Shown in pieces: positions 1-64,000 of a stretch of 64,000 nucleotides of DNA. Both the position numbers and the translations under genes were made by a program. The notes below the pieces were generated by a model. That model was not told the DNA's origin, searched no databases, and saw nothing but the letters and a program-made list of their open reading frames with translations. The DNA is from Kudoa neothunni (taxonomy: Eukaryota; Animalia; Cnidaria). The DNA lies in contig OZ199839.1 of the NCBI GenBank assembly GCA_964304625.1, positions 10,961,186 through 11,025,185 on the forward strand. The letters run 5' to 3'. Positions within the stretch are counted from its first letter, which is position 1. Every line of letters starts with the position of its first letter.

Positions 1-1520
1 AAAAAGGAAGCAGATTTGGCTCGAGAAAAAAATCCAAAAATAAACTCATTGAACATTATCAAGATGTCATTGAGGATGGTAAGTAACCGATTACATTCGA
101 AATTGGATATTGCGTATCATCATCACGGCCTTTATATAATACAAATATCGAACCATGCGCTTATTATTTTAAGTTAAAAATCTTTAGCTAAAAGTGTGTG
201 TTTGTTGAGACAAAATTGTCTCATATTCTTAATTTTCAAAATAATTCACCCCCCTCCTCATCTGCATATTTAGCGAGTGGGTAGATATAAACAAATTAAT
301 CATTGTTAACTCTAAAAAATTAACTTGTATCTTCAACCAATAAAAATTTATTGACGACCAAAATAAACCAAAAATTAACTTGGAAATTTAACTATTTTAG
401 GTCAAACTCCATACCTGAAAACCTGTTCTTTACTTATCCTCCTAACAGATAAAAGCTAAATAATGCCTAGATATGAGTATTTGGTTACGAATACGTAAAA
501 TTTCGTAAGTCTTAATTGGCACCTCACATCATTAGATAAGATTTCGTCGTAAGTTCTTTTTTATGAAGTTTACGAAGTAATCGAACATAAGTTATTTTTT
601 ATCCTGCAAAATGTTGTACATTGTCTTCATTGAACTATTCAAACATCTCTTCACCCTTGTTTAAATATTCAACATTCAATCGATTTTTACATAATATCCA
701 ACGATGGTTTAAGAAAACATATGTATTTTTGAATTAAAATAAAACCCCCCATCAACTTGAACTATTTCAAATATCACGTTAGAGTTGAATTATTTCATTT
801 TTTAAATTATCACACTACTCAATCCACATAATGAACAGAATATTACTTAATAATGAGATATTGCCATACAGACAAAACACCCTATCAGTTAATTTCTAAT
901 CCAATATTGTACAAATAAGATCAACAAATTAGACTCTAATTTCTCCATGTATACAATTGCGATTATTATTATCATTATTTGAATTATAGTTAATCTCGAT
1001 TAAATAATACTAACCACTTAAACTTGCTTATATTTAGACTTTGACACGCAATATCCAATCTCAACTGCAGTTGTTAGGTTGTGGTTCTGTTTAATCGATT
1101 AAATACTATTGGTAGAATTGCGCGAACACGGAACCGGTTATTTTAAATTTTCTACCAACGAGCAGGAAAGAGAGTCTCAACTTGATCAACTGAACCAACT
1201 GCGACGCAACACAGTACAAGAACGAGAGAAGGCCGACCAAATATTACAAAGTCGGCGTGACGCAATCAATAAGCGTCTTAATGGCTGTTAGAAAACGTCG
1301 TAATATGGCGTCCAATGATGACGTATCAATTACAAATCAATCCACCTCGCAAACAAAATACGAGCCACAACCATGTGCTTCCACAACTTCGGCAAATCAT
1401 TGTTCCGAAGATTTAATTAATGATTTATTCGCCAACAGAAAGATTCTAACAATTCTGAATAGCCTATACAATAACTTCACATATAATTGTTTATATTTCC
1501 ACCTTCTCAAGTGTATATAG
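1..1520 (+). CDS. CCDC174: Coiled-coil domain-containing protein 174 homolog, 3' part (last two exons)
   Basis: Exon 1-78 (...LIEHYQDVIED, donor GTAAGT at 79) splices to the exon at about 1116 (ELREHGTGYFKFSTNEQERESQLDQLNQLRRNTVQER...KRL). This resembles the CCDC174 motif [33 protein letters not shown]. Two apparent 1-nt indels (A-run at 26-32; about 1278) make the stop position uncertain. Confidence 0.7.
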
Positions 1521-1600
1521 TTACGATTTGAAGTGTTATTTCATGAGTCATTTTGATTATAATTCTTCGGTTATTGTCGTTAATATCGCTTGCAACTAAT

Positions 1601-2348
1601 ATGACAGAAGGTAGTTGATTAAATGTTCGTTTATCAGCCACACAATGTTAATTGTGGTATAAAATTATTATTAATACAACGCCAATAGACGACATTAAGG
1701 TGGCTGGTAAAACATTGCGCGATTCCAATGGACTTATAGTCCAAAACATTGAAAATATAGTAATACACTCGTGTTCATTTTCATTGATTGTTGTTTGTAC
1801 ATTTGAAATTCCACATTTAGAATATCAAAGAGTTGAATCCTTTACACAGCGGAATTCTAAGTAGACAAGCCACCATTAATATCGGTAAGTGGCGTGTGTC
1901 TGATGGCTGATTTCAACTTAATTTTGTCATTTGAAGGTACAATTGGACATGTAGCTCATGGAAAATCGACTGTAGTGAAAGCTATATCGGGCGTTCAAGT
2001 AACTATTCACGATGAACAATGCATTTGTTGTTGTTGTTTTCGCGCCAACTCTACTCAATTTAGACTGTTCGTTTCAAAAACGAATTGGAACGCAATATCA
2101 CCATCAAGTTAGGTTATGCTAATGCCAAGGTGATTCTAATTGTTATCTATTATCAACTCACCCAACTGTATATGATATTTGTTTAGATATTTAAATGTGA
2201 CAATAAAGATTGTCCTGCTCCTGGATGTTATTGCGCTCGTGGAAGTGCTCATCCAGATGTATTTCAATGTACTCGACCTGGATGTACTGGTAGTTTTTGT
2301 ATTGTGAGACATGTTTCTTTTGTCGACTGCCCTGGGCATGATATTCTC

Positions 2349-2386
<38 letters not shown>

Positions 2387-3864
2387 TGCGCTGTTGCTCA
2401 TTGCTGGTAACGAATCCTGTCCCCAGCCTCAAACTGCCGAACATTTGGCTGCAATCGAAGTTATGAAGTTGAGCTGTCTCATTATACTTCAAAACAAAAT
2501 CGATCTCATCAAACAGAAACAGGCCGAAGAACAATATGGTCAAATTACCAAATTTATTAAAGGCACTGTTGCTGAGAACTCTCCTGTGATACCTATTTCC
2601 GCTCAATTCAAATACAATATTGACGCGGTTTGTGAATACATTGTGAATTGTATTCCTGTGCCGGTGAGAAATTATGAAGCTCCAGCACGGCTTATTATCG
2701 TTCGTTCTTTTGATGTGAACAAACCCGGATGCGAGGTTGATGATCTGAGGGGTGGTGTTGCCGGAGGTAGCATCACTCAGGGAATATTACGCGTTGGTCA
2801 GGAGATTGAAATACGCCCTGGTGTCATCTCCAAGGACAGCAAAGGAAACCTTCGTTGTAAACCTATTCGCAGCAAAATAATATCTTTGTGCGCCGAGAAA
2901 ACTGATCTCTCATACGCCACTCCCGGTGGTCTCATAGGTTAGTTGCTTGTATTTAATGCCTAAAAATTAATAGTTACTATTATTGGATTGGTCTTTATTG
3001 ATTTCATCCAAATATTAAGCTCCCTTGTGCGTACCCTTTAAATTTAATCTCAGTGATTTCAGATTATTTTGAGGTTTAAGATGCAACTGATTTTTATAAT
3101 CTGTAATAAATAAATTATGGATTTTCAAAGTTGTTTACCCTCTTACAGGCCAAAATTAATGAATAATAGTAAATGCTACGTACGTGGGAGATTAAGTTTT
3201 TATGAGTCATTAGACCTCTTCAGTAATAATATTTTTTGCACAAGCGCTGCGATTTTTCTACTCGTCTAATTTCCAACAGTTGATTAATTTTATCCATCAT
3301 TGCCAGGTGTTGGTACCACTGTTGATCCTGCATTATGTCGTGGTGATCGAATGGTTGGCCAGGTAACTACAATCGATTTACTATAACTCTTGGCATTCAC
3401 TACTGTAGTGTTATAAAGAGTGTTGTTTTAAATGATTCGAGAATGAACATTGTTATTTAGTTACTTGGACAAATCAACGGTTTACCTCCAGTCTATTCAT
3501 ATGTGGAAATCAATTTTGTGTTGTTGAGAAGGTATTTAGGTGTGAAAACAGAAGGTGATCAAAAAGCCGCGAAAGTATCTTATCTTAAAGCACAAAATTT
3601 ATCCACGGTTGTTTTATTTGTTCCAACTAGATTAGTGGCCTCAAAAAAGGAGACACCTTGTTGGTGAATATTGGATCGTTATCTACCGGTTGTAAAGTTA
3701 TGTACGCGAAAAGCGACCTTGCCAAATTAACTCTCACGCAACCGGTCTGTACAGAACTCAATGAACGTATCGCTCTCAGTAGAAAACTTGATGATCATTG
3801 GCGACTTATTGGATGGGGTACCATCATATCAGGAGCTGTGATTGAAACATTGCCTGCCACTTAA
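1601..3864 (+). CDS. EIF2S3: Eukaryotic translation initiation factor 2 subunit gamma, 9 exons
   Basis: ATG at 1601. Spliced translation gives [79 protein letters not shown] and HWRLIGWG. All introns are GT-AG. Confidence 0.97.
3015..3195. mobile_element. Possible ~180-bp TTAA-flanked MITE in the long EIF2S3 intron
   Basis: TTAAGCTCCCTTGTGCGTA at 3015 versus the reverse complement TTAATCTCCCACGTACGTA ending at 3195, an imperfect inverted pair. This intron is about 370 nt versus 55-100 nt for the others. Confidence 0.35.
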
Positions 3865-4149
3865 TTTAAACCCACCCGCACACTTCCACACATCACGATT
3901 CTTATTCTCACCCTCCAAATTATACACAAAAATATTGTTCATATTTAGATTAGATTCATTGCTTTTTGTTATACTTAGCACACTTCTAACACTTGAAATT
4001 TTGATTTTCTTACCGCCAATATTCACGTTATAATTAAGGGAATGCAATTTCGATTAAGTCAGTTTTGACCGATTTTAATCGTCGAATTGGAAGAAATTGG
4101 TCGGTTTTTATTTTTATAATCGAAAAAAACGGTTTCCGTTGAAAGAGAC

Positions 4150-4890
4150 GTTCAAACATTTGAAAATGGGAAGGTGCGGCGTGAAGTTACTAATTTCTTG
4201 GTGAAATGGAACGATTTCGAAGCCATTGAGGATCTACAGACCGTAACTAGTGCAAAGAACTTAACTAATTTTTGGAGCTACAATCTGATAGCCTTCATAT
4301 TTTTATCTTGTCAATCAATTTTGTAATGATGTTCCACTGCGTTGTATGATTTCTCAAAATTAACAGAAACAAACGAGAATTTTATATCACGAATTATTGG
4401 CTTCGTTCCTTTTGAATTTTGGAACAATTTGATATTTAAATGTGAAAATTCGTGTGATGCCACAAATGAAGAAATCAATCGATCAATACTCAAAAATTTG
4501 GAGGAAACTTTTCCTTCTCTTAAAATTTTTTCATCTATGAAATATATTGATCCATACATTCCAGTTATTATTGATGAATTAAATGTTGATTATTTTTATG
4601 ACTTTTCAGAAGGTAGAGAGAATACAGAGGTTGATAGCGAGTATTACATGTTATGTGTAATGATAAAAAATTCGACTCGACCCTCAAATATTGATTCCTG
4701 AAATAAAATGTGGAATGCATTTCCCGCTCTTTTGAGAATTTATTATGATATATTGATGCCACCAATTTCGTCCGTTGATGTTGAAGGGAGTTTCTCAAGG
4801 TTTAGAAATATATTTGGAAGAGGAGGGATTAATCTTTGTGATGGGCGCCTAACAATGTTCTAAATACTCCATTTTAATGGCCCATGATAA
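4150..4890 (+). mobile_element. Degenerate hAT-superfamily transposase, C-terminal part
   Basis: Broken frame ending ...LMPPISSVDVEGSFSRFRNIF...LTMF*ILHFNG, which resembles the hAT dimerisation motif P..S..ER.FS. Intronless, with stops. Confidence 0.55.
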
Positions 4891-5236
4891 CTAAAATTAG
4901 AATTCTACAATCCATCTTTTTGTAAATTATGAATTTTAATCTTTTATCTAAATACGAGTCGAATTTAAATTTTTTTTATTTCAGTCAATCGTTGGAAAAC
5001 TTACATATAATTTTTACAGATATAATTTACGATGGTTTTTTTAAAAAAGGATAAATTAGTAGTTAATGATCCAAGAAACTTTTCCTCTATGAAAAAGGTC
5101 GCAAAAATAGTAAAATATTCTTCATATTTAATCACGTATGGTAGTGTGGCAAAAAATCAAATTAAATATGTACAGCTAAAGTAATAACACAAGAATTTAA
5201 TTCCTTAGAAATTGCTTTTCAAACGTTAAAAGCTTT

Positions 5237-5760
5237 TTATGTATTCATATTAGTAGGGAGTTGACTGGAATCTGGTTCGTATGTTGTTAACGTTGTACGA
5301 AATAGTTCCGTCGGGTGTTTGTTTCTTTGTTTGTGGGGGATGGATGCGCGATGCTTCGATTTTACAAATTTCATCGTTGAATAACTAAATTCACACCAAC
5401 AAGTTGTTAGAAAAATGGAAAAAAGTTTAAGACCAATTTCTTTTAATTTTAAATATTTAGTTCTGGAACGTATTTCCAAAATTCGCCTGATGAGTTGGAA
5501 TTATGAATCATCTTTAAAGTTTTAATATATGTTTTACTCAATCGATATCAATCACTCTGATAATGGATAAACATTGGTTCTAATTGTATTTCCAAGCGGA
5601 ACTAGTAATAATCTAGTTTCCATCAAATATTAAAATTATATGGTCATTTGTAATTATGTTTTCTAATCAAAAATATTATCTAGTTAACGATTAAGGGATT
5701 GATTTCTTCACTTGGTTAAATAGTTTAAACTTTTGAGTTTTTTCTGAATCAACGCGCTGG
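5237..5760 (-). mobile_element. Degenerate hAT (Buster/SPIN/GTF2IRD2-like) transposase C-terminus
   Basis: TKYLKLKEIGLKLFSIFLTTCWCEFSYSTMKFVKSKHRASI...ELFRTTLTTYEPD matches the Buster-type motif KYP.L...A....S.F.STY.CE..FS.M...KSK.R..L. Confidence 0.7.
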
Positions 5761-6234
5761 TTGAATTTGAAAAAAGTCAATTCAAAAAAAATTTTTCAAG
5801 AGCCACCCTGTACTATAACGATGTGAAAAATCACCGCGGGGACTACTAAGTTTACGAACATTAAATTCAAAAGGCATTCTTTAGGAAATTTACAATAGAA
5901 AACATCAATGTTGCATGCGCATTCTAACTGTGAACCTAATGAAGATTAGGAAAAATATTTTATAGTTGTAATTTGAAACTAATTTTTCCTGTACAATATT
6001 TTTAACCCCTGAAAATTCCGTTGTAAATAAATCTGGATGATTCATGGTGGACAATAGGCATTATTTTGGAAGCTGCACACCAAACTACTTATCATATAAG
6101 TTCGCAATTTCTTTAAATCATAAAAAAACTACAATCCACACCTATTCGACAGATTAATCGAGTCAACTTATTTTACGCATTATCACATGATAAAATAAAC
6201 AGTGAAACCAATTTAAATATTTATATGATAAAAA

Positions 6235-6963
6235 TTATTTTTTCGAAGAACCAAAAGACGAAAATCCCATAACGCGCTCATCTCATCCTTTTCATCTTCC
6301 ATGCCGGCATGAAGATCGCGGTCAAATTGTTCGAGCTGTCGAGCTTTATTAAGTTTTTTCTGTTCTTTCCTGGTGGTTTTCTCCAGTTCATTCTACGCAA
6401 ATTAAACCAACCAATTCAGAAATACGCACTATTACCATAGCTTTCGCAGTGGCAATACTTTCATCAAGGTCATATTCTTTCTTCACTTGATTTTTCTCCT
6501 CAATTTTCCTTTTGGTGATAGCCGCAATACGTTCCTTTACTTGATCGACGTTTGATCTTTCAACTTTCATTGATATACCGAGATTGGCTTGATGTTTGCG
6601 GCCATTAATATGATCCAGAAAATTACTGGAATCACGCAGTGAACAGTCACACACATCACAATAATAGCCTCCATCCGCCATGGCACCGACAGTCGAATTG
6701 ATCACCACACTTTTCCCCACCTGTTTTTCTAAATCTACAAGATATTCTCGGGCCTTAAGTAGTTGAAGAACTGGTTTCTTGGTTTCATTATCGTTGTTGT
6801 CATTATTAGAAGCGGGAGTTGATAATTTGTGTGTTGTTTTAGCTTTACCAGCTTTCAATTTTTCATTGGCTCGTGCTTGTGCTTTTAGGTGGTACTCTGC
6901 GGTGTCCCATTTCCTCCTGAAGTTATCATTTTTGCCTGAGACAGAGGTCCTCTTAGAATCCAT
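6235..6963 (-). CDS. ZMAT2: Zinc finger matrin-type protein 2 (Snu23, spliceosomal B-complex protein), 2 exons
   Basis: FRRKWD, GYYCDVCDCSLRDSSNFLDHINGRKHQANLGISMKVERS. A short intron at about 6393-6435 is followed by a last exon ending MGFSSFGSSKK*, which needs one extra base near 6273. Confidence 0.93.
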
Positions 6964-6991
6964 CCCATTCGCTTAACTTAATTGCGCGCGC

Positions 6992-9900
6992 ATGTCAGTA
7001 AAAATGGGATCAGGGAACAGATTACGATACAGGGGCTACAAAAAAAATGAACCGCATCCAAAGAAGCCACCAAATCAGACTCAAATATTAGAAAAAATGA
7101 AAGTTGTTCATAGAACATTTACAATTGATGCTCACACAGTTGAATATTGATAGGAAGAGGAAATTGCCGCAGCTGCAGTATATCGAGATTATTTGGCCAC
7201 ATTCGCAGACGATTCGAATAATATTGCATCTGATGCTATTGAGAATCCAACTATTTTTGTAAAGAGTGAATCGGTTGTTGATAGAGAAAGTTGTGTGGCG
7301 CCAAAGGAAGGCAATGATTTGGATAATAACCTAGCTGAAGTTGTTGATGAAATTACGAAAACTATAGAAAATGGTTAACCAATTAATCCACATTTGATTC
7401 TTCCCGTATTGATAAATGATGATAAATAGAGGACATTCTGGAAAATCACACTGCCCACAATCTTCCTGCTGAACAATTTCAAAACTCCAATTTTCTGATA
7501 GGAGCTATAGGTGGCACTAATGTGGGTTTTCAATGATTTATTGAAATTTTCAAATTTAGGATTCGTAGAGAAACAAACACTTGAAAAATATAAATCAGAA
7601 GTGGAAAAGGTAGCTTTCATATGTGGCCAACGAGAACTATACGATTTTAGGTTTCTTTTCAATCCACACCCAGCAAGTCAATGAAAAAATCCAAAAGCAA
7701 CTTGGAATCATTCAAGGAAGAGCTAATGATGTATTATGTTGATATTGTCGAATTTTCTCTATTATTACTACATCAGGAAACACATGCTCGATAAGCGATC
7801 CTTAGAATCTACTGATGGTTCGAAACAGTTGGAAAAAGATGGTATTATTTATTTTTATTAGGTTATCATTTTTATAATATTTATTTTCATTATTAGCAAC
7901 CGTCTCCACCAATATTCATATTGGAAATCTTCATCCGGATGTGATTTTTCTTTAGATAGGAGAAAAAAATACAAATCTACTGATATGTATGTGAAATTGT
8001 TGGTTTATATATAGGTGGAGGAAGATGACCTGGTGAAGTTGTTTGGGAGATTCGGTTCGTTGGCAAATATCAAAATTATGCGTCCTCGGCTGGGAGACGA
8101 CAAACCCAAACCTTACAACTATGGTTTTGTCGCGTTTATGGAGAGAGGGCATGCTCTTAATGCAATTAAAAAGTTGAATAGTAATTTTTAAGTTTAATTT
8201 AATCCAATCGAATTATAATCTCTTAAAATTTTTCAATTCCGATAATAATTCGGTATTAAAATCTAAAGATTTTTTGATGGTCGCGAATGTGCATTAAAAT
8301 TGAATTGCGGAGAAATATTTTAAAACATACAAATTAATTTTATTTTATTCAAGGTGGAATAGAGGTTTTTAAATTCTTATATTCCACAATAAATATAATA
8401 ACCTCTAACGACATCTTTTAGAATTAATTTAAAAAAAGTTAATCATTTAATCCGTTAGTGAGTAGTCGTGGTTATTATTGTTGATAAATTTAATCTTATA
8501 ATATTCGCACTTGCGCAATACCATTTTTATGGCGCTGACATGAAAGTTTTTAATCCAAACTGATAAACTACGCTTGCGCGGCGTCCCTTTTTTAACCCCG
8601 GTTACTCCTATTTATAGTTGATCGTTGATCTATAGAGTTTATTTTTTAGAACCTGCTGTATTTAATTAGTTTTGGTCGATCCTAGAGGCCAAGAATAATT
8701 AAACACCGTCAAAACTATACCTACCTGGATATTATGGTCAGTGTAAATAGCCGCATCCTTGTTCATTCTAACAACTATTCTTACAACTATTCTTACGCCA
8801 CATATCAAATTAATAATAGGCGAACTAGTTATAGCTGAATATTATTGTGATTAAAAACAGCGGCATCCTTAATTAGTTAAGACCGTTGTGATAAGTTCCT
8901 ATATAAATTTAATATTGAATACCAAAGGATACGCGAATTTTTTATTCTCATTCATTCTTTTAGTGCTCCAATATAAATTATTTTCTAAATGTTAGTGTAG
9001 ACGATTATTTTTGATCGTTCACATCAACTTTTACCCATTAAGGTAGCGGCTCTTAAATTGGGGTCCTAGTACAAATATATTTAAGGGGATCCGTGGGTGA
9101 TTTCAATAAAATCTGAATCGAATTTTATAACCATACATCCATTATATGTAAGTATCTTTAGTATTAACGAATGTATTAAAAGTTTAAAATATACCATTGC
9201 GCTATTGTTTCTTATAAATATTTTATATTGTTATAAATTATAAGTAAGTTATTTTTTGAAAAAATCTACAAAAAGTAAAAGTCATTTAGTAGGTAATTTG
9301 ATAAAAACTAAGTGTCCAAAAAATATTTTTTAGTGCTGGAAATTATGCATTTAGCATGATTAATCCTTCTGCAATAGTGTATTATTATGTAACTAAATTT
9401 CCAGTTTGATCACCATATAAACAAAATCATGAAGTCGCTTATATGCGATTTGCTCTTTCAACTTTCTTGCCAAAATTCTGTAAACTTATTGGTAAGACTC
9501 AACTAACAGAGTCTCATTAAATATTCTTTTAATGTGCATCGTTTATAAAAAATAGGATGTTTGCATTAGTCTCGCGTTCTATTATATAATCATCCCTCCT
9601 TTGTTAACTGCTTATTTTAAATTAACTCAATAATTAACAAAAATAGAGACTTTTTATAGCAAAAATATTTCGATTATTTATTATAAGACCATTTTTCACT
9701 TGGAAATTTCTTATAGATTCTACATTCAAACCTTTGCATATGTATATATAATAATCTCACTAATTTCGTTAAATTTGTTATTTTAAAACTTATGCGTCAG
9801 TCAATATTTGGTTAGAATTTTAATAATTTCTACTAAAAGTATTGGAATGGATTTTATAGTTGTTAATTAGTTGTTTTAATGCAAAAAATAATTCTTGTCA

Positions 9901-12900
9901 GTGATTAAAAATTTTAAAACAAAAATACTACATTATCAATATTTTAATAAAATGAGAATATTAGACAAATTAAGCTAGACTTTCGGTCCCAAATTTTTAT
10001 TGTTATTTTTCGTAGAGGATTTTTTTTAAATAAAATAATATTAAAATCTTTTTTAGTCTTACCATTAAAGTGAACAGTTGGAACGAAAGGGTTAAAATAT
10101 TTATATGTATAATTGGAGTATACATTAAAACAAGGTGGGGCCCGTGATAAGTCCATTGAACATATTAGTGGTCCGCAAGGAAGAAAGGATGAGAGCCATT
10201 CAACTAAGATTTGCGTGCCGTTTTTATGCAATAAACATTGATTGATATTTTTTAGTCGTATACACTTTTTTAACAATATAAATAATTATGTGTCTATTTT
10301 AATACAATATTTATAATACTATTGTAATATAACTTTAAAATAATTTTATCGTTCAATACGAAAAAATTTTTGCGCTAAGATCAATGAGTTCTAAAGTGGA
10401 TGTTATTTTTATTTCTCTTCACAACTTTCTATATTGGCTCATTATATTCTTATATTGCATTATTATTTCTGTAAATATTGTAGAAACAAGGAATTTAAAA
10501 ATTTTATATGCATTAATTTTTAACGTTCATAATGAAATTATTTTTGAGATTATAAACAGTATGAGATGTTTCTAGTTCGAAAGAAAAATGTACAGTAAAC
10601 AATATAATATATTTAATTTGTTAATTGTTCAATAAATCAATGAGTCTTCTGAAATAAGTTATATTGAAGTTCGCATCTTTTGGAACCCGACAACTTCAAT
10701 ATCATAATATTTAGGCCATTTGACTGGAATCTATCCTAAAAAAACTTTTATGTATGACTATCGAAAGATAAAATTACCAATTTGTAAATCATAACATATG
10801 TAATAAACTTCTACATCCATTATGATTTAGAATAATCTTAAAGTTACTTTTATATCCCAAAAAGTATTTTAATTTTCTTTGATTGAAAATTTTAATATTT
10901 TAACGCAATCGATAATTTCTCCAAGTAACAAGTAGATTTAATAGTGGCTTTGTTATACTACAATTTTGAAGCATAAATATTTTTAAATTTATCAGTAGAA
11001 TCTAAATGTTCAATATCTTGCTGTAGATATATATATATATATATTTTCATACCCTGAATTAATTTATCTGCATACAATTCAAAATAGACTAAAATCTATT
11101 AATAATGACTAGACAGGAGAGTATTTTAACGCGAAAATATTTTTTGTTAACTGTGCATAGATTATAATATTCGAATGGATCCAATTATTGTTATTGAATT
11201 CCAACTTTGATTCATCTTTTTTGTAGAATATCGTCTACGCGGAAATATCATTAATCTAGACTGGGGTCGACCGTTGACTTGTTTTCCTGAGATTCCCTAT
11301 TATGTCTGTGAGACACCATTAGTTTTGAAAGCCGATGGCACGTCTGGGTCAACAAAAGTATTAGTATATTGGATTTAGGCAGTTATAAACTGGGAATAGA
11401 GTTTGAATGACCTTCAAGATAGTCAAGATAGTCAAATAGAAACAATAGATATTAGTATACCTTCTTCGATGTAATCTATTAAATCAAAACCAATCATGGA
11501 TATGATATATCATCTAATAATAGATTAACATTAAAGCGTATCCATGCAATGTGTGAATATGTGATCAATTACGGTCTCCAATTTGAACTAATGGTGATAT
11601 CACGGGAATATCACAACAGGGATTATAAGTAGATCCAATTTGATTTATTCTAATCTATAAATATTCTAACAGATTTTTACATGACACTGATTGTATTGAT
11701 TATAATTATTATCGCTGGAAATTGTTCAGTCTTCTCAAAGTAACAAAAGCAACATAGCAGTTGTCGTTTTAACTGAAACAACAATTACACATAGGAAGGT
11801 TGTGCTGACTATTGGAACACTCAGCCTTGTCAAATTTACAAAGATACCTTCAAAATAAATCCTCCTAAAATTCGGCCAAACAACGATAGCACGTCATTCG
11901 AAAATTTTGGCTTTAGCAGGGAATCGTTTGTAGTTTTTATGAGTTTTCTGCCTGAGAAGTATTTTCAAAATTTTTCTATACACATCTTAACATAATATTA
12001 ATTAATTAATCAAGGATGGCAGCGAAATTGAGTGTTTATTTGAACGCACTAAATGGAAAGAGAAGACCAATCGCTAAAATAACCGTATGGTCTTTGAGAC
12101 ATGCTAATTTTGCTGAAGCAGTATTTTTTGAGTGGTTTGCTATCTTATCAAATAATTTTACCGCCAATAGATTATCGATCAAATAACCTATGTGCTGCTT
12201 AGAGAATCGACTAGTTTAGTCAAAAAGCTAAATTGTTTTTATGTTATTAGTGATCTACTGTTCAATTCTTCAGCTCCTTTACCCAAGGCATATGATTTCA
12301 GAAAAAGGTATTCTTTATGCATTTTCACCTCTGAATAAACATTTTTTCAAACTAGGATAGAATTCATATTACCTGTTGTTGTAATTCATTTGAATGAGAT
12401 TTTGGAGAAAAGCGAAACAACATCCGAAAGAGAATTCATAAAAGTATTTTTCGATACAAAAAATAAACAATATTAGATTCGAATGACGATTTTAGAGCCA
12501 TATTTTACCGTGTTTCAACGCGTGGTACAAATGGGCTATATACAGCCCCAAATTTATTTCATATCTTAAGTGCAGATTCTTAAACGTCGATCCAGCATCT
12601 CTCAATGATGATAATGTATTGTTTCTGTTCAATTTGGATAGAGGAAAAACATAAATTTTTTAAATAGGCCGATAATGAGGTGCCGGAAGAAAAAAATGAT
12701 GGCGGAATTATCTCGGAGGACGATTTGGTTTCAAGTAGCTTAATCTAAGTTGTTTTAATTTGTTTATATCATTTTCCCTAGGTGACATTGATGGTGAACC
12801 TTTCACTCAGGATCTATGTATATTTTTTAGTGATTTTAACTGAGGTAACACTGTATCTTTGTATTTTGTAGTGGCAGAATTTCAACACGAACTACGCATA

Positions 12901-12938
12901 ATACATGGCTCCCTCGTAAATCAATCTCAACAGCAATA
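6992..12938 (+). CDS. U2SURP: U2 snRNP-associated SURP motif-containing protein (SR140), multi-exon, with a ~3-kb repeat-filled intron (about 8181-11226)
   Basis: Exons translate to EEEIAAAAVYRDYLATF and KSNLESFKEEL; an RRM (TNIHIGNLHP...FGRFGSLANIKIMRPR...YGFVAFMER, continuing INLDWGRP after the long intron); a SURP domain (RIHAMCEYVINYGLQFE...YYRWKLFSLL); a CID (FYVISDLLFNSS, CFNAWYKWAIYSP); and DIDGEP. The 3' end is approximate. Confidence 0.9.
9044..10201. mobile_element. Non-autonomous hAT (Buster/Charlie-like) element inside the U2SURP intron, with a nested piggyBac-like end at about 10092
   Basis: Left end TAGCGGCTCTTAAATTGGGGTCC and right end AAAGGATGAGAGCCATTC are degenerate CAGTGGTTCTCAA-type TIRs. 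GGGTCCG-like subterminal motifs occur at both ends. The flanking 8-mers CATTAAGG and AACTAAGA match at 5/8 with a central TA. Confidence 0.5.
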
Positions 12939-13280
12939 ATCCACGTATATATATATACATACATACATACATACGTTTCTGCTTAGTTGATATAACTGTT
13001 TTTACGTTTGTTTATTGTATTTCCAAATATTTATAAATTTCACAGCACCGCGTAGAAAAAATACACAATTATAAACAAAAATATGTATCGTTACTAACAA
13101 AAACAACAGTGCTTTCAATTAGCAACTAATACGAGATCTAACCCATTATAATAAAATGAATAATATTTTGATGAGATGACATTGTGTTAAGTTGTAAAAA
13201 ATTAGTTCATCCCTGGTCTTTCAGACTTTAAGCATTTTCTCCGTACACTAACGCTAGGCCTACTCAAACAAGGATTAGAT

Positions 13281-15364
13281 CTATTGAGAAAATGATGCGG
13301 TCTTGGGTTTGACACCACAAACATTGGTGATGGTGACAAACTTGGCATTGTAAGTGTTGTGTAAAACAATGGGGGATTCGAGCCGATAGTTGATATTTTC
13401 TAAATCATCAATATAGAATCAACAAAACAAATCCCAAATCAATGCTCACCTCTTTCTATGGATGGGGAAGAAATGTTGGTGTGATTTCCATCTTGGATCA
13501 ACGTGTTTGATTTGTATTTAAGTACGCCGAGAATCTCATGAAGAACTTCGTTACGTTGATTGAGCAACTCAGTTTCATTCAAACGTTTTTGACGACACAT
13601 TCTTGCAGCATACTTGTTTCTAACTTTTCTTCGGAATTCCTTCAATTTGTTGTAGGTCTCTTCGTGGTAGTATTGTGAGAGATCGTGAAAATCATTGGAT
13701 GGATGGTTAGCAACGATTTTTTCCATATCAGTTGATAGATCACTAAAGTCATTCTTGACAACGTCAGCAAAAACGTTCTTGTAGTTATAATCTATTAAAT
13801 TTCAAATGTATACATCTAACGGTAGCATTAGTTACTTTGGGGCATGGTAGAGTCTAGGCATGCTTGCGCCAGAGGAGTCATATTATCATCGTTTTCGTCA
13901 GTCGCCTTCGCCGGAACCTGTTCAATCTTTGTCAATAGAATTTCGAGCGAATCTTCCAAATTATCGACATTGTTTTTTAGCAGGGAATAAATTTTGGGGT
14001 TTTTTCTAATTTGATTCACGATATTTGCACCTAATGGATGAAGCAGTCGATCATTGGTATCAGAATAACAGTCAACACTTACATTTAGCTTCTTCGGTAG
14101 TAACGTCAAAACTTTTAGATTGAATAGGAATTTGTTCGGCTTCCCTGAGTTTAATTTTTGAGACTGATAGTTCGTTTTTAAGCTGAGCAGGTTTAACCAT
14201 CAGTGGCATAGGTTTAACGTTGGCTAGGAAAGGTGAGAATACTGATGGATTGGGGTGTTGGTTGGCTAAAACCAACTTGGGAAGTTTAAAGGTGGGTATA
14301 TAAGAATTTTGTTGACTAGTATCAACAGTAGATCGTTTAAAACCAGATGGTTCAGTTGCAATGATTGGTGAACAGGAATTGAGCTTTAGATTCGACCGAT
14401 CTGTTCCAATATTGTTAATGTTTAACTTTTCAACATGAGGTGGTTGAAGCGATTGAGTTTTATTATGGGCGGCATTAGATGTAGCTTGGCAATGACCATC
14501 AATCAGCTCAACGCGTCGAGAATTGGGATCGATTTGCCCAGGACAAGAATTGCTATGGGGAGGGTTGAAATGTGGTTGAGTTTGATTGAAATTGCTCAAC
14601 GATGCCGATTTTGCGGTAAATCGAGAACGTTTTTTCTTGGCTTTCATTGGATCATAGATATTGTAAAGTTCCCCGTCACAAAAATCCCTCAAATAATCTT
14701 TTTTCACGTAGCTGAGGTCATACTCCAACTCTTGCTTAGCTTGCTCGCTAGCGGACAATGTGTCGATGTTTCCATCACTATGTTTATGTTTATGTTTATA
14801 AGAACTGGTGTTGGAATATAGATCCGATCCGGAGAATATATCGAATGTAGCTCTCATTCCAGTCAGCGTGCTCAACGAGACTGTTTCGTCGACTTCCCCG
14901 GGTTGAACTAAATACCAAGATAAAAAACTAAATCCAACCGGCACTAATGGAATCATACGTTTGTTGAGTTTGGCCCGACGATATTTGCGGGCAGCTTCTA
15001 GCTTTCTATTGTCTATTTCAGACCTTCGGAGCCGGTTTCTGCCACTGCGGCTGTTGCAAGAGGAATTTTGTTCGCTCTTGGAGGAATATGCATGTCGCAT
15101 TTGGCTTTGTGAGCTGTATTCGCGACTGCTGTTGATGGTGGGCGAACTACAAAGAGCAACTGAAGACGTATTTTCGGTGGGTTTTTCAAGTTCCGCAATG
15201 TATCTTTTTTGGTCCTCAATAATGAAATCGGTTGGTCTTCGATTGTAAACCTCGTTTATCACTTCCTCCTGGGTGAGCAAACACATAAACATAGCCATTT
15301 GCATATATCTGGTATTGCCGAATAAGATTTCTTGGTTACTTGTCCGCCTGTTTTCTTGATCCAT
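13281..15364 (-). CDS. CNC-family bZIP transcription factor (Nrf1/NFE2L1/SKN-1A-like), about 4 exons
   Basis: The C-terminal EKIVANHPSNDFHDL...KLKEFRRKVRNKYAARMCRQKRL resembles the CNC plus basic region (IINLP..DF.E...IRRRGKNK.AAQNCRKRKL). The ORF-track pieces are joined by short GT-AG introns, e.g. GTAAGT...CATTAG at about 14082-14031. Confidence 0.75.
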
Positions 15365-18300
15365 GTTTAAAAGCGTGGGAATTCCTTTGGGATGGTCTAG
15401 ATAAGGCGTATTCGAATTAATAGTGTAAGGGATGGATGCCGAAATTTAAGGATGTGGTAACAAACACAACAACAAATAACCGATTAGATTTAAAATTAGG
15501 ATTTCAACCACTCAAGTAACAATCAAATATTAAAACTGTTCGATATTTTCACCTGTAAACAACAAATAATATACCTGCTAAATGTGATACTATAGAGTGT
15601 TGATTTAAATAGTGTTTTATGAGAGCCCAATTCAACTAATTCTCACCTTAAGCCTAATCAAGTATACCGAAGTATTACCACTATAGGGAGTGTGAATATT
15701 ACAGTGTATAACGTGTGTGAATGTTTGGCGTCTTCAACAACAACAAACACCAATACCACAAGTGACTCGATGAAACAACTATTTGATTATAGTTGTTAGC
15801 GTCGGTTGTGAAAAATTGGCAGCTTCCAACCCTCTCTGCAAATATATAATCCGCCACCTGTCGAAGGACACTTGAAACAATCCCGACCCTTTCACAATAG
15901 GCGACGCCTTCGATTATTCGTCCGAGCTTATTATTATTATTATTATTGGAATATCATTTAATAGCATCATTATCAGTGGCAAATACTATACAGTGACACA
16001 TATGTGATAGTGGCAATAAATCATTGTTTTCAGTTGCGATCATTTTTCGATAAAATATTATCATACTTGGATTAGCTTGGGAAGAATCGCTAAAATGTCT
16101 TGCATACAAACGTTATTTAATTCGAGGTTGACTTAGGATAATGAAAACAAAATGACCGGCGAGGTGTTGGTTGCCTCAGCTGGCATCAATGATTAACAAA
16201 TATTAATCTTAGAAATGATTTTAAAGCCTTTCGATTACATTAAGTTATGTCAGGTTGAATTGAATTAGATTACGCTAAATTAAAGATTTCGTCGACCACG
16301 CTATATAAAAGTAATTCCATTTTAATTGTTCCATCACATCTCATGATCATAATACTACTGCTAATAATAATCGTCGCTATCATAATTCTATAACATTGCA
16401 ACCACTAATTAGCGATAAAATATTAATGCGTAAAATATGAACTAATCATTTTTGATAGTCTTTTTAAAGCTCACTATTAATTGATCTATTTGGATGATAT
16501 GAGCTGCGGCATTTTCTTTGAATTCGCGCGCTCTTTTATAAAATTATAAAAGGTCCCGAGGGAGTTAAATAAGAATAGCGATAGTGGGGCGGTACCAAAA
16601 TTCAAATCACTTTCAAAATTATTATCACAAACAACCTAATACAACATTTAATATATAATTTGATCCATCTTTATGTCGTGCTCGTCTTGTGGAATAGGCT
16701 CGTCCAAAAGTTGGCAACTATAACACACGCCTAAGCCGAAAAAATAATCAGCATTCAACCTAACTATATTTGGCGTAATAAACTACAATTACCAACCATC
16801 AGCTTTATTCGGTCGGTGGCCGTCTTCCAAATATTTTCTAAGAAATCTGTCGTAATAGGCCTAAAACAGATAACGCAATTTCAATATGAACCTTTTATTT
16901 GTTTAATAGAAATGATTCTTTTGTTGTATATCGATATTTTAACATCCGACCAATTTTTACACGCGTGACGTGAGAATTTTAATCAGAATAAACCAAAAAT
17001 TTTTTAAAGCAATATAGTTGGTTATGCTATTGATCAAACATGTGTGGGCGTCGTTAACTAAAGTAAACGTTCCTTAATGGCACGCTTGCGTAATATGAAT
17101 TATACAAAGTGGCGGTATCATATTTTAATCCACCGATTAATTGTAGTGTTAAGATTTTTTTATAATTTAAGCATCTGTCGTAACGCATTCAGGTAATGAT
17201 GAAATCTATAAGTTTATATTGAAATCTACGTATTGCCATTCACGATAACTCCTGAAGTAATCGTCGCGTGACCTATATAGGATTATAAATTTGGTACCAA
17301 ATGCATCCACATCGTACATTCTAGTTATACAACGCAAAATTATTTATCAGTTTTTTATATTTCAAATAAACCCTATTCTTTTATTTGAATTACTTTATGA
17401 GATATAGGCAATTATTACTGATGTGGTACAGTTAGATAACCAATAATATGTAATTTCATTATTACATTTTATTCATCGGTTATATTCGTTGACACACATT
17501 ATAAGATTTTTATGATTTTAAAGGGAGAAATTTTCGGAAATTGTTTGAATTGAACTCGAGGCGTTGTCGATGTATGTGTGACACGTGACCAATTCTAATA
17601 CGTAATGTATGTAATTTTTTGGCTAAATTGTGTATATTGAATTTTTTATTGAAAATTAAATTTAAATTCAAAAGAAGTAATTTTTGGAAAAGTTCGAAAT
17701 AATGGGAAAATTAATTCATTACGAATCCAGGTGTGCGATATTGGTCATCATTAGAGATTTTACAATATATGTTGTATTTATATTAATTTTTTGTGTCAGG
17801 CACGAAAAACTCTATCTGACCGCAAGCTTGGAATCCATCGGAACATAGCGAGAAAAGTGTTCGAATGAATGCATTAACCTTAATATATTATTTTCGTATA
17901 AGACAGTTATTGCATATGTTTTAATGTTGCCTGAAAATACTATTTAAATATAAATGGATATAGATTGAAAGTTTTTTATTCATTTTATTATATTTTGTAA
18001 GAAAATATATAACATTTATATCCGTATGTTGAAATCGATTCTTCCTGTAATATACATATTTTGGAACGTGCATAATAATTTGTATAAAAATCCATATTTA
18101 TTGCTTCTCCTATTAATTTGTAGGTGTAGCAGTTTTATCGTTAAAGACTTACCTATCTTGAGTAGAGTTTACTGAATGATTAGAATAATCGTTATAATGT
18201 AAGAATATTTTTTAATAGTTTATATTTATTACTGCTGAATGGCTTACCAATAAATAAAAAACTAAAATAATCGTCTGCCAAATTTTTTGTCATATCGGCT

Positions 18301-21300
18301 AAATTTTCCTTATTGTACCGAAAAATAATGCAATCAAATAAATACCTTCATATCGCGCCAATCAAATTCTGCGCAATCCCCCAATCAGGTGAAATTTTGC
18401 AAGATCTTTTTCGAATAATTAGTTGTTAAGGGCACTATTCGGTGTAATATTTCTTCATGGATAAAAATGCTGCATATCTGTGACTTTGTGTAAATGTTTT
18501 ATTGGATTTTTATTTAATTTTGCCCGTGACTCTTTCATTATTTTCTTTTTTTTGAACAATCCCATAATGTATTGAAATCATTCAAACTTTATAGTACGCC
18601 ACTTTTAAACTGTACTCGGATTTTAAATACATGAAGCTTCGTGTGTATTTTTAAGTAATATTCTATTATAATTCAGGACTACGAGTCGCACATTTATCAT
18701 CGAATTAAGTATCATAATCAAAGTCAGAGTTACATAAATCATCACTATGGAAACTAAACAAATTTGTAGGACTCATAAAATTGTAATATATTATAGAATG
18801 CTTAAAAATATGAGAATAAAGATGATCTTGAAGCAGTATATATTGTAGAATACGAGCGATAATTCAAAGGAAATCACGCTTTCCACAAAAGGTTAAATAT
18901 AGTCTCTCCATTTTTTTTTAATATTAAAAAGTTACAAAACACGAGTTTTCTTCGTAATATTGTGAGAAACAGAATATGCATATGAGATGTACTTTGAAGA
19001 TAAAAAGAGGCTGAAAATCGAATTTATATAAAAATAAGATAAAAGATCACAAACTTATTTAATTTAGTTTTTTCTTTAAAATATTGAACAAAAAATATTT
19101 ATATGTTTGAAATATTTGATCACGATCGAGAATTAAAAATAATTTAATATAAAAATCTCAAAATGAAAATATTTAAACCGCTGGCTTAAAATTTCTATCA
19201 AAATGCCGTATGTCAATTCTAGGGCTTGAGTTCTAACAAAAATAATATTATCTAAAAACAAGAACCTTCAAATTTAAAGAGATATAATAATCGAAACATT
19301 TTTTCCACATAAATAGTCTCTTTGTGAAAAAAATTTAATTTTTTAACAATATAATGTATTTTCTAGTTAAATTTAAATACGCATATATTAAATCAATTGA
19401 TACAAAAATATGAGGTTAGTTAAGAGGAAACATAACAAAACATTATCATATTTGGATCAAGTTAACGAACTATATTCGTGATTTTAGACAACATCCATTT
19501 AAAAAAGGGGGATAAACGTTTAATAAGTTTAAAATACAATGTTTAAATTAACAGCCGCTTTTTCTAATGTGAAACAAATTACCTTTCCCCTTCCAAGCCT
19601 CGCTCCGTTCTATTATCAAAACCTCCATAATTAATTTATGTACATTTTAATTGAGGTTACCTTATTAAAACCTAGCCCTGGAACAAATATCACGTCAAAT
19701 TTGGATGGTCCTAAGTAAGTGTAATCAATACAAATATAATAAACTGCATCAACTACCCATTATTAATGGTAATGACAATTGCGATGCCATCATCGATAGG
19801 CATTCACTGGGTTCAGCAATATTGAATTGATTGATATAGTTAAGTTCTTGGTGGTCTCGTATTTGAACCATGACCATTGTATTTTTGCTGATGATTTTGG
19901 GTACAAAAATATTTTTTCTACAATTGAAATGATTCTTGTGTGATTTAAAAATATCAAGAATTATGCTACTTAGGATCTATCAGCATCTTCTAAAAAGTAT
20001 CACAACACATAAATCCATCATTCAATTACAAAATTTTATATTATACCTTGATCAACAAATGCGTATCGACCTCGTCATGTCTGCTTACAAATATGCCTAT
20101 GTTTGTGCCTTCACGGTATATTGGATGAGAGAGGACCTAGTAGAGAGAATGTTAGTTTGATTAAAAATAAAAAGATTAAACTTTATTTAAAATTTTGTGA
20201 TTTTGTTGGGACCTCTCCATGGGGGTCATTGAATATTTGATTCTTCTTAAACAAATCTTGCGTAATTGATCTTTCAATTTAACTGTCCCATTCATTTAGT
20301 TTCCTTAGGTTAGCTGCAAATATTATTCTTTATTCTTAACGTTTTCTCTCAATTTAATCGGCACACACAGCTTGGTAGTCCCTATTATTATATAAAGTGA
20401 CATTTGGCGCTAAAACTAATACTCAGATAAATAATATAGGCTGGATTCGACAATTCTTGACTTTTCTCGAATCTAAAACTCATAAAATAGGCAGTAGGTT
20501 ATATTCGAAAGTCAGAAATCATTAATGGGATCAGAATGAAAAAACTGAGCGAATAAATATTGTGAAAGGGCACGTTTACCCGACTAATGGATTAAAATTG
20601 ATCCTGCCTATGTTGTTCATAACAGAATTGCTAGACTTTGTGCATATCGTTCAGTACTAGTCTAACGTTGATGGCTTCATTCTTTTGAAATAAAATAAAA
20701 TTTGTGAACTTTTTTAATTACTCCAGCCAGAATTTTTTTATTAATTGCTAATCCACGGTAGTGGCTGTTGCCACGCTAACTTATGATCCCAAGTTGTGTT
20801 CGTCTATTGACACGAAAACGAATTTCTCTAAATTCTAAAAATTTTTAGACCTATAATTTTCTCTATTAATCAAACACATTTTTTCTATTGAATTTTAAAT
20901 TTTCAAGTTGAAATGTTGTTTTTTTAATCTCACGATAAAAACCATTCTTTTTTGCAACTTATAACCATAAAAAGTGGTTTGAAAGCTTAAAATTTTATTT
21001 TTTTACTTTCAAAAATTGATTTTCAGAGTAGTATTTGATATTATATTATCACAATTTAATATTTTCGGTGTATTTTCGAACCTCAATTCGACGAATCTCT
21101 AATTGACGTAACTAAGCCACATTTATTCAATGGACATATGCTATATTATTATACAAAAAATAATACAGTTGCTTATAAACTTTATGATGCCTAAATTTTT
21201 AGTTTTATGATGTTTCGTCCGATCTATTTGGATACTTAGAAACAGCTACCACTGAGATGGGTATTACAAAATTTTCTGAATATAAAACTCACAAAATTTG

Positions 21301-22544
21301 TGATCAGGGTTTAAAAATAAGATTGGATGCGATAATTATTATTAATAATTATAAATAATTCCCCCAAGACTGACTTAAGGATCATATACCACTAAATGAA
21401 AAATCCTGTACTTTTATAAGCTTTTTTGAAAAATTATTTTTTTAATACAGCCACATATCTCTTACATGACAAAAGTTAATAGGATTTTTAGTGGGAGTAT
21501 CTATTGGTCTGAAAGAAATTTAATCCCTTTGTATGGTTTAGATCGTAGTTGGTCATTTTTCATCCACACGGATATATTGAGGGACAAAAAATAGTCAAAA
21601 ACGATTTATATAATAGATATCAACCGTGTCTGAGAGTCATAGATGGAATTGAAGTGTATTAAAATTAAAAGGGGGAGAGTGCGTTCTATTTTAAATTTAA
21701 TTTGAGGGGACAATAATAATAATAGCAGCAACCTTCTAAAAATTATAATAATTCATGGTTACTGATGTTTAGGATAATGAAAATATGGCTTGTTTAAAAT
21801 TTAAAAGTTACTCGCGATTGCGCTTTTTTCGCCACTATAACCATTTAATTTGAAGCATCAGGAGTCATATGTGACAAGAAGGGTGCGGATAATTGCCCAT
21901 CACTAATCTCGCTCAATAATATTAGATGACTTTGATTCTGACGTCTACCATAATATTAAGTCTGAAGATGATGACTTTTTCGATTCTAATATCTCTATAT
22001 GTATTGAATTCTCTATTTTTAAAGTGAAAAAAGAAATATTAAAAAATTTTAGTATAATCATTCATTTTATTAGTGATTTTCAACCCTTCAACCTTATTTT
22101 CGGCAGTATCAATTTATGGAAATTTAATTCGCAAAAATTCTTAATCATGAGAAATAAACTATAATAAAATATATTTTAGCATGACATAAAAAATTGGTTA
22201 ATATACACAAACAGCGGATTAGCTATATGCAGAAAAAATTAGTCCGCTGTGAGACCTTTCAATATTTAACAAACATTGGTGTGAATAAATAAGAATTATA
22301 CTTATATTAGACAATAAAATTTTCGGTTTCATCTAGGAGGGATTAAGCAGAATTAGTTACACTAGAGAACCGATTTTTGCGCTACTGTAGATCTTAATGT
22401 AAATATATGCAAAAGCCTAACTTTTTAGAGAAGTCTAATAAGATTAATATATTTGTTAATCATTAATTAAAATTTTGTTATTCACTGTCTAATTAGATTT
22501 ATTAATAAAAACAAATTAAAATTAATGAATTCTGATAATTATCC

Positions 22545-23649
22545 TTCATCTGTTATCTATCTTGATATATAAAGTTGACGTGTTCATTTGAATGTTTGCG
22601 CAAATACATTCCTTATGTCGCTGGTTTTAACGTATTCGGCTTGATAAACATTTTGAAGTTTCTATTAATGGTTTTAGAAACGAAAAAAAGTCTATATTTG
22701 ATTTTTTAATAACGAAATGGCAGTGCACGTTATACTCAGATAGATTGAAGCTTTGGAATACCAACACCTTGTCCGTACATTTCTTTGAAATCGTCCTTAA
22801 ATTAAACATTCAGTGATTAAATTCCAGTAGATGGTTGTAATTTTAATTTTTCTAATTATTTTAATTGTTTATATTGATAATGACGTGATATAAAGCTATT
22901 TTGGGGAAAGATCGCACTAAAATTCATGTCGGGAAAGGGATATTAATTTGAACAATAAAAATTAATTCTCGTAAATGTTCTCCTATCTATATATCTTGTT
23001 CTATTTTTTAACTCTGTTTAGCAGTAGTTAACGGACTTTCTTAGCTAAAACCACATTTTGACTTTGAAAAGTCCCCCAGCCAGAAAATAACGTTTTCGAT
23101 AACACTTGAAGAGAACTAAAATAATTCTGGCACATAAAAAATATGACATTGACCTTAAATTATTTACTATTAGATTTGGCTAATAAATTATTAACTTAAT
23201 GCTGCGATTGGTGCACCCTACCCAAAAATAATCACGATTTAAATTTCAAGATCCAAATCGTTAAAAATATGATGCTTCCAAATAATATTGTTAGCCGCAT
23301 CTAGGGGTTAAGTTGAGACATCAATATATTTGTTGAATGTTATTAAGAAATTTTTGGGGTGCTTAATATGCCCAAGCAAAGTAAGGGTAAAGATCAGTTC
23401 TGTTTTTAGCCAAATCGAAACTGATTTTAAAAATCGATTTTTTAATTAGTATAAATTAGCTTCTATTGCCAATTAATACGTTATTTAAAAAAACGACTAA
23501 ATTAAGTTTTAAATCTTTCATATTTTTGCACGCAAAAGAATTAGCATTGATAATTGAAAAAATTATTTACAAAACCGAAAACCTTTTTAGAAATAACCGA
23601 AACCGAATTGTCTTAACCCCTTAAGGCAAAGCTAGACAGTTCGCGCTAA
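22545..23649 (+). repeat. Helitron-like interspersed repeat, copy A (5'-truncated)
   Basis: Shares blocks with copies B and C (GCAAATACA.TCCTTA, CTTGATAA.CAT, CCGTA.ATT..TTGAAATCGTCC). 3' end reads GCAAAGCTAGACAGTTCGCGCTAA. Confidence 0.65.
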
Positions 23650-23958
23650 ATCTCTATAGGTTATTTAATTATCTTCAATGTAGATTATAATAATGTTATT
23701 AACTTAATTATATCATTATAAAAAATGTTTATCAACGAAATTTTATTAATAAAGCGCATATAGTTAAAATTTGTTTGATTGTATATTTTGGTCGATTTTT
23801 TGTATACCGACAATTAAAGTCATATAAATAGGATTATAGTATTATTCAATTTTATATAATTCCTTTATGTATCAATTGGTAAATATTATTCTAAATTACA
23901 ATATATTTATTCGTGAAAATACGGACCTGATTTATTTGAAGTAATAATTTTCTTGGTG

Positions 23959-25587
23959 ATGATTAATATTTGGATAGTTTTTTCTTTTATAACAACTATT
24001 TCACTCGGTTATCTCAATATTTATTATGATTATAATTATTCTATAATAGAACGAGCTTTGGATTCTTATAAACTGGATGTCGGTGCTCCTCCTTCCTGGA
24101 TGATTAAACAGCAGCAAAATGCGGCAGTAGTTGATAGGTGGTATGTTGACGTTAATACCGCCAAATGCAAACAATTTAAATATTTGGGGTCCCTTGGAAA
24201 TTTTAACAACTTTGTTTCAAAGGCTGTTTGTGAAAACCATCGTAATTAATAATTTTTTTACATAGTTTAATTCATTTATTAGTTAAATTCACACCTGAAG
24301 AGAAATCCAACGCATGTGAATTAAGTGTATCAGCGGGTTCGTGTAATTTACCAGAGGAAAATAAATTGGTTAGATGGTATTACTCAAAATCTGCTGTCAA
24401 AGGCAGTGATGCTACAAACTCTTGCCACGAATTCAAATACAGTGGATGTGGTGGGAACGCCAATAATTTTGAAACTGAAACTGAATGTAAAAATGCTTGT
24501 CAAAGTAAGCATATAAAACTTACGGAATTTGTGCAAATTCTCTAGATAAAATAAACAGTAAGGTCGACGGGACTCCTGATGAAGACAAACTGACCAAAGT
24601 TCCTAATGAGTTTGATTGCCTTTTCGCAGCAGAAGTGGATAATGCAACGCCAAAAATGGGAATTATCCTCCATAAAGATAAAAAGAAGTGTGTTTATGCT
24701 GCTGTGGGTGAGGATGCCAAAAGAGGTTATTTTGAGGATCTACCAACCTGCGCAGATATATGCATATGTATTTTTGTGCTAGGATCTCCGATATAATTGC
24801 ATATAGCTGATTACGTCGCTGCTTGCAACGCAACCAGCCCTTACCAAATGATACCTAAAAATAATGGATTCGATAAAACCGAATTAAAAGAATATTATTA
24901 TTTTAATAAAATAAGAAAAGCCTGTCTCCCCTTTTTGACTCTACCTCCTGATCAGACTGTCAAAGTCGACGATGGCGAAAATAATATATTCAGCTCGGTG
25001 GAACTATGCGCAAGTTTTTGTCCTGCAAGTATTTCTTTATCAAGAAAAGATAAATACTTGATAACGATATAAAAATTAATAAATTAGCTGCCCACGTTGG
25101 TGAACTAAAAGGTGTTGATGTGTGTAATCAACCGAGGGTTGGAATTGCTGGTGATAAAGATTTATACCAGATAGATCGATTTTACTATGAATCTTCTGGA
25201 GAAAATCCAAAGACTTGTCAGCAGTTTAAATTTAACGGAAAAGACATGAACCTGAATAACTTTAAAGACCAACAAACATGTGAGGCCATCTGTAAAACTC
25301 CTCTGGAAACCGGAGTTGTTGACGACAATAAAGTTCCTCAAGTTATTGGTGGAGGAAAAGTTGTGACAAACCTACAAAATATAGTTCCCAAAGGTGGAAA
25401 TGATCAGGTTTTAAACGATACAAAGAGTACTTTAGGGCAGGGAAACACAGAAAATAGGGGAAGTGACATAAGATCAACCAATGGTGGTTCCGATATACTG
25501 GGAGGTCAAAAAGAACAAGGCGGTATATCTCCTAGGGAAACACCAATTAAATGTTCTTGGTGGAATATATTCTGTCGGTATAAATGA
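23959..25587 (+). CDS. Secreted multi-Kunitz/BPTI-domain protein (5 domains, 4 atypical), 6 exons
   Basis: Signal peptide MINIWIVFSFITTISL. Kunitz motifs RWYVD..CKQFKYLGSLGNFNNF, RWYY..CHEFKYSGCGGNANNFETETECKNAC and RFYYE..CQQFKFNGKDMNLNNF..CEAIC, with one domain per exon. Confidence 0.85.
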
Positions 25588-25874
25588 TATTACTGATAAA
25601 TTGAAACTTAGAAAGTTAACATAGGCCATTTTCAAATAAAAAAACAAATTCTGAAGATACCATATAAAAATGAATTAGATTATAGACAAATAATTTTATA
25701 TTTCCTTATTTTTATTAATTTAGTTGTTCTAACTTTATACGTGTATTTTTTGTCCAAACGCTTAGTAAGTAATAATATTTTATCTTTAAAAAAAGATTTA
25801 TTATAATTTAATTAGATTAACATTTTCTCGACCATATGAGGTTAAAGTAAACTATGAAGTATTATTCGTTTTTA

Positions 25875-27054
25875 TCTAGCTACTATATATACGTATATAT
25901 ATAAAGGAGGAGAGTTCGTACGTGCGTCAGCGACTATGCCTAGCCTATGCGATAAAATTTTTCCCTATAGAGAAACATTTATTAAACTTTGAAAATTCCT
26001 AATATTGGAAAAACTTGTAATTGTTTTTCATCGCAAATTCTCTAAAACGAATTTAGAAACTAATGATTTTGTCAATTTATGTTTGTTAGGCGGATTACAC
26101 GGTCTCAACCATGCGGTTAACGTCAACTTTGATACAGTCATAGTCGGTTGAAATTAACGTTCCCCCACATATTCTCTATCAAACGTTAATTAAACCATAT
26201 CTTCCATATTTATATATAAAGCTGGCGTGTTTATGTGGATAAAAACGCAAATACACTCCTTAAGTCGGGAGTTTCGATGTATTTAACTTGATAAGCATAT
26301 TTTGATAGTTCTCTGAAGAGCTTTATATATTGCAAAGTGTTTACATTTGCTTTATTATTATAGAAAGTTGATGGTATTTGCTATAATCAGATAGATTAAA
26401 GCATCACAATGTAAGCGCTGTTCCCGTAGATTACATTGAAATCGTCCATTATGTCGAATCACTGATGATTAAATATAGTGTAAGTGGTTGTACTTTTACT
26501 TTATCTGATTATTCAAATTATTTAGGTTGATAATTAAGGATTGTTTAACCGTTTGTGGGATATAGTGCACCAATATTTCTGTCGGCAAAGGAATATTAAT
26601 TTTAAAAATAAAACTAATTTTTGTAAGTTTTCTTTTGTCATATATTTTCCACTATTTTTTCATTCCATTTAAACAATGATGCAAGAACTTTTTGAGTCGG
26701 TCAAAATTCGACTTTTAAAGACTTCATGTTCCAAAAAGTAACGTTTTAAATAACACGTTTGTGGGGATTTAAATAACTTGACAGTAGAAAAAATGTGTTA
26801 TTGATCTTGAATTATTTATTGTTGGGTTTGGCCTACAAAATTGTTAATATATGGCCAAGATTGGTACATCTCCCACAGAAGTGATTATGATTTTAAATTG
26901 GTTAACCACAATCATTTAAAGTATGATGCCTCAACAAAATTTTAGTTTGACTACTTCTGTGGATTGATTTGAAACATTGATATATTTTTGGGGCGTTATT
27001 AATAAACTTCTTAGCACTTAATACTTTAAAACAAAGCTTGACAGCTTGCGCTAT
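25875..27054 (+). repeat. Helitron-like interspersed repeat, copy B (~1.2 kb)
   Basis: 5' end A|TCTAGCTACTATATAT...ATAAAG and 3' end ACAAAGCTTGACAGCTTGCGCTAT|T. Colinear with copy C over its whole length. Confidence 0.65.
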
Positions 27055-27116
27055 TTATCATATAAAATCTAAGAAATATTTTTCCTACCGTTCTAGAATA
27101 CGATATAAAAGAGGTA

Positions 27117-28605
27117 CAGTCGTCTCTGGATATTGCGTAATGAGTCGATACCAATACCAATTATATTTAAAATTAAATATGATACAGAAAGAAAATTAAT
27201 AATTTCATTTTATATAGTGATACCTGGATATTGCGCACTCTCTTTATATTACACAACAAAATGTCCCCTCATTATATGTATACCCTGGATATTGCGCAGT
27301 AGGCTATTGTGCAATATTATAAAAAGTTATGTGGGTTTTAACGGTTTTCAAATAACTGTTTTAAAATCTATTTAATGAATGGTAAAAACAGTCGAATTTT
27401 ACAGTATTTCCCGGGTTAAAATGTAGAATAATGGCCGCATGTATCGATTAAAGATTATAATTAGTTCGTACATTAATTCTACATCTTTTAAATTAAATTA
27501 ATGTTATATTTGTTGAACATTGAATGATAGGAATGAATGGATTTCATCCATCAAATTAATTTTTTAAATTAAATTTATAAAATCGCTACAATTAGTCATC
27601 TAATGCTGGTATAAAATTTGGAAAACCTATTCTTACAGACATGGAATTAATAATAGGAAATTGCTAAGGATGAAATATGACAATTGATCAACAATCACAG
27701 TTGTCACACTCACATTTTGGGATAAAAAAACATGCTTTACATGATCGATCAAATGTTATAGCCAGTGGAAATAACTGCGAAGGATTAACAGTTATTTATG
27801 ACGTATTACAGCAACTATTATTGATAACAAATACAATGCCTAAAATAACCTACTGGTTATGAAACGATGATAAATAAAGAAATTAAAATAATCCACAGGT
27901 TCGATTTTTATTGTAGCCACCGATTTGGGTTACGGCCACTATTCTACATTTTAACCACATAAATATTTATAAAACCAATTATAATCAATTAATATTTTTT
28001 ATCTCATTAAATAGTTACACTTATAGAAATTTTAATCTATTTCTGGTTATATAACCACATTTGAAAAACTACGTTTTGTAAGATTTTAATAAAACCCTAT
28101 ACAAGGAATCAAATACATGAAAAAACTTAATAGACGACTAATTACAGATTTTTTCAAACTGTTTTAATATGAAAATCTTTATTCTATAAAAAATCGTCGA
28201 AGACAATCTCAGAAGAAAAACAACTATTCACTGATTTAGAACTTTCCTCTAATAATAAATTTTTTGTACAGAGTATACACAATTTACATGAGGATAAATT
28301 TGGGGGTAAAAATTCAACCTCCAATTTCGTACACGCATTAGATAAGCTTTAAAACATTGTAAAAAAGATCCAAAAGGTCTACTCAATTTGTCTATAATTC
28401 ATGATAAAATTTCAAATATATTAAAAGATATAATTGTAGTAAAACCCACAACAAACTATTTTAAGTCATTGCATTAGTTATTTCAATAATATTTTACGTA
28501 AGTTTTATTTTGCGCATGCTCGATGCATAGATATTGCATATTGCATATTGCGATTGCGTACTAACTTGAATTCCCGGTTTGGTGTGCAATATGCGGAGAC
28601 GACAG
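27117..28605. mobile_element. Non-autonomous pogo/Tigger-like (Tc1-mariner superfamily) element with TA TSD
   Basis: TA|CAGTCGTCTCTGGATATTGCG on the left versus reverse complement TA|CTGTCGTCTCCGCATATTGCA on the right. ATATTGC subterminal motifs repeat at 27126-27300 and 28531-28551. Confidence 0.7.
27414..27956. mobile_element. 543-bp MITE (Merlin-like TIRs) nested in the pogo-like element
   Basis: 24-bp inverted repeats GGTTAAAATGTAGAATA(A/G)TGGCCG with one mismatch, laid out like the Merlin TIR at 60693. No TSD is visible. Confidence 0.7.
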
Positions 28606-29381
28606 TATATGATCACGAAATCAAATTTAGTTATTATGCAAACTATTTCTACATGGAAATGTGTTCCTAAATGGGATGACTGTGAGACCGATATTTTTAA
28701 TTATAACAACTATTTATAGGTGGCATACACAATTAACTATTTTAGAATCCATTATATTCCATTGTTAATTATTTATCGATAAACTCATAGTGACCAGAAA
28801 TAAATAAGTGTATGCAAATTGAACGTCTAAGAATTTTATTATCCATAGGAATAGCTAATTCCTTTGATTATATCACAAATTCATGTATTAACTCTTTAAA
28901 AATATATTATAACCCAATTATATTTATTAAAACGCAATAATTTTAAGTTAATCTTTCTTATCATCACAAATTTTGTAAAGACTATTGAAAGTTTTGGCGC
29001 CGCTTAATACGGGTCAATAATGATGTCTATATTTTTGTGTTTAAAACGACAAATGGATTTTGTGTTGTCTGTATTTTGTGTTTGTAGCTGGAGTCATTAT
29101 TCAAAATTTAATCCATTTAACCACGAGTTTCCGCGATTTCATTCGGAATAAAACACGTAAGTCCCCACCCACATCGATAACCGTCTCCTGACGTCATATC
29201 GCTTGTGAAATTGAGTCTATAAATATTCGTTAATATCATTAAATTCATTCGGAAAGTCGTATCACAACTAGGCTAGCACTTTTGTTGACGGAACAAATTG
29301 ATCTATGTATTCTTTCAAAATGGGGATAAGGATTAATAACCGAGTGTAGTTTGAGCGTTTGGAAGTTAGCAGATTCGCTAA

Positions 29382-30800
29382 ATGAACAGAAGTAAAAACG
29401 GTGGTAGCAGTGGTGGCGGTGGTGGTGGCAGTAGTAGTAGGAAAAAGGTAGCTAAAGATCCCAAATTATCCAGCTCTGCGGAGAAGAAAAAAAAAAAACC
29501 TACCATCACCAATGCTAGTGCCACTACCTCTTCCACCCCTACCGCAAGGACAAGTGTAGATTTGTCTTCAACTAACGTCAAAAAGCTTCCGCTAATGAAA
29601 CCAATCAAAAGACGCATTCCTATGTGTGTTCCTTTGAATATCAACCGTGATGAACGACTTTCAGGTTTGGAGTAATCCTAACACTCAACAATGGATGTAT
29701 TCATCTACCAAATGATGATTATGTTTAGTAGAGCTGGATGTTGGTCTTTAAAAGAGTGTGTTGATCAATTGAAAATCAATTTGGCTAGACTGGAGCGACT
29801 TAATTTGCTCAATATGAAGTGCTTGCTTAAACAGTCGGATGCGTTGGATGAGAACTTGATTCAAGATTTGGCTGCATCCCATCTCCAAACTGCCAAGAAT
29901 TTTAATCGTGGTATTGATGATTGCCGCGTTTCCATTGATATCCATATTTGTAGATAATATTAGATATTTCTATGATGTTGGTGTTCAAGATTATGCTCGT
30001 ATTAGACAGGAATATCTACCGTTAGATAGTCTGGAGGAGAGAGGATGTAAATCGAAATTTTTACTCACCTCACAACCACAGAAAATTTGTAAACATATTG
30101 AAAGAGTAGTCAAAATTGACACAGATACGAAGAAAGATAACACTCAAAGTATGGTTTTGTGTTATTTTGCAGAAGAATCGTTACTGATCATTCGTTCAAT
30201 GTTAGATCGACCTCGTAGATCTGTTAAGTCCACCTACAAATCAAGGTCCAAAAAAAAGACCACCCCACATAAAACCAGTGAAACTGTGCTACCTTGTTCG
30301 AATTTGGCTGTTAGTTGTTCGGATTATTGTGTTGATCGTATATTTAAAATATTAATATGTGTTACGTTTTTAATGATGACATCTGATCTTCGATTTCGAT
30401 AGACATCCAAAAGGATGAGAAACAAATTCTATTCAAAAGATGTCAATTTTCGATACCGCCTAGCGACCCGGTGGTTGTCGAACCACATTCTTGTGCGGAA
30501 ATATGCGATGAGTTGATAATGTTCACCAAACCAAATAGTGTTTACTGTGATAGACATGAAATATTAGACAATTTGTCCAACAAACAATCCATTAAGAAAC
30601 TATTGGCGGATATGTCGAATAGCGCGATGTTGGATACTTTTAATTTTGTTTCAGAAAAGTCTGAGTCCAATAAAATGTAAATTGTGGCCGTTATACAACC
30701 TCAATTATTGTTAAATCTATGTAGGACACCGAGCCAAGATGAAAATAATCCAACTAAATCCAATTTTGACTCTGAAAAAAATACAGAGCCCAACTCATAA
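29382..30800 (+). CDS. KANSL2/INO80D-family chromatin complex subunit (zf-C3Hc3H)
   Basis: LSGLDRAGCWSLKECVDQLKINLARLERL resembles [55 protein letters not shown]...C...YCDRH matches the C3Hc3H finger. Short GT-AG introns; Gly/Ser/Lys-rich N-terminus. Confidence 0.75.
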
Positions 30801-31542
30801 CTATTGTTTGTATACTGCGTGTTTTATGTTGATTTTGTTAGTCTTTGTTTTTTATAATTTATTTTTAAAATTTTGAGTATGTATCAGAATTTTTTTAGAG
30901 ACCTAGCAATGCCTGATCGTTTTCTATTCCTACAAAGAAAATTTACTAGTTTAACAGTTTGAATGGGAATTAAGAAGCGTAAATTTCTTTATTAACATTG
31001 TAATGTCGGTGCAATTAAACTAATATCATAACCATAGGTTTAATTGGAGTTAATTCGTTCCACTATTCCGCGGAGATATTTTTATTAAAATATATCCATG
31101 TTATAGGTTCATTTCTGGAAATAATATTTCCTAAGTTAAAATTAACAGAACGACATTAAAGTTGGCGTTATTTTGTTAAATAATATACAAACAAGGGTTA
31201 TAGGGGAAAAATTGATAAAATGCGAAACGAAATATGGTCTTAACATAGAGAGAATGTATTTTAACAATATAATATCACAACTTTGCTTAATCTAAATAAA
31301 AATTTATTTCATTTATAGTGATATGGAATGTATTAAATATTTTGAAATGAGGTCGAATTTTTTTCCACTATTATTTCGGTTCCTTACCAATAGAGCGTCC
31401 TTCTTGCTAAATTTTTTTGTTGCGATATTGGACCAGAGCTTATTTTGAAAAAATATATAGAATTATCACCTAGTTTTGTACTTTGTGTGGATTTTTTGTA
31501 AGATGAAATACGTCAATTTGCGAACCCACATAATTCTTTTAA

Positions 31543-33638
31543 TCCTCTAATGCGGTGTCCCAACGTGGGGACGTACAAAAATTTTGGTGGAACATACAAA
31601 TTTGTGAACGTTTAATGAACGCGGAAAATCCTGAGCATCATGTGGCATAGATAATGGTGAGTTAATTGAGCAGCATGAGGTAATAAGATAGGGTGTGACA
31701 CCTCAAAAACGACCTTCTGCGCATAGTTTTTCTTGTCAATTCTTTTACGATTTTTTATAATAAAATAAATGAATACCGAAAGATATATTTCAGATAATTA
31801 TGATATCATCTAATTTTGTTACAAAATTCAGAATACAACATCATCGATCATCGGTGGGTGCATTGAAATCTTTGTTAAATTTCCAATAACCAATGAAAAC
31901 ACAATTTATTTTGTATACACTAACTTCTAAATTGAGTATGTTCCATAATAGTATTTTTATTAACGGATCATCTCAAAATTATTCAACTCAGCCGTTTAAT
32001 TAAGCCTTACACATCTTACTTTAAATTATCTTCCCTATTTTTTCGTACGTCATTTTCGAACTTTTCTAAATAATAATACGATCAATTATTAATTACTCTA
32101 GTTTATAAATTTTTTTAGTTAATTTATCTCAATTATAAATAAGGTTATAATCATTATATCATCACAATTTTACCGTTAAATTTTTATAGTGACAATATAA
32201 GCAATTTTCTAACTTCATTACATTTAATAATTCTAAAAAAATGTTATAACAATTAATTTTTGAAGAATCATTTTTTATACAAGATTTTTACACTAAATAA
32301 AATGAAAAATATGAATCGTAATTTAACAATATATAATTAAACATTTACTATGTGTCATTTATTTTCATTGATAAATATAATCTTTAAATTGTATGTCCAA
32401 TCTTTTCTTATGTTTTTAAAAATAATTATTTCATTTTAAATTAAAGTAAATTTGCACCAACAAATTTTATAAATTAAGACTATGCATTCGAGATTTGGTC
32501 ATTTATTTAATTTCCCCGTTAAATTTTCAAATTTATAATTAAACAACAAAACTATAAAATCCAAAATTTCGCATAAACTCAACTATTCAAACCTGTTATT
32601 TGGCACAAAAACATTAGCATATCTTGTACCTTTACAACTTATGATTGATTCATAACTTTATCAGATAAAGAGTCCCATTTTAATCCAATTATCGTCCAAA
32701 AAAGACAAGAATAAAAATTCAATTTATTATCATTTTTTTTATTCACATTTTTTTCTTGTTAAAATAAGTGGTTTTTTCTTTTTAAATTTTGTTTAATAAA
32801 AAGATTTTCCCCACCTAAAAATAGATCCATTTTAAATCTCTTTTTTGAGAAGGGCGCAGAGTTGTCTTTGTAATTGGTAGAGGATCAGGAAACTAAAACG
32901 GATCGAGAAAAGCTGGTATACATGAAAGTCTTGCTTAATGCGAGCTAGATTACGAGTTTCACTTAACGCTGTTCTTGATAGAATGAAAATCTAATGATGC
33001 TAATTTATAAGGTAAGTCGGTAAATTAAGCTAAATTTGATTGAATGCGTTTTAATTTAAATGAGAATAGAAGTATATATTAATCACTTTCAAATTTGAAC
33101 GTGATATGAAGCTTGAATCAAAATTATAATCAGTTTAAATTATAAAATAAATACTTTTTAAATATGTTAGACTACTTTTTATTAAGAAAAGTGGCGCGAT
33201 AGAAAAAAGACTAGGAAACATTACTTTAACTGTTCCATCTTTAAAGATTTTTTAATTATATTTATTGGAAAACCAATTTGGAGTCTAATTTACCCCAGAG
33301 TCGGTTAGAGGTTGGATTTTTTAGCAATGAATAATTAATATTTGTTCACATAAATTTAAAAATATATTAGACAATAATTTAAGAAAATTACGCAAATTTA
33401 AATTCTATCAATAAGTTGGATAAAGTTTTATGAACAAGTTAATATCATTTTTGGGTTAAACGAACCCCAAGCTCTTTAGAGTAGCTCTTCCTAATTGAAA
33501 TTGTACTCGCATCTCCTCTTCATACGATAAAGCATAGCTGGCTCAAAATTTCTCATAAAATGCTTTTTAATATGGTTTAATATCGCACCCTCAAGTCTAT
33601 AATTCACTCTACCGGTTGAGACGTGCTGTTTTAGAGGG
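31543..33638. mobile_element. Possible TTAA-flanked piggyBac-derived element containing heavily decayed sequence (possibly a nested Mutator fragment)
   Basis: TTAA|TCCTCTAATGCGGTGTCCCAAC versus reverse complement TTAA|CCCTCTAAAACAGCACGTCTCAAC. No intact ORF inside. Confidence 0.35.
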
Positions 33639-34421
33639 TTAATAGAGGTTTTGGTGTTTACAATGTAGCATCCTGACGTAGTTGATTAGACTGAGAAGTT
33701 GTGGCTAAAAGCGCCAACTTCTTGAACATTTTGTAGACCAAAATGAGTCACATTTAACTCCTTACTTCATCATCTTTCGATTCTGTGTGAGTTAAACTCA
33801 TCAGAATTCTTCGTCTAGGGGCGTCCAAAACCCCTCAAACTTCAACTTCCTTGACTCTGTGGGACCTACCAGATTTCATTATCTTGTTCAACTCCGAAGA
33901 TTTAAGCATCTTATACAACCTTCCCCATAGAATCAAACTAAAACTTCAGGTAAATCAAACAAAATAGTGAGCGCACATACACGAACCACAGCTTCCATTT
34001 CTGAATGAAGCACATCGCAGAAGCAGTGATTTGATTTGAGGCGGGTTTCAACTTGGGATTTCACGAGTCGTAACTCAAGGTTAGGCACCTCTTCGTTGTT
34101 ATTTACTGAGATAATCCATGAAATCGCTTTCCATAGGTTCTTTCCCTCTCTTTTTCATCATATTAACTAATATTTGTCTCAACTAATTATGATGTTGGAA
34201 TTGTTAAACTAAATTATATAAATCCATTTATTTGGTTACGACTCTTCTATCAAAAGGGCCCTAAGTAACTTTTACAACAAAAGTAAATATTCCTCGCTCT
34301 CATCTTGATGTCTTTTTTGATGTCGCAATTACTTACAATACTCATTCTTAATACAGCAGATAGATAAGCATCTGCAAAAATTCAAAAATTGACGGTACAG
34401 GTGAACACAACATGCATCAAA

Positions 34422-36582
34422 TTAAAAATCTAATTCTAAAGGTTTAAGGTTTGGAGGTTTGAGTGTTGAATAATTTGATATGGGATACATTACAAGAATG
34501 TAATGATGATTGTTGAACCAGATTCTAGTGGTACCATGGAAAAAATCTCTAACGTCTAAGTTCCATAACTTAAATCGACTATATTTGATTTAAATGAAAA
34601 ACTCTTAAAAAATATATACTTTGTGATTCGGTCCCAGTTTTGTTTAATTGAAACTTCAGTATTGATGAACATAACCGTTGTTCGGTTAATTAATTCGTAA
34701 TAGCTAAAACCATTTCTGTTAAACTGGTTGGTGCAAACCGACCCGTTTAGATAGTTTGAATAACTCTTGTCAAAATCTTCAATGATGCTGGTATAATTAT
34801 TCGCAATCTTGCTCAATCTGAAAAAATATTTAAATATGTGTATACTTAAATTTACCTAATTAGGGATGTGAGAAATTCGTTGTAAGAATTGTCTTGAAGC
34901 CATGATGTATTGAAATGTTGCACGTAGTACGGATATTTTGGTCTGGGGGCGAAATGATGACGAAATAAGCTAGGACGCATAGTGTTGCCTCGCAACCCAG
35001 CATGAAAAGTTCTCGAGATATCTGGAGCAATGCAATCCCTGCCTTTTCTTCGTTTATTATTTCTCATCCAATAATCCCAGTCATAGTTGTGCGGGTTTTT
35101 CGACCAGCATGGTATAAGGTCTTTCTCGTAGATGCTTCTCAATAAAGCCCAACCTAATCCAGGCATAAAGTCGGTTCTAAAAATTCCAGTAGGATCGCCC
35201 AGAGTGTAGAGATAAGACTAAAATAATTAGCCTACAATTTTAAAAAAATTTTTATTATGTACTTGATCATTCCAAGCGGAGACACAATATAAACTTGGGT
35301 TGTGCCGAAGAAAGGGTATAGTTTCAGCCATAAAAAGCATAAAATCTGGAGCTACTTCTAGATCATCTTCCAAGATAATAATTTCACTGGCTTTTGGATA
35401 GCGGTTAAATGCCTTGATAAGCGACTCGCGATAATGCTACAAATTGGAGTTAAGAAAAATGAGCTAATGTTTATTCGATACATTGTTAACTGCACATATG
35501 CCAGTGCAAATATTCACATGGAAACTGTACTTTACATTGAACAATTTTACGACATCAATTGTTTCAGTATAGTTACCATCAATGAACACATGAACGTTAC
35601 CGGGATACACTCCTCTAATAGAAAGAAGAGATTGTAAACATAAGATAAGGTAGTATGGCCTTTTTGACGCCATTATTACAACTGGAGTGTTGATTAGGAT
35701 GTCATTAATATTTTTATTAACTTCTGAAGCGAACGGTTTATACGAGAAATCAATAGGAAGATGCTTATCACCTAACAATTGTTCAAATAAAAACCATGTA
35801 AGAGCATCAACTACACTCGCAGTATTGGGTGTATGAATCGTGTTTAGTGCAAAACTCATTTCTACGGTTGTAGGAAGGGGTGCTCGGCCAGGATGAGCAA
35901 TGTTTTGATCCTACTACTGGCGTCGTAGATTTTGGGCAGTCGAAGAAATATTCAACTTTTATGCAACCCATTCCACATATATTTTTTAATTTAAAATTAT
36001 TTCTATTTTTCTCAACCATAGACCTACTATCCACGTCACGCAAAAATATCCAACTTCCGGGTGGATGATTTTTATCAAGCTTACTGCCAAAGTATCGAAG
36101 GAGATTAACCAGTTTGTTTGAGAAATGATTGATTTGATAACTCTATATATAAATGAGTTGTTTCAATAGCGAAATATTACCATTGAAACTATCACTACTA
36201 TTCTGTTGGGAGGGAAACTACTCAATATATTGATCAGTTCTTCTTCATGTTCCCACCATTCAGCAATATTAAAATTTCTTTCGAATGTTTTTTTGTGGGT
36301 TAGTTTGTTTAGAGCGATCATAATAAGAAATTGATGTTCAAAAGTCAAATTTACTAAAGTTTTTGAGTTTAACGATACATTTAATCTATTTCGACAGTAT
36401 CTAACTTTTATAACCTATAAAGCTTTTAAGTCGTTTTAATGTTATATAAATACATTGTTGTGTTTCGGCGAACGTATGAGGGGTTTATTATAGGAATATT
36501 TGGTTATTGCTATGGCATTTGTTCTTTTTGTCATCACTAATAAAATTATTGCAAAGATTCCCACAAAAATAATAGGTTTCAT
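34422..36582 (-). CDS. POMGNT1: Protein O-linked-mannose beta-1,2-N-acetylglucosaminyltransferase 1 (GT13)
   Basis: Type II signal anchor MKPIIFVGIFAIILLV. Motifs PVVIMASKRPYYL, VFIDG, IIILEDDLEVAPDF, CVSAWND, MPGLGW, DWDYWMR..RKGRDCIAPDISRTFH and LWNLDVRDFFHG..KPP, plus the stem-domain CSSWP...RRNEFC typical of POMGNT1 rather than MGAT1. Confidence 0.9.
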
Positions 36583-37560
36583 TTAACTCCTTAATAAGAA
36601 AAACCGTTATTACATTCTAAAATATAATTTAACCTTTTTAGAACACAATGTGGAAGTTTCATCAAATTTAATTTGTTTATGCGGTGGTCTCAACTGAGCT
36701 AGATAGTTGAATAGTACCTGCTAGTGAATGAATCAACTCTAAATTAATCACACAATTTGTGATCTTCAATTAGCAGAGAGAAAATTAAAAAGATTTTAAA
36801 TGTTATCGTTCAAAAATAAGACCTTTTATGTATTTATTTTTGTTGATTCAATCGCTATCACCTAGAAACCATTCCACACAGAAAGTAGCAGAATATTAAT
36901 GTAACTTTTCGATAATTATCTCATCGAAATATACAACAATTATAATGGCATTAAACAAAAAATTATTTCCTCAACGATCACTTACAAAATGTTTGTTATA
37001 ATGTTAAGATTCGAGTACCACAAGTTAAAACAAGAACGACCAATAATTTCCAACAGCAACACCTCAATTAACCTTCTTGCGTGTTGGGAGTTAATTTGAC
37101 CCCAAAGGCAATAAATGTATAGCCGATTTGGAGGCGCTCGGAAGGTTCTCGCACATTATTTTCCCAACCCCACCAAAAGTCTGCACTACGTTTTGCGGAC
37201 TGTTTATGTATAAGCATTAAACAAACGATATCATTGGTGGTTATTTACGATTATATTTCTTTAGCGTAGATAAAACATTAAAAAATATTATATATTACAT
37301 CTTATACTGATAATATAGAGGAATTTAATGTTTGAAGATACTATTATTATTATTATTCTGATATAATGGATATTTTTAAATCTATGACAATAAATTTTCG
37401 ATATCCCAGCCTTATTATAAAAACTAATATACAATAATACAATTATTTTTAATTATTCAAATTTTCTAAAAAAATAGGTAAAAACACATTTGGTTATCTA
37501 TAATAGTCATAAGATTGGAAGTCAGCGCGTAAAAAACATCAAATTAATAACCTAACTAAT

Positions 37561-39205
37561 TTAGCAATATATCAAGTCGGGTTGGTTCAAGTAAAGCAAT
37601 AATAAAATTGCTATTATTGTTAAAACTGAAAATAATATTACACCAACATATTCCAACCAATCGAATCCTAAATAATGGTAGTAGCATTATTTCAGTTGTG
37701 AATTAACCCCAAACTATATTTTTTCTTGTTTTAATCGCTTCCTGTGTAAAGTAATGCTAAAGAATTGATCATAAACATTGTATAAATCAGGCATACAAGT
37801 TCATTCATTTTTGTGGGATTTCCGTTTGAAATATTTCGAATTGCGCTGCAATCACACACACTTCCCTCGTAATATGGGTAGTCCTCTTTAGTAAAAACAT
37901 TAATATTTATGAAATGAATCCAAAATTTTTACCTGAAACGCAGATTTTATAACACAAATTATGGCTAAACATGTAATTTAATTTTTAGACAAGCATAATG
38001 ATGTTTACAAAGTTAATGGTTGAGATTTTAGAGGACTGGTTTTAATATTTTCGCTGCATAACTTTCCAGTATAACCTTTTCTGCAATCACATATTATGTC
38101 ATCGCTTAAATTTTTCCTCTAAAAAATTCATTATACTTCAATAATAAGATTAAATATGATCAATTATTTGTATATAGTCATTTATACCTTCAGGATACCA
38201 TGATTTTGACATAGAGGATATTTTTCGTGGAGTGCTCCTAAAGTTATAGCAAATATATTTCACCAACGTAGATTACCATAATTTTCTTCACAATGAGGAG
38301 GTTTTTTGCCATTTTTACAGTATAGCTCTCCAGAGACTGGATCACAAAATTGCAAAGGTTCCGTTGCATTGCACTCAATACTACATCCAACTCCAAGTTT
38401 TGGCCAACAGAAGTAACTAAAAAATTAAAAAAAAGAATCCTACTGCGTATACATCGTTTTCTAATTTTTAAAATATTAAAAATACCTTATTGAAAAATTC
38501 ATAAGGCCGTGGCGCAGGATTCCCCGTAATCTAGGGAAATGTCGAACAACCATGGCCCTTCCATTGTAGCAAGGCAACTCCCATGCTTCAATTAACTGTG
38601 TACTTACACGCGCATAAATAATTATATTCATGCAAAGCTAAAAAATGAGTTCAAATTATTAAAGTAACACTAAAGTTTTAAATTTGTTAGCCATATAAAG
38701 TTTAAATGATAGTGAATACGAATTGAATCAATTCTTATAGAGGGATCCCATTATAAAATTTCATCTAATAATTATTGTTTTGTTTAAATAAAAAAAGTAA
38801 AATTAGCGATTAAATTGTATTAAATGAACAATAATTTTATAACGTATAAGCTAAGTTTTGTAAAATTTTTAAGATACTTGAATTGGAACTTCCATGCGAA
38901 TATTAATATCAAAATCTAATGGATCTAACACTAGCTTCTTCATGTTTTCATTTACTAATAATACGACAGATGTATTATTTATGTTATCTTGACCCACGAT
39001 ATTAATGAGTGATTCTCTTTCAACTCTAAACTCAACAAAATAGATTTCCTAAAATATAAATGCAAATTTTAGCGATTAAAATGATGTTTGTTTCACTAAG
39101 TATAAATACATTAGCGTCGGTAAATTCCCTTGGCGGTTTGTTTATTCTCAGACGACAATCATTTTTGTTCACAGTTAGTAAAATAAATAAAAATAATAAG
39201 CTCAT
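37561..39205 (-). CDS. Delta/Serrate/LAG-2 (DSL) domain type I membrane protein, Notch-ligand-like, about 10 short exons, absent from the ORF track
   Basis: Hand splicing at GT-AG gives: signal peptide MSLLFLFILLTV; an N-terminal region with LIEAW...NFSISYFC; a DSL exon (38416-38277) C-x7-C-x3-C-x8-C-x8-C-x8-C; an EGF CQNHG...CDCRKGYTGKLC; a TM segment YVGVILFSVLTIIAILLLLYL; and a short tail. One A must be removed near 38980. Confidence 0.8.
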
Positions 39206-40399
39206 AATTTCTAGTGATGTTTAATATTTCAGATTAGAGCCAGAATTATACTCAATCACTAAAAAGTTGGTTTCCTTTGTGGGGATAAATGAGCAAATCC
39301 TTAGTAGATTGTAGATATGAAATCCTTTTTCAGTTATAATTGCGTTAAATAGTATAATTTTTCTCGTACAATCTTACGATTGACTTTATCTTGATTAAAA
39401 TTGAGAGATTTATAAAACAAGTAGTCGATGTCTATAATTGGAGTTATCCATGAAATGTGGCTTTATTGTTTCCATTAAGAAATGAATAAAGCAAAAATTA
39501 TTTAATAAAAATGCAGTCAAAATTATTTAAAGTTTCGCACTAATACCTGGCATCATTTCGAATACCTGACATTGCAAACTTCATCATTGATAGGTTTATG
39601 TCATTATCACAACTTAACACGTTTTCTCTTTATTTTCGAAAAAACTATTTCCGATATACTTGAGGTAAGACTATATTTCATAAAAAATATAAAGGTTCAA
39701 CATATCATTTAACATCGAGCCATTTAACTTTGAATCTATGAAACAACATAGGATCAAGTAGGATTTGGAAAACTTGTAAAAGATGTGAGTCTATTTTTTG
39801 AAACAGCATCTTTTCTTCCGAAGCAAAAGTAATTCCTTGTTATAGATTTGGTACTTCTATTTAACAAGGCGCAAATAACACTAGCTTTATTTAATGTGTA
39901 TTATTTTTTCGTCAATCTCAAAATTTTGATGAATATCACTTAGGATGCTCCAGTTCAGAGTTTTTCGGTTTTGGGTGTACGAATCAAATATAGCAAATAA
40001 CAAATGAAATTCTCAAAATTAACCTAACATTATTTATTTTGGCAATTATGATAAAAACATTAATTTGAATTTATGTTCTCATTTTTTATTTGTTGATTTA
40101 ACAGGTAAATATCATTTAAATAAACTAATAAAATATCTGCTATTATTAATTCTCATTTTTACTTTACATAAATTAATACCTAAATAATTGTGATAACATG
40201 AACTTCTTAACTATGAATTTATAGTGAAAATATAAAAAATTACGTAAATAATTATTTCAAATGGAATAATTGTACATTTTTCAATTTCTAGGGATGAGGT
40301 CAAGATATTTTATTAATAACAAAATTATGTTAGAACTAAATATCTCTGTTTAATTTTTAAGTCGTTCCTTTCGTATAATTGTTATTCTTTTAGCATCGT

Positions 40400-41950
40400 A
40401 ATTGGACATTAAGCCCACGCATTATATATGGGCGATGAGATGAGCGTTGATCATTTAATCGATGGATGTGAGCATAATTTCCAGCTTAGAAACATTATGT
40501 TAGACAGGTATAAATTTTTCGCATAAACTGGACAACGTAATCATTAATATTCTATTAGTTGAAATTAATATTTTAAGATTCTTTGATATAATAAAAATAA
40601 TAATTCAAATTTAAGAAAGCTGGTCACCTTACAACGAAACGCTAACATTTCTCAATAATTATCAACTCAGCATAAATTTAATGTTTTTTTTAAAGAATTA
40701 TCTTACATTTATATTTGAATCGATTATTTCGTTGCTAGACCTTTATTTGTGCCAATTTCCAAAAATAGCGAACCATGTATCACCCCCTTTAGTTAACTTG
40801 ATATATTATTGTATTTAATTTAATTCTTAAAATATAATTTCACACCTAAATTATTAAATTTGCACTATATTCTACCTTAATAAAACAAATTAGGTATGAT
40901 GAATTTTTATCAACAAACAAGCGTACTAATTTAGAATGCATTACACGTACGCGTAAAAAAGGGCACCGAAATATAATTAAACTGAATATACTTTTTTATG
41001 GATTATTTAATTAAATTTTCAATTGTAAAGTTTGCCAAGAAGTTCCAGAAACATCATATCGTGGCACAAGTGGTAATTTTTCCATATATCTTTTAATTGA
41101 TTAATTTTTTATTATATTTGGAATTTGTCATTTTTGTTAAATTTGCCACACTATTTTCAATATCTTTCTTCACATTGCTTTGATTAATTTTTAGTCTTTC
41201 AAAAAAGTTGTTAGCTCACGATGACACCGTGCTAATCCATCCTAGAAAAGTCGGCTGAAAAATTCAGCACAATTTGAAGTGAGTGGAATACCGTTCATGA
41301 CACTGGCCTAAGCATTTCAAGATTCAATCGGTTATTTTATTCCCTTGAGCTATTTTTTCATAATATTGAAAAAATAGGTTTGAATTCGATTTCGCTCAAG
41401 TATGTTGATACAAAAGCTAATGGGATTACTGACTTAATAAGTAGTCGAAATTCAGTATCCCTTTTATATAGACTACAGTATCGTAGGGTTATTACGTAGC
41501 ATGGTTATTGCGCACCTGAAATCTGTTGTTTGATTACATTGGCATGGTTAGTACGCAGTAGGAAAAAGGGAAAAATTATCGCTTACTTGAAGAAAACATG
41601 TAGATTATTAAATAATTGGAAAAATTAAGAACTAAGAGTGACTCTAAAGCGAACATCGTTAGGCGCTCCTGCCTCAAATCAGTCACCACATTGAATAGAA
41701 TATAATTGTATCAATTGAATCAAAAATATTTTCAGACTTTATTTCAAGGGATTAAAGATTTTATCGCGAAACTCTTATAAAATAAATTGAAACTACTCGA
41801 TATAAGAACGAAAGAATTGATAGAACTTTCGATAATGAGAAATATAAAAGCAAAATAAATTAGCCATTGGCGTAAAGGACGACACGAAGGACAACACTCC
41901 TATAACTGTCGGTTGAGGACAGTTCCATGGGTTTGCTTCGAGAGTTAGTC
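40400..41950 (+). mobile_element. Heavily decayed hAT-like transposase fragments
   Basis: Scattered short motifs GCEHNFQL (similar to C..H.L.L), FEFDF and MGITDLIS, with many stops and frameshifts. Confidence 0.3.
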
Positions 41951-42049
41951 TAAAAATGAACAAATTAAATAGAAGATATAAAAGAAATTATTCAAGTTCC
42001 ATCATTACAAATCGCTGGAATACATTACAAAATTAAATTTTTCCTTTTG

Positions 42050-43331
42050 CAAAATAAAATAAACTTTTTTTAAAACATGATAAATAACAAATTTCTCGTT
42101 GAAAAAATAATTCTGTCTTAAACTATCTTATTTATTTTCGAAATACTCGGCAAACAATACAAAAATTATGACGAAAATTTTTCACATCCCTCTATTAACT
42201 TTATTAGTTGTGCAACGAGAGAATGAATAAAAAAAGTAGAAAAAATGGTCGCACACCCACCAAATTTTCCCCGATATGCTCAGGCGCTAAAACATGGATA
42301 TTAAGTAGTGCAGTGTTATTACGCACTCGTGTCTACGTCCCAAAAAGGTGCGTAGTATTCCTGCACAATTGTATATAGATATAATGCAAGTTTTTGAAAT
42401 TTTCTGAATATTACTCGATCAACGTCTGAGAGGCAAAAATAAATGGTTGACTATGTTGCGGTTTTAAAAGCAACATAAACAATCCTCTCAAAATCGGTGA
42501 CCACATATTTTGGAAAGAGATAATCACGTTTTTCCCAAACAATATTTATTGTCTTGATGTAATTATTCGCTGTTTTTAAAATTAAATAAATACAAATGGA
42601 TAAACATTTGCATTAATTTTACCACTAAACACGTATAATTATAATAATTCTTCATGACAAATGTTGAAAGTTTTGTCTGAAATAAGAATCCAGGAGTTTT
42701 GAATATGTTTAAAATTCAATGAAATAATCATAGTAACAATTCTGATTTCAATCTCTGTGTCGTAATAAAAAAATGAAATTTTCATCCGAAACACTTCTAC
42801 CATCCAATTCTAACGAATTTTTTGTTACATCGACAACGATAGAATTTCGAATATTTTTGTAAAAATCCTTTTATTCGTATCTGATAAATCATGTAATTTA
42901 GTAATAGCAGTAACAGTGACAGTAATTCCGGAAAATATTTTGTGTATAAAGCAAGGCGAATTTACTGATAAACTTTTAATTGTTTTATTTAAAAATATTT
43001 TATAAATATAATTCTCAGGTAGCATGTTATCATGAGAATCGAACAGTTTAATATTCTCCATTTAAGTCAGCGGAGATGTAGATGCGGTTAACTTTGCATC
43101 GCGTTTTCGGTTCTGACAGCTATAACAATAACAATTCTTCGCATAATAATATTTCATATAAAAATAATTTTTATTGAAAATCTTTTCAATTCCTTGAAAT
43201 ATTAACAAGTTTCTGGTGGGCTTTTCGTTGTGTCGTCTACCTGGTGTGCGCACGCACCCCCGAAAAATCTTTATTTCTTTGCCAGTAAACAAACTCTTAA
43301 AACATAGTTTTGTGCTTAATAAATTAATCAT
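42050..43331 (-). mobile_element. Degenerate Mutator (MULE) transposase
   Basis: FLYWCH/WRKY-like NYFYMKYY...YSCQNRK..DSHDN, then ILISDKTFNIC (similar to DGTF) and VTDFER (second catalytic Asp region) in the expected order, interrupted by stops. Confidence 0.65.
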
Positions 43332-44251
43332 GTATTATATCACGTCCCAATAAACTTAGCTACAATAGGCATAATAATAAAAATAAATCGAACTTTTATG
43401 TATAATAACACCGAGAAAAAAACCCCCCAAATTACATTAATGAAATAGTGAATGTCCTTTCTACAATAAAATTTCATCATAATTGCATAACGTGGATATT
43501 GCATCGAGATAATAAAGGCAATAGTATTTTTATAATTCTCTCATATATTTCAAATTCTTATAATTAGAATTAAACTCGTGGTTCCAGAATCTGTACGTGA
43601 CCTTTTTATATTCATCTAAAAAGGAATTGGTTATCGACACTATAAATAATATAATATTCAGGTTTATTATTTTGATTGTATGTATTTTGAGGGGGTCAAA
43701 AAACGAATGGATAGGTCATAAATAATTAAATATAACAGATTCAAAAAAATGAAATCTGTATACAGCTTGTGAGTAAGAGTTGCAAGAATTAAAATTTTCA
43801 TTGCTTAAGCGTACATATTGTACATGATTAATATTTAGCGTGCCAATAATATTTTCCTTAAAAAAATAATAATATACGTTTAATATTGCGAGTCTACTTG
43901 TTCCTACTAGATGCGCATGTGCATTCTTCAAGTTTTTTCGAGTTATCCCTCATTCTTGCCTCATATCGTTTTCAATAAACTCTAAAATTATTGTTTTATA
44001 ATTAAAATATTAACCCAGTTATATATTTCATCTCGATAAAACGAACTACTATCACTTCAGAATGTTCCGTAATTAAACTATTTTCTATAATTACACCACT
44101 GAAAGTATTAGGTATGGATTATAAATTAAAATAAATATTTTGAACAAGTTAATGCGATTATTATTGGCAAAATAATACGGATGACTAAATAAAGATTAAC
44201 CTTCATAATTTCTGATCATAAATTTACGCAAGCGTGGCTTTATGGGACGAG

Positions 44252-46240
44252 ATGAATGAACAAATTCCTTTCACTAAAGTAGAAAGATTGTATAAATAAA
44301 AATTAATGAAAATTAATCTGCAAAACAAATAGATATTATTGATGGGAAAATCGGGATCAGGAAAAACGAGCGTTCGTTCGATGATATTTTCCAATTACAT
44401 TGCTCATGAAACTCGTGGTCTATCGGCTACAAGTTAATTCATTATTTTTATATTTATAACATGAGGTTTTGGATTTAGTAAATGTTGAATATTGTCACAT
44501 TCGTTTTCTTGGGAATTTAGTGCTTAGTTTGTGGGATTGTGGAGGGTAAATTGCATGTTGTTGTGGGTGTGTTACACCTGCACACACCAACATCACTCTG
44601 TTTTAGACAGGACATTTTTTTGAGTGAGTATTTTTCTACACAAAGAGAGAAAATTTTTCGTGAAGTTGAGGCGTTAGTTTATTTGTTTGATGTGAAATCC
44701 TCAGAAGTTGAAAATGATATGTCGTTGTTCAAATTGTGTTTGCATCATTTGAACGAATTTTCTAATGAAGCTCAAATATTTGTACTATTGCATAAAATGG
44801 ATTTGTTGGGAGAGGACTCACGAGACGATGTATTATACATTGGAGAGTTTGCTCTTTTATTTGGTGTTATTAATTCAGATTTTTAACGAAAAAGTTAAAC
44901 TTTTTGCCGCCGCCGCTCCCGACAATAATATCAAATGTTTCCAATCCAGCATCTACAACGAAAGTATATATTATGTAAGTGATTGGAGTTTCTATTACAT
45001 CGCCTAGCTATCATTTAATTCGTTTGTTGTTTAGACATGGTCTCACATAATGCGCGACCTTATACCAAACTCTAGAGTGTTCGAGGAGAAATTAACTCAA
45101 CTATCAATTGCTATAAAAGCTCGTGAAGCTATAATTTTTGAAAAAGAAACTCTTGTGGTAAAACACCCTCATTCAAATTAATCAAGGAAGGGGGAGTATT
45201 GGCCTTAACAAATTTAATTTCCCCTGTAGTTATGGCAATTTAAACTACTTTTGATACATCGCTAAGCACTTATAATTCAAATTAACTTAAGTATTGCAGA
45301 TTCTATTATGTAAATTGTACCACATAACGATAATTAAGTGTTATGTGGACTAAATATGGTATCCATCGTGCATAAAATTAAATTTATATAAGGGTCGTGA
45401 TATCAGCAACCATCATTTTTACTCATTAACCTAAAAAATAATATTACGTAACAATTTAACTCCTTATGCAGTCTAAAAAAGTAGTCATCATAATTGAAGA
45501 TGGCATCTATATACATACGTATATATATATGTATGTATGTATATATGTATGTATATATATATGTATGTATATATATATGTATGTAATGTATATATGTATG
45601 TATATATATATGTATGTAATGTATATATATATGTATGTATATATACAGGGATAAATTTCGTTTGGATCAATGATCGCTATCTGAAGCTGAATGTGAGTTA
45701 TTGTAACTGTATTTTTGTGTTAGATAGTTGCGCATTACTCTGAAGATAAAAACTTTGATAAATCACTTTTCGAAAGGTTAAGCTACATTGTGAAACAATT
45801 CCAAATGTGTTGTAGGTGAGTTTCATCCTTATATTTCTGCGTTATGCGGTGTTATTAATTATTTGTAAAATAAGTAAAACCAAAACCGAATTTAAACACA
45901 TATCTCTCGACGTGGATGACAAAAATATCTTTTTTTGCCATTTCACCACCTTTTCCCATGTGATGTTTTTGCTGGATCGTGAATCCAATAAAAGAGGTAT
46001 TCGTTTACATCTATTTCTTGTAGGTTTGACTATAACAGTGATAATAATAGCATTAGTCGTAGTTTAGCAATGTTTTCTTTCAGTTGCTTAGCATCATTAT
46101 TAATCTCCGTCAATCTAGGTTATTACGCTAGAATGAAGGCTATACGAGCAACATCGGAAGAATTCCAACAGCTCGAACGGAGTAACGGGCTCACGTGTAC
46201 GTTTGATCAGGATGACAGTTTGTATGGCGACAACAGTTGA
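44252..46240 (+). CDS. RRAGA: Ras-related GTP-binding protein A/B (RagA/Gtr1), multi-exon
   Basis: [72 protein letters not shown] and [11 protein letters not shown]. Confidence 0.93.
45507..45647. repeat. Compound (TA)n/(TATG)n microsatellite in a RagA intron
   Basis: Read directly from the sequence. Confidence 0.95.
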
Positions 46241-47856
46241 CGTTTATAAAATTTGTTTTGTTGCGCAAGTTTTTTTGCTTTATGAAGATAATATATTAAG
46301 TGAAAATGGTTATTTATTAGGATTTAAATAGTTATAATGTTCGAAATAAGTTTTATCGACTATTAGCTTAAAATTAGAGAAAAAAAGAAAATTTAATAAA
46401 AATCGTATTCATACGTGTCATAATCACCTAAAAATTTCGTCTTGTCTTTAAAATGCAGTGAAAAATTATTATTAATCTATAAACTATAAAAAAATAAAGT
46501 CAACTTAAGATGTGTCAGAAATAAAAATATTAATTTGTATTCCTTTTTTGCTAATTTATAAAGGATGTTTTAAAAAGCTGTGAGTGGTAACTTACGTATT
46601 CACTATTTTAACCCAATTCCTAGATTATTAAATGAATGAAACCTTTCTTCTTAACAAAAATAATTATTGGGTCAAAAATCTACTAATTTAATTAACAAAA
46701 TACGATTAAACCTAAAATTAAAATGTGCTTTTGTTTTGAAAAATTACAGTAATGCTAAACTATTTAAATATCAACTGGTTTTCTCGAAGGAGTGCACCCT
46801 TTTAAAAATAAACGTAGTGTTTGATTGTCCTAAAAAAATTCCCATGTATTGAATTATTCTTAGGTTAACGAAAACTTTGGAAAATATCGGTTAGATTTAA
46901 TAGATAAATAATTTCTTATTAACATACATGGTACGTATTGAGAAGGGACTATATTTTGTGCAAAAGTAATCGTGAATATAAATTCTTAAACTACGTATAA
47001 AATACGGTGGCATATATTTTAGTACTACTTTTATATCATGATGAATTATTTATAGCGAAAAGAAAATTATATATTGATTTGAATATTAACCTTAAGGTAG
47101 GTCTGGGGTAAAGAATAATTAGGTTACTAAGAATTTAAACATTATTTAAAAATTTATCTCATCAATTATAGGAACTCATCGAATTAGTTATGCCAGCTGT
47201 TTTGAAAGAAAGTTTAGGAAAACCAAAAAATGAATTAATTCAATATTGAAAAGACGAATATAGTTTCAATCTCAATTGATATATTTGAGAAAAAGACATT
47301 TTCACAAAAATTTAATTATACGAAAATTCTACACACATCCCACATCGTTTTTAGAATGCGTATAGAAACCCAAATAATTCCAACATGTCAACAATTTTAA
47401 TCTCGAATTATGTGTTTTATTTAAAACGATAAAAATCTTTTTCGCAAAATTATATCCATAACGCTTGAAAAGTGAAAACGCATCCTAAATAATTTGGTTA
47501 TGTTTCAGATTTTAAGGGAAATGCAACAACTCTTGTTGTAAATGTGACGTCAATAGTTTTATTTGTCTTAAAATTACTCTAAACGGGCATACATAATATT
47601 TTTAACGCATTCTATATCATAATTAAAAGATTTTCTTTGTGTGTATTGAATAAAAGTTCATTCTAATAGAGTAAAACTTTGAAGTGAAAAAACATCAATA
47701 TTATTCAGGTACTTTTTAATCGGTTAATTGAGTAAATAAACGATTTTTCTTAATGTTATCATCTATTCAAATGCAAATTAAAAGCTATATTTAAAGAAAG
47801 TTTCTCCTTGGCACATGCATGTTGCTGAAAACACACGCGCACTGACATACCTAAGA

Positions 47857-47859
<3 letters not shown>

Positions 47860-47891
<32 letters not shown>
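47860..47891. repeat. (TA)n microsatellite
   Basis: About 15 TA units. Confidence 0.9.
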
Positions 47892-47893
<2 letters not shown>

Positions 47894-48239
47894 GATTATT
47901 TGAACCAAAATTACCGTTAAGTTGAATATATTTGTCTATATAAACACTGCAAACATGTAGAGTTAGAATTAAATAAATACTCAAAAAGAGTCCACAATGT
48001 GTTGTGTCCAAAATCGATTATCGACTGTATATGAAATCAGAAATTTTTTTACGATTGTTTAATTTTATACAAGGTATAATATAGTTGTGAAAAGAAGAAA
48101 AATGGATGTCTTAGTTATCGCTTAATTTAAATTGTTTTTTCAATCCTTTTAATCTTCAAAATGCTTTGCAATAAATATCGAAAATGGCTCGCTCTCAGAG
48201 AAATGTTGACGATAAATAAAAATTATAATGTGATGAATA

Positions 48240-48310
48240 GTCGCGGGAAGGGATCGAACCCCCGAGCCATAATTTAAAGGCGGTGATGCCATACTGCTCT
48301 GCTGCTGATT
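48240..48310 (-). pseudogene. tRNA-derived remnant or SINE head
   Basis: T-arm/B-box GGGGGTTCGATCCCTTC with an upstream A-box-like AGCAGAGCAGTATGG. The acceptor and anticodon stems do not pair. Confidence 0.35.
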
Positions 48311-48720
48311 ACGCATTTGTTAACTTTGGTTACGATTCTTACAATCAGACATTAAACTGAATAGTCAGAGAAACGAAAAACCCCCAAAAAATCAATGACC
48401 ATTTATAAAAGTTAATTATGTAGCTTACGCACGTGTGTGCCTCGGTATTACGTAATTATTTCTTGGCCCTAATAAGTTGTGTAATATCTAGAGCTCACTA
48501 TATCTCAAATATTAAATAAATATTCTAATGTCATAATTCACTAAAATTATTGTTAGTTTCTTTTGAGTAGATAAAAATGCTATAACATTTTAAAATTATT
48601 TGGATAAAATATTCATAACAGAGCACCATAGAGATGAACATTGGACACGAAAGAGTTATGGAACAAAAACAGAAAAACAAAACGTTTGTTTCTAAAAATA
48701 AGGTAGAACTAAAATATTCG

Positions 48721-50495
48721 CTAGGTAGGCTTTGTAGAGAATGAGCAACATTGTCTAAGGTCACAATCTTTGCCAGGCGGGCATGCCAATAGACAGGTGG
48801 CGTCGGTCTGCTCTGAATTGGTCTCCTAGGAAAAATAAGTCAATTAAAATGTAAAAAAAATCTAACTTGATAAAATTCTGGCTGAATCGTCAACGAGTGG
48901 ATGCCAATAGAGTGGAAATAATTTTTGATTTTCTCACTGTTGTTTATGTAGCTGTTGAAGTTGGTGAACTTCACATGCAAGGTTGCAATATGTTTGGATC
49001 CAACCAACTGCCAAAGATGGAAATCATGAATGTCCAATATGTCTTTAAACTAAAATGAGAATGTGAAAATAGATATGAATTGTTGTTTGTTTGTTTATTT
49101 ATTTATTTGTGAGTGAGTGAGTGAGTTATGATTAGTTGTTAGAAGCGCTCACTTTTTGTTGTAATTCATTCTGAATGGTTACGATGTCGAAACCTTTAGG
49201 GACAGTTTGAATAAGAATTTTAACGGCATCTTTTGCTATATAGAAGTTTTTTATAAATGGGATTATGTGCGCGATTATACCTAAGGGGATAGAGGAGTAC
49301 AACAATATTATCACAGATATTATGCTGCATACAACGAGAATTAATCATCCACAATACAAAACAACTAACAACCTCAGAGAGGGATCAAGGTAGTCGACCC
49401 ATTTTTGTTTTATGAATTTAATAAACAAACAATTGATTATCACAATAATCGATCCCAAAAAATCCCCAACAATATGCAAATAAACACCCCTGATATTCAT
49501 TTGGGACGACTGCAAAGGCACTACTCAAACAGAAATAATCTCTCCTGTCAATAGTGTATTACCATCTAACCTATCTTCCACAGCAACTTTGATGTCTGGT
49601 TGTTCGACTAGGGACTGTGTTGGTGTGAAGTTAGAACAGCCTACGTTGTATGAGTCATTCGGGATGGAAAAATTGAGTTGTTCTATGTGCGTAAACATCA
49701 GTTTTGATTCAAACGAATAGAAAAATTCGATGCAGTTTTTAGTAATAGATACCCTGACCTCTTGTTTCTTGTGAACCACGAGTGGCATTGTGGGGCTATT
49801 CAATTTGTTTATTAGAGAATATGTGCAATTGGTTGTGTTACTGATTTTTGTTTCGAATTACGATGACTGTGGCCATGTGCATGATCTAACAATAATTTTA
49901 TTATCACTACTATCGTGAAAATAACGGCAACAACCACTTATTTCAACATATGTTGATGTGGAAATGTAGTCTAATGCTGCACCTACCGTGAAACAGTAAC
50001 AAACCAACTGCGTTCAATGCGAGACCGCCAATAGCTACACCCATTACAATCAATGGTCGGGTGGTAGTTTGTGGGTCGGAATATCGCATAAGGGCTTCGA
50101 TCAAAATAGTAAAGCATAATGCAACCAGAAAAATCGAGTTAACCAATGCTCCGACCACTTCAGATCTCACCCATCCAAAAGTGTTTTTTACTTCCCCTTT
50201 TTCGTTCACTGCTGCACGATTTGAAATCTACATAATAGTTTACATCAATCCAGCTGAAATCATTATTTATTTGATAGGTAATTCTCCTCAAATAAATGAA
50301 TGAATAAATAAAACCTACCCTACTGGCCACATATCCTATCACCAACGATACTACATCGGACAGCATATGGTAGGCATCTGCCTGCAGCACCAACGAACGG
50401 TACACATATCCAACGGCTAGCTCAACCAAAAAATATCCTCCTGTTAGCACAAACATTATTCCAAACGAAGTTTTGGCAGAAATTTGACATCGCAT
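48721..50495 (-). CDS. SLC30A1: Zinc/cation diffusion facilitator exporter, ZnT1/ZnT10 group
   Basis: SLVLQADAYHMLSD, KNTFGWVRSEVVGALVN, His loop HAHGHSH, MNIRGVYLHIVGDFLGS, DYLDP, IHDFHLWQL, GIHSLTIQPEF and the C-terminal CLLAC..C..RQCC. Confidence 0.88.
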
Positions 50496-51449
50496 CTCTT
50501 ACATTAAACCTGCCCAACCAGCTGCAATGCAAATACAAAGAATAACTACAATGGATTATTCGGATAGAGAGTTTATTGTTAGGATTAGTGCAGATTTTTC
50601 TAAGGATGAGTCTAATTTGAGACAATTAGGTTTTAATCAGTTACTAATGTAGCAAGATTTCGTTCTCTGATACTGTACCAGACAATAAACCTGTGATCGA
50701 AAACCCCGCATCATTGCCTCGCGCATTATCTGCCCAAATATCTAACAATAGGTCTGCCAACTTTCCAGCCACATCCCTCCATGATATAGTCATGCACATC
50801 CGATTAGCTGCATGAAAATTTATTCTAATTATGCATGACTTAAGCTAAGATAACTGCACAATATCAAACGACAAAATTATGAAATCGGAACAGAATTATT
50901 GATAAAACAAAAATTATTTATTTAATTTTTCAAATGTTGTTTGTGTGCACTAAAATCGTTATCCTACTCTGAACGATTTCGTCCACTCAATTTTCCGATG
51001 CTATCCGTTGTTCGTAATCATAGTTCGGATAATACAGAAAATTCTATTTTTATTGTTGAGTTAACATCAATTCAATAGCTCCTTATAATTTTAATGTTAA
51101 AGTCGTGCTTATTCGGATCATTTAGTGTCAATTTGATAAAAGTTTTGGATCCATTTTTTCGATTCTATACTCGAATATCAACCGAATCAATCACAAGGAA
51201 ATATATTAACCTCTGAATTTTCTGTTGCAATGCAATCAGGGAAATTTTTCTCAGATTGTTATTATAATGTCAATCCATAATCAAATGATGCATAAGTGAT
51301 ATTTATCAAATATAAGATGTAAAATTAAAATTGTTTATGGTATTTAAAAAATGCTATAATATTAATATTTACATAAATAATCGATATTCAAAATTTTCGG
51401 TAGCTTTTCTATATATTTGTGACCACAAGAAAACTCAATCTTAACTTAA

Positions 51450-53841
51450 CCCATAAACACTACCCCTGAGCTCTACGAGCCCACTTCCGAATAAAACTCG
51501 CTTTTAACTCGCCAATTTTACTCATTTTTACCCCGGATTTCACGTAAATTCATAAAAAATTATTTTCCATAATTTTGTAAAATATCTGAAAATTTTTTTC
51601 CCCGCATATTAAGCTGTTTGAGATACAGGTGAACTTATTATTAAGTAAAAAATAACAAATCTGTCCATTTTTAATCCCAAATATTAACAGGATTTCCCCA
51701 GCACATTGTGTTGTCCAGCAATAATAGCTTCTTCCGATGCAGAAAGTATATCTTCAGGTGAAATTTAAAAGTTATTGCAGATAGAAAAAGAACCTACATT
51801 TTGTAATTTTAAATTATTGAGTAATTTCAATTTTGAAGGATTTTGCATTGTATTTCTATATATAGATGATACTGACACTACAAACGAATGCACCCTAATG
51901 GATGAAAATAGTAAAGTTCCACTTCTTATATTTCAAAATACAAATCTTTAATCTAGTCTCCAAAACCCATACCTGGACGAACTGCCAATCAAAATATTAT
52001 CAGTAATGACCTAGAGGAAGGAAAACCTATTGAAACATTTTACACAACAAACATATTGAACTCATTTTCGCATTTTATAAGAGAAGAGATGCTCGAAGAA
52101 TTTTTATCGTTCACAAACCGTAAGGGTCATGAAAAATATAATGATTCGTGGAAACGCCTAGATTGCATCGAAATAAAAGCTTTCTTAGGATTGCTGTTAT
52201 TGGCTGGTTCCAATAAATCCAACCTAGGGTGTACCAGGATTCTGTGGCATGAAATTTATGGAAGACCATTATTTCGCGCCACTATAAATAAAACGAGATT
52301 TCAACAAATCTTAAATTGATTGCGCTTTGATTAATATTGGAAGAGTAGAAAGTTCCCAAATTCAGCTGATAAGTTTCCCCCGTCAGTAAACTGTTTTGAA
52401 ATTTTTCTGAAATCTGTAGGAATAGTTGTATTCCTGGACCTAATTTGACCGTAGTTAAACAACTGTATTCGTTCCGAGGACGTGTATCATTTCTTGTTTA
52501 ATTGTCAAAAAAACCATCCAAATATGGGCTAAAATTTTGGATCTTATGTGATAGTCAAACACGTTACGTATCCAACGTTTTGCCTTACTTGGGTAAAATT
52601 GATGAGTGCCGTGAAACAAATCTATGTTTTAAAGTTGTCATTGATTTGACTCAACATTTATTGGACTCCGGAAAAACTATTACATACAATAATTATTTCA
52701 TTTCCTGGAAGCTAGCTATATATCTACGATAAAGAAAAACGTCCATTCTTGCTACGGTATGCCTATGTCGAACATTTATTCCAACTGAATTTCGACCAAA
52801 TAACTTTTGGAAGATATTTTCATCCTTATTTGGTCTCTAAAAGTCATTTACCCTAATTTCTTATGTACTGAGGAAAAACAAGGCTGTAATAATTCTTTCT
52901 TCAGAGCGTCGTACTCCAAGCGTTAGTTCATAGTACCATCGTAAACCAAAAGCAATTTTGGATTATAATGTACAGAAATGTGATGTTGACACTTTGGATC
53001 AATGTGTTTCCACGTATACATGTAAAAGAAAATGTTGACGGTGGCCGTTTGCTGTATTTTGTCAAATATTTGATATAGCTGCGTTCAATGCATTTGTTGT
53101 CTTTATGCATGGCAATCCCCATTATTGTGACACAAACAAGTCAAATCGTCACCGACAATTTCTCATGGATTTGTCCATGTCATTAATTAAGCCCGAGCAG
53201 GAATGGAGATATAAAATTGCACTTTTTTCTAACCAGCTTGTTGTTAAAAGAACAATGAAAATAGTTGGTTTCGAATTTAACAAAGAAAGTGATCCTCCAG
53301 TGGAAAACCACAAAAATAATCAAAGAAAGCGATGCCGTTTATGTCCTCCTATCAGTATCGTACGTAGAAGCAAGCAAATCCGTTACATATGTGATCGAAA
53401 TGTTTGTAATGAACATTCAAAGAAAAACATTATTTGTTTAAACTGTGACTCACAACAAAAATAATTTAAACATATTTCTTGTCTATGATTTTTTATTGAA
53501 TGCTCCGTGAATATTTATAACGGTTGGAACATATGGTAGAAGTGAATTTAAAATAAATAATTATTAATTTTTCTAACTAAATTAATAGGAACGTTGATTA
53601 ACATACAAATAAATTAAAGCTGACAACGAATAAATACATTTTAATAATAGGAAACAATATAATAATTTTTTGTTATGCGTAATAATATAGATTATCTTAT
53701 TACCTTGAACTGTTCTATTTGTGTTTATATATCGTACATAATGTGACCTGCCGATAGTAGAAGAGTTAATTTAAAAGTAAAATATAATACTGCATTCGAC
53801 GTAAATTAATCCCTGGGCTCCAGGAGGTTAGTATTTAAGGG
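51450..53841 (+). mobile_element. Full-length (2.39 kb) piggyBac element with pseudogenised transposase
   Basis: TTAA TSDs at 51446-51449 and 53842-53845; TIRs CCCATAAACACTA and CCCTTAAATACTA. Transposase fragments EIKAFLGLLLLAG, SFRGR, KPSKYGLKFWILCD, NNYFIS, VDTLDQ, RWP and the C-terminal CRLC..ICDRNVCNEH..C. Multiple stops. Confidence 0.92.
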
Positions 53842-55235
53842 TTAAAGCCTGATACTAGAGATAATAACGATTATGCTCCAATTATAATGTGCTCATTCGT
53901 GACTTTAACATCAACTAAATTCGGGTTCGTGAGTATATGTATACCTCGGTAATATCACAGACCGTGGCATGGTAGCGTAAAAGTATATGGATCTTAAAAA
54001 CTCTCTTGCATGTGATACTCTGATAATTTTTCCTTAAACATTTATTTTCAAAAGAAAAAATATATAGAAAGTGGTTTTTCAACCGAAAATAATACAAAAG
54101 TTAATTTATTTTTAGCAATCCCCTTGGGAACGAGAAAAAGTGCGAACAAATAGTTTATCTTCTTTCCCCCCAAATGATAAGAATACAAATGCATTATTTT
54201 ATTATATTTCAAAAATATTATGATAAATAAGAGTTCTAATTATTCCTTGAAAATAATAAACGATTATAAAATGTTTATCGTAAGAGTTGTCAATGCATAA
54301 TGCATAAAAAATCGGCTACCAACCAAATGTATCAACAGTAGTTGAATTTGCACTAATTCCCATCCGAGTATACTCGGGATATAACGCGCAATTCTCATCA
54401 TTTAACGTCATTCCTAGATAACCCGAATATTCTTTAAAAAATATATAGCACGCATAATCTGGTTTCCTATAATTTTATATTACCATACAATTACAACCAA
54501 TGAATTTACCAAGATTTGTCCATAACGATATCGATACGAATTTGCGCGAACGCTGTAACTGGATGTTTTAGTTAAATACAGATTTGTCGGTAATGGGAGA
54601 GTATCCAGCTCCAAAAATTTGGCATCTTCCCGTGCTCGTGCATTCCCGATTTTGTAATAATTGAATTTAGTACATTCTTAGAATATTGATTGCTTACAAA
54701 TTAGACCAAAATTTTTATTCTAAAGAGTTGCAAAAATCACAGTTCGGTAACAATCGGGAATTGCGCGGCGTAACGCGCATACCTGTTCTTAACCTTTTTT
54801 CAGCCTAATTTGCCGTAAATAATTAATGCAATTTATATTTTTAAGATATATAATATTAGAAAATATTTTCTTATTAATTATTAATTAAATTGAACCGCCG
54901 GAATACATGCCAATTGTTTAATGTGCATTTTAACCGTTATCATCAGCCATAGGATGATGTGAACATGCCACAGATCCTAATTTACAATCGGAACACACCG
55001 AGGTATAATAACTATCCCTCTTATAGGGTGGAAACAATATCCACTCAATACATTAAATACAGCAGTAGTTACTTTAATCTATTCTATAATTTGTATAGTC
55101 ACGAAATTAAATTTTCAGGCAATACGAATAAATCACGGAAAAAATCATTTAAATATTTTAAATTATTAAAATGGCGAACACTAAATAGAGAGTCGGACAA
55201 AATATTCATGATATAACTGACTTTAATCAATCGTA

Positions 55236-56367
55236 TCATAGCTACTCCATGTATAAAGCAGAAGTGTTCGAGTGTCAGCAACTAAGCATACTAAGCATGT
55301 GCGTCAAAAAATTTTTCCATATAGAGAGATATTTATGAGGTTTTTTAAAAATCACAATGTTTCAAAATATCTTTAAATCATTTTCACATTACCAAATGTT
55401 CCCAGAAGTGTTTAGAAAATGAGGATTTTGTCGATTCAAAGTTAGTTAAACAGATTACTTGAGTTCAGGAATACAATTATCACCTGCTTGTGACCTGCTG
55501 ATGGTTGGTTGTAGTTAATTTTCCCCTTTATATGCTCTGTCAAATGTTGATTAACTGCTGCTATCTATCTTTATGTAGAAGGTTGGCGTTTGTGCAAATA
55601 CACTCCTTATTTGTGGAGTTTAATGTATTTGACTTGATAAACATATTTTCAAGGTTCTATTAATGGTTTTAGATATGATGGAAAATCTATGTGATTCATG
55701 AACAACGAATTGGTGGAGAACTTTAAAATTACATTGATTGAAGCATTATAATGGAAATACTGCGTCCGTAGATTTCATTGAAATCGTCCGTTAAGTTTAT
55801 CTTTCCGTGATTAAGTTCAATGAGGATGGTTGGACTTTTATTTCACCCAATTATTTAAATTTTTTATATTGAATTTGACGCGATTTATGGCTGTTTATGG
55901 GAAAAAGTGCGTTAAGCTTTTTCTGGGCCAAGAGATAATAATTTGAGTAATACAAATCAATTTTCGTATATTTTCTTCTATCTCTATATCGTTTTCTATT
56001 CATTTGTCTCCCGTAAACAGTGGTACACAAACTTTTTGAACCGGGCCAAAAATAACGTTCAGGGTAACATTTTAACGGGATTTAAATAATTCGGGAACGC
56101 AACAAAATACGACACTGACAAAAAATTATTTGGCGTTGGTGCCTGACCACGAAATTTTTAAATGAACGCCGGGATTGATACTTTCCTTCACAGAAATGGT
56201 CATAATTTAAATTCCGCTAATCCAAATCGTTGAAAGTATGTCACTTACAAAATTTTAGTGATTTTGTATCTATTGGTTAATTGGAAACTTCAATATATTA
56301 TTTGAATATTATTATGAAACGAATCTATGCGAAATCTCCCCAAACAACACTGGGCAGTTCGCGCAAG
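55236..56367 (+). repeat. Helitron-like interspersed repeat, copy C
   Basis: 5' end TAGCTACTCCATGTATAAAG. The 3' end CCCAAACAACACTGGGCAGTTCGCGCAAG|T resembles a Helitron subterminal hairpin plus CTRR end. Colinear with copy B. Confidence 0.65.
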
Positions 56368-56379
56368 TTAATGATACGT

Positions 56380-57190
56380 TTTGAGATCTGATGTATTTGA
56401 CCTTTAAATTTGCTCTCGTCCCAGAAAGGGATCTACCTTGGGAGTAACGGGTTGATAGGGGAAATCCTGACTCATCGATATACAACATTTCCGGATACCT
56501 AGGCTCAAATCTTATGAATTCGTTTACATAACTAAAAAATATTAGATAAAATATATAGGTCGCTCGGATCGTAATGATATTTTCCTAGCAGAATTCCTAT
56601 TGTAATGTGCGCCAAGAAAACCACAGTTCCGTAAATATACACAAAATATACGTAGGCGTAAAAACATAGGCGCTCCTTAATTAATTGTCTTAAACCTATC
56701 TATAGGCATCAACAATATTTTTTAAGGTATAATGAAACTCTTTCAGAACTCTATTAACAGTTTGACGAGAAGCGCAAAAAGAAAATTTTAGAAAATGCTT
56801 CTTTGATAACTGATTGAATGTCAGCGTACAGTTATCATCTACCTCTGCAAGTAAAAACTGTTGATACACTTCACTCAACAATGAACGACGATCTCCTACA
56901 GTTGCTAACCTTTGAAACGAGCCGGTGTCATTGAATCTCCTCACTTTTCTACTTATCGTAAATTCGGGAATGTTTAATGACTCGGAAAGTTGATAATTCG
57001 TCTCTTCAATCTTAATTATTTTAGTAGTCATTTAAAATTTGTGCTCATTTCGACGTGGTGAGCAATGTTAGCCCTATCTTTGGCACTAACAACCTCGTAT
57101 TTTCTCTTATTAGAATTACTATTTTCAATATGATCAGGCTTGCTGTTATGTGCTAACTGGAGAAAACGTGAAAATGCGCCTGCGATTTGC
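56380..57190 (-). mobile_element. Truncated IS630/Tc1-like transposase remnant
   Basis: HTH region LSESLNIPEFTISRKVRRFNDTG..EVDDNCTLTFNQL..ASRQTVNRVLKEFHYTLK, then the first catalytic motif LYIDESGFPLSTRYSQGRS at about 56485-56430. Confidence 0.75.
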
Positions 57191-57244
57191 ATCTTGATTG
57201 AACATGTTTGCATCATGATCGTGAAATACTGTATACTGTAGTCG

Positions 57245-57902
57245 TCTCCAGTGTGACTTGATTTCTAGCATCAATAAAGACTTGAAATATGTTTCCATCT
57301 TCATCGATTCCTCCAACTACCAACACATTTTGATTCACAAGCACTCTATCGCAATGGTATTTGCGCTTGCATGGAGGGATTCATCAATTTGCACGATATT
57401 ACCTGAACCATCAATTTAAGGATTTTCGATATTAAGATATTCCATGTAGATTTCACATATATAATTCTTGCAGTTGCAAACTGTTTCTCTTGAGTAGTAG
57501 ATCTTCAATTGCCGCATAATTTATCGTAATCCATATATATCGTTAACGTCTGCAAAAATTAGATCAAAAATTTTCCTTAACGTAAGGTTTGCCCTTTCAA
57601 AGGACGTCCCTCTTCTGAGTAATGTTTTTTATTACATTTATAACAGCAGAGTGTAAATGAGTCAATATTGCTTTCTGGTCTGAGTAGCATATCTGAATGG
57701 CAAGATTCATACGAACGAATTTTTGGCAATAAACCAAATCTCTGCAATAAGAATACTAATTTGGATTGATCCTATTTTAGAATGAAGACGCCTTCTATAA
57801 GGATATTATCAGTTGCGACCGTAGAATAATTCATTTTTTGGGAGGGGTGAAGGGATACGATCATCCCCAACTTTCGTCCCTATACCGTACCGTACTTTGG
57901 CC
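57245..57902 (-). mobile_element. Truncated Merlin (ISXO2/IS1595-like) element, 5' half
   Basis: Terminal GGCCAAAGTACGGTA (reverse strand from 57902) is related to the TIR at 60693. Fragments DGSGNIVQIDES, KRKYH and VVGGIDE. Confidence 0.75.
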
Positions 57903-58018
57903 CATTTATTAAACCTGACAATAGATAACTTTATTAGTTACGGAGATATTATTTGCCGTGGAATAGCCAGTCTCTTGATGGAATTAAAAGGATCCATGAG
58001 AAAAACCACTGCCATTTT

Positions 58019-59790
58019 TTAAATCCCTTGGACTTTCGATTTAGTTTCGATGGGTTTAGAACACATCGACCTAAGGTGGAAACTAAATTCATATCTGTGT
58101 TCTTTTTTAAGTTTATTACAACTGGGGCGTAATATTTCTTCGCTGTAAAATTTCATTAAATCCGCAAAAACGATGGATTCATTCATGTTTCCATCGAGAG
58201 TGTCATGGTCATGCGAAAATTTGGAAGATGTGTCCTCAATGCTTTGTAATTCGGTGGGGTTGTAGTAACATGGATTCTCATATTTTTGATTCCACGAGTC
58301 TATTTCATTTTCTTTATTTATCATGTCACATAATTCCGACTTGCAGACATCTGTAGTTAGTTCCTTGAGTAACTCTTCCATATCGCACTCAATGTCGTCT
58401 TTAAATTGATGTGAAAAATTGGTCATCCGAATTCCTCTTATTGTAGTTTTGTCCATTGTTGAGAATGAAGGAAAACCGTTGGTTGAAATGATAATCTTTG
58501 CTTTATTAACAAATGATACAATTTCATTGGAGCAAAACATTCTGAAAGAAACCACAGCTCCATTTAAATATAAATTTAGTAACATTAACAAATATTAATA
58601 TCTGATGATGTTTGTATTATTCCGGAATTGAGCTAGTCTCCCTTTTTTTTATCTACTGTCGCAATTTTTTTGTTGAGAAATGATGCAATTCTCGGATCCA
58701 TATCATGCATAGTATTTTCAATGTTTTTGTTGAACATGAGCACTCCTGATAAGGTTGAATAGTTAAAATTTCCGAAGAATCTTTCTATTATTTTTATTAG
58801 CGTTGTTTTACCATTTCTTCCAGTGGGACCACACAGAAAGGGAATGGTTTGTAATATGGGCGTAAATAGAGCCTATCTCAAAGACGCCAATAATATTTTT
58901 GTCAGTCATCTCCAAGCAATTTATTTAGAAATTCTTTTATTTTGTTCGTGATAGAATTGGGATAATTGTTGAAAGGAAACGCATAAAGAGATAGGTCCTG
59001 TTTGATTTTGATGCGAAAGATGTTGGTGGAAACTTCGTAGATTAAATTTTTGAAATGTATATTAATTTGTAATGTTTCGATATTTTTGAATGATTTGAGA
59101 TACAGATGCTTAATAATTAAGGAGTCTTGTACATTGTCTGAATGAGTAGTTTCCTTACACTTTTTTGAAAAATTAAGGATTAGATTGAGTGAGGGATTAC
59201 GATTCATAGAATTTTTAGTTTCTTTTAACATGATGAGAAATAAATTTCCTTATTTGTTTACGTATGTACATATACATATAATGAATCATTGATATTTTTA
59301 TTGGGGATTTTGTTCCAATTATTCTCTATTATTATAACCATATCACTCATTGGATTTCTCAATGAGAATATAATCACGCAAGGGAGTGAACTCCATGATG
59401 ATTTCCAACCATGTGGCAAATATTGGAATGTTTATAAATTCTTTGATATTTTGTCTAATTAAATGAGTTATTTTGTTGGTCATTTCAGGAATAAATCTTT
59501 CTAAAGGTTCGTTTAATGGAATTTCTTTATTTGTTCCAGTATTTAAAGTTGGTATGTCTATTATAAAATAAATTAGGGTGTTTGTAAAGAATAATTTGAA
59601 TCGTGAGTATTGAGCTCAAACAATTCAATGAGGTTGGGATAGAATATTGTTTTTATTTTTGGTTTTAACAAATTACATGATTTGTCGCCGATTTCTTCTA
59701 GATTGGGTTTATTATGGGCGAACTTTTATTGTCTATGTCAAAGAAAGGTATTACTGGTTTATCACCATGGATATATTCCATAACAATAAA
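58019..59790 (-). pseudogene. Decayed D5/P4-family primase-SF3 helicase (viral or Polinton-like origin)
   Basis: D5_N-like IHFKNLIYEVSTNIFR, Walker A FLCGPTGRNGKTTL (58830-58800), PRIASFLNKKI, and motif C AKIIISTNGFPSF..DKTTIRGIRMTNFSHQF. No introns; several stops and frameshifts. The 5' boundary is uncertain. Confidence 0.75.
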
Positions 59791-60399
59791 TTTTTTTCAA
59801 TTTTTAAGTAATGCATCACACAGTAAGGTCTCGATATTGTGTATTGAATCCGGGACCTGAGCTTTCACCAGACAATGTCGAGTTTTTGCGAACGCGCAAT
59901 ATGAATAAATTTTTTGTTTTTTTAAACAGAAATGATTTCATGTGGATGTATTATTTAATTAAGAATGTGAAAGAATTCGATCCAGCAGTACGCGAACTTA
60001 TTGATCAAGAGTTTAAAATATCAAAAAGATAGTTGAAGATGTTCAATCATTTTTTGATCGTAATATTTAATAGGAAAATCATTGCTTCTTTCAAAACAGT
60101 TTGTCTCGTTGAATTTACCAATGACAAGATGTAAAAAATTTCCCCAAATAAATTAAGCAGTCTATAATATATAATGCGATAATATTTTTTTGATGATTTC
60201 ATTTTTGTTTTATTTTGTTCTTTATTTCATCTGTTCGTTGATTTTATTCTTCATAAGAAAGGGCGATTCGTCAAGATTTAATGTGTTTTCCTTTTCACAT
60301 CTACTTGTTACCTCATAAAATTTATTTATCTAATCAGAAACAATATTCACGTCAACACTCGATTCTTCTCCATAGAGAGTGTAATTTTTCAAATTAAAA

Positions 60400-60500
60400 A
60401 CCTATCTTAAAATTTCAACGCAATCTTTGTCTCGACTGAAACCAGTGATTTTAAGGTCATCAGCAAAAAGTTTTGTCTTTCGGTGATCAAAAACTCTAAA
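60400..60500 (-). mobile_element. Non-LTR retrotransposon reverse transcriptase fragment
   Basis: TKLFADDLKI, a YADD-box variant typical of CR1/L2/Jockey-group RTs. Confidence 0.5.
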
Positions 60501-60692
60501 ATATTTTTTTTTATTTTCTTACATTATCCGGTCATATGACTCAATTTAAAGTTGGACACATTTTGCATTTTAAATCCTATTATTGGGTAGAAGCAACATT
60601 GGTATTCATTATATCAGATTTGTTAAACGAAATTCTATTTAGAGAAGAATAACCTATTCTAATTTGAATTAAACTCATAATAACAGAATGCA

Positions 60693-61696
60693 GGCTAAAG
60701 TACGGTATAGTGGGTCGGATTCAGGCATTTTTGTCGTCCGTAGGATGAAAAATATTAATTTTGTAAATAACGACAATAATAACAAATTCTAGTGTAAATA
60801 TATTTCGTTAATTGTTTTTATATACATAGAAAATCGATCATCTTAAAAAAAATTTTTAAGATGATAAGGAGATAAATACGATATCATCAAGTCTGACACC
60901 TTATTGGTTATGTGGCGGAACTTTCTTTTGATTGCTCCCCAAATAGTCTCGATCTTATTTGTGTGCATCCCATCAACGGTTTTGAATTCAATAATGTGGT
61001 TTACAGACTCGTGCACGTAGCCCAAAGACTCAAGGGAGTTATAGTCACCCCATTTGTCGGTTCATATTGAGTCATTATTAAGTCTAATGTAGACCGATTT
61101 CTTATTTCGGCCAATACTGGAAAAATGTTGTTGTTTTCATCAACACATTCTGATTCACTAGCACTCATCATCGGTGATATTTTCTCTTGCATATGTTCGA
61201 TTCGTCAATCTGAACAATAACATTTTCACCTCCACAATCACGCGATTTAAATTGAAATATTCTATGTAGATCTCTCTCACATAGATTTTCAACTAACTAT
61301 TGTTTCATGAGCATGTTATATAACATTTGAATGTCAAAAACATCAAAATATATTAGCATAAATATTTTACATAACGATAACTTGGAACCTTCAAAAAAAG
61401 TTAACTTTGCGAAGGCTTAATCTTCTTCGACATCTATTACATCTTAAGTCATATCCATCAATTACTTGATCGTTTTGTGGGCTCATCTGTAAATTATATT
61501 TTTCACAAATCCGCTCCTTTGGGAGCAGTCCTAAATTTTGTAAAAAACATGAATTTTTCGTGATCTCTCCTCAATAAATATATATCTTCCAGAACCATTG
61601 AATCAACGTTGGGGAGGGAAAAATTCATGACTGTTGATGTAATCGCGAAGATTGCGCTAACAGTCCGAAGCCGACCCACAATACCGTACTTTAGCC
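60693..61696 (-). mobile_element. Merlin DNA transposon (1004 bp) with decayed ISXO2-like transposase
   Basis: 26-bp TIRs GGCTAAAGTACGGTAT(A/T)GTGGGTCGG and a 9-bp TSD CAGAATGCA/CGGAATGCA. Motifs CGGENVIVQIDES and GYVHESVNH..F...DGMHTNKIETIWGAIKR. Confidence 0.92.
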
Positions 61697-62630
61697 CGGA
61701 ATGCATAATATTCTATGGCGCTTTAGAGTTATTTACGGAGATTTCAGATTTATTTAATTGAATAATTTCGATTTTTATCAAAATTTTGTCAAATCTTATT
61801 TCATATTTTTTTAATAACGTTAAAATAATAGATTATATACATCGAAAACTGTACGATATTGAGAACAGAGGTTTTAAAAAATGCTTACTAGCCTAATATC
61901 GAACCTCATATTATCGAGACCTTACTGTACGTTGTAAATGCTTCATACCCACCATAATGATTTATTGCGGAATTAATTTTCCCTGTAGAAAGAGCTTTTG
62001 ATTTTTACACTAAAATATAGATATCATATTGTATATTTCATATATAACTAAAATATTAATCATCATAATACGATTATGTTACGAGGCAGCATTAAATTGT
62101 TTTACTTTACCAATAGCGCTTAAAATATTGTTATATGTGTTACTTAAAATATAACCAATTACATTTAATCGCAATCTTAAATTCGAAGACAAAAAATTTA
62201 TAAATATAAAAAAAATACATACTTTAAAAAATTTTATAAAACGTAAAAAAACGAGAATAAATAAATAAACTAAATAATCGGCATCCCTAAACGCAATAAT
62301 TAAAATAAATTACAACCATAAGTGTAATTAATTGAGATAATATAACTCAATATTTGGAATTATTAACATTAATTTCTAAACAATAATTGTATACATTATT
62401 TTTCAAATAAACAGTTAAAAAATTGAAACGAATAAGTTTGAGGTTAGCACACCATGAATAGGTAAGAAAGCGACTAGTCTTTTAATTAGAAACAGTTTAG
62501 TTTATCCGACACAAAAATAAAACATAGTGATTCAGATAATGTTGTAAATAGTGTTAATTAAATTGGGGGAATCACAATGTTAGTGATACTGACAGATGCA
62601 TAAGAGCAAAACCAGCATGAACAACTACAA

Positions 62631-64000
<1,370 letters not shown>

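Follow-up and report, generated by a model that had tools for sequence, protein, structure and literature searches.

A spliced ten-exon gene of Kudoa neothunni encodes a predicted DSL-ligand-like membrane protein with a lysine-free tail

Introduction

Is the Notch receptor of a myxozoan still under the control of a ligand and, if so, how much of that ligand is left? According to Lovy et al. 2025, myxozoans are devoid of Mind bomb, Neuralized, O-FUT, Fringe, MAML and Hes/Hey, and of 13 myxozoan taxa only two, Ceratonova shasta and Tetracapsuloides bryosalmonae, yielded a Delta-type ligand, Kudoa being unnamed in the main text (PMC12166595). The same survey leaves open whether the ligand was lost in the other myxozoans or is too diverged to be detected. 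An older genome paper reported expanded Delta/Serrate genes in Myxobolus honghuensis; as these were assigned by pathway annotation, we give them little weight (PMC8855578).

The question is raised anew by a locus of Kudoa neothunni. In a stretch of 64,000 nucleotides of contig OZ199839.1 (the window), an earlier note written from the DNA letters alone had proposed a hidden, stripped-down Notch-ligand-like gene on the minus strand. Here we ask whether this gene exists, how its product is built and whether that product could be the ligand of the Notch encoded in the same genome.

Results

Gene model and splice signals

No open reading frame in the region 37561-39205 exceeds 57 aa, so that all stay under the 60-aa threshold, in line with the statement that no entry of the ORF track falls here. 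On the minus strand, ten exons of 32-171 nt could be spliced with consistent phases from an ATG (39205) to a TAA (37561), yielding a joined frame of 996 nt (Table 1). The encoded protein thus comprises 331 aa, a correction to the roughly 310 aa given before. An in-frame stop is located six codons 5' of the ATG. All nine introns are bounded by GT..AG, eight of the nine acceptors read TTTAG, and the introns measure 39-69 nt with the single exception of one of 240 nt.

To identify the longest spliced ORF we used dynamic programming with GT[AT] donors, TTTAG/TAAAG acceptors and introns of 35-300 nt. Applied to the minus strand of 37400-39400, the search returned exactly the ten-exon model, so that the coherent minus-strand protein of about ten micro-exons described in the earlier note was recovered independently of it. 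The plus strand of the same interval gave 216 nt, and the longest frames in 200 dinucleotide shuffles averaged 228 nt (sd 83) and did not exceed 522 nt. Furthermore, the G+C content of the exons (0.34, with exon 3 the highest of all at 0.42) differs from that of the introns (0.21) in a window that is AT-rich overall (G+C about 30%), and among the codon positions the first is richest in G. TTTAG occurs 6.1 times per kb on the sense strand of the gene vs about two per kb across the window, a three-fold enrichment, and the model acceptors account for eight of the ten copies on the sense strand. A contig from a DNA run of independent format was identical to the window over 35317-40300, with zero differences. 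Since the unbiased search settled on this very model, with shuffled sequences falling far short of it, and since the G+C contrast and the TTTAG enrichment point the same way, we consider the model solid: a spliced ten-exon gene, with predicted expression, for a type I, cysteine-rich, EGF-containing membrane protein is well supported.

Two details of the splicing pattern deserve mention. When introns down to 20 nt were permitted, the sole change was the end of exon 4, which moved from 38277 to 38268 through a second in-frame donor 9 nt past the preferred one; its use would add three residues and reduce the intron to 30 nt. The other detail is the length of intron 2, in which the strict spliced-ORF search gave no frame-consistent additional exon. 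A longer chain of 15 exons, obtained by the same search with loose acceptors, was rejected as overfitting. The downstream neighbour is a multi-exon gene of the GNT-I glycosyltransferase family, recognised by one exon; a word-index protein search with its 131-aa exon retrieved no relative.

Table 1 Features of the ligand-like gene and its surroundings (positions in the window)
Feature	Position	Strand	Description
Exon 1	39110-39205	-	ATG; hydrophobic N-terminus resembling a signal peptide (about 39158-39205); ends in phase 0
Exon 2	38878-39048	-	N-terminal domain, first half; alternating hydrophobic, beta-like pattern; one NxS/T sequon
Intron 2	38638-38877	-	240 nt, 4-6 times the length of the other eight introns; unused TTTAG 32 nt ahead of the real acceptor
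Exon 3	38486-38637	-	N-terminal domain, second half; LIEAW at 38581-38595; C-terminal alternating strand MNFSI abuts the Cys module
Exon 4	38277-38416	-	DSL-like module with a six-Cys framework at 38290-38409 (spacing 7-3-8-8-8)
Alternative donor of exon 4	38268-38277	-	GTTGGT
Exon 5	38188-38237	-	Degenerate EGF, N-terminal half; one Cys; C1 and C3 positions without Cys
Exon 6	38009-38118	-	EGF C-terminal half, CxCxxGYxGxxC at 38056-38091, CDCRKGYTGKLC; then linker
Exon 7	37933-37964	-	Second four-Cys module opens with C-x3-C
Exon 8	37797-37885	-	CxC of the second module; membrane-proximal stalk begins
Exon 9	37708-37756	-	Membrane-proximal stalk
Exon 10	37561-37667	-	TM helix 37588-37650; tail NQPDLIYC 37564-37587; stop codon 37561-37563
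GNT-I family gene	34556-35859	-	Downstream neighbour; PF03071, E 3e-14, one exon

Architecture of the predicted protein

Hydropathy analysis indicated a type I topology, that is, a predicted signal peptide and one TM helix. The Kyte-Doolittle 11-residue peak of the N-terminus reached 2.89 at residues 2-12, while the 19-residue peak of exon 10, which holds the 21-residue TM helix, reached 2.88. All five NxS/T sequons are placed within the predicted ectodomain. The signal peptide, LIEAW in exon 3 (E3), the NFSI-S-YFC stretch across E3 and E4, the TM helix and the tail NQPDLIYC, as listed in the earlier note, could all be read from the sequence.

The N-terminal domain (E2 and E3) consists of about 125 residues with an alternating, beta-like pattern and three cysteines only. 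LIEAW lies 35 residues ahead of the six-cysteine module, and the strand M-N-F-S-I-S-Y-F spans the E3/E4 junction directly before the first cysteine of E4. In Delta/Jagged ligands such as DLL4, JAG1 and fly Delta, L-[IV]-[IV]-E-A-W forms a strand that is among the best conserved in the N-terminal C2/MNNL domain, and an alternating hydrophobic strand runs directly into the first DSL cysteine. LIEAW and the alternating strand of the Kudoa gene may be signatures of such an N-domain, the spacer being shorter here. A text search of the literature for the N-domain motif returned English words only.

Three motifs were traced through the six-frame translation of the window (128,000 codons). [LI][IV]EAW, a relaxed DSL cysteine spacing and CxCxxG[FYW]xGxxC occurred once each; all three single occurrences sit in the ligand-like gene and follow one another as N-domain, DSL and EGF, as would be expected of a ligand. 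For [LI][IV]EAW, the chance expectation is about 3e-5 per 125 aa.

The canonical cysteine spacing of the DSL domain is 8-3-11-7-8. Compared with this, E4 retains two loops of canonical length (C-x3-C and the final C-x8-C), while the other three are off by 1-3 residues. The long gap between C4 and C5 is unlike EGF, in which C4-x-C5 is near-invariant. As described before, KLG stands in the place of YYG and GKKP in that of GWxG; the loop after C3 reads NATEPLQF, and the basic and aromatic residues known from the Notch-binding face are not kept. From the "six-cysteine DSL domain" of the earlier note, the six cysteines stand, while the assignment to the DSL family is not supported by a profile match.

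A similar distinction applies to the "one EGF" that had been assigned downstream: its C-terminal half in E6 matches the consensus exactly, and its N-terminal half is degenerate, giving four cysteines in all. The second four-cysteine module was found as well, in E7 and E8, as a remnant of the form C-x3-C ... CxC. Both EGF modules thus possess four cysteines instead of six. C1 and C3 of an EGF normally pair with each other, and the pattern of absences appears consistent with the loss of whole disulfide pairs.

The chain ends with a tail of eight residues that carries a terminal cysteine, no lysine and no basic residues at all, and hence lacks the positive charges that usually follow a stop-transfer helix. 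The description of a lysine-free tail was thus accurate. No GT is found between the TM helix and the stop codon, so the tail is not extendable by splicing from there.

Family searches and fold predictions

All family searches, scans and fold predictions were run on single exons and not on the joined protein. The exon-by-exon check against Pfam DSL, MNNL and EGF that the earlier note had suggested gave a divided answer: hmmscan at E <= 10 returned neither DSL (PF01414) nor MNNL (PF07657), while E6 produced EGF-type matches with E values of 0.008-0.044, all of them under the gathering scores and including EGF_DL_JAG at 0.044. A six-frame search of the whole genome with the Pfam DSL profile yielded zero candidates; the same method found the LNR of Notch at 48.6 bits, which served as a positive control. 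The corresponding MNNL search was likewise empty (zero candidates), with no positive control and with its power lowered by exon splitting. Paralogues of E2, E3 and E4 were not found in the 40-Mb genome of this myxozoan, in which the ligand-like gene is single copy. The idea that further DSL genes might exist as paralogues was thus not borne out by these searches.

Comparison of E4 with the PDB by phmmer gave a sole match, a weak resemblance over 23 residues to a netrin-4 EGF of the laminin type (E 0.52); E3 matched nothing and E2 one irrelevant entry. Laminin-type EGF (LE) modules have an eight-cysteine framework with CxC pairs. This framework is not realised in E4, which has six cysteines and no CxC, and Pfam EGF_laminin matches E6 only (E 0.038). 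A word-index protein search with E4 found nothing, and HMMER of E4 against 1.84 billion protein representatives gave six matches, among them no DSL protein and no orthologue. These six (E 7e-6 to 8e-4) were dismissed as spurious, being long repetitive proteins without DSL or EGF-type Pfam families; four carry unrelated Pfam families and two carry none. Searches of the ESM Atlas with E4 and E3 returned scores of 0.78-0.83, under the useful range, and scans of JGI metagenomes with E2 and E3 returned nothing. AlphaFold modelled E4 alone with four short strands, at low confidence (pLDDT 58), and Foldseek retrieved no match to this fold from the PDB.

By statistical test, the assignment of the protein to the DSL family is not supported. 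Because the DSL profile gave no match and the conserved residues of the family are not kept, it should not be filed as a DSL member; by every formal test it is an orphan with an EGF remnant.

The Notch pathway in this genome

Notch itself, one of the partners for which the genome was to be searched, is present, and the gene that supplied the LNR control is the only one. No more than about two degenerate EGF-like modules are encoded by its N-terminal open exon, so that it can be called a miniature Notch. Inspection of this gene by eye revealed that the frame seems to resume across about 24 nt (minus strand, L006 6843-6866, G000:C1) that start with GT and end with TTAG. Located after the first EGF-bearing exon, this stretch may be a mini-intron, with a length well under the 39-69 nt seen in the ligand-like gene. 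A marginal LNR-like match was also noticed away from the Notch gene, at G000:C3:8541946-8542011 (21.6 bits, E 0.017, 27-aa open frame).

Mind bomb, which the earlier note had named as another gene to look for, was undetectable: neither MIB_HERC2 nor Neuralized was found by a genome profile search without a positive control, in agreement with the published survey (PMC12166595). The lysine-free tail of eight residues fits this situation, since a tail lysine would have no user where these ligases are undetectable. A complex prediction of E4 with the N-terminal EGF exon of Notch scored 0.00, which counts neither for nor against binding.

Discussion

Evaluation of the ligand hypothesis

Taking these results together, we infer that the locus may encode a highly diverged, minimal Delta-type (DSL) Notch ligand of Kudoa, and we assign this reading a probability of about 0.5. 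It ranks first on account of the three once-only motifs in ligand order, the rarity of LIEAW, the strands resembling those of known ligands and the two canonical loops of E4; the pathway context, with a miniature Notch present and Mind bomb and Neuralized undetectable, fits as well. It is weakened by the three loops of deviating length, the disappearance of YYG and GWxG and the lost binding-face residues, by the fact that no exon gave a profile, sequence or fold match to DSL or MNNL, by the laminin-type EGF as the best weak match of E4 together with the lack of an orthologue in a second species, and by the tail without the usual positive charges. Judged by its sequence, the product merits the description of a DSL-ligand-like orphan and would be the only candidate ligand in this genome.

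As an alternative, the gene may encode a lineage-specific surface protein of Kudoa, assembled from EGF-superfamily modules for adhesion, cell-in-cell or host contact, with no tie to Notch and with a convergent or coincidental likeness to DSL. All DSL and MNNL family tests failed, the weak matches were to generic EGF or laminin-EGF only, and residues of the Notch-binding face were not kept. We regard this explanation as a serious one, if somewhat doubtful. It leaves to coincidence that LIEAW, whose chance expectation is very low, precedes by 35 residues a six-cysteine module with C-x3-C and C-x8-C, and that an EGF follows directly, which is the order of a DSL ligand. Moreover, the gene is single copy and does not stem from an expanded surface family.

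It is improbable that the gene is unexpressed, either as a recently dead pseudogene or because the exon chain is partly wrong (another 5' or 3' end, or too many or too few micro-exons). In three raw-read RNA runs labelled as the same species, not one read fell on a stretch of 5.8 kb; this stretch included the neighbouring GNT-I gene, which likewise had none, and the organism was not detectably in the runs, which hence are no test of expression. The alternative donor of E4, the outlying 240-nt intron and the absence of the gene from 1.84 billion predicted proteins could also be cited in favour of a defective model. Against this, an intact 996-nt frame over nine introns is far above chance, the splice signals are strong and the coding composition contrasts with that of the introns, and the strict search offered no frame-consistent extra exon. 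Absence from the databases is expected for an unannotated genome, and the GNT-I neighbour was not found there either.

Very improbable, finally, is a membrane-tethered precursor of the growth-factor type (EGF-receptor-ligand-like) or a lipid-anchored protein, with an active EGF C-terminal half and the C-terminal hydrophobic stretch as a cleaved or acylated anchor: CxCxxGYxGxxC near the membrane and the very short tail with its terminal cysteine and no basic residues would suit it, but the EGF is without two of its six cysteines, the large N-domain and the six-cysteine module would be unexplained, and eight polar residues after the hydrophobic stretch are unusual for a GPI signal, for which reason a GPI anchor was judged less likely.

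Proposed mode of action

If the protein is a Notch ligand, a signal peptide would be followed by an all-beta N-domain that keeps the LIEAW strand of C2/MNNL, by the six-cysteine DSL-like module, by two EGF remnants that have each lost one disulfide pair, and by the stalk, the TM helix and the lysine-free tail of eight residues. The N-domain and the DSL-like module would touch the miniature Notch at its one or two remaining EGF-like modules. Myxozoans grow cell-within-cell; the receptor could be presented by a neighbouring or an enclosed cell, or in cis. With no lysine in the tail and with Mind bomb and Neuralized undetectable in the genome, ubiquitin-driven endocytosis of the ligand would be unusable for any activation. 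Activation might instead proceed as with the ligands of C. elegans, the ectodomain being what matters. Alternatively, the protein may only damp or tether Notch in the manner of Dll3. Such a non-activating or cis-acting ligand, as the earlier note had considered, would have a real precedent in Dll3 (PMC2171428). Nothing supports the host-directed role that had been considered there as well.

Going further, one may imagine a co-evolved miniature pair, consisting of a tail-less DSL ligand with two EGFs and a Notch that has kept one or two EGF modules, that works without Mind bomb, Neuralized, O-fucosylation and Fringe. No smaller ligand-receptor pair of the pathway would then be known, and a myxosporean Notch would still be under the control of a ligand and not ligand-free; we put this forward tentatively and consider it rather unlikely.

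In any case, the Kudoa gene is a concrete, clonable ligand candidate that makes the open question of the 2025 survey testable (PMC12166595). Should the ligand hypothesis hold, the protein would be a new, extremely reduced variant, a plausible proposal with evidence at the level of motifs and architecture only. The protein would then give a lower bound for the requirements of a DSL ligand and would exemplify the activation or damping of Notch in an animal without ubiquitin-driven ligand endocytosis. Should the protein not be a ligand, the case for a ligand-free Notch in Kudoa would be the stronger.

Comparison with known Notch ligands

Among the closest known systems are the ligands of C. shasta and T. 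bryosalmonae, which belong to the same phylum, are Delta-like without a VWC domain and are fast-evolving (PMC12166595). BLAST queries from fly and sea anemone sufficed to identify them, which implies that they are far less diverged than the Kudoa protein, with which they are compared here by description (PMC12166595).

With canonical Delta/Jagged ligands (DLL4, JAG1), the Kudoa protein shares the order of signal peptide, N-domain, six-cysteine module, EGF and TM helix. In contrast to its two EGF remnants, however, canonical ligands possess 6-16 EGF repeats; they display YYG, GWxG and a cysteine spacing of 8-3-11-7-8, whereas the Kudoa module has a spacing of 7-3-8-8-8 and neither of the two motifs. 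Their lysine-rich tails are used by Mind bomb/Neuralized, whereas the Kudoa tail is lysine-free.

The DSL ligands of C. elegans are small. LAG-2, APX-1, DSL-1 and their relatives resemble the Kudoa protein, with a low number of EGF repeats and without a DOS motif (PMC2504490). Some of these ligands are secreted, so that their signalling is independent of a long cytoplasmic tail (PMC2504490, with reference to Chen and Greenwald 2004). Unlike the Kudoa module, the DSL domain of the nematode ligands is recognisable by profile; in the Kudoa protein, moreover, both EGFs have four cysteines and the tail has eight residues.

Mammalian Dll3, like the Kudoa protein, combines a degenerate DSL domain with the absence of intracellular lysines (PMC2171428). 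Rather than activating Notch in trans, it binds the receptor in cis and dampens the signal (PMC2171428). Unlike the Kudoa protein, Dll3 has six EGF repeats, its N-terminal domain is recognisable and its tail is of normal length, and it coexists with activating ligands, whereas the search of the Kudoa genome gave no second ligand candidate. As the nematode ligands and Dll3 demonstrate, a cytoplasmic lysine is not universal among Notch ligands.
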